A DNA stretch of 32,000 bases from Phycisphaera mikurensis NBRC 102666 (GTDB taxonomy: Bacteria > Planctomycetota > Phycisphaerae > Phycisphaerales > Phycisphaeraceae): positions 1,950,001-1,982,000 of the forward strand of contig NC_017080.1 in NCBI RefSeq assembly GCF_000284115.1. The letters run 5' to 3'. The stretch's first letter is position 1; each line of letters opens with the position of its first letter. The notes beneath the pieces were generated by a model. It was not told the origin of the DNA, did no database searches, and saw nothing but the letters and a program-made list of their open reading frames with translations. The translations under genes were made by a program, and so were the position numbers. Of this stretch, positions 1 to 32,000 are shown one piece after another.

Positions 1-1
1 C

Positions 2-820
2 GACGGGCTGCACCAGGCGGTGGAGGCCAAGGAGCGGCTGGCGCTCTCACCCCCGCGGGAGACGCTCGCGCGCATCTCCTTCCAGCGCTTCTTCCGCCAC
101 TACCGCCACCTCTCGGGCATGACCGGGACCGCCCGCGAGGAGCGACGCGAGCTTTGGAAAACCTACCGGTGCCCGGTGGTCGCGCTGCCGACGCACCGGC
201 GGCCGCAGCGGCGCGATCAGGGCATCCGCATCACCCGCAGCCGCGACTCGCGGATCGCCGAGGTCGTGCGCGACACGCAGGAGAAGCGGTCGGTCGGCCG
301 GCCCGTGCTCATCGGCACGCGGTCGGTGGCCGAGAGCGAGCGGCTCAGCGAAGGCCTCGAAGCGGCCGGCATCCCGCACCGCGTGCTCAACGCCGTACGC
401 CACGGCGAGGAGGCCGCGGTGGTCGCGGGGGCCGGCGAGGTCGGGCGCGTCACGCTGGCGACCAACATGGCCGGCCGCGGCACCGACATCGCCCTCGGCG
501 AGGGCGTCGCGGAGCTCGGCGGCCTGCACGTGATCGTCTGCGGGATGAATGACGCCCGCCGCGTCGACCGCCAGCTCTTCGGGCGGGCGGCCCGCCAGGG
601 CGAGCCGGGCTCGGCCGTGATGGTCTGCTCGCTGCAGGACGGTCTGCCGGTGCAGCACGCCCCGCGCGTGGTGCGGGCCACGCTGGGGCGGCTCTTCCCC
701 CGGGGGGTCTTGCGGCTGGCGCAGCGGCGGGCGCAGAACCGGGCCCGTTCGCAGCGTGCCGGCGTGCTGAAGCGCGACCGCTGGCTCGCGGAGAGCCTCG
801 GCTTCGCCGGCATCGAGTGA
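2..820 (+). CDS. SecA-like ATPase, 3' part of the gene (5' end lies outside the window); unusually short C-terminus
   Basis: The frame is open from nt 2 (DGLHQAVEAKE...). SecA hallmarks are present: FFRHYRHLSGMTGTA, ATNMAGRGTDI, GGLHVI and DRQLFGRAARQGEPGS (motif VI). The stop at 818-820 comes only about 65 aa after motif VI. Confidence 0.85.
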   Translation, partial: DGLHQAVEAKERLALSPPRETLARISFQRFFRHYRHLSGMTGTAREERRELWKTYRCPVVALPTHRRPQRRDQGIRITRSRDSRIAEVVRDTQEKRSVGRPVLIGTRSVAESERLSEGLEAAGIPHRVLNAVRHGEEAAVVAGAGEVGRVTLATNMAGRGTDIALGEGVAELGGLHVIVCGMNDARRVDRQLFGRAARQGEPGSAVMVCSLQDGLPVQHAPRVVRATLGRLFPRGVLRLAQRRAQNRARSQRAGVLKRDRWLAESLGFAGIE

Positions 821-851
821 AGCGGGAGGTGCTGAGGTCGCCGGGTCGCGT

Positions 852-902
852 TATCGGCCCGCCGCCGCCGTCTGGCCCGGCGGAGGCACCCGCTGGCCGA
901 TA
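852..902. repeat. Nested inverted repeat in the secA-like/fliS spacer. The right arm reads GCCGATAG, which resembles a sigma-28 -10 box.
   Basis: TATCGGCC (852-859) is the reverse complement of GGCCGATA (895-902). An inner 6-bp stem CCGCCG/CGGCGG lies at 865-870 and 878-883. GCCGATAG (896-903) ends 8 nt before the fliS ATG. Confidence 0.5.
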
Positions 903-911
903 GATCCCGGC

Positions 912-1382
912 ATGACGCCCGCACGACCCGCCCAGGCTCCGAACCCTTACCTCCGCACGAAGGTGATGACCGCGAGCCCCGAGGAGCTGCGTCTCATGCT
1001 GCTCCAGGGCGCCGAACGCTTCGCCAAGGCGGGGCGGAAGGAGCTCGCCGCCGAGACGCCGGACCTCGAGAAGAGCCACGAGTCCCTGATGAAGGCTCAG
1101 CGGATCGTCGTCGAGCTCTCCACGAGCATGAATCCGCGCCTCGCGCCGGAGGTGGTGGAGCGGCTGACCGCGCTGTACACCTACATCTACAAGCTGCTCG
1201 TCGACGCCAACCTCACCCGCGAGCTCGGCCCGCTGGACGAGGCGATCCACCGCATCGCCTACGAGCGGGAGACCTGGGTGCTGCTGATGGAGCAGAACCG
1301 AGCGGAGGCCGGCGGCGACGCAAGCGGCGGCGCGGCGACCACCCGGCAGGCCGCGCTGACGGCGTATCCGCCGGCCGCGTGA
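912..1382 (+). CDS. fliS: Flagellar export chaperone FliS
   Basis: The N-terminus NPYLRTKVMTASPEELRLMLLQGAERF matches the FliS pattern (NPY..V.TASPxEL..MLY.G). KAQRIVVEL, LYTYIYKLLVDAN and LDEA follow. The size is 156 aa. Confidence 0.8.
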   Translation: MTPARPAQAPNPYLRTKVMTASPEELRLMLLQGAERFAKAGRKELAAETPDLEKSHESLMKAQRIVVELSTSMNPRLAPEVVERLTALYTYIYKLLVDANLTRELGPLDEAIHRIAYERETWVLLMEQNRAEAGGDASGGAATTRQAALTAYPPAA

Positions 1383-1666
1383 GCGAGCCCTCGCGGGGGT
1401 TGCGGGGGCGTCGCCGTGCACCGGTCGAGGTTCGGGTGTGCGGCGCCCGGGTGCCACGCCGCTTGCGGGGCGGGGTGCCCGCAGGACACGCGGCAGACCC
1501 GTGCCTCCGCCGGCGTCGCCTCCGGCGACCGCCACCCCGGCAGCGGCGTGCCGCCGACGGTGCCGAGCGTCCGGGTTCTCGCAAGAGAGGGGCGAGGAGA
1601 GGGGCAGGGCCCCCACTTGCTTGCAGCGGGCTCGCTTCGCCGATGCCCAAGCCGCACGCGGATCCG

Positions 1667-3727
1667 TCAAGCCGCGGCCGATCGCCGGGTGAGCGCCTCC
1701 GGGCCGCTGCAGAGCTCTTCGAGGGTCACCGGCGGGCCGGTCAGGTTGCCCTGGACGTGGTCGAGGCCGATGCCCTGCACGCCGGCGAGCTGCTCAGGCG
1801 TCTCCACCCCGCAGGCCAGGGTCGCGAGGCCCATGGCCCGGGCGAAGCCGATGATCGCCTGCAGCACCTGGAAGCGCGCCGTGTCCCCGCCGAGGCCGCT
1901 GATGAAGAAGCGGTCGATCTTTACCGCCCGCAGCGGGAGGCCCGCCAGGAAGGCGAGGGGCGACCGCTCGCGGCCGAAGTCGTCGAGCACCACCGCCAAG
2001 CCGGCGGCGTGGAGCTCGCGGATCGCGACGCTCACCGGCTCGCTCTGCCGATCGATCCCGACCTCCGACACCTCCAGCACCAGCCGGTGGAGCGGCAGCC
2101 CGGCCTCCTGTGCCTCGATCTGCACCCCCGCCGCGAAGCCGGGCGACAGCAGCTCGCGACGCGAGACGTTGACGTGGACCGGCGGTGCGCCCGCGATGCC
2201 GGGGGCCCGGGCGATCGCCCCCGCCGCCTCCAGGGCGGAGCGGCGGACCCAGCGGCCCAGGTCGTTGATCAGCCCCGCTTCTTCGGCAACGCCGAGGATC
2301 TCCGCGTTGCCGATGCGGCCCAGCCGGGGGTGGGTCCACGCCAGCAGCGCCTCGACGCCCACGGTGCGCCCGTCGCCGGAATCGAGGATCGGCTGGTAGC
2401 GCAAGTCCAGAGCGCTGCCGTCCAGCGCGGTCCGCAGGTCGTTCTCCAGCGTGAGTCGCCGCTGGGCGGCGGCGTGCATTGCGCCCTCGTAGGCGACGCA
2501 GGCGGGCCGCCCGGTCTCGCGGCCTTGGGCCTTGGCGGCGAACATCGCCAGGTCGCTGTCCCGGAGCAGCTCGCCGGCGTCGAGATGCTCGCGGAAGCTG
2601 GTTGCCAGCCCGATGCTCGCCGTGGAGACGCAGGCGTGCGGACGCAGCTCGTGAGGCTCGGCGAAGAGGTCGATCGCGGCGAGGGCCACCTCGCTGGCGG
2701 CGCCGAGGCAGGGGACCCGCTCGAGCAGGAGCACGAACTCGTCGCCGCCGAGGCGGTAGCCGGTCAGCGGCCCGCCGATGGGCATCGTGCAGCCCGCCGC
2801 CGCCTCGGCCGCGCCGGCCTGGAAGGACCGCTCCAGGGCGTGGATCCGCCGGGTGATGCTCAGGAGCAGCCGATCGCCCACCGCGTGGCCGAGGCTGTCG
2901 TTGATGAGCTTGAAGCGGTTGAAGTCCAAGAAGAGCAGCGCGAAGCCCCGGCCGTCGGCCGTTTCTCCACGCGGTGACCCGGCGCCCGCGGCCTCCCGCC
3001 GCGCCCGCTCCTCCTCCACCAGCACCCCCAGCCGCTCCAGCAGCGCCTGCCGGTTGGGCAGGCCGGTGAGGGCGTCCTGCAACGACATCCGGCGGATCTG
3101 CTCGGTGCGTGCTGCGACCTTCGCGTCCAGCTCTTCGACGCGTTCCGCGGCCGCCTTGGTCATCCGCCGCTTCGCCGCGAGGGCCGCGGCGGCCTGCCGC
3201 ACCTCCACCGCGTCGAAGGGCTTCTTGAGGATCAGCAGCTGGTCGTTGCGGCGGAAGCTGCGGCCCACCTCCCCGAGGCTCCGGTCGCTGAAGGCGGTCG
3301 CCACGACCACCTGCAGGCCCGGATCGGCGGCGAAGAGGTGGCGGATCGTCTCGATCCCGTCCCAGCCGCCCGGCATCCGCATGTCCACGAAGGCGACGTC
3401 GAAGGGCGTGCCGGCGCGGACCGCCGCCTCGACCAGGCGCAACCCGTCGCGGCCGGAACCGGCGACCGACACCCGAACCGCGTCGGCCTCGGCTGGGGCA
3501 TCGACCGCCCCGGCCTCCGGCCCGAAGAGCGCGGCCTCCATCGCGTCGAGCTGCCGTCCGTCCGGGTCGCTGCGCACGCCGGTGCCGCGGCTGAAGATCT
3601 TCTCGTAATCCGCCAGGATCGCCGGTGTGTCGTCGATGGCAAGCACCCGCACCGCGGGCGCAGCCCCGGCGAGGCGCGCAGGTGATCCGGCACCGAGCGG
3701 CCGGGGTGCGGGTGCGGGTGCGCTCAC
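1667..3727 (-). CDS. Response regulator with REC, GGDEF and EAL domains (c-di-GMP turnover)
   Basis: REC motifs: VRVLAIDDTP, FVDMRMPGGWDG, ILKKPF. GGDEF motif: YRLGGDEFVLLLE. EAL motifs: GVEALLAWTHP, VVLDDFG, KIDRFFI. The GTG start overlaps the upstream kinase stop in a GTGA (3724-3727). Confidence 0.9.
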   Translation of the reverse strand: MSAPAPAPRPLGAGSPARLAGAAPAVRVLAIDDTPAILADYEKIFSRGTGVRSDPDGRQLDAMEAALFGPEAGAVDAPAEADAVRVSVAGSGRDGLRLVEAAVRAGTPFDVAFVDMRMPGGWDGIETIRHLFAADPGLQVVVATAFSDRSLGEVGRSFRRNDQLLILKKPFDAVEVRQAAAALAAKRRMTKAAAERVEELDAKVAARTEQIRRMSLQDALTGLPNRQALLERLGVLVEEERARREAAGAGSPRGETADGRGFALLFLDFNRFKLINDSLGHAVGDRLLLSITRRIHALERSFQAGAAEAAAGCTMPIGGPLTGYRLGGDEFVLLLERVPCLGAASEVALAAIDLFAEPHELRPHACVSTASIGLATSFREHLDAGELLRDSDLAMFAAKAQGRETGRPACVAYEGAMHAAAQRRLTLENDLRTALDGSALDLRYQPILDSGDGRTVGVEALLAWTHPRLGRIGNAEILGVAEEAGLINDLGRWVRRSALEAAGAIARAPGIAGAPPVHVNVSRRELLSPGFAAGVQIEAQEAGLPLHRLVLEVSEVGIDRQSEPVSVAIRELHAAGLAVVLDDFGRERSPLAFLAGLPLRAVKIDRFFISGLGGDTARFQVLQAIIGFARAMGLATLACGVETPEQLAGVQGIGLDHVQGNLTGPPVTLEELCSGPEALTRRSAAA

Positions 3728-5667
3728 GCCGCCTCCCGCTTGAACCGCGGCGCCGAGGCCGTCGGCGTCGGTGCGAGCGGGAGCTCCAGCCGGAGCGTGG
3801 CGCCGCGGCCGAGGCCTTCGCTCGCCGCATCGAGGCGGCCGCCCATGGCGGTGGCCGCGTTGGCCGAGGTGTGCAGGCCGATGCCCAGGCCGCCGGGCTT
3901 GGTGCTGTTGCCCGGCCGGAAGAGCGTCGGAAAGCGTCCGCCCTCGATGCCGACGCCGCGGTCGACGACCTCGATCGCCGCGAAGCCGACGCCGGCTTCC
4001 ACCACCCGCACCTGCACCGCCGCCGGCTCCGCCTCACCGCCCGCCGCTTCGCGGGTGGCGCGGACGGCGTTGGTGATCAGGTTCCCGAGGATCTGCAGCA
4101 CCGCGTGGCGGTCCGCGTGGAGCACGACGCCCGCGCCGGAGCCGGTGGCCCGCAACGCGATGCCCTCGATCGTCGCCGAGCCGCCGTAGATCCGCAGCGC
4201 GTCCTGCACGATCTCCTCCGCATCCACGGGCTGAAGCACCGCCTCGCGGGCTTCGGCCGTCGCGTGCGCCACGTCGTTCTCCCGGGCAACGACGTGGCGG
4301 AGGTGCTCGACACCCGCCAGCACCGTCTCCAGGTCGCCGCGGAGCCCGCTGCGTTCGGCCTCGAGCCGATTGTGGAGGGCGGCGAGGTACCGCGGGAGGC
4401 CGCCGCCGCGCGGGTCGTCGCGCAGGAAGGCCGCCGCCGTCGCCGCGTCGGCGCCCAGCAGCCCCAGGGCGCGGCCGAGCCCGGGGAGCCGGCTGCTCCG
4501 GACCCCGGTGTCGGCGCTGGAGGCGGCGAGGGCGAGGCTGTTCAGCGTGTTGCCCACGTTGTGGAGGATCGTCACCGCGACGTCGGCGCGGCCGGCCCGC
4601 CGCTGGACGTCCTGCTCGTCCCGCTCCCGCTGGGCCCGCTCGGAGAGGTCGGTGATGACCAGCACGTAGCGCCGCGGCCGGCCCGCGTCGTCCCGCACCG
4701 CCACCAGATCGACCGCGAAGCTCGACCCGCCATGGGGCACGTCGTCGAGGTGGAGGTCCTCGCCGCCGGCGATTGCGGCCCGCAGGTCCGACGCGACGCC
4801 GGCGGGCGCGACGTCGGCGAGCCGGGGAACGTCCGCGGCGCAGCCGTGGAAGGCCGCCTCGGCCGCCGGGTTCACCCAGGACACCGTGCCGTCCGCCTCG
4901 GCGAGCAGAACCGCGTGGCGGGTGTGCTCCGCCACCGTCGCGAGCAGCTGCGTGCGTTCCTGCGAGATCGCCAGGTCGAACATCTGCCGCCGGATCCGAT
5001 GCACGGCGGGGCGGAACAGCAGCAGCGCCTCGAGCCCGATCACCCCCAGCAGCAGGAGCCCCGCGGCGAGGTGCGCCCGCCTCAGCCGGGCCACCTTCAG
5101 CGCCGCGGCGGCCTCGAATTCGGCCACCCGCTCGTCCATCCGCAGCAGGAAGCTCTTCTCAGTCCGCAGCAGGGCCCCGAGCGAGCCGGCGGGTCCGCCC
5201 CGCGCAAGCTCCTCCCGCACGCGGCCCGCCGCCTCCTGGAACGCGGCAAGAGCGGCGTCGAGCTCGGACGCAGGGAGGTCCAAGACGCCGGCGGACGCGT
5301 CCGCAGCTTCCGCGCCGGAGCCCGCGAGCCGGGCGTGCACGGCGTCGAGCCGGAGCAGGTCGGCGTCGAGCCGCTCGAGGACGCCCGGCCGCGACGGCCA
5401 CGCCGCGCCCAGCAACGCCTCCTTCACCACCCGCTGCGAGAGCATCCGCTGCCGCCCGGCGAGATTGATGGTGGCGGCGTCGTGGCCGTGGGCCGAGAGC
5501 ATCGTGGCCAGCAGCGCGTGGCTGCCGAGGACCAGCGCCGCGATGAGGCAGAGCCCGACCGCGTACCCGACGCGCAGCCGCCGACCGGCCGCGCGAGCGA
5601 GGCCCGCCGCCCGGTCCGACGCGGTCAACGGGTTCGCGTCCCGGGGGGTGTGGAGCGGCCTCTGCAC
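3724..5667 (-). CDS. Sensor histidine kinase with a PilJ/NarX-type N-terminal sensor region
   Basis: A TM helix is followed by INLAGRQRMLSQRV. The H-box-like motif is ILHNVGNTLNS. The N-box is LQILGNLITNAVRA, G1 is VVDRGVGI and G2 is GGLGIGLH. The gene overlaps the downstream REC-GGDEF-EAL gene by 4 bp. Confidence 0.85.
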   Translation of the reverse strand: MQRPLHTPRDANPLTASDRAAGLARAAGRRLRVGYAVGLCLIAALVLGSHALLATMLSAHGHDAATINLAGRQRMLSQRVVKEALLGAAWPSRPGVLERLDADLLRLDAVHARLAGSGAEAADASAGVLDLPASELDAALAAFQEAAGRVREELARGGPAGSLGALLRTEKSFLLRMDERVAEFEAAAALKVARLRRAHLAAGLLLLGVIGLEALLLFRPAVHRIRRQMFDLAISQERTQLLATVAEHTRHAVLLAEADGTVSWVNPAAEAAFHGCAADVPRLADVAPAGVASDLRAAIAGGEDLHLDDVPHGGSSFAVDLVAVRDDAGRPRRYVLVITDLSERAQRERDEQDVQRRAGRADVAVTILHNVGNTLNSLALAASSADTGVRSSRLPGLGRALGLLGADAATAAAFLRDDPRGGGLPRYLAALHNRLEAERSGLRGDLETVLAGVEHLRHVVARENDVAHATAEAREAVLQPVDAEEIVQDALRIYGGSATIEGIALRATGSGAGVVLHADRHAVLQILGNLITNAVRATREAAGGEAEPAAVQVRVVEAGVGFAAIEVVDRGVGIEGGRFPTLFRPGNSTKPGGLGIGLHTSANAATAMGGRLDAASEGLGRGATLRLELPLAPTPTASAPRFKREAA

Positions 5668-5819
5668 GCCGCGGTATCGACCGGCCCGCGGCGGTTCTGA
5701 ACCCGCCCGACCCGCCCTCCCCCCGCAGCGCGAGCCGGTGGAAGTCCGGCGAGAGCATCGGGCTGCATCCGCGGATCACCCCGCACGCGGGGCCGGTCGG
5801 CAATTCTCGCACGGTGCGC

Positions 5820-5847
5820 TATAGGGGGATCTCCCTCCAGCCGATAC
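5820..5847 (+). promoter_or_regulatory. Sigma-28 (FliA)-like promoter candidate upstream of the FapA-like gene
   Basis: TATA (5820-5823), 16 nt spacer, then GCCGATAC (5840-5847), compared with the enterobacterial consensus TAAA-N15-GCCGATAA. The -10 element ends 15 nt before the ATG at 5863. Confidence 0.3.
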
Positions 5848-5862
5848 GCCCGCGTCGTTCCC

Positions 5863-6471
5863 ATGAACCACCGCGCGCTGATCATCTTGCCCGACGCGAG
5901 CTGCGTCGCCGCCGCGGAGCACGCGGGCATCCGCTGCATGGGCGACCTCGCGGTGCTCGGCGGCCTCACCGACGCCGAGGTGGACATCGCCGGCTCGCTG
6001 GCGTGCGAGGGCCGGATCGTCGGAGGCCGGGTCGCCTGCGGCGGCCGGCTGACCTGCCTGAGCCTCGGTGCCGAGGATTCACCCACCGCGGTCTGGGTGA
6101 ACGCACCCCCGCCGGACGACCGCGATGTCGTCGAGGCCGGCTGGCGTCAGCACGCCACGCTCGGCCGCGAGCTCGCGGATTTGGGTCCGCGGGACGACGC
6201 CCGGCGGCAAGAGCTCCAAGCCCGACGCGAGGGCATCCTCTGGCGCTTGGACCGGCTCGCCGAGAGCTTCGGCGGCGGGGTGTTGGAGGTCCTCGAGACG
6301 CTGGAGCCCGGCGTCTCGCTTCGGCTGGGCGTCCGCCCGGAGCGGTACACCTTCGTTCAGCGGATCGCCGGGCCCCTGCGGATCGAGGCCGCGCCCGACG
6401 GGCACCCGCTGCTGCGGCAGGGCGACCGGGTGACGCCGCTGCGGGGGGCCGGCGGCTGGGTCCGGGCCTGA
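5863..6471 (+). CDS. Short DUF342/FapA-like protein (tentative)
   Basis: G-rich beta-helix-like repeats (IAGSLACEGRIVGGRVACGGRLTC) are followed by a coiled segment and a C-terminal LEPGVSLRLG motif. This resembles the C-terminal half of FapA/DUF342. The call rests on pattern recognition only. Confidence 0.4.
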   Translation: MNHRALIILPDASCVAAAEHAGIRCMGDLAVLGGLTDAEVDIAGSLACEGRIVGGRVACGGRLTCLSLGAEDSPTAVWVNAPPPDDRDVVEAGWRQHATLGRELADLGPRDDARRQELQARREGILWRLDRLAESFGGGVLEVLETLEPGVSLRLGVRPERYTFVQRIAGPLRIEAAPDGHPLLRQGDRVTPLRGAGGWVRA

Positions 6472-6509
6472 TCCAGGCGCCTGCCTGGACCTGCGCTGGT
6501 GTCGGTGCT

Positions 6510-6515
6510 TACGCT
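6510..6515 (+). promoter_or_regulatory. TANNNT -10-like box next to the start codon (leaderless-type promoter candidate) for the PAS kinase
   Basis: TACGCT, 5 nt spacer, then ATG at 6521. Confidence 0.4.
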
Positions 6516-6520
6516 CCGCG

Positions 6521-7669
6521 ATGCCCCAGCCGCTCGACACCCGCGGCGTCATGCCCAACGGACCCGCCGAGCACCAGCTCGACGTCGCCCTGCGCGCCGC
6601 GGGCGGCGGCTCGTGGATGTGGTGGCCGACGGAAGATCGCGTTTCGCTCAGCGACACCTGCTGGACGATGCTGGGCTTCGCGCCCGGCGAGTTCGGACCC
6701 TCGGGCACGGCCTGGATCGAGCGGATGCACCCCGAAGACGCCGCACGCTTCGCGGCGGTCACCGCCCGGTGCTTCGACGGCTCGGAGGACGAGTACCGGG
6801 AGGTGATCCGGTGGCGGTGCAAGGACCAGAGCTGGAAGCACATCCTCAGCAGCGGCCGGGCGGTGCAGCGCGACGCGGAAGGCCGGGCCGTCACCTTCGT
6901 CGGGGTGCTGATCGACGTAGAGCCGATCCACCGCCTGCGGCGGAAGGTGGAGGATCAGAACGAGCAGCTCGCCGCCCAGGTCGCGGAGCTCGGGGATCGC
7001 AACCACGAGCTCGAACGCTTCTCCCACGTCGCCAGCCATGACCTCCGGAGTCCGCTTCGCAACATGTTGATGTTCGCCTCGCACCTGGAGCGGTCGCTGC
7101 CCAAGGGAGGCCAAGAAGCCGCCTACGCCAGGCGGATCACCCGGGCCGGCCGGCGCATGCACAACCTGCTCGACGCGCTGCTGGAGTACGCGGAGTCCGG
7201 CCGGGGCAAGCGGCCGACCGGCGTCGCGGACCTCGCCCGCGTCGTGAGCGACGTGGTCGAGGACTCGCAGCTGGCCGCCCGGGGTGCCGCTGTGTGCGTC
7301 GGCGCCCTGCCGACCGTCTCCGGGGACCCGGTGCTGCTGCGGCAGCTGATGCAGAACCTCCTGCTCAACGCCTTCAAGTACGCCGGCGGCAGGCCACCGC
7401 GGGTGTCGATCCTGGCGGAACGGCAGGAAGCCAGCGCCGACCGGTCCGCGCGGGTGCGGATCTGCGTGGCCGACGCCGGCGAGGGCTTCGATCCGGCGGA
7501 GGCGGAGCGGCTGTTCTCGCCCTTCCAGCGGATGTCGCACAGCGCGGAGGGATCGGGCGTCGGCCTCGCCGTCGTGCGACGCGTGGCGGAGCAGCACGGC
7601 GGCCGCGCCTGGGCGGCCATGGTGAACGCGGACCAAGCCACGCGGTTCTACGTGGAGCTGCCCGGATGA
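6521..7669 (+). CDS. PAS-domain sensor histidine kinase
   Basis: A PAS-like N-terminus precedes a coiled linker. The H-box is FSHVASHDLRSPLRNM, the N-box LMQNLLLNAFKY, G1 VADAGEGF and G2 GSGVGLAVVRRV. Confidence 0.9.
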   Translation: MPQPLDTRGVMPNGPAEHQLDVALRAAGGGSWMWWPTEDRVSLSDTCWTMLGFAPGEFGPSGTAWIERMHPEDAARFAAVTARCFDGSEDEYREVIRWRCKDQSWKHILSSGRAVQRDAEGRAVTFVGVLIDVEPIHRLRRKVEDQNEQLAAQVAELGDRNHELERFSHVASHDLRSPLRNMLMFASHLERSLPKGGQEAAYARRITRAGRRMHNLLDALLEYAESGRGKRPTGVADLARVVSDVVEDSQLAARGAAVCVGALPTVSGDPVLLRQLMQNLLLNAFKYAGGRPPRVSILAERQEASADRSARVRICVADAGEGFDPAEAERLFSPFQRMSHSAEGSGVGLAVVRRVAEQHGGRAWAAMVNADQATRFYVELPG

Positions 7670-7756
7670 GCGGGCGGACCGCGCATCGGCGGCCGCCCGG
7701 CGATCTCCCTACGGTGGCAGCGCACGATCATGCTTGGGCCGGGCGGCTGCACCACG

Positions 7757-8206
7757 ATGACCGATGAAACCGCCGACGCTGACTCCACGATGGGAGCGGG
7801 CAAGACCCTTCTGCTGGTCGACGACAACGAAGACGACCGCTTCCTCGCGCGCCTGGCGCTGGGTCGCGTGGCGAGCGGATTGGAGATCGCGGAAGTCGCG
7901 GACGGCCGCGCTGCACTGGATTGGCTGCGGGCCGCCGAGGACCCGCCGGCGCTGGTGCTCCTCGACCTCAAGATGCCGCGCCTGGACGGGGCCGGCGTGC
8001 TCGGCGAGCGTCGCGCCGATGCAAGGCTCCGCCCGATCCCCGTCGCCGTCTTCACCACCAGCGTCTCCGAGGAGGACGTGAAGAGGTCGTACGACCTCGG
8101 CGCGAGCGTGTACCTCCCCAAGCCCGACAGCGTCGACCGCCTCGAGGAGATGCTCGGCGACCTGATGCGCGTCTACCTCAAGCACGCGCGGCCCGCGACG
8201 CCCTGA
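7757..8206 (+). CDS. Single-domain (CheY-like) response regulator
   Basis: KTLLLVDDNEDDRFL, VLLDLKMPRLDG, VAVFTTS and GASVYLPKP are present. An alternative ATG lies at 7730. Confidence 0.85.
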   Translation: MTDETADADSTMGAGKTLLLVDDNEDDRFLARLALGRVASGLEIAEVADGRAALDWLRAAEDPPALVLLDLKMPRLDGAGVLGERRADARLRPIPVAVFTTSVSEEDVKRSYDLGASVYLPKPDSVDRLEEMLGDLMRVYLKHARPATP

Positions 8207-8266
8207 TCGAGCGTCCCGGCGCGGCGACGGGAGCACAGCACCGTTCCGCACCGGATGCACCGGGCC

Positions 8267-8272
8267 TACCTT
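8267..8272 (+). promoter_or_regulatory. TANNNT box next to the start codon (leaderless-type) for cbiX
   Basis: TACCTT, 5 nt spacer, then ATG at 8278. Confidence 0.4.
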
Positions 8273-8277
8273 CGGCG

Positions 8278-8814
8278 ATGCCGATCCCCGATCCCGCCAC
8301 GCCCGCCGAAATCGGCGTCATCATCGTCGACCACGGGTCTCGCCGCGCCCAGAGCAACGCGTCGCTCGAGGAGGTGGCTCGCCTGTTCGCGCAGCGTTTC
8401 TCCGACGCGCCCATCGTCGAGGCGGCTCACATGGAGCTGGCAATGCCCGACATCGCCGCGGCGTACGACGCCTGCGTGCGGCGTGGCGCCCGCCGGATCG
8501 TGATCCTCCCGTTCTTCCTCGCGCAGGGCAAGCACTGGACCCGGGACATCCCCAGCCTCACCTCGCAAGCCGCCGAGAAGCACCCCGGGACGGCGTACCA
8601 GATCGCCGAGCCGCTGGGCATCGACGATCTGATCCTCGACCTCCTGAAGAAGCGCCTCGACGCCGACGACCAGCCGGTGCTGGCCTCCGGCGAAGCCGAC
8701 CCGCGCCTCGCGGAGGTCGCGCCCACCGAGCGCCGGATCCAGTGCGCCACCTGCCCCTTCGTGCTGCACGAGGACCTGACCGTCACCATCAAGCCCGGCA
8801 GCGGCATCGGTTGA
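8278..8814 (+). CDS. cbiX: CbiX/SirB-type sirohydrochlorin chelatase
   Basis: IGVIIVDHGSRR, IVEAAHMELAMPDI, RIVILPFFLAQGKHWTRDIP and IAEPLG are present. The upstream part of ORF 7921-8814 overlaps the response regulator and is R/P-rich noise. Confidence 0.75.
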   Translation: MPIPDPATPAEIGVIIVDHGSRRAQSNASLEEVARLFAQRFSDAPIVEAAHMELAMPDIAAAYDACVRRGARRIVILPFFLAQGKHWTRDIPSLTSQAAEKHPGTAYQIAEPLGIDDLILDLLKKRLDADDQPVLASGEADPRLAEVAPTERRIQCATCPFVLHEDLTVTIKPGSGIG

Positions 8815-8820
8815 CGCACA

Positions 8821-8874
8821 AGCGAAGGTGTCAGGTACATTCAGCGTCCGCTGAATGTACCTGACACCTTCGCT
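8821..8874. repeat. Perfect 54-bp palindrome with 26-bp arms and a 2-nt centre
   Basis: AGCGAAGGTGTCAGGTACATTCAGCG-TC-CGCTGAATGTACCTGACACCTTCGCT. The arms are 14/26 G+C. It starts 7 nt after the cbiX stop and ends 30 nt before the -10 box of the next gene. There is no T-tract. Confidence 0.95.
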
Positions 8875-8903
8875 CGTTCCGCCCCGGGGGCTTCCGGGTT
8901 TCG

Positions 8904-8909
8904 TAGGCT
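8904..8909 (+). promoter_or_regulatory. TANNNT box next to the start codon (leaderless-type) for the molybdopterin oxidoreductase
   Basis: TAGGCT, 5 nt spacer, then ATG at 8915. Confidence 0.4.
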
Positions 8910-8914
8910 CCGGC

Positions 8915-11176
8915 ATGGCCGGAACACACGCACACGCCGGGGGTTGGGGCGCTCTGAAGGGAACCGCGAGGCACGTCGGAGCGCAGAAGGGCAAGCTGCG
9001 CATCGCGTTGTCGATGCTCAAGCTCAACCAGGCCGACGGCTTCGACTGCCCCGGCTGCGCCTGGCCCGACCCGGCCGATCCCGGTGACCGCTCCGCCTTC
9101 GAGTTCTGCGAGAACGGCGCGAAGGCGGTCGCCTGGGAGGCCACGAAGAAGCGCTGCGACCCGGCCTTCTTCGCCAAGCACACCGTCGCCGAGCTGGATA
9201 CCTGGAGCGACCATCAGCTCGAGGCGGTGGGGCGGCTGACGCGGCCGATGCGGTACGACGCGGCGACCGACCGCTACGAGGAGCTGTCCTGGGACGACGC
9301 ATACCGCCGCGTCGGCGGCCGCCTCGCCGGCTTGAGCGATCCCGACCGCGGCGTCTTCTACACCTCCGGCCGCACCTCCAACGAGGCGGCCTTCCTCTAC
9401 CAGCTGCTCGGCCGACGCCTCGGGACGAACAACTTCCCCGACTGCTCGAACATGTGCCACGAGTCTTCCGGCGTGGCCATGGCCGCGTCCATCGGCGTGG
9501 GCAAGGGGACGGTGACGCTGGAGGACTTCGGCCTCGCCGACATGATCCTGGTGATCGGGCAGAACCCCGGGACCAACCACCCGCGCATGCTCACGGAGCT
9601 GGAGAAGGCCAGCCGCCGCGGCTGCTCGATCGTCTCGATCAACCCGATGCGCGAGCGGGCGATGCAGGGCTTCGTCCACCCGCAGCACGCGGTGGCGATG
9701 ACGCTGAACCGGCCGACGCCGATCGCCAGCGAATTCGTGCAGCCGGTGATCGGCGGCGACCTCGCGCTCTTCACCGGGCTGTGCAAGGCGGTGCTGGAGC
9801 TGCCCGAGGGAACGATCGACCGCGGCTTCATCGCCGCGCACACAATCGGTTTCGACGCGTTCGAAGCCGCCGTGAAGGCGGAGCCGTGGGAGGCGCTGGC
9901 GTTCCGCTCCGGCGTCGGCGTCGAGCGCATGCAGGAGCTCGGGCGGCTGTACGCGGGCCGGGAGCGGGTGATCGCCTGCTGGGCGATGGGCCTCACGCAG
10001 CAGCGCGACGCCGTGGCGACGATCCAGATGGTGCTCAACCTCCTGCTGGTGCGCGGCAACCTCGGCAGGCCGGGCGCCGGCGCCTGCCCCGTGCGCGGGC
10101 ACAGCAACGTGCAGGGCGACCGCACGATGGGCATCACCGAGCGGCCGCCGGCGGCGCTGCTCGGGAACCTCCAACGCCGCTTCGGCTTCCAGCCACCCGC
10201 CGAGCACGGGCTCGACGTCGTCGACTCCATCCACGCGATGGAGCGGGGCGAGGTGGACGTCTTCATCGGCCTCGGCGGCAACTTTGTCTCCGCCACGCCC
10301 GACACGGCCCGCACCTCGGCGGCGATGCGGAGAGTCGGCCTGACGGTGCACGTCTCGACGAAGCTCAACCGCTCCCACCTGGTCCACGGCACCGACGCCC
10401 TGATCCTGCCCTGCCTCGGCCGCACCGAGGCCGACGTCACCGCGGCGGGGCCGCAGGCTGTGAGCGTCGAGGACTCGATGTCGATGGTCCACCTCACCCG
10501 CGGGCGCAACCCGCCCGCCGACCCCGACCTGCCCGGCGAGCCGACGCTGGTCAGCCGCATCGCAGCCGCCGCCTTCGGCCCCGGCGATCCCGCGGACTGG
10601 AGCCGGTTCGGCGAGGATTACGCCGCGGTCCGCGACGCCATCGCCGACGTGATCCCGGGCTTCGAGCGCTTCAACCAGCGCCTGGCCGAGAACCCCGGCG
10701 GGTTCTGGCTCGGCAACAGCGCCGCCCGGCTGGAGTTCGAGAACCCCGAGCGGAAGGCCCGCTTCATCGTCGGTGAGACGCGGGCTCCATCCGTGCCCGA
10801 GGGTTGCCTGCGGCTGATGACCCTCCGCAGCCACGACCAGTACAACACCACCGTCTACGGCCTGAACGACCGCTACCGCGGGGTGAGCGGCAAGCGGGAC
10901 GTGCTGTTCGTCAACGCCGAGGACGCCGCGGGGCTCGGGCTCGCCGAGGGGGAGCGGGTGGACGTCCGGCGGGCGGCCGGGCCCGCGGACGGCGAGGCCG
11001 GCGAAGCGGAAATGCCGACGGTCCGCGGCTTCGAGCTCCTCTTCCACGACCTGCCCCGCGGCTGCTGCGCCGGCTACTTCCCCGAGCTCAACGCGCTGGT
11101 CTCCCTCGACTCCGTCGCCGTCGGCAGCAACACCCCCGTGAGCAAGCTGGTTCCGGTGCGGCTCTTCCCGTCCTAA
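8915..11176 (+). CDS. YdeP/FdhF-family molybdopterin oxidoreductase (alpha subunit)
   Basis: The N-terminus GGWGALKG...GFDCPGCAWPDP...FEFCENGAKAVAWEAT...GRLTRPMRYD is collinear with E. coli YdeP. It is Cys-type, with no in-frame TGA. Confidence 0.9.
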   Translation: MAGTHAHAGGWGALKGTARHVGAQKGKLRIALSMLKLNQADGFDCPGCAWPDPADPGDRSAFEFCENGAKAVAWEATKKRCDPAFFAKHTVAELDTWSDHQLEAVGRLTRPMRYDAATDRYEELSWDDAYRRVGGRLAGLSDPDRGVFYTSGRTSNEAAFLYQLLGRRLGTNNFPDCSNMCHESSGVAMAASIGVGKGTVTLEDFGLADMILVIGQNPGTNHPRMLTELEKASRRGCSIVSINPMRERAMQGFVHPQHAVAMTLNRPTPIASEFVQPVIGGDLALFTGLCKAVLELPEGTIDRGFIAAHTIGFDAFEAAVKAEPWEALAFRSGVGVERMQELGRLYAGRERVIACWAMGLTQQRDAVATIQMVLNLLLVRGNLGRPGAGACPVRGHSNVQGDRTMGITERPPAALLGNLQRRFGFQPPAEHGLDVVDSIHAMERGEVDVFIGLGGNFVSATPDTARTSAAMRRVGLTVHVSTKLNRSHLVHGTDALILPCLGRTEADVTAAGPQAVSVEDSMSMVHLTRGRNPPADPDLPGEPTLVSRIAAAAFGPGDPADWSRFGEDYAAVRDAIADVIPGFERFNQRLAENPGGFWLGNSAARLEFENPERKARFIVGETRAPSVPEGCLRLMTLRSHDQYNTTVYGLNDRYRGVSGKRDVLFVNAEDAAGLGLAEGERVDVRRAAGPADGEAGEAEMPTVRGFELLFHDLPRGCCAGYFPELNALVSLDSVAVGSNTPVSKLVPVRLFPS

Positions 11177-11184
11177 GCGCGGCC

Positions 11185-12003
11185 GTGGCCGACGCCCTCA
11201 CCGAGCCCGTCCGCGTCCTCCGCCTCGGGTGCGGCGTCGCCGCCGAGGCCACCGACGCCGTCGCCCGCGAGGAGCCGCTGGAGATCCGCCTCGACAACGA
11301 AGCCGTCGCCGTCACGATGCGGACCCCCGGCCCGCCCGGGAGCGACGAGGAGCTCGCGGCCGGGATGCTGCTGGCCGAGGGACTGATCGACCACCGCGAC
11401 CAGCTCGCGGGCCTCGCTCCCTGCGCCCGCTCCGCTTCCGGCTCGGTCCTCAACGCGTACTCCGCCGCCGGCCACACGCCGGATCGCTCTCGCCTCGCGC
11501 GGCGCGGCCCGGTCGCCGCCTCCTGCGGCGTCTGCGGCAAAGCGAGCATCGAGGCGATCCACCGCTCGATACCGCCGCTGCCGCCCAGCGGCGGGAGCGT
11601 CACCGCCTCCGCGCTCGCCGGTTTCCCCGCCCGCCTCGCCGAGCGGCAGCCCGGCTTCGCCGCCACCGGCGGCGTGCACGCGGCGGGCCTCTTCTTCCCC
11701 GGCGGCGACGCGATCGTCCGCGAGGACGTCGGCCGCCACAACGCCGTCGACCGGGTGCTCGGCCACGCCCTGCTCGACGGCCGCGACAACGCGGACGCGG
11801 TGCTCTTCGAGTCCGGCCGCGTCTCCTTCGAGATCGTCCAGAAGGCCCTCGCCTCCCGTGTCCGCGTCCTGGCCGCTGTTGGCCCGCCCACCTCCCTCGC
11901 CGTCGAGTTCGCGGCCGACAGCGGCATCACCCTCGTCGGCTTCCTGCGCAGAGACCGGATGAACGTCTACACGCACACTCATCGCGTCGAGCCCGCGGGA
12001 TGA
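11185..12003 (+). CDS. fdhD: Formate dehydrogenase accessory sulfurtransferase FdhD
   Basis: EEPLEIRLDN, CGVCGKASIE, GGVHAAGLF, EDVGRHNAVDRVLG and ITLVGFLRRDRMNVYTH are present. The GTG at 11185 is the first start after the upstream stop at 11174-11176, and the exact start is uncertain. Confidence 0.85.
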   Translation: MADALTEPVRVLRLGCGVAAEATDAVAREEPLEIRLDNEAVAVTMRTPGPPGSDEELAAGMLLAEGLIDHRDQLAGLAPCARSASGSVLNAYSAAGHTPDRSRLARRGPVAASCGVCGKASIEAIHRSIPPLPPSGGSVTASALAGFPARLAERQPGFAATGGVHAAGLFFPGGDAIVREDVGRHNAVDRVLGHALLDGRDNADAVLFESGRVSFEIVQKALASRVRVLAAVGPPTSLAVEFAADSGITLVGFLRRDRMNVYTHTHRVEPAG

Positions 12004-12138
12004 GAGCGGCCCCAGCGGGCCGCCGCCGCCCCGGGCCGCGGCCCCCGCGTCCCGCGTGAGGCCGGCCACGAACGACATCCCGAGGCAACGCCGCCGGAGG
12101 CGAGGGATCCGCGGACCGCCCCGGGATCGGCCGCCTCC

Positions 12139-12157
12139 AAGCCGCGGTCCGCGGCTT
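12139..12157. terminator. GC-rich hairpin between the convergent fdhD and SDR genes (weak terminator candidate)
   Basis: AAGCCGCGG-T-CCGCGGCTT lies 5 nt beyond the SDR stop (12162-12164). There is no U-tract on either strand. Confidence 0.25.
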
Positions 12158-12161
12158 CCGC

Positions 12162-13016
12162 TCAGGCCGGGTCCCGCCAGCGCGAGCCGGGATCGAAGCC
12201 GAGCAGGCGGCGGGCCTTCTCGATCGACAGCAGCGTCGCGTTGCCTCCGGCCCCGGCCCGGCGGGGGACGCCGGGGAAGAAGGCGTCGAGCAGCTCGGCG
12301 TTGCCGCTGCGCATCACGGTGTCGGCGTTGGCGATCACGAACACCTCGGCGCCCGTGAATTCGGCCCCGAGCGCCAGCCGCACCGCCTCGGCCGCGTCGC
12401 GGCCGTCGATGTAGCCCCAGAGGTTCCACTTCCGCTTCGCCGGGTCGTCCTCGAAGCCGGCGAAGCGGTCGTAGTCGCCGGGCTCCATCACGTTGCTCAG
12501 GCGGAGACCCACGATCTTCAGCTCCGGGTCCCACCGGCAGAACTGCTCGGCCATCGTCTCGCCGAGCAGCTTCGAGAGGGCGTAGGCCGACTCGGGCCGG
12601 GGCGCCGCGTCCGGACCCAGCGGCACGTGCGGCGGGGGCGTGTCGAAGGGCAGGCCGAGCACCGTCTCGCTGCTCGCCCAGACGATGTTCTTGATGCCCA
12701 GCACCCGGCAGGCCTCGAACACGTTGTAGGTCGAGGCGGTGTTGTTGTGGAACGTCTCGGCGTTGGTGGCCAGGCCCGGGGCGGGGATCGCGGCGAGGTG
12801 CACGACGCCGGCGACGCCGCCGCGGATCCGGCCGTCGACCGACGAGAGGGCGGCGATCGCCTGGCCGAAGTCGCCGAGCTCCGCTCGCACGAACGGCACG
12901 CCGGGATCTCCGGCAGGCGCCGCCCGGTCCACGTTGACCACCTCGTGTCCGTGCGCCCGCAGGTGCTCCACGCACGCCCGCCCCGCCTTTCCGCTGCCGC
13001 CGGTGACGATGATCAT
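12162..13016 (-). CDS. NAD-dependent epimerase/dehydratase (SDR family)
   Basis: The N-terminus is MIIVTGGSGKAGRACVEHL (Rossmann TGGxGxxG). The protein is 284 aa with YALSK (YxxxK). Confidence 0.85.
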   Translation of the reverse strand: MIIVTGGSGKAGRACVEHLRAHGHEVVNVDRAAPAGDPGVPFVRAELGDFGQAIAALSSVDGRIRGGVAGVVHLAAIPAPGLATNAETFHNNTASTYNVFEACRVLGIKNIVWASSETVLGLPFDTPPPHVPLGPDAAPRPESAYALSKLLGETMAEQFCRWDPELKIVGLRLSNVMEPGDYDRFAGFEDDPAKRKWNLWGYIDGRDAAEAVRLALGAEFTGAEVFVIANADTVMRSGNAELLDAFFPGVPRRAGAGGNATLLSIEKARRLLGFDPGSRWRDPA

Positions 13017-13022
13017 GGGCCG

Positions 13023-13028
13023 AGGCTA
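13023..13028 (-). promoter_or_regulatory. TANNNT box next to the start codon (leaderless-type) for the SDR gene
   Basis: The minus strand reads TAGCCT, 6 nt spacer, then ATG (start at 13016). Confidence 0.4.
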
Positions 13029-13188
13029 CGAGCCGCCCGATGCGTGGCGTGCGCGGGAACCGCGGCCTGCGGCCCGCGGGCCGGGCGGCCGCGCAGTTCC
13101 CGAGCGTCTCCGGCTAAGGTCGGCGGCCTCCGCTGCAGCGGGGCCCCTCGCACCCGGAACGCCCGCCCGCCCGCCGGGCAGATCAGCC

Positions 13189-14475
13189 ATGCCGTACGAC
13201 CTGAAGCCGCTGGACGTCGACGCCGAGACGACGCCTTACGTAGACACCGAGGGCTGGGGCGCGGGCGGCGACCGCTGGGCGCTGAACTTCGGGCCCCAGC
13301 ACCCCGCGACGCACACCACGCTTCGCATCGTGATGGAGCTCGACGGCGAGCGCGTCGTCCGCGCGGTGCCGCACATCGGCTACCTGCACTCGGGTTTCGA
13401 GAAGCTGGCCGAGGCGCTGGACTACAACCAGTACGTGACCATCGCGTCGCGGATGAACTACGTCTCGCCGATCGTCAACGACATCTCCTGGCACCACGCC
13501 GCCGAGAAGCTCTTCGACGTCGACATCACCCCGCGCTGCAAGGCCGTCCGGACGATCCTCGGCGAGCTGGGCCGGATCCAGGACCACCTGCTCTGCGTGG
13601 GCGCCTCCGCGCTGGACCTGGGGGCCTTCACCGGCTTCATCTACGGGTTCAACGAACGCGAGGGCATCATGGACGTGATGGACTACCTCGCGGGGCAGAG
13701 GTTCCATCCGGACTGGACCCGCCTGGGCGGGGCCATGGCCGACCTGCCCGACGAGGCCACGTTCATCAAGCTCGTCAAGCGGGTGATCCACGAGCTGCTG
13801 CCCCCGGCGATCGACGACCTCGAGGGTCTGCTTAACAAGAACCGCATCTTCCGCGACCGGACCGAGGGCATCGGCGCCGTGACCCACGACGAAGCCATCG
13901 CGTGGAGCTTGAGCGGCCCGGTCGCCCGCGCCAGCGGCGTGAAGCGCGACGTCCGCAAGGACGAGCCCTACCTCTGCTTCGCTGACAACTGGGACGGCCA
14001 GGGGGCCGAGCCCGTGACCTTCAAGGTCCCGCTGGCGACCACCGGCGACGTCTTCGGCCGCTACCTCGTGCGGCTCGAGGAGATCCGCCAGAGCATCCAC
14101 ATCATCGAGCAGCTGATCGACCGCATCCCCGGCGGACCGATGAACACGTGGGCGGACGGGAAGATGGCCAAGCCGAGCAAGAGCGAGGTCTACGGCAGCA
14201 TCGAGGGCCTCATCGAGCACTTCGAGCTGGTGATGACCAATCGCAAGTGGAAGGCCCCGATCAACGAGACCTACGCCTGCATCGAGAGCCCCAACGGCCA
14301 GCACGGCTTCTACCTCGTCGCCGACGGCGGGCCGACGCCCTGGCGGGCCAAGCACCGACCCTGCTCCTTCGTGCACTTCGCGGCCTTCGGGAAGATGCTC
14401 GAAGGGCACCTGCTGGCGGACGCGGTGGCGATCCTGGGCAGCCTCAACGTGATCGCGGCGGAGCTGGACCGGTGA
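13189..14475 (+). CDS. nuoD: NADH-quinone oxidoreductase subunit D
   Basis: LNFGPQHPATHTTLRIVMELDGE, HIGYLHSGFEKL and the C-terminus SLNVIAAELDR are present. A TAAGGT box at 13115-13120 is a possible -10 element, which would give a leader of roughly 60 nt. Confidence 0.95.
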   Translation: MPYDLKPLDVDAETTPYVDTEGWGAGGDRWALNFGPQHPATHTTLRIVMELDGERVVRAVPHIGYLHSGFEKLAEALDYNQYVTIASRMNYVSPIVNDISWHHAAEKLFDVDITPRCKAVRTILGELGRIQDHLLCVGASALDLGAFTGFIYGFNEREGIMDVMDYLAGQRFHPDWTRLGGAMADLPDEATFIKLVKRVIHELLPPAIDDLEGLLNKNRIFRDRTEGIGAVTHDEAIAWSLSGPVARASGVKRDVRKDEPYLCFADNWDGQGAEPVTFKVPLATTGDVFGRYLVRLEEIRQSIHIIEQLIDRIPGGPMNTWADGKMAKPSKSEVYGSIEGLIEHFELVMTNRKWKAPINETYACIESPNGQHGFYLVADGGPTPWRAKHRPCSFVHFAAFGKMLEGHLLADAVAILGSLNVIAAELDR

Positions 14476-14501
14476 GGGTTGCTGGTCGGTCGGGGTTAGG
14501 T

Positions 14502-14507
14502 TAGGAT
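14502..14507 (+). promoter_or_regulatory. TANNNT box next to the start codon (leaderless-type) for the 83-aa ORF inside the nuo cluster
   Basis: TAGGAT, 6 nt spacer, then ATG at 14514. It sits in a locally AT-richer GGTTAGGTTAGGAT stretch. Confidence 0.4.
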
Positions 14508-14513
14508 CGGAGC

Positions 14514-14765
14514 ATGTCGGGAGTGGACCTCAAGAGCGAGCTGAACAAGCAACCGTTCCAGCCGATCCAGGTCGTGCTCAGCAGCGGCGACCGGCACCCG
14601 ATCCGGCACCCCGAGTTCGCGATCTTCACCGACTACAACTCGGTGTACGTTTTCGATTCCGACAAGAGCCCTCAGGAGGAGCCTCATCCGGACACCCGCG
14701 GGCCAGTGATCCTTAGCATCTCGCAGATCGTCGCGGTGGAGCCTCTCAGCCAGACCGCGGCCTGA
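14514..14765 (+). CDS. Hypothetical 83-aa protein inserted between nuoD and nuoE
   Basis: This is a clean ORF whose composition is not R/P/G-biased (MSGVDLKSELNKQPFQPIQVVLSSGDRHPIRHPEFAIF...). It fills the nuoD-nuoE gap. I recognise no family. Confidence 0.55.
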   Translation: MSGVDLKSELNKQPFQPIQVVLSSGDRHPIRHPEFAIFTDYNSVYVFDSDKSPQEEPHPDTRGPVILSISQIVAVEPLSQTAA

Positions 14766-14797
14766 ATGCACGTTCCTCAGTCCCGCGACGCGAAACC

Positions 14798-15334
14798 ATG
14801 GCCTGGCTAACCAAACCCTCCGGCCGCCAAGCTCTCGAGCGGCGCAGCGAACCGTACCTGTCCGACGGGCTGAAGCAGAAGGTCGAGGAGCGGTACGCCC
14901 ACCGCTACCCGACGCGGCGGGCGATGGCGCTGCCGGTGCTTCACGCGATCCAGCACGAGCACAACTGGCTGCCCTACCAGGCGATCGAGGAGGCGGCGGA
15001 GTTCCTCGAGATCCAGCCCTCGGAGCTGCTCGACACGGCCACCTTCTACGAGGAGTTTTTCACGCAGCCGCGCGGCAAGCACACGGTGTGGGTGTGCCAG
15101 TCGGTGAGCTGCGAGGTGATGGGCGAGGCGGCGATCACCGAGTCGATCGCCGACGCCCTGAACATCGACCCCGGCGAGACCACCGACGACGACCAGGTGA
15201 CGCTGCTGAAGGTCGAGTGCATTGGCGCCTGCGGCGCCGCCCCGGTCGCGCTCGTCGACGAGGAGCTGCACGAGAACCTCACCCCCGCGTCCGCCGCGGA
15301 GCTTGCCCGCGGACTCGCGAAGAAGGGCGATTGA
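14798..15334 (+). CDS. nuoE: NADH-quinone oxidoreductase subunit E
   Basis: ALPVLHAIQHEHNWLP, VWVCQSVSCEVMG and VECIGACGAAPV supply the 2Fe-2S Cys ligands. Confidence 0.95.
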   Translation: MAWLTKPSGRQALERRSEPYLSDGLKQKVEERYAHRYPTRRAMALPVLHAIQHEHNWLPYQAIEEAAEFLEIQPSELLDTATFYEEFFTQPRGKHTVWVCQSVSCEVMGEAAITESIADALNIDPGETTDDDQVTLLKVECIGACGAAPVALVDEELHENLTPASAAELARGLAKKGD

Positions 15335-15336
15335 GC

Positions 15337-15546
15337 GTGGCACCGCCGCCGCGCACCGGTTGGTTCCAGAAGCTCTGCCGCCAGGCCGGCCTCGCCATCC
15401 ACCACGCGACCACCCCGACGGAGAAGGCGGACGAACAGCCGAAGGTCCTGTTGCGACGCACCACGATCATCGAGGAGGTGGAGGTTCCGGCGGCTACGGT
15501 GGATGAAGAGGTTGAATTGCCTGGCCGCCGCTCGGTGCGGATGTGA
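15337..15546 (+). CDS. Possible small protein (69 aa) directly after nuoE
   Basis: The GTG at 15337 lies 2 nt after the nuoE stop. Third codon positions are mostly G/C, as in the real genes here. The sequence is VAPPPRTGWFQKLCRQAGLAIHH...TTIIEEVEVP. I recognise no family. Confidence 0.35.
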   Translation: MAPPPRTGWFQKLCRQAGLAIHHATTPTEKADEQPKVLLRRTTIIEEVEVPAATVDEEVELPGRRSVRM

Positions 15547-15553
15547 GAGTCAG

Positions 15554-15580
15554 CGGGTTCTCCGTTGGGGGTTGAACCCG
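15554..15580 (+). terminator. Hairpin upstream of the ATPase module (possible end of the nuoE transcript)
   Basis: CGGGTTC (15554-15560) pairs with GAACCCG (15574-15580) across a 13-nt loop. There is no U-tract. Confidence 0.25.
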
Positions 15581-15583
15581 AGG

Positions 15584-15589
15584 TACGCT
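15584..15589 (+). promoter_or_regulatory. TANNNT -10-like box; candidate own promoter of the ATPase/DUF4276-like pair
   Basis: TACGCT lies 41 nt upstream of the ATG at 15631, immediately after the hairpin. Confidence 0.3.
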
Positions 15590-15630
15590 CAGCAGCGCTG
15601 CGGTTTCAATTCCTCCGGCCCTGCTGCGCC

Positions 15631-17133
15631 ATGCTCCTTCGCCTTGAGATCGACGGTTTCGAAAACCTACACGGCGTGGATCTGCGTTTTGGTCCATTCT
15701 CTTGCATCGCCGGTGGGAACGGCGTGGGCAAATCCAACGTCTTCGACGCGGTCCTCTTCCTGGGTCTGCTCGCCCGGAAGCCGCTGGCTGAAGCGGCTGC
15801 CTCCGTCCGCAATATCGTCGGTCGCCGCGGAGACGCTTCGGGCTTGTTCCGCAAGCGGAGCGACGGCGGTGTTGAGCCGATGCGGCTTGCTGCGACGGTG
15901 TTGGTGGCACCCAGGGGTCGCGACGAACTGATGCAGGAGGTGGAGGCAAGCAGCACCTTGCTGCGGTACCAGCTCGACCTCAGGCTGCGGGATGAGGCCA
16001 CCGAGTCCGGTCCGATCGAGATCCTCGGGGAGTCGCTGGAGCAGATCAACAAGGGCAAGGCCGCCGCAGCGATCGCGTTCCCACACTCCGCCAGCGTCTG
16101 GCGGGAACCGCTGGTGGTTTCCAAGCGGCGCTCACCCAACGGGTTCTTGCGAACCGAGGTTGACGCCGATGGCCGGCGGACCATCTGGATTGGACAAGAC
16201 GGCAACGCCGGCCGCCCCCAGCAACGGCTGGCTGAGCCGCTGCCGCGGACGGTGCTATCCACCGTCAACGCCGCCAATAGCCCCACGGGGGTGCTTGCGC
16301 AATCGGAGATGTCGAGTTGGAGCGTTCTACAATTTGAGCCCACCGCCCTGCGTAGCCCCGATGGCTTTCACGACCCATCGCGGATCGGGCCCGACGGGGC
16401 TCACGTGCCCGCGACGCTGCACCGCCTCCTGCACGCCGCCGGCGACCGGGAGCATCGCGAGGCCGTCCGGCAGCGAATCATCAATCGGCTACGCGGGCTG
16501 GTGCAGACCGTGGAGCGGCTGGACGTGGACCGTGATGAGAAGCGGGAGTTGCTCACGCTGATGGGCACCATGCGCGATGGGACTGCCTTCTCGGCACGCG
16601 CCCTCTCCGATGGCACCCTCCGCTTCTTGGCCCTGGCTGTGCTCGAAGAGGCTTCGCAGGACGGCGTCTTCTGCCTGGAGGAACCTGAGAACGGCGTCTT
16701 CCCGGACCAGATCCCGAGGATGATCGAGCTCTTGCAGGACATCGCCTTGGATCCAAACGAAGCCCCAGGCGACGATAACCCCCTGCGGCAGGTGATCATC
16801 AATATCCATTCGCCCTCGGTTGTCGCTCAGATCCCTGACAGTGCGTTGATCCTCGCGCAGGCGGTCGATCCGATGCTCACGCAGGCCGATCCTGCCGTCG
16901 GAGACGTCCGCTTCCTCGGCCTCAGCGACACGTGGCGTACCAAGCGTGGCGGACCCACCATGCGTAGAGCCGACCTTGCCGCGTACCTGGACCCCCTGGG
17001 GCACGCTCCCGACGCCCGAGACTTCGCACCCGCCGGCGCCAAGCCGATCCGCCGCGTGCGGGACAGGGAAGACCTCCAGCAGATGTACCTCTTTTCGGGC
17101 GGTGGCGCGAGCGAGAGCGGCGGCCCGGCGTGA
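15631..17133 (+). CDS. OLD/ABC-type (AAA_15/AAA_21-like) ATPase, 500 aa
   Basis: The N-terminus is MLLRLEIDGFENL. Walker A GGNGVGKS is at nt 15712-15735. LSDGTLRFLALAVLE starts at nt 16603. Walker B/D-loop VFCLEEPENGVFP starts at nt 16666. The H-loop is IINIHSPS, with His at 16807-16809. Confidence 0.85.
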   Translation: MLLRLEIDGFENLHGVDLRFGPFSCIAGGNGVGKSNVFDAVLFLGLLARKPLAEAAASVRNIVGRRGDASGLFRKRSDGGVEPMRLAATVLVAPRGRDELMQEVEASSTLLRYQLDLRLRDEATESGPIEILGESLEQINKGKAAAAIAFPHSASVWREPLVVSKRRSPNGFLRTEVDADGRRTIWIGQDGNAGRPQQRLAEPLPRTVLSTVNAANSPTGVLAQSEMSSWSVLQFEPTALRSPDGFHDPSRIGPDGAHVPATLHRLLHAAGDREHREAVRQRIINRLRGLVQTVERLDVDRDEKRELLTLMGTMRDGTAFSARALSDGTLRFLALAVLEEASQDGVFCLEEPENGVFPDQIPRMIELLQDIALDPNEAPGDDNPLRQVIINIHSPSVVAQIPDSALILAQAVDPMLTQADPAVGDVRFLGLSDTWRTKRGGPTMRRADLAAYLDPLGHAPDARDFAPAGAKPIRRVRDREDLQQMYLFSGGGASESGGPA

Positions 17134-17768
17134 GCCGCGTCTTCGCCTACACGCTTGTCGCTGATGGCAGCTCCGCTGCGATGCTCCGCCCGGTGCTGGA
17201 TTGGTTGATCTGCGATGCCTCCGGAGGTGCGGCCACCCCCAGCGGGAGCCTCTTCGATCCCAGGCGGCTCAGGCGAAGCCTCACGAAGCTGAGCGACCAT
17301 GTGGCCGCCGCGGCCGAAGACGCAGCCGGGAGCGTGCTCTTCGTGCACCGCGACGCAGAGCAGGCTGACCTCGCCACACGCGTCGAGGAGATTGAGCGAG
17401 CCGCCGCGGGGGTGAGCGGGGGTGTGGTCCCGGTCGTTCCAGTCCGCATGAGTGAGGCGTGGCTGCTCTTCGATGAGCAGGCCATCCGCACCGCCGCCGG
17501 CAACCCGGCGGGCCGGAAGCGGCTCGCGCTGCCGGCCGCGAAGAAGTGGGACGCATTGCCCGACCCCAAAGAAGCCCTTTACGGCTTGATCCGCGAGGCG
17601 TCGGAATTGAGCGGGCGCCGCCTCAAGAAGCTCAACTACGGCGAGGCTCGCGCAGAGGTAGCGCGGCTTATCGAAGATTTTTCGCCGCTGCGCAGCCTGC
17701 CCGCGTTTGAAGAGCTGCGTACGCGCGTCCAGCAGCGCCTGGCCGCGGGGGGCTATGCCGGAGCTTGA
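17130..17768 (+). CDS. DUF4276/Toprim-like protein, 212 aa, translationally coupled to the ATPase
   Basis: The start forms a GTGA overlap with the ATPase stop. Acidic motifs occur in Toprim-like order: YTLVADGSS (D12), LFVHRDAEQ (D75/E77) and RMSEAWLLFDEQ. The family assignment is from memory of the DUF4276 pattern. Confidence 0.6.
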   Translation: MSRVFAYTLVADGSSAAMLRPVLDWLICDASGGAATPSGSLFDPRRLRRSLTKLSDHVAAAAEDAAGSVLFVHRDAEQADLATRVEEIERAAAGVSGGVVPVVPVRMSEAWLLFDEQAIRTAAGNPAGRKRLALPAAKKWDALPDPKEALYGLIREASELSGRRLKKLNYGEARAEVARLIEDFSPLRSLPAFEELRTRVQQRLAAGGYAGA

Positions 17769-17910
17769 AACTGCCGGAGCTGCTTGTGGTCGCTCGCCGC
17801 TTCGCCGCGGAGGGAGGCTTCGCGCGTCCTGAGTTCACCGGCTACCCCCGCGGGCGGCTCAGGCCGATCACCCGGAACGTCCGGAGCCCGCGGCACGCGT
17901 CGTGTCGTCC

Positions 17911-17916
17911 TACGAT
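17911..17916 (+). promoter_or_regulatory. TANNNT -10-like box; candidate promoter for nuoF downstream of the insertion
   Basis: TACGAT lies 32 nt upstream of the ATG at 17949, within a 180-bp non-coding gap. Confidence 0.3.
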
Positions 17917-17948
17917 TCAGCCGCATTCCTCCTCCGCCAGAGACCTTG

Positions 17949-19304
17949 ATGACCCCCGTTCTTTTCCGACGCGTCCCGACCCCGCCCGAAGGCAGCTTCC
18001 ACGACCGGAAGTACGTCGGGTACGACGACTACGTGGCAAGCGAGGGCTACGAGGGGCTGCAGGCCGGCATCGACGCCGGCCACGAGGAGGTGGTGAACAT
18101 CGTCAAGGCGGCGGAGCTGCGCGGCCGCGGGGGGGCGGGGTTCCCGGCGGGCGTGAAGTGGGGCTTCCTGCCGCCGCTGGACGACGGCCCGCGCTACCTG
18201 TGCATCAACGCCGACGAGAGCGAGCCGGCGACGTTCAAGGATCAGGTGCTGATCCAGTTCGACCCGCACTCGGTCATCGAGGGCATCGCGCTGTGCATGC
18301 TGGCCTGCCAGCTGGACACCGCGTACTTCTACATCCGCGGCGAGTACCACCACCAGCGCGAGGTCTTCGAGCGGGCGATCGCCGAGGCCTACGCCAACGG
18401 CGTGCTCGGCGAGAACGCCCGGACGGGCAAGATCAACGGCCGGTGGCCGAACCTCTACCTGCACCGCGGGGCGGGGGCGTACATCTGCGGCGAGGAGACG
18501 GGGCTTATCGAGAGCTTGGAGGGCAAGCGGGGCTGGCCGCGGATCAAGCCGCCGTTCCCCGCCGTGCAGGGCGCCTTCGCCCGGCCGACGGTCATCAACA
18601 ACGTCGAGACGCTCGCCAATGTGCCCTTCATCCTGAAGCACGGCGCCGACGCCTGGAAGGCCAACGGCAAGGGCCGGCCGGAGGGGGCGCCGCCGCAGGT
18701 GCCGGCCAGCTACGGGACCAAGCTGATGGGCCTTTCGGGAGCGATTTCACGGCCGGGCGTGTACGAGCACGAGCTGGGGATCAAGCTCACGGACCTCATC
18801 GAGACGTCCGGGCAGGGCGCGCTTGCCGGCGAGGGCAACGCGATCAAGGGCTACTTCCACGGCGGCATCTCCATGGGCGTGATCAGCCAGGAGGAGGCGG
18901 AGGCCGGGGTCGAGATGGACTTCGACATCGGCAAGAAGTGGAACAACCTGGGCCTGGGAACCGCCTGCGTGACGGTGATCCCCGAGCGGACCTCCATGGT
19001 CGCCATGGCCCGCAACTGCGCCCGCTTCTACGCCCACGAGAGCTGCGGGCAGTGCACCCAGTGCCGCGAGGGGTCGCGCTGGCTCAACAAGATGCTCGAC
19101 CGCATGGTCGCCGGCGACGGGACGACCAAGGACCTGGACCTGCTGCTGGAGCTGGCCTCCTCGATGGGCTCGATGCCCGGCAACAACATCTGCGGCCTCA
19201 GCGACGGGGCGAACTGGGCGATCCGCACGATCGTCAACAAGTTCTGGGACGAGTTCGAGGCGATCGTGAGCAAGCCCTCCCGCGTCTCGCTCGCCGTCGT
19301 TTGA
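17949..19304 (+). CDS. nuoF: NADH-quinone oxidoreductase subunit F
   Basis: LRGRGGAGFPAGVKWGF, NADESEPATFKD, GAGAYICGEETGLIESLEG and ESCGQCTQCREG are present. The upstream part of ORF 17784-19304 is not NuoF-like. Confidence 0.95.
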   Translation: MTPVLFRRVPTPPEGSFHDRKYVGYDDYVASEGYEGLQAGIDAGHEEVVNIVKAAELRGRGGAGFPAGVKWGFLPPLDDGPRYLCINADESEPATFKDQVLIQFDPHSVIEGIALCMLACQLDTAYFYIRGEYHHQREVFERAIAEAYANGVLGENARTGKINGRWPNLYLHRGAGAYICGEETGLIESLEGKRGWPRIKPPFPAVQGAFARPTVINNVETLANVPFILKHGADAWKANGKGRPEGAPPQVPASYGTKLMGLSGAISRPGVYEHELGIKLTDLIETSGQGALAGEGNAIKGYFHGGISMGVISQEEAEAGVEMDFDIGKKWNNLGLGTACVTVIPERTSMVAMARNCARFYAHESCGQCTQCREGSRWLNKMLDRMVAGDGTTKDLDLLLELASSMGSMPGNNICGLSDGANWAIRTIVNKFWDEFEAIVSKPSRVSLAVV

Positions 19305-19387
19305 GTGCAGCGTGCTGGGCCTCCGCCGCTCGCGGGTCGGGGCGGGAACGAGGCTCGCGTGGCGTGTCGGGTACGCCGCGAAAGCCT

Positions 19388-19393
19388 TAGCAT
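19388..19393 (+). promoter_or_regulatory. TANNNT box next to the start codon (leaderless-type) for yqgE/algH
   Basis: TAGCAT, 6 nt spacer, then ATG at 19400. Confidence 0.4.
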
Positions 19394-19399
19394 CCGCGC

Positions 19400-19984
19400 A
19401 TGGCCGACCTGGTGGGCAAATTGTTGCTGGCGGCGCCCTCGCTGGAGGAGGCGGCGTTCCACAGGGCGGTCGTTCTCGTGATCGAGCACGGGCCGGCGGG
19501 GGCCATGGGGCTGGTCCTCAACAAGCCGACGCCGCTGAAGCTGGCCGACGTGCTCGCCAAAACCGAGACCGAGGCCGGCGACGACGCGGGCTTCGAGGCG
19601 GACGAAGCGGTGCTGCTCCACCAGGGCGGCCCCTGCCCCGGCCCGCTGTTCGTGCTGCACGCCGACGGGTGCCTGGGCGATCGCGAGCCGGTCCCGGGCC
19701 TGTTCCTCAGCAACGACGGGGACGTGATCCGGCTGCTGGTGCGGGAGCCGCCGGCGGCACCGCTGCCCTGGCGGGCGGTCGGTGGCTACGCCGGCTGGGG
19801 CCCGGGCCAGCTCGAGGGAGAGCTGGGGGAGGGCTCGTGGCGGATCGCCGAGGCCCCGGTGGACGTCCTGCTGAACCTCGACGGCGACGCCGGCTGGTTG
19901 GACCTCACCCGCTCCGCGGCACGCGAGGCCGTCTACGAGGATCTACCCGATGCCGCCGTGCCGCGGGACCCTCGCAACAACTAG
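19400..19984 (+). CDS. YqgE/AlgH family protein (UPF0301)
   Basis: LLLAAPSLEEAAFHRAVVLVIEHGPAGAMGLVLNKP matches the YqgE N-terminal signature. GYAGWGPGQLEGEL is also present. Confidence 0.85.
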   Translation: MADLVGKLLLAAPSLEEAAFHRAVVLVIEHGPAGAMGLVLNKPTPLKLADVLAKTETEAGDDAGFEADEAVLLHQGGPCPGPLFVLHADGCLGDREPVPGLFLSNDGDVIRLLVREPPAAPLPWRAVGGYAGWGPGQLEGELGEGSWRIAEAPVDVLLNLDGDAGWLDLTRSAAREAVYEDLPDAAVPRDPRNN

Positions 19985-20113
19985 CTCCACCCCTGGACCG
20001 CGGTTCGCCGGTGCGGAGGCACGCGGCGCAAGCCCATCGCCACCGGCGCCGCGGATTGCGAGCCGGTGGGGGCGGAAAAGCCGACGGTCCGCGGATGCCC
20101 CGGGCAACCCATC

Positions 20114-20431
20114 ATGGAAGAGACTTCAGACGACCGGTACGACCTCCAGGACCGCTACCTCGAGCTCACGCGGCGGGAGCTGCCGGCCGCGGCGGTCGCG
20201 GCGGGCGATTGGCCGGTCCGCTTCGACCACTGCTTCATGCGGATCGTGCTCGACCACGTCTTCGGCGGCTGCTGGTACGACCACCTCAACCGCCGGCAGC
20301 GGGCGTACAAGCAGCTCGACGAGGCCCAGCTCGCCGCGGCGGTTGGGCACGGCGAGAAGATGCTCTCGGGCGGGCGGGCGGTGGTGGAGGCGATGAACCG
20401 CGAGAGCCTCGCCTGGCGGGGGAAGCGTTGA
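20114..20431 (+). CDS. Conserved-looking hypothetical protein (105 aa)
   Basis: The composition looks like a real protein (WPVRFDHCFMRIVLDHVFGGCWYDHL). I cannot name the family. The alternative start is at 20066. Confidence 0.5.
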   Translation: MEETSDDRYDLQDRYLELTRRELPAAAVAAGDWPVRFDHCFMRIVLDHVFGGCWYDHLNRRQRAYKQLDEAQLAAAVGHGEKMLSGGRAVVEAMNRESLAWRGKR

Positions 20432-20447
20432 CGCGCTAGAACACGGC

Positions 20448-20852
20448 ATGCCCAGCCGTCTGCCGACCCTCCTTCTCGTGCCGCTGCTCGCCGGCGGCTG
20501 CTACCCCGTCCGGAACCCGGGGCCGGCGGACCCCCGCGCCAGCACGGCGCTGCCCGGCACGCTGCCGGATCCGGTGCGCGACCCGGCGGACGATCCCGAC
20601 ACCGTCTCGCCGGTGGAGCCGCAGGACGCGCCGGGCGACGCGGGCGCGATCGATCCCGGGAGCCTCGGCGTCGCGCCGGCGCGGCCGGTGCGCATCGGCC
20701 CGACGCCGCAGGAGCTCTCGGCCCGCCGGGCCGCCCGCGACACGCCGAGCAACGCCGCGGTGCTCGACCGGTGGCCGGCCAAGCAGCGGGCGGAGCTGGA
20801 CGCGCGGCGTGCGGCGCAGGAGAGCGGGCGGCTCCGGCCGGCCGCCCGCTGA
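20448..20852 (+). CDS. Putative lipoprotein
   Basis: It has a signal peptide with a lipobox-like LLAGGC motif (MPSRLPTLLLVPLLAGGCYP). The mature part is low-complexity and P/A/D-rich. Confidence 0.5.
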   Translation: MPSRLPTLLLVPLLAGGCYPVRNPGPADPRASTALPGTLPDPVRDPADDPDTVSPVEPQDAPGDAGAIDPGSLGVAPARPVRIGPTPQELSARRAARDTPSNAAVLDRWPAKQRAELDARRAAQESGRLRPAAR

Positions 20853-20988
20853 AGCCGGCACGCGAATCCTTGGCGCAGCGTGCGCCCTTTCCGGATTGCC
20901 TCCGCCCTGCAGGGGCGGGGCGGCTTCGCCTCCTCGCGGAGGACACGCCCGCGCACGCAGGCCGATCAAGCATCGCCGCACGATGCTC

Positions 20989-20994
20989 TAGGCT
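20989..20994 (+). promoter_or_regulatory. TANNNT box next to the start codon (leaderless-type) for the Cys-rich membrane protein
   Basis: TAGGCT, 6 nt spacer, then ATG at 21001. Confidence 0.4.
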
Positions 20995-21000
20995 CCGCCG

Positions 21001-21897
21001 ATGCTGCTCGCTGCGCTCTTTGTCGTGCTGTTTTCGCTGGTTTTCTGCCTGCTCGTCGCGGGGCTGCTTCACCTGCTCCCGCGGGTGGGCGGCGAGGCCT
21101 GGTCGAGGTGGCTGTCGGAGGCGCCGGGTCTGGACGTCGCCGTCTTCGCGCTCACGGTGCTCCCGCAGCTGGTCGGCCTGGCCGCCGGCGTCGCCCGCGA
21201 CGCCGGCTTTCTCGGGACGATTCTCCTGATCCTCGCGGCGGTGGTCGGGCAGGGCCTGGCGCTGTTCGCGTGGATGCGGCTGCACGAGTTGGCGCACAAG
21301 GAGGCGATGAGAGGGCCGCGTCTGAAGCGCTCGATGAACCGGGCGGTGGGTCCGGTGGCCAACGGCTTCGCGGTGTGGTGGACGGCGCTGGCGGTGCCGG
21401 TCTTCGCGATCGTCCGCCTCGCGGAGATCGTGGTCTACCCGCCGCTGGTGAAGATCATCCACCTGCCGGCGTACGACACCAAGGGCTACATCAACGTGAG
21501 CCGCCAGAAGCACGAGCACCTCGTCGGCGCCGACCGCATCTGGTGCCTGTACTGCGACTGGATGACCGGCGTGTGGAGCCTGGGCACCGAGATCCTGCGG
21601 AACATCGAGAGTTTCTGGTGCCCGCTGCGTTACGGCAACGCCGCGAAGTGCGAAAACTGCGTGCAGGAGTTCCCCGACATCGACGGCGGCTGGGCTCCGG
21701 CGGACAGCGGCATGGCCGGCGCCGTCGCCGCCGCCGAGAAGCACTACCCCGGGCCGCCCGACGAGAACGGCAAGCCCTTCAACAGCTGGTTCGGGCACCC
21801 GAAGCGCCAAGCGCTGGCGCAGCTGACCGTGGGCGGCGCGGAAGTCGCGGGCCTGGAGGATGCCGCGGCGACGCCCCGCGGTGGCGGCGGAGCCTGA
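21001..21897 (+). CDS. Polytopic membrane protein with a C-terminal Cys-rich module
   Basis: Four or so hydrophobic helices are followed by WCLYCDWMTGVWSLGTEILRNIESFWCPLRYGNAAKCENC. I recognise no family. Confidence 0.6.
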   Translation: MLLAALFVVLFSLVFCLLVAGLLHLLPRVGGEAWSRWLSEAPGLDVAVFALTVLPQLVGLAAGVARDAGFLGTILLILAAVVGQGLALFAWMRLHELAHKEAMRGPRLKRSMNRAVGPVANGFAVWWTALAVPVFAIVRLAEIVVYPPLVKIIHLPAYDTKGYINVSRQKHEHLVGADRIWCLYCDWMTGVWSLGTEILRNIESFWCPLRYGNAAKCENCVQEFPDIDGGWAPADSGMAGAVAAAEKHYPGPPDENGKPFNSWFGHPKRQALAQLTVGGAEVAGLEDAAATPRGGGGA

Positions 21898-22011
21898 GCG
21901 CGGGCGAGCACACGGGCGGGTGGAGGCGCCGCCACGCGGCGGGCGCACAACGGCACCGCGGGCCCGGGGCCACGCGGTGCGCGTCGGAGGGATCGGTCGG
22001 GACGCCGGGGC

Positions 22012-22911
22012 TCAGGCGGACCGCTTGCGCCGGGCGGCGAGGCCCCCGAGCAGGGCCAGGCCCGCGGCGGCGGCGCCGGGGGTCGGGATCACGGCTGCAT
22101 TGCCGGGCGCGACCGCGATGCCGGCGATCGTCGTGCCGGAGCTGCCGATGGTGCCCAGCGAGGTGGCGAGGCCGGTGCCCAGGTCGACGGAGAACAGCGT
22201 GGAGTCGGTCTCGCCGCGGACGATGCCGGCGAGGTAGGCGGTGCCCGTGGCGCCGCTGACGTCGAACTCGCCGATGTCGACGATGTCGACGCCGAGCTCG
22301 CCGACGGTGCCCAGCGTGCCGGCGTTGTTGGCCTGCGTCGCGAGGATGTCCAGGGCGGAGTCGATCACGTAGAGCTGCGTGCTGTCCGCGTTGGCGACGC
22401 TGTTGGTGTAGGCGGCGCCGATGACCACGGTGCTGGCGCCCTCGTTGGCGTCCCCGCTGCCGTAGAACAGCGGCGTGGTGTCGGCGATGTTGGCGTCGCC
22501 GCTGTCCGGGTCGGCCACGAAGTTGGTGCCGACGTCGGAGTTGATCCGGATCTTGTCGATCACCGGGTTGAAGTCGAAGCCGTAGAAGGTGCCGGCGGGC
22601 GCGTCGCTGAAGCCCGAGCCGACCAGCGTGGCGGCGCCGGTGCCCGCGTCGAGCGTGTACAGCCGGTCGTTGCTGCTGAATCCGAACAGCTGCCCCGTCG
22701 CGGGGCGGTAGTCGATCCCGAGCAGCTCGCCGCCGCTCTCCAGGCCGGTGACGGAGACGCGGTTGCTCGTGTTCGAGGGCGAGGCGCTGTCGAAGCTGAA
22801 GAGCTGCTGCGAGGTGCCGACGTCCTCGAGGACGAGCACGGTCTCGGCCGAAGCGGAGAACGCGCCGGCGGCGGTCGAGGCGGCGATGAGGGCGGTCAGG
22901 GAGCGGGTCAT
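22012..22911 (-). CDS. DUF4394 domain protein with a PEP-CTERM-like sorting tail
   Basis: It has a signal peptide (MTRSLTALIAASTAAGAFSASA). DUF4394-like motifs are LLGIDYRPATGQLFG, LYTLD and FGFDFNPVIDKIRI. The C-terminus is IPTPGAAAAGLALLGGLAARRKRSA. GGAGAA lies about 9 nt upstream of the ATG. Confidence 0.8.
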   Translation of the reverse strand: MTRSLTALIAASTAAGAFSASAETVLVLEDVGTSQQLFSFDSASPSNTSNRVSVTGLESGGELLGIDYRPATGQLFGFSSNDRLYTLDAGTGAATLVGSGFSDAPAGTFYGFDFNPVIDKIRINSDVGTNFVADPDSGDANIADTTPLFYGSGDANEGASTVVIGAAYTNSVANADSTQLYVIDSALDILATQANNAGTLGTVGELGVDIVDIGEFDVSGATGTAYLAGIVRGETDSTLFSVDLGTGLATSLGTIGSSGTTIAGIAVAPGNAAVIPTPGAAAAGLALLGGLAARRKRSA

Positions 22912-23131
22912 GGCGGGTTTTCTCCGGGCGGGGTGCGGGACCGCGACGCCGCGGCCCACGCAGAAGGGTCTACGCGGAACCTAGACACGCGGATGGCGCC
23001 TTTCCAGCCGGTCGGGAGATCGGCGTGCGCAGCTCCCGAGGCCGGCCGATGGATCGTCCGCCCGGCCCCGGCCGGTCGGCCGGGAGGCGGGGCGGACGCG
23101 GAACCCGGACGCGTCGCCGATCGGCCGACGC

Positions 23132-25000
23132 TCAGCGGCTCGGGAGGTTGACCACCGTCGGGTCCGCGAGCGTCCCGCGGATGCGAGAGGCCTCGCGGGC
23201 GAGCCGCATCCGCTCGGCGAACTCCTCGATCAGGAACCAGTCGCGCCACGTCTTGATGCCCGCCGCCCGCGCGGTCGCGGGGTCGAGCACGCGGCCGCCG
23301 GGCAGAACGTCGCGGCGTCCGGTGTCGAAGGCGCGGCGGTACGCCCGCTCCAGCTGGCCGCGGTCGATCTGGCCGTCCGCGGTGGGCTCGTCCCCGCGGG
23401 CGGCGGACTCCAACGCCATACTCACCTCCACGCGGACCAGGTCGCGGAGGCCCCCGGCGTCGCCGATGGCCGTGCCGCTCAGCGCCGTCTCCACGGCCGA
23501 GGCGAGCACGCGCTCGTCGATTGCGACCGCCGTCGCCGGCTGACCGGTGACCGCGGCCGCCTTCTGCGGCTCGGGGAGGGCGGCCACGATCGAGCGGGCG
23601 AGCTCGTCGGCGTCGTAGGCCGGCGCCGCCGCGCGGTCGCGGAGGCGGGCGAGCTCGACCTGCACGCCCTCGGTCGCGGCCCGCTGCTCGGCGAGGCCGG
23701 CGAGCACCTGGGCGAGCAGCGGATCGGGCGCGACCGGGCGGCCCGCCGCGACGGCCTCGAGCTGGCCGCGGAGCGCGGCGGCGTCCGGCCGCTCCTTCAG
23801 ATCGGCCGCGATGGACGCCAACGCCGACTGCAGCGCCTCGAAGCGCGGGTCGTCCGCGTCGCCGCCGGGCGGTTGCTCGAGCACCTCGACGATGGAGGCG
23901 AGGCGGGCGTCGAGCGCGGCGGCGTCGGGCAGGCGATCGATCTTGGCCTCCACCCGGGCCATCCGGCTGTTGAAGTCGTCGGCGCCGGGCAGGGTCGTGC
24001 GGAGCTCCTCGACGGCCGCGAGGACGTCGTCGCGGGAGGCCGCGCTCGCCGTCTCCACCGACGCCGCGAGCGCCTCCACCGCGGGGGTCATTGCTTCGGG
24101 CAGGGCCGCGACGATCTCCCGCACCGCCGCGACCTGCTCGGCCACCGCTTCGCCGCCGCGTTCCGCACGCTCGGCCGCGGCGGCGAGACGCTCGGCGGCC
24201 TCGGGCGTCAGCGGCTGCACGGTGTCGCGGAGCCGCCGGGCCGTGGCGTCGGCCAGCGCGGCCGCCGCGTCGCGGTCCCGCTCGCCGAGCCCGGCGGCGA
24301 GGCCGGCGAGCTCTCCGGCGCCCGTGTCGACCGATGCCCGCAGCGCCGTGAGCGCCTCGGCCGTCTCCGCCTGCGCGGGCGCGAGCGCGGCCACCGCCGC
24401 CTCGCCGCGCCGTCGCTCCTCCTCCAGCCGCTTGAGCAGCCGCTGCTCGAAGGCCTCGGCGCGGTCGCTCGCCTCCGCCTCGGCGGCCGCCCGCGCCGCC
24501 TCGGCCACGCGTACCTCCTGGGCGAGCCGCGTCGCCTGGTGCTGGTTCAGCAGGCCCAGGCCGACGAGCACGACGGCCGCCGCCGAGCCGGTGCCGAGGA
24601 TCCAGGCCCCGGTCCCGCGGGTGGCGCCCCCGGCGAGCGGGGCACGCCGGGGCTCGGCCGGCGGCGTCGCCGCGGCGTGCGGGCCCAGCGTCGGCGCCTC
24701 CATCCGCGAGAGCGTCAGCACCGTCTTGCCGACCTGCAGGAAGTCGCCCTCACGCAGCGGCTCGGTCTCCTCGAGCGGCTTGTGGTTCCGAAGCGTGCCG
24801 GTGGTGGAGCCGAGGTCCTCCACGTACCACCTGCCACCCTCGCGGAAGAGGCCGGCGTGGCGCCGCGAGGCCCGCCGGTCGGAGAGCCGGAAGGGGTCGC
24901 CCTCGCGGCCGAGCACCATCGGCTGCTCACGCGTGGCCGCCGGATCCAGCGGGTGCGCCTGCCCCTTGTCCGGCCCGGCGATCGCGATCAGCATCCACAT
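23132..25000 (-). CDS. FHA-domain protein with a TM helix and a long Ala/Glu-rich coiled region
   Basis: The FHA domain reads VLGREGDPFRLSDRRASRRHAGLF...WYVEDLGSTTGTLRN. The TM helix is GAWILGTGSAAAVVLVGLGLL. About 450 aa of A/E/R-rich helix follow. Confidence 0.8.
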   Translation of the reverse strand: MWMLIAIAGPDKGQAHPLDPAATREQPMVLGREGDPFRLSDRRASRRHAGLFREGGRWYVEDLGSTTGTLRNHKPLEETEPLREGDFLQVGKTVLTLSRMEAPTLGPHAAATPPAEPRRAPLAGGATRGTGAWILGTGSAAAVVLVGLGLLNQHQATRLAQEVRVAEAARAAAEAEASDRAEAFEQRLLKRLEEERRRGEAAVAALAPAQAETAEALTALRASVDTGAGELAGLAAGLGERDRDAAAALADATARRLRDTVQPLTPEAAERLAAAAERAERGGEAVAEQVAAVREIVAALPEAMTPAVEALAASVETASAASRDDVLAAVEELRTTLPGADDFNSRMARVEAKIDRLPDAAALDARLASIVEVLEQPPGGDADDPRFEALQSALASIAADLKERPDAAALRGQLEAVAAGRPVAPDPLLAQVLAGLAEQRAATEGVQVELARLRDRAAAPAYDADELARSIVAALPEPQKAAAVTGQPATAVAIDERVLASAVETALSGTAIGDAGGLRDLVRVEVSMALESAARGDEPTADGQIDRGQLERAYRRAFDTGRRDVLPGGRVLDPATARAAGIKTWRDWFLIEEFAERMRLAREASRIRGTLADPTVVNLPSR

Positions 25001-25006
25001 GCCCGC

Positions 25007-25012
25007 ACCCTA
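25007..25012 (-). promoter_or_regulatory. TANNNT box next to the start codon (leaderless-type) for the FHA gene
   Basis: The minus strand reads TAGGGT, 6 nt spacer, then ATG (start at 25000). Confidence 0.4.
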
Positions 25013-25194
25013 CCGCCTTCTCCCGCTGTTCGGCGTGGCTTCGTTGCCGCCGGGCTCGCTCCGCCGCCTCGTCGGCGCCCCGGGAGCCGGCGGTGCGAGA
25101 GCCCCCGGCCGGGAGGCTCCCGGGCCGCCGGATCCCGGGGCGAGGCGGCCTCCCGCGGCGCGCCGATCCGCCGGGCCGTACCGTCGCGACGCCG

Positions 25195-26556
25195 ATGCCC
25201 GAATCCTTCACCAAGAAGTCCGCGATCCCCGCCTCCACCGCCGAGGTTTTTGATTGGCACGAGCGGGCGGGCGCCTTCATGCGGCTGCAGCCGCCCTGGG
25301 AGCGGGTGGAGCTGCTGGAGTTCGAGGGCATCCGCGACGGCCAGAAGGCGGTGCTCCGGGTCTGGGCGCCGTGGAAGCGGAAGTGGGTGGCGATGCACCA
25401 CGGCTTCGTGCCGGGGGTGCAGTTCTGCGATCGGCAGGAGGAGGGACCCTTCGCCCGGTGGGATCACGCCCACCGGGTGGAGCCGGACCCGGGCAACGGC
25501 GGGGAGACGGCGGTCATGAACGACGACGTCCGCTACGAGATGCCGTTCGGCCCGCTGGGGATGATCGCCCACGGCGTCTTCGCCCGCGAGAAGATCGAGC
25601 AGATGTTCGCCCACCGCCACGCGGTGCTGCGCGAGGACCACGAGCGGCGGAATCGGCTGGCGGAGCACGCCGGCGGCCTCGACACGCTCAAGGTGGCGAT
25701 GACCGGCGGCAGCGGCTTCGTCGGCTCGCTGCTCACGCCGCTCTTGACCACCCGCGGCCACGCGGTCAAGCCGGTGCGGCGGCCGGCCGAGGGCATCGGC
25801 TGGAACACCGGCGACCTCGCCGGCGCCGACGCGGTGGTCCACCTCGCCGGCGAGCCGATCGCCCAGCGCTGGAGCGAGCGGGCGAAGAAGCGGATCCGGG
25901 AGAGCCGGCTCGAGGGCACCCGCGTGCTCGCCGAGGCGCTGACGCGGCTGCCCCAGAAGCCCAAGGTGCTGGTGTCCGCCTCGGCGGTGGGCTTCTACGG
26001 CGCCCGCGGGGACGAGCTGCTCGACGAGGACAGCGCCGGCGGGAGCGGCTTCCTTGCGGAGGTCGCCGCCGGCTGGGAAGCCGCGACCCGGGCGGCTTCC
26101 GACGCGGGCATCCGCGTGGTCCACCCGCGGATCGGCGTGGTGCTCGACCCCCGGGGCGGGGCGCTGCAGCGGATGCTCCCGATCTTCGCCGCCGGCGTCG
26201 GCGGGAGGCTCGGCCACGGCGGGCAGTGGTTCCCGTGGATCAGCAGCTTCGACCTCTGCGACGTCCTCGCCCGCTGCCTCGTCGATCCGTCGCTCCGCGG
26301 CCCCATCAATGCCGTCGCGCCCGAGCCGGTCACCAACGCCGTCTTCACCAAGACCCTCGGACGCGTCCTGAAGCGGCCCGCCGTGCTGCCCGCCCCGGGT
26401 TTCGCCCTGCGGGCGGCCTTCGGCGAGATGGCCGATGCCGCCCTGCTCGGCGGGGCACGCGTGGTGCCCTCGCGGCTGCAGCAAGCGGGCTTCCGCTGGC
26501 GGCACCCGGACCTCGAGGCGGCGCTGCGGGCGCTCCTGGGCAAGCGCCGCCTCTGA
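25195..26556 (+). CDS. SRPBCC domain fused to a TIGR01777/YfcH-like NAD-binding epimerase (DUF1731 C-terminus)
   Basis: The N-terminus is FTKKSAIPASTAEVFDWHERAGAFMRL. The Rossmann motif is VAMTGGSGFVGSLL. The C-terminus is VVPSRLQQAGFRWRHPDLEAAL. A TACCGT box lies 10 nt upstream of the ATG. Confidence 0.8.
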   Translation: MPESFTKKSAIPASTAEVFDWHERAGAFMRLQPPWERVELLEFEGIRDGQKAVLRVWAPWKRKWVAMHHGFVPGVQFCDRQEEGPFARWDHAHRVEPDPGNGGETAVMNDDVRYEMPFGPLGMIAHGVFAREKIEQMFAHRHAVLREDHERRNRLAEHAGGLDTLKVAMTGGSGFVGSLLTPLLTTRGHAVKPVRRPAEGIGWNTGDLAGADAVVHLAGEPIAQRWSERAKKRIRESRLEGTRVLAEALTRLPQKPKVLVSASAVGFYGARGDELLDEDSAGGSGFLAEVAAGWEAATRAASDAGIRVVHPRIGVVLDPRGGALQRMLPIFAAGVGGRLGHGGQWFPWISSFDLCDVLARCLVDPSLRGPINAVAPEPVTNAVFTKTLGRVLKRPAVLPAPGFALRAAFGEMADAALLGGARVVPSRLQQAGFRWRHPDLEAALRALLGKRRL

Positions 26557-26663
26557 GGCGGGGCCGAAGCGGCGCGTCCGCGTGCCCGCGCGCCCTCGCC
26601 CGGAGCCGCGGCGAGGCCGGGCGCGCCGCACCCGCGCAGACCCCGGGCGGTCCGCTCCTCCGC

Positions 26664-26669
26664 TAGCTT
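26664..26669 (+). promoter_or_regulatory. TANNNT box next to the start codon (leaderless-type) for the MlaD-like gene
   Basis: TAGCTT, 6 nt spacer, then ATG at 26676. Confidence 0.4.
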
Positions 26670-26675
26670 CCGCCG

Positions 26676-27860
26676 ATGGCAGCATCCAACGAACGCGCAG
26701 CCTTCAAGGCGGGGCTGTTCATCCTCGCGATGGCCGTGCTCGCGGTGGTGATGGTCTTCCTGGTCCGCGGCTTCCGCGGATCGCTCGGCGACACCCAGCG
26801 GGTGACGGTGGTGTTCGGCCCCGGGGCCAACGCCGCGGCGCTGACCGCCGGCTCGCCGGTGCGGATCTTCGGCGTCGGGGTCGGGAGCGTGGCGGAGGCG
26901 CGGGTCGTGCCCGACGAGGAGCAGGGGGCGTTGGTGGAGGTGGTCGCGTCGCTGCCCAGCGGCTTCGACGTCATGTCCGACGCGGAGGTGATCGCCTCGG
27001 CCTCGCTGACCGGCGAGAGCTGGCTCGACTTCGTCACCCTCGGTTCGGGGGAGAAGATGGAGCCCGGCGGCCGCATCGACGGCAGCAGCGGCGGGTTCCA
27101 GAAGGCCCTCGACGTCGTCAACGAGGCGCTGCCGGCCGCGGTGCAGGCCGTCGAGCAGGTGACGCGGGTGACGCAGCGTCTCGACGCGCTGGTGGTGAAG
27201 CTGGAGTCGCAGGTCGACCCGCTCGTCGCCGACGTGACGGCGCTGACCGAGGTCGCCGCCTCCGCCGCCGGCGAGCTGGACGCGCTGCTGGGCGATTCCG
27301 GGGGCGACCTCCGCTCCACCTTCAAGAGCCTCGCCGGCGTCACGGAAGCGGCCGAGGCGAAGGTGCCGGCGCTGCTGGACCGGGGCGAGACGCTGCTGAC
27401 CGACGCCGACGCCACGCTGGCCAAGGCCGACCCGCTGCTCGACCGTGTCGGCCCGGTCATCGCCGACACCCGCGCCGTGGTCTCGGACGTCCGCGGGCTC
27501 GTCCGCACCAACGCCGGGCCGATCACGCGGACCGTCGAGTCGCTCGAGCGCACGGCGCTGGACGCACGCGGCGCGGCGAGCGAGCTGCGGGCGGCCCCCT
27601 GGCGGATCCTCTACAAGCCCAAGGAGAAGGACCAGCGCAATCTCGCGCTCTACGCGGCCGCGCGCGACTACGCCGCGGGCGCCCAGGACCTCGAGGCGGC
27701 GGCGGAGGCCCTGCGGGTGGCCGTGGAGGCCGCGCCCGAGGACGGCACCCTGAGCGCCGAAGAGACCGAGAGGCTCGCCGAGCTCCGCCGCCGCGTCGTG
27801 GGGTCGTACGACAACTACGAGCGGGTGCAGGCCCAGCTCTGGCAGCAGTTCGAACGCTGA
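26676..27860 (+). CDS. MlaD/MCE-family protein with a long helical C-terminal region
   Basis: An N-terminal TM helix is followed by an MCE-like domain (VTVVFGPGANAAALTAGSPVRIFGVGVGSV). Repeated helical segments follow. Confidence 0.75.
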   Translation: MAASNERAAFKAGLFILAMAVLAVVMVFLVRGFRGSLGDTQRVTVVFGPGANAAALTAGSPVRIFGVGVGSVAEARVVPDEEQGALVEVVASLPSGFDVMSDAEVIASASLTGESWLDFVTLGSGEKMEPGGRIDGSSGGFQKALDVVNEALPAAVQAVEQVTRVTQRLDALVVKLESQVDPLVADVTALTEVAASAAGELDALLGDSGGDLRSTFKSLAGVTEAAEAKVPALLDRGETLLTDADATLAKADPLLDRVGPVIADTRAVVSDVRGLVRTNAGPITRTVESLERTALDARGAASELRAAPWRILYKPKEKDQRNLALYAAARDYAAGAQDLEAAAEALRVAVEAAPEDGTLSAEETERLAELRRRVVGSYDNYERVQAQLWQQFER

Positions 27861-27882
27861 GACCTACGGGCCCGGAGCCCCG

Positions 27883-27888
27883 TAACCT
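27883..27888 (+). promoter_or_regulatory. TANNNT box next to the start codon (leaderless-type) for gspF-like
   Basis: TAACCT, 5 nt spacer, then GTG at 27894. Confidence 0.35.
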
Positions 27889-27893
27889 CCGGC

Positions 27894-29123
27894 GTGCCCG
27901 AATTCGCTTACACCGCGCTCGACGCCGCCGGGGCCACCGTCAGCGGCTCCCTGAGCGCGGCCTCGCGGCGAGCGGCGGTCGACCGGCTGGCGGCTTCGGG
28001 GCGGGTGGCGGTGGAGGTGAAGGAGGGCGCTGCGGCCGCCTACCCCAACGCGGCGGCGGGGAAGCGGGGCGTGTCGTTCCCGGGGAGCCGCGTCACCGGG
28101 CGGCAGCAGGCGGCGATGCTGCGGCAGGTGGCGGTGGCGCTGCAGGCGGGGCTGAACCTGCTGCCGGCGCTGGAGGCGGTTGCCGAGCAGGCGGAGTCGC
28201 CGGCGCTGCGGGGCCTCGTGGAGGGCCTGGCCGCCAAGGTCAAGGAAGGTTCGTCGCTCTCGGCGGCGATGCGGGAGGCGGGACCGAGGAGCTTCTCGGC
28301 GATGCAGGTCAGCATGGTCGAGGCGGGCGAAGCGGCCGGGCTGCTCGACGAGGTCGCGGCGTCGCTCGCCGACTTCGCCGAGCGCGACCTGGACGTCCGC
28401 GAGAAGCTGAGGTCGGCCGCGATGTACCCGATGCTCGTGCTCGGCCTCGGCGGCCTCTCGATCGTCGTCATCGTCGTCTTCATCCTGCCGCGGATCATGG
28501 AGACGGTGAACACGCCCTTCGAAGAGCTGCCGCTCCCCACGCGCCTGCTGATGACGATCAGCGACGGCGTCCGCACGCCCGTGGGCGCGGCCGCGTTGCT
28601 GGGCGTGGCCGCGGCCCTCTTCCTCGCCCTGCGCTGGTCGCGGACACCGGAGGGTGCCCGCACGGCCGACCTCTGGAAGCTGAAGCTCCCGGTCATCGGC
28701 CCCGCCGTGAAGAAGGTCGGCGTCGCCCGCTTCGCCCGTGCCCTCGGGACCCTCACCGGCGCCGGCATCCAGGTCGTGCAGGCTCTGCGGATCACCCGCA
28801 ACACGCTGGGCAACCGCGTCATGGCCGAGCAGGTCGACGCCGCCGCCGACGCCATCGTCGCCGGCGAGAGCATCGCCGCCCCGCTGAAGTCCGGGGGCTT
28901 CTTCCCGCCGTTGCTCGTGCAGGTCGTGGCGATGGGCGAGAAGACCGGCCGGCTCGACGAGCTGCTGCTCCGCTCCGCCGACACCTACGACCGCGAAACC
29001 CGCGTCGCCCTCGACCGCGTCATGAGCGTGCTGCCGGCGCTGCTGATCATGATCCTCGCGGTCATCGTCGCCTTCATCCTGGCGGCGGCGCTGCTGCCGA
29101 TCATGACGATGGACGTCGGGTAG
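27894..29123 (+). CDS. Type II secretion / type IV pilus platform protein (GspF/PilC family)
   Basis: The N-terminus is MPEFAYTALDAAGATVSGSL. Two T2SF repeats are present (LSAAMREAG..FSAMQVSMVEAGEAAG and IAAPLKSGGFFPPLLVQVVAMGEKTGRLDE), along with three TM helices. Confidence 0.85.
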   Translation: MPEFAYTALDAAGATVSGSLSAASRRAAVDRLAASGRVAVEVKEGAAAAYPNAAAGKRGVSFPGSRVTGRQQAAMLRQVAVALQAGLNLLPALEAVAEQAESPALRGLVEGLAAKVKEGSSLSAAMREAGPRSFSAMQVSMVEAGEAAGLLDEVAASLADFAERDLDVREKLRSAAMYPMLVLGLGGLSIVVIVVFILPRIMETVNTPFEELPLPTRLLMTISDGVRTPVGAAALLGVAAALFLALRWSRTPEGARTADLWKLKLPVIGPAVKKVGVARFARALGTLTGAGIQVVQALRITRNTLGNRVMAEQVDAAADAIVAGESIAAPLKSGGFFPPLLVQVVAMGEKTGRLDELLLRSADTYDRETRVALDRVMSVLPALLIMILAVIVAFILAAALLPIMTMDVG

Positions 29124-29132
29124 GCGTTCCGG

Positions 29133-29181
29133 GCGGCATCCGGCGGGGTGGGCATCGGGTGGGCATCCGGTGGGCACGAGA
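29133..29181. repeat. Short tandem 11-mer array (TGGGCATCSGG x3 plus one degenerate copy)
   Basis: TGGGCATCGGG is at 29149-29159, TGGGCATCCGG at 29160-29170 and TGGGCACGAGA at 29171-29181. A related GCGGCATCCGG lies at 29133-29143. The array is intergenic, 10 nt after the gspF-like stop. Confidence 0.7.
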
Positions 29182-29277
29182 GGAGGCCGCGCCGCGGGCA
29201 TCGTCTTCCCGCTGGCTCAGGTCTAGCGTTTGGGTGTCGAAGCCGACGACGGCTTCTCCGCCTGCACGAGACCTCTC

Positions 29278-30426
29278 ATGGAACCCTCCACCCACGACAC
29301 GAACCCATCCGTCACCCCGGGCGGCGGCACGCACGCCACGCCGGCGACGGCGTCCGGATCGGTGGCCGCCGCCCACGGCAGCAGCCAGCGTGACCTCCAC
29401 GACGTCCCGCCCGCCAAGCGGACGCGCGTCTCCTGGGGCGCCATCTTCGCCGGCGCCGTGGTCGCGGTCGCGATCACGCTGCTGCTGACGCTCCTGGGCG
29501 TCGGCGGCGGTCTGCTCACCAGCGACGCGATCACCGGGGCCGACGGCCTGGGGCTCTTCGCGGCGATCTGGTACGTGATCTCCGGCACCTGCGGCCTGCT
29601 CGCCGGCGGCTACGTCGCGGGCCGCCTCGCCGGCTCGCCCTCGCCGCGGGACGCCGTGCTGCACGGTCTCACGGCCTGGGGGCTCACCACCGTCTTCGCC
29701 GCGTGGCTGGCGACCTCGCTCGCCGCGAGCCTCATCTCCGGCGCGACGAGCCTCGCCGGCACCGCGGTGCAGGCGACCGGCACCGCCGTCGGCGGCGTTG
29801 CCAGCGGCGTCGGCTCGGCCACCGGCCAGGTGGCCGGCGGTGCGCTGAGCGCGGCGGGTGGTGCGCTGGGCGCCATCGACCAGATCCCGCTGCCCGACGT
29901 CGACTGGAGCAAGTACGGCTCCATGGCGAACGACCTCATCGAGAAGACCGGCGCGGACCCGGCGCAGACCGCCGACGAGATGGGCGACCAGCCCGTCGCG
30001 GCCGCCAAGGACTTCGCCGCGAACGTCCGCAAGTGGGTGGAAGGCGAAGACAGCGTCACGCAGGAGGAGCTGATCCAGGTCGTCACCTCCAACAGCGGGG
30101 TGAGCGAAGCCGAAGCGCGGAAGGGCCTCGACGAGATCAATTCGGCCTACACGACCGCCAAGACGGAGGCGACCGAGGCGTACGAGACGGCCAAGGCCGA
30201 AGCCAGCGACGCCTACGGCGCCGCCGAGGACCGCGCGACGCAGGCATACCAGACCGCCAAGACCGAAGCCACCGAGGCGGCGCAGACCGCCTACGAGGAA
30301 GGCACCGACGCGCTGGGCACCGCCGCGCTCGCCTCCTTCGCCGTGCTGCTGCTGGGCGCCCTCGCCGCCAGCTTCGGCGCCAGCCTCGGCAGGCCCGACG
30401 AGGACGAGTTCCGCACCCGCGGCTGA
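29278..30426 (+). CDS. Membrane protein with a C-terminal 11-residue-repeat region
   Basis: Several Gly/Ala-rich TM helices (VSWGAIFAGAVVAVAITLLL...) are followed by AY.TAKTEATE-type repeats and a final TM helix. The start could instead be TTG at 29230. A TAGCGT box lies at 29224-29229. Confidence 0.65.
   Translation: MEPSTHDTNPSVTPGGGTHATPATASGSVAAAHGSSQRDLHDVPPAKRTRVSWGAIFAGAVVAVAITLLLTLLGVGGGLLTSDAITGADGLGLFAAIWYVISGTCGLLAGGYVAGRLAGSPSPRDAVLHGLTAWGLTTVFAAWLATSLAASLISGATSLAGTAVQATGTAVGGVASGVGSATGQVAGGALSAAGGALGAIDQIPLPDVDWSKYGSMANDLIEKTGADPAQTADEMGDQPVAAAKDFAANVRKWVEGEDSVTQEELIQVVTSNSGVSEAEARKGLDEINSAYTTAKTEATEAYETAKAEASDAYGAAEDRATQAYQTAKTEATEAAQTAYEEGTDALGTAALASFAVLLLGALAASFGASLGRPDEDEFRTRG
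30145..30309 (+). repeat. Five in-frame 33-bp (11-aa) tandem repeats within the membrane-protein gene
   Basis: The units are AYTTAKTEATE, AYETAKAEASD, AYGAAEDRATQ, AYQTAKTEATE and AAQTAYEEGTD. They start at 30145, 30178, 30211, 30244 and 30277. Confidence 0.8.
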
Positions 30427-30557
30427 GCGGAAGCCGCGGACGGTCGACGAGAACGGCCGCCCGGGCCCCCGGTCCGCGGCGGCGGTTTGCGGCGCCTCGT
30501 GCCCCCCGCGGGCCCGCTGGCCTCGGGCTCGCCCGGCGCCGCGCGAGTCCGGCTCGG

Positions 30558-30899
30558 TCACGCGTCGCCTGTGGCGACGAAGCCGAGGAAGCGCACCTCC
30601 TTCTCGCGGGTCTGCAGCTTCGCAAGCTCCGCGAGGAAGACCGGGTGGTGCGGCTGGGCGTCGTGGTTCTGGATCGCCGCCTCGTCCTCCCAGCACTCCA
30701 CCGACGTGAAGCGGCCGGGCTCTTTCTGGTCCTTCATCACGAAGAAGGCGAGGTTGCCCGCGTCGTGCCGCCCGTCCTCGACGTGCTGCGTGAAGAGTGC
30801 GACGGCCTCCGCCTCGCGAGCCGGGTCGGTGAAGAAGTCGACGATCAGCCAGACGCCCGAGCGGGCGGCGGGCGAGAGGTTCAGCAGGTTCTCGGTCAT
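30558..30899 (-). CDS. Antibiotic-biosynthesis-monooxygenase (ABM)-fold protein
   Basis: The protein is 113 aa. GRFTSVECWEDEAAIQNHDAQPHH is typical of the ABM/quinol monooxygenase family. Its ATG overlaps the trpF stop in an ATGA. Confidence 0.75.
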   Translation of the reverse strand: MTENLLNLSPAARSGVWLIVDFFTDPAREAEAVALFTQHVEDGRHDAGNLAFFVMKDQKEPGRFTSVECWEDEAAIQNHDAQPHHPVFLAELAKLQTREKEVRFLGFVATGDA

Positions 30900-31594
30900 C
30901 CGGCCACGCTACCCGCGGCTCCCACGAACGCCCGCACCTTCGCCGCGTCCTTGACCCCCTTGGCCGACTCGACGCCGCTGGAGACGTCGACGCCGAATGG
31001 CCGCACGATCCCGATCGCCCCGGCGACGTTCTCCGGCGTGAGCCCGCCGGCGAGCCACAGCGGCGGGAGGCCGCCGCGGTCGACGCCGGCGAGGGCCTGC
31101 CAGTCGAACCGGACGCCGTGCCCGCCGGTGACCCCGCCGCGGGCCGGAGGCGGCGCGTCCACGAGCAGCGCGGCGAGGCCGCGGACGCCGGCCCAGCGCC
31201 GCACGCCGTCGGCATCGAAGGGGACCGCTTTCCACACGGTGAGTCCGGCGTCCGCGAGCGCCGCCACCTCGGCGGCGGACTCGCGGCCGTGCAGCTGCAC
31301 CGTCGTCAGACCCGCCGCCGCCGCGATCGCCCGCACGTCCTCCACCGCGTGGTCGCAGAACAGCCCCACCGGCACCGGCGCGTGCAGCCCGAAGGCGTGC
31401 AGCGCCCGGGTCACCCCCTCCGCCTCCGCCGTCTCCACGCAGCGTGGCGACCGCCGGACGAAGACGAGCCCGACGAAATCGACCCCCGCCTCCGCGCACA
31501 CCGCCGCCGTCCCCACATCCCGCACCCCGCAGATCTTCACGCGCGTGCGGTCGGCGGGCGTCTCGGCAGGAGCATGGAATCCGCGGACCGTCAC
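30896..31594 (-). CDS. trpF: Phosphoribosylanthranilate isomerase
   Basis: VKICGVRDVGTAAVCAEAGVDFVGLVF, VQLHG and AGGLTPENV are present. I chose the GTG at 31594 because GGAGG lies 6 nt upstream of it. The longer ORF, starting at 31687, runs through the inverted-repeat element. Confidence 0.85.
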   Translation of the reverse strand: MTVRGFHAPAETPADRTRVKICGVRDVGTAAVCAEAGVDFVGLVFVRRSPRCVETAEAEGVTRALHAFGLHAPVPVGLFCDHAVEDVRAIAAAAGLTTVQLHGRESAAEVAALADAGLTVWKAVPFDADGVRRWAGVRGLAALLVDAPPPARGGVTGGHGVRFDWQALAGVDRGGLPPLWLAGGLTPENVAGAIGIVRPFGVDVSSGVESAKGVKDAAKVRAFVGAAGSVAG

Positions 31595-31612
31595 CGCTCG
31601 CCTCCAGGGCGG

Positions 31613-31773
31613 AGGGCCGGGTTGCCACGCAACCCGGAACGGCTGCGGAGCAGCCGGTCGCCTCGGTGCAGGCGTGCTGCGGAGCACGACCCGCCGGTGG
31701 CGCGAACCAGCTCGCCGCGCCCGAAACAGCTCCGGCGCCGCCGGAGTTCCGGGTTGCGTGGCAACCCGGCCCT
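31613..31773. repeat. 28-bp perfect terminal inverted repeats flanking a 105-bp core (MITE/REP-pair-like element)
   Basis: 31613-31640 (AGGGCCGGGTTGCCACGCAACCCGGAAC) is the exact reverse complement of 31746-31773. Each arm is itself a hairpin (CCGGGTTGC-NNN-GCAACCCGG). Confidence 0.9.
31720..31746 (-). terminator. Intrinsic-terminator candidate for the helicase gene
   Basis: On the minus strand, the 8-bp-stem hairpin CTCCGGCG-G-CGCCGGAG (31730-31746) is followed by CTGTTTCGGG. It lies about 40 nt after the helicase stop. Confidence 0.35.
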
Positions 31774-31787
31774 GCGTGCTTGGGACC

Positions 31788-32000
31788 TCAAACCCGCTCC
31801 AATCTCGCGTACTGCAGGATCATCGTCTTGAGCCCGTGCGTCTGGAACTCGACGCTCGCCCGCGTGTGCGCACCCATCGAGTCGACCTTGCGGATCCGCC
31901 CGCGCCCGAACTGCGGGTGGCGGACCTCGGTGCCCGGGGGCCACGCGTCCGCCTCCCGGTCGGCCCGGTTCCGCTGCGCCTGCCCGCGTCGGTGCGTGAA
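31788..32000 (-). CDS. UvrD/PcrA-family helicase, C-terminal 70 aa (5' part lies outside the window)
   Basis: The minus-strand translation ...GTEVRHPQFGRGRIRKVDSMGAHTRASVEFQTHGLKTMILQYARLERV* parallels the E. coli UvrD C-terminus (...V.H.KFGEGTI...V.F...G.K.L...YARLESV*). Confidence 0.8.
   Translation of the reverse strand, partial: FTHRRGQAQRNRADREADAWPPGTEVRHPQFGRGRIRKVDSMGAHTRASVEFQTHGLKTMILQYARLERV

Follow-up and report, generated by a model that had tools for sequence, protein, structure and literature searches.

A probable stand-alone HEC-01-type module inserted between orf69 and nuoF in Phycisphaera mikurensis

Two overlapping genes in the respiratory complex I gene cluster of Phycisphaera mikurensis NBRC 102666 probably constitute a horizontally acquired, stand-alone HEC-01-type module of two translationally coupled genes. 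They were found in a window of 32,000 nucleotides (contig NC_017080.1, positions 1,950,001 to 1,982,000). The first encodes an ABC ATPase of 500 residues and the second a DUF4276-related protein of 212 residues. An earlier note, made from the sequence alone, had read them as an accessory module, analogous to PARIS or a split OLD, in which an OLD/ABC-type ATPase is accompanied by a nuclease-like DUF4276 protein encoded separately, and this core reading is supported by PADLOC and Pfam, by the ATPase model, by comparison of the junction among relatives and by the GC content at third codon positions (GC3). On the basis of its profile matches, the pair is classed as a further member of HEC-01, an already catalogued candidate defence family.

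Organization of the gene pair

Both open reading frames and the GTGA overlap between them are present as described in the earlier note, within the following layout:

15337..15546, + strand: orf69, small conserved ORF, 69 aa (tblastn), left border of the insertion
15547..15630, + strand: upstream spacer, 84 nt, with a hairpin (15554-15580) and TACGCT (15584-15589)
15631..17133, + strand: HEC-01A-type ABC (SMC-head/OLD/PtuA-like) ATPase gene, ATG start, 500 aa
17130..17133, + strand: GTGA stop/start overlap of 4 nt coupling both genes (GTG 17130-17132, TGA 17131-17133)
17130..17768, + strand: HEC-01B-type DUF4276-related gene, putative metal-dependent nuclease effector, GTG start, 212 aa
17769..17948, + strand: downstream spacer before nuoF, 180 nt, with TACGAT (17911-17916)
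17949..19304, + strand: nuoF (Pfam Complex1_51K, 8.3e-44; NADH_4Fe-4S), right border of the insertion

The ATPase and DUF4276-like genes are strictly linked, the former being located directly upstream of the latter at 83/83 homologous loci with room for the ATPase. The same overlap, or a near-abutment of both genes, is found at several of the homologous loci.

The ATPase

The 500-aa protein matches the HEC-01A model of PADLOC (PDLC04184) with an E-value of 2.5e-92 and 308 bits, residues 1-404 aligning with positions 1-397 of the 464 in the model. Its Pfam matches are AAA_21 (E 1.8e-16), AAA_15 and SMC_N, and its N-terminal motif is common to RecF, SMC, Rad50 and UvrA. The NCBIfam model MAD3 aligns with it over the whole length (E 4e-28; 98.7 bits versus an equivalog cut-off of 420), and the PADLOC mad3 model is matched as well. 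The AriA models of PADLOC match residues 308-399 only, a stretch of ~90 aa. The motif set of the ABC/RecF/OLD type that had been read from the sequence, with ~290 aa between Walker A and the signature, was found in full; residue conservation was scored over 41 homologues:

15712..15735, + strand: Walker A / P-loop GGNGVGKS (K34), aa 28-35; G33, K34 and S35 invariant
16603..16647, + strand: ABC signature region LSDGTLRFLALAVLE, aa 325-339; S326, D327, G328 and T329 invariant
16666..16704, + strand: Walker B / D-loop region VFCLEEPENGVFP, aa 346-358; C348 and E350 through G355 invariant
16795..16818, + strand: H-loop region IINIHSPS (H393), aa 389-396; N391 and H393 invariant

Residue Q102 is likewise invariant in the 41 homologues. 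Walker A, Q-loop, signature, Walker B, H-loop and the ABC head fold are all present. The AF2 model of the protein (pLDDT 89.3) is matched by Foldseek, with E-values from 1e-12 to 1e-9, to Septu PtuA, retron PtuA, SMC heads and the T. scotoductus OLD nuclease, the best PDB match being Septu PtuA 8EEA (E 1.8e-12). By sequence, the top PDB match is T. scotoductus OLD (6P74). The C-terminal 100 aa yielded no Toprim match in Pfam or PADLOC.

The DUF4276-related protein

The 212-aa protein, which bears the NCBI name 'DUF4276 family protein', matches the HEC-01B model of PADLOC (PDLC04210) with an E-value of 1.5e-22, residues 8-206 aligning with positions 7-211 of the 217 in the model. The match to DUF4276 anticipated in the earlier note is significant, though sub-threshold: Pfam DUF4276 (PF14103) is matched by residues 64-176 only, with an E-value of 7.6e-5 and 23.5 bits, and the gathering score of 30.2 bits is not reached. 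Of 40 family members, 32 match the same model with an E-value of 0.01 or lower, the best being 4.9e-7. To judge from these scores, the small protein is a divergent DUF4276 relative rather than a threshold-passing member, and its family comprises ~2,500 clusters at 50% identity. The three acidic motifs pointed out previously are all in the sequence, with residue conservation scored over 40 homologues:

17160..17174, + strand: ADGSS motif (D12), aa 11-15, in the loop after strand 1; G13 invariant, D12 and D16 >=90% conserved
17346..17360, + strand: HRDAE motif (D75, E77), aa 73-77, directly after strand 3; H73, R74 and D75 invariant, E77 >=90% conserved
17451..17477, + strand: SEAWLLFDE motif (E109, D115, E116), aa 108-116, after strand 4; E109, W111 and L113 invariant, D115 and E116 >=90% conserved

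Where the canonical site has Glu and DxD, this subfamily has Asp and DxE, and the exchange of the first Glu of the DUF4276 pattern for Asp had been correctly recognized. The AF2 model (pLDDT 93.4) follows a beta-alpha-beta-alpha-beta-alpha-beta order in which acidic residues come straight after strands 1, 3 and 4, the layout published for Toprim and DUF4276. Zero Foldseek matches to this model were obtained at E <= 1e-3 in the PDB and BFVD, and a sequence-profile search of the PDB gave nothing below an E-value of 0.06. With hhalign, the family produced nothing against one OLD Toprim sequence and a probability of 0.8% against a 24-sequence OLD-Toprim alignment. The Toprim fold proposed for the small protein rests on published analyses, which place DUF4276 in the Toprim superfamily; our own Foldseek and hhalign searches did not recover Toprim similarity. 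The catalytic motifs of both proteins are conserved and intact, and so are both reading frames.

Insertion site and foreign origin

An insertion between nuoE and nuoF had been claimed, and the pair is indeed inserted there, but the junction is not the plain one supposed. Of 68 relatives, 35 have a tblastn match to orf69 between nuoE and nuoF, and its motif is also visible by eye at the loci of several relatives without a tblastn match. Since orf69 intervenes between nuoE and nuoF in the lineage, the actual neighbours of the pair are orf69 and nuoF. Neither Pfam nor NCBIfam gave a match to orf69. What lies at the orf69–nuoF junction varies within the Phycisphaeraceae: 12 of the 68 relatives carry different cargo there, and at least two of these have the PADLOC candidate PDC-M06.

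The pair at this junction is accessory and of foreign origin, because the 68 nuoE–nuoF loci compared in related Phycisphaeraceae all lack it, its GC3 deviates (0.80 in both genes, versus 0.93-0.97 for nuoD/E/F and most neighbours) and its closest homologues, at 51-61% identity, belong to other lineages. The comparison across relatives, which the earlier note had suggested, thus identifies an accessory rather than a core element. A lowered G+C content had been inferred from six 60-nt lines, and recounting gave exactly the same figures (63.3, 60.0, 60.0, 56.7, 76.7 and 70.0%). These lines were, however, cherry-picked: at 66.3% and 68.7%, the whole-gene GC of the pair is no different from that of nuoD, nuoE and nuoF (67.8-68.7%), and it is the third position that carries the signal.

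The hairpin, the TACGCT box and the TACGAT box reported in the spacers were located. The hairpin is modest (-13.4 kcal/mol, z = -2.3), as is the folding of the whole 84-nt spacer with respect to shuffles (z -2.1), and at 17769-17900 the downstream spacer shows no folding beyond that of shuffles (z +0.2). The upstream spacer is not conserved in relatives, and the intergenic regions around the pair show no similarity to them. Consensus scans of 14400-19500 for sigma-70-like promoters were negative, and they detected a terminator-like site in neither of the intergenic gaps beside the pair. These scans speak neither for nor against the separate transcription unit suggested in the earlier note. Meaningful direct or inverted repeats are lacking around the pair, the window contains neither a tRNA nor an Rfam element, and no flank element is conserved among homologous loci (62 upstream and 74 downstream flanks).

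Distribution of the subfamily

The subfamily is found mostly outside defence islands. Pairs stand alone in 9/9 inspected contexts and at most of 53 metagenomic loci, where the upstream neighbours are mainly housekeeping genes and few are defence genes, which argues against a defence reading. The upstream neighbour is on the same strand at 41/54 loci; about 70-75% of adjacent bacterial genes are co-directional in general, and a bias to co-directional embedding is therefore not claimed as significant. Relatives of the pair number zero among 2.9 million viral contigs of IMG/VR and zero among 50,697 phage records of INPHARED, and among 72,556 plasmids of PLSDB there is a single one, on a cyanobacterial 1.2-Mb replicon.

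It is conceivable, albeit doubtful, that the orf69–nuoF junction is a lineage-wide landing site for seemingly promoterless cassettes, and that the HEC-01 subfamily spreads embedded in places with a core housekeeping gene (nuoE, icd, dnaE, hisB, alaS or others) directly upstream, not via phages, plasmids or defence islands. If so, the subfamily could borrow the transcription of host operons and use conserved flanking genes as recombination anchors. This would represent an under-recognized route for carrying and expressing defence genes, with expression tied to respiratory or central-metabolic operons.

Comparison with known systems

HEC-01 (Hma-embedded candidate 1; PADLOC-DB v2) was found embedded in Hma systems and pairs an ABC ATPase with a TOPRIM-like protein that has an OLD-like metal site; the representative tested did not protect E. 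coli MG1655 from any of the phages tried (Payne et al. 2024, bioRxiv 10.1101/2024.01.29.577857). In a 2026 study, a different representative, from a cold seep, gave E. coli B protection from one or more of the phages T4, T5 and T7. The P. mikurensis genes have the same order, ABC ATPase and then small, putatively TOPRIM-like (DUF4276) protein, are adjacent on the same strand, and match both models nearly full length. They differ in being located not inside an Hma or other defence system but in a respiratory gene cluster, and in the Asp and DxE of the PDLC04210 subfamily in place of the canonical Glu and DxD; moreover, the representatives tested in print, with mixed results, are others than this pair.

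MADS, the methylation-associated defence system, is methylation-based and has eight genes, of which MAD6-8 are mandatory; Mad4 is a DUF4276 protein, knock-outs of mad3 and mad4 lose defence, and the methylase mad5 is deletable only if mad2 or mad3 is deleted as well (Maestri et al. 2024; preprint 10.1101/2023.03.30.534895). The opinion of the earlier note that no DUF4276-based system had been characterised does not hold, as HEC-01 has been catalogued and tested and Mad3 and Mad4 are needed in MADS. Our pair resembles Mad3–Mad4 in combining an ATPase with a DUF4276 protein and in the end-to-end MAD3 alignment. It differs in that the 21 called genes around it include no MADS-type partner by Pfam content, the MAD3 score is far under the equivalog cut-off and mad4 is not among the PADLOC matches of the small protein at E-values up to 1. 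The combination of MAD6, MAD7 and MAD8 with a MAD3 match of equivalog score does not occur here.

PARIS, composed of the ABC ATPase AriA and the DUF4435 Toprim nuclease AriB, is similar in uniting a separate AAA_15/21 ABC ATPase with a small effector, which in our pair is a putative member of the Toprim superfamily, and in the Nature paper on PARIS the ATPases associated with DUF4276 fall into the same AAA15/21 tree. Identity with PARIS was rejected, since the AriA match spans only ~90 aa and no AriB is found among the PADLOC matches of the small protein at E-values up to 1. PARIS is often phage- and satellite-borne, whereas the subfamily of the P. mikurensis pair was not found in viral collections.

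The ABC head and the long insert between Walker A and signature are shared with OLD and with the GajA protein of Gabija (classes 1 and 2), and T. scotoductus OLD (6P74) is a Foldseek match to the ATPase model with an E-value of 8e-10. In OLD and GajA a single polypeptide combines ATPase and Toprim domain, with a UvrD protein as partner in class 2; in contrast, the putative effector of our pair is a separate DUF4276 protein, in which no profile similarity to OLD Toprim was detected. An OLD of class 1 was discarded on account of the two separate ORFs and the missing Toprim match in the ATPase C-terminus, and Gabija on account of the neighbours (nuoE, orf69 and nuoF), none of which is a helicase gene. 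The solved structures nearest to the ATPase model are those of PtuA from Septu and from retron Ec78–Eco7 (8EEA, then the 9N6C and 9NNB series), but the TM-score to PtuA is only ~0.4, so that just the ABC head is shared. The partner of PtuA is the HNH nuclease PtuB, unlike the DUF4276 protein found here.

Alternative explanations and proposed mechanism

The pair could be a selfish, toxin–antitoxin-like addiction cassette, in which the ATPase restrains a toxic nuclease and which persists since its loss is harmful and not for phage defence. We consider this unlikely. Its patchy distribution and foreign composition would fit such a cassette, as would its position alone among housekeeping genes instead of in defence islands and the one HEC-01 test without defence, and the constraint on deleting the MADS methylase suggests a latent toxicity dependent on the ATPase. 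However, another HEC-01 representative lowered phage plating, mad3 and mad4 are required for MADS defence, and plasmids, the usual home of addiction modules, almost lack the subfamily (1/72,556 records); addiction and defence roles can, in addition, coexist. That the pair is a remnant orphaned from a larger methylation-based system (a Mad3–Mad4 module of MADS or Hma type), inert or decaying on its own, is decidedly improbable. The first finding of HEC-01 inside Hma systems, the alignment of the ATPase with MAD3 and PADLOC mad3, and the absence of a methylase or helicase partner from the window all agree with it, but the catalytic residues and both frames are intact, lone pairs are the norm for the subfamily, and the MAD3 score and the PADLOC matches of the small protein, without mad4, count against it.

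A housekeeping role in DNA repair or genome maintenance, similar to that of RecF, SbcCD or OLD, might be suggested by the N-terminal motif of the ATPase and by upstream neighbours that are DNA-metabolism genes, e.g., dnaE and DprA, although the repeated neighbour families come partly from near-identical contigs. This role is very improbable given the absence of the pair from the locus in all 68 close relatives, its patchy distribution and foreign GC3, and the fact that its best profile matches are defence-system models. Finally, the location inside the nuoD-E-F cluster, on the same strand as nuoE and nuoF, close to both and with no terminator-like site in the flanking gaps, raises the idea that the two genes supply complex I with accessory subunits or assembly factors specific to the lineage. 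This idea is effectively refuted by the comparative data: the related nuoE–nuoF loci lack the pair (0/68), its homologues adjoin unrelated genes elsewhere, its GC3 is unlike that of the nuo genes, and the two families are of nucleic-acid ATPase and nuclease types.

For the HEC-01-type module that we favour, we infer complex formation, nuclease activity, a trigger, a target and activity in P. mikurensis as follows. The ATPase would dimerise via its ATP-sandwich motifs, bind the small protein and hold it inactive. A cue of infection (a phage protein, or else nucleic acid that is foreign or aberrant) would alter the ATPase cycle, and the putative metal-dependent nuclease site (D12, D75, E77 and E109) would then be released or activated, cutting DNA or RNA. 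Such cleavage would block phage or other invading DNA, possibly at a cost to the cell. Points against this favoured reading are the HEC-01 representative that failed to protect E. coli MG1655, the location of the subfamily mostly outside defence islands, its scarcity in viral, phage and plasmid collections, the Toprim similarity that our searches did not recover, and the Asp and DxE in place of Glu and DxD.

Significance

The pair is a real but fairly ordinary find that opens no long-standing question. Its value is mostly confirmatory, an accessory defence-type cassette having been correctly picked out by reading the sequence alone. It adds an example from the Planctomycetota to a widespread ATPase–nuclease family whose defence role has mixed evidence, and for specialists it draws attention to a subfamily in which the proposed Toprim site is conserved in an Asp / DxE form. 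The almost invariable occurrence of this cassette on its own beside housekeeping genes, and its near-absence from phage and plasmid collections, may explain why it is overlooked by island-based defence screens, and raises the question of how it moves.

Gene pair and composition

The earlier note had proposed a candidate ATPase plus DUF4276 defence module, and this reading is supported in substance. Both ORFs and the GTGA stop/start overlap that joins them are as it described, and all the motifs that it quoted were found where it had placed them:

15631–17133, + strand: ATPase CDS, ATG start, 500 aa
17130–17768, + strand: small-protein CDS, GTG start, 212 aa

The 212-aa protein, named “DUF4276 family protein” by NCBI, has identical copies on contig JACHEL010000004.1 of GCA_014207395.1 and on a 3.8-Mb contig. 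The six hand counts of GC in the note are exact, but the GC content of the pair over whole genes is no different from that of nuoD, nuoE, and nuoF. What does distinguish the pair is GC3, at 0.80 in both of its genes vs 0.93–0.97 in the nuo genes and most neighbours. The hairpin (15554–15580; −13.4 kcal/mol, z −2.3) and the two TACGNT hexamers noted earlier are also present. A consensus scan of 14400–19500 gave no promoter-like site and two terminator-like sites, neither of them in the gaps flanking the pair.

Family assignment and active sites

The type of pair is already catalogued, as HEC-01, a PADLOC candidate defence system: the two HEC-01 HMMs are matched by genes that are adjacent and on the same strand, as its definition specifies. 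The defining features of PARIS, fused OLD, Gabija, and MADS (the eight-gene methylation-associated defence system) were each looked for and not found.

The ATPase matches the HEC-01A model PDLC04184 (E 2.5e-92, residues 1–404) and Pfam AAA_21 (1.8e-16), as well as AAA_15 and SMC_N. Its active site is intact, with Walker A G33-K34-S35, Q102, signature S326-T329, Walker B E350-E351, and H393 invariant in 41 homologues. The nearest solved structures to its confident AF2 model (pLDDT 89.3) are Septu PtuA (8EEA, E 1.8e-12), the retron Ec78/Eco7 PtuA, SMC heads, and the T. scotoductus OLD nuclease; TM-scores of about 0.4 indicate that only the ABC head is common to them. A search for a solved structure of any close ATPase homologue found none.

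The small protein matches the HEC-01B model PDLC04210 over nearly its full length (E 1.5e-22). Its match to Pfam DUF4276 covers residues 64–176 only (E 7.6e-5) and, at 23.5 bits, lies under the 30.2-bit gathering score, making it a divergent relative; 32 of 40 members of its family match DUF4276. Here too the active site is intact: H73, R74, D75, E109, W111, and L113 are invariant in 40 homologues, and D12, D16, E77, D115, and E116 are at least 90% conserved. The very confident AF2 model (pLDDT 93.4) runs strand 3–10, helix 14–30, strand 35–41, helix 54–64, strand 69–73, helix 81–91, and strand 99–102, followed by a helical C-terminal half, with conserved acidic residues directly after strands 1, 3, and 4. 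This acidic layout is the published Toprim/DUF4276 one, except for Asp in place of Glu and DxE in place of DxD. Foldseek searches of the model against PDB and BFVD returned nothing at E ≤ 1e-3, and hhalign against an OLD-Toprim sequence and an OLD-Toprim alignment was negative.

Insertion between orf69 and nuoF

The junction was surveyed in one genome per species with nuoF, which gave 76 loci, nearly all from Phycisphaerae, 68 of them usable (nuoE and nuoF co-directional on a single contig). The nuoE–nuoF spacing has a median of 293 nt in these 68 relatives vs 2,614 nt in the window, and no relative of either pair gene lies between nuoE and nuoF in any of them. The pair is of foreign origin and, being missing from these relatives and anomalous in GC3, it is accessory rather than core, as the earlier note had supposed. 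The placement of the pair directly between nuoE and nuoF requires correction, since orf69 occupies that space and the actual borders are orf69 and nuoF:

14514–14765, + strand: orf83, 83 aa, between nuoD and nuoE
15337–15546, + strand: orf69, 69 aa, directly after nuoE, motif GWFQKLCRQAGLAIHH … LLRRTTIIEEVEV

No Pfam or NCBIfam family was found for orf69, which is retained in this nuoE–nuoF space by at least 35 of the 68 loci (Phycisphaeraceae) with the motif WFQK.CRN.GL..H … TLRRTTIEEIE, and may be a lineage-specific small protein tied to complex I. The other small ORF, orf83, has no family and is weakly conserved (36% identity in two relatives' loci, L009 and L010). The three nuo genes form a separate cluster (window 13183–19984), with no nuoA–C or nuoG–N nearby, a divergent epimerase gene upstream and an AlgH-like (DUF179) gene downstream; their order holds throughout Phycisphaeraceae, and about 20 loci also have the AlgH-like gene after nuoF. 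As to signatures of mobility, there are no repeats flanking the pair, no tRNA or Rfam element in the window, no integrase among the called genes, and no flank element common to the homologous loci.

More than 500 nt separate the genes at this junction in 12 of the 68 relatives' loci, with different cargo:

L029:6203–6723, L015:6473–6968, L033:1925–2436: two-gene cargo between orf69 and nuoF
L007:6495–6989, L018:6541–6984: single ORFs of 147–164 aa, no known family
L012:3489–4412, L014:2061–2966, L016:5154–6086, L080:5785–6813: a protein of ~300–340 aa between orf69 and nuoF
L059:1929–5834, L065:5009–7001, L074:4576–7001: unrelated nuoE–nuoF cargo of 2–4 kb in more distant relatives

The first gene of the two-gene cargo encodes 72–78 aa; its product in L029 and L015 matches PDC-M06A, a PADLOC candidate (E ~3e-24), and the L033 protein resembles these by eye; the second ORF in L029 and L033, of ~100 aa, has no family. 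The single-ORF inserts look recent and foreign, as their DNA has 49% GC within loci of 64–66%. The ~300–340-aa protein has no informative Pfam match and shows, by eye, a hydrophobic N-terminus, a coiled-coil-looking region, and a conserved C-terminal domain. The cargo ORFs of the distant relatives look, by eye, methyladenine-glycosylase-like, radical-SAM-like, epimerase-like, and beta-lactamase-like.

Homologous pairs and their contexts

A profile search placed 2,472 clusters at 50% identity in the small-protein family (E ≤ 1e-3), 913 of them below 1e-30, and word-indexed relatives of the ATPase number over 7,000. The two genes are linked: in 88 homologous loci, the ATPase lies directly upstream of the small gene in all 83 with upstream room, and several loci have the same stop/start overlap. 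The closest homologues share 51% (small protein) and 61% (ATPase) identity. Named relatives belong to Geobacteraceae, Kiritimatiellaeota, Syntrophobacteraceae, Myxococcota, Cyanobacteria, Anaerolineales, and other Phycisphaerae. Defence-type neighbours were seen in three of nine inspected contexts, and most of the remaining six have the pair right behind a co-directional housekeeping gene.

Genomic contexts of homologous pairs
L002: HEPN/NTase and ResIII neighbours
L003: SNF2 and class-2 OLD with UvrD neighbours
L004: SNF2 and a UPF0175/DUF3368 pair as neighbours
L083:8001–10132: after monomeric IDH gene, same strand, 50–100 nt downstream
L084:8001–10131: after isocitrate/isopropylmalate dehydrogenase (Iso_dh), same strand, 50–100 nt downstream
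L085:9001–11129: after dnaE, same strand, 50–100 nt downstream
L087:7526–9669: after hisB (his operon), same strand, 50–100 nt downstream
L086 (Gloeobacter): between divergently oriented metabolic genes

The metagenomic L003:1–8663 is a small defence island that immediately adjoins its HEC-01-type pair; a class-2 OLD nuclease (AAA_15/21 plus OLD-like Toprim) stands beside a UvrD helicase, a Gabija-like arrangement, together with a 1,187-aa SNF2/NOV_C helicase.

Upstream neighbours in 53 loci are mainly housekeeping genes (RNase II/R, DNA pol III alpha, CobN, AlaRS, FTHFS, PPDK, IGPD, and others), with few defence genes (HsdR in two, SoFic, PDC-S01, and one mad3). No relatives were found in IMG/VR or in 50,697 phage records, and 72,556 plasmids yielded one. 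Given these neighbours and this near-absence from viral and plasmid collections, the lone cassette of P. mikurensis beside core genes is typical of its subfamily. The upstream neighbour is on the same strand in 41 of 54 loci, with a median gap of 84 nt; this same-strand share does not clearly exceed what is usual in bacteria. The orf69–nuoF junction, with its other cargo in 12 of 68 relatives, could be a hot spot for cargo, and the HEC-01 subfamily would then spread by settling downstream of housekeeping genes; we consider this reading unlikely.

Known systems, alternatives, and proposed mechanism

Payne et al. (2024 preprint, 10.1101/2024.01.29.577857) described HEC-01 as an ABC ATPase with a TOPRIM-like protein, embedded in Hma systems; according to them, its metal site is conserved and OLD-like, and it gave no protection to E. 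coli. In a 2026 Nature Communications paper, a cold-seep representative is reported to shield E. coli B from one or more of the phages T4, T5, and T7. HEC-01 is still an unvalidated candidate in other surveys. DUF4276 and RloB were placed in the Toprim superfamily in a 2025 NAR paper, which also counts the MADS component Mad4 among the DUF4276 proteins, and the AAA15/21 tree of the PARIS Nature paper takes in DUF4276-associated ATPases. In MADS (preprint, 10.1101/2023.03.30.534895), deletion of mad3 or mad4 reduced defence, and the methylase gene mad5 could be deleted only if mad2 or mad3 went too, implying self-toxicity that depends on the ATPase. With these papers, the belief in the earlier note that no DUF4276-based system had been characterised is outdated: HEC-01 and MADS have been studied, though no mechanism has been worked out.

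The pair could be an orphaned Mad3–Mad4 fragment. The ATPase gives an end-to-end alignment to NCBIfam MAD3 (E 4e-28), at 98.7 bits vs a 420-bit equivalog cut-off, and we consider this origin quite unlikely. A selfish addiction cassette is an unlikely explanation too, if a less remote one, and a role in DNA repair a very unlikely one. An accessory role in complex I is effectively refuted by the comparison of nuoE–nuoF junctions.

We favour, as probable, a defence mechanism in which an ATPase dimer would restrain the DUF4276 protein, a putative nuclease, until a phage-derived cue altered the ATP cycle, and the freed protein would then carry out metal-dependent cleavage of nucleic acid. Complex formation, nuclease activity, trigger, and target are proposed here by analogy with PARIS, OLD/Gabija, Septu, and MADS. 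Since the pair stands alone with no methylase, it would more likely discriminate through a trigger, as in PARIS and Gabija, than through methylation, as in MADS.
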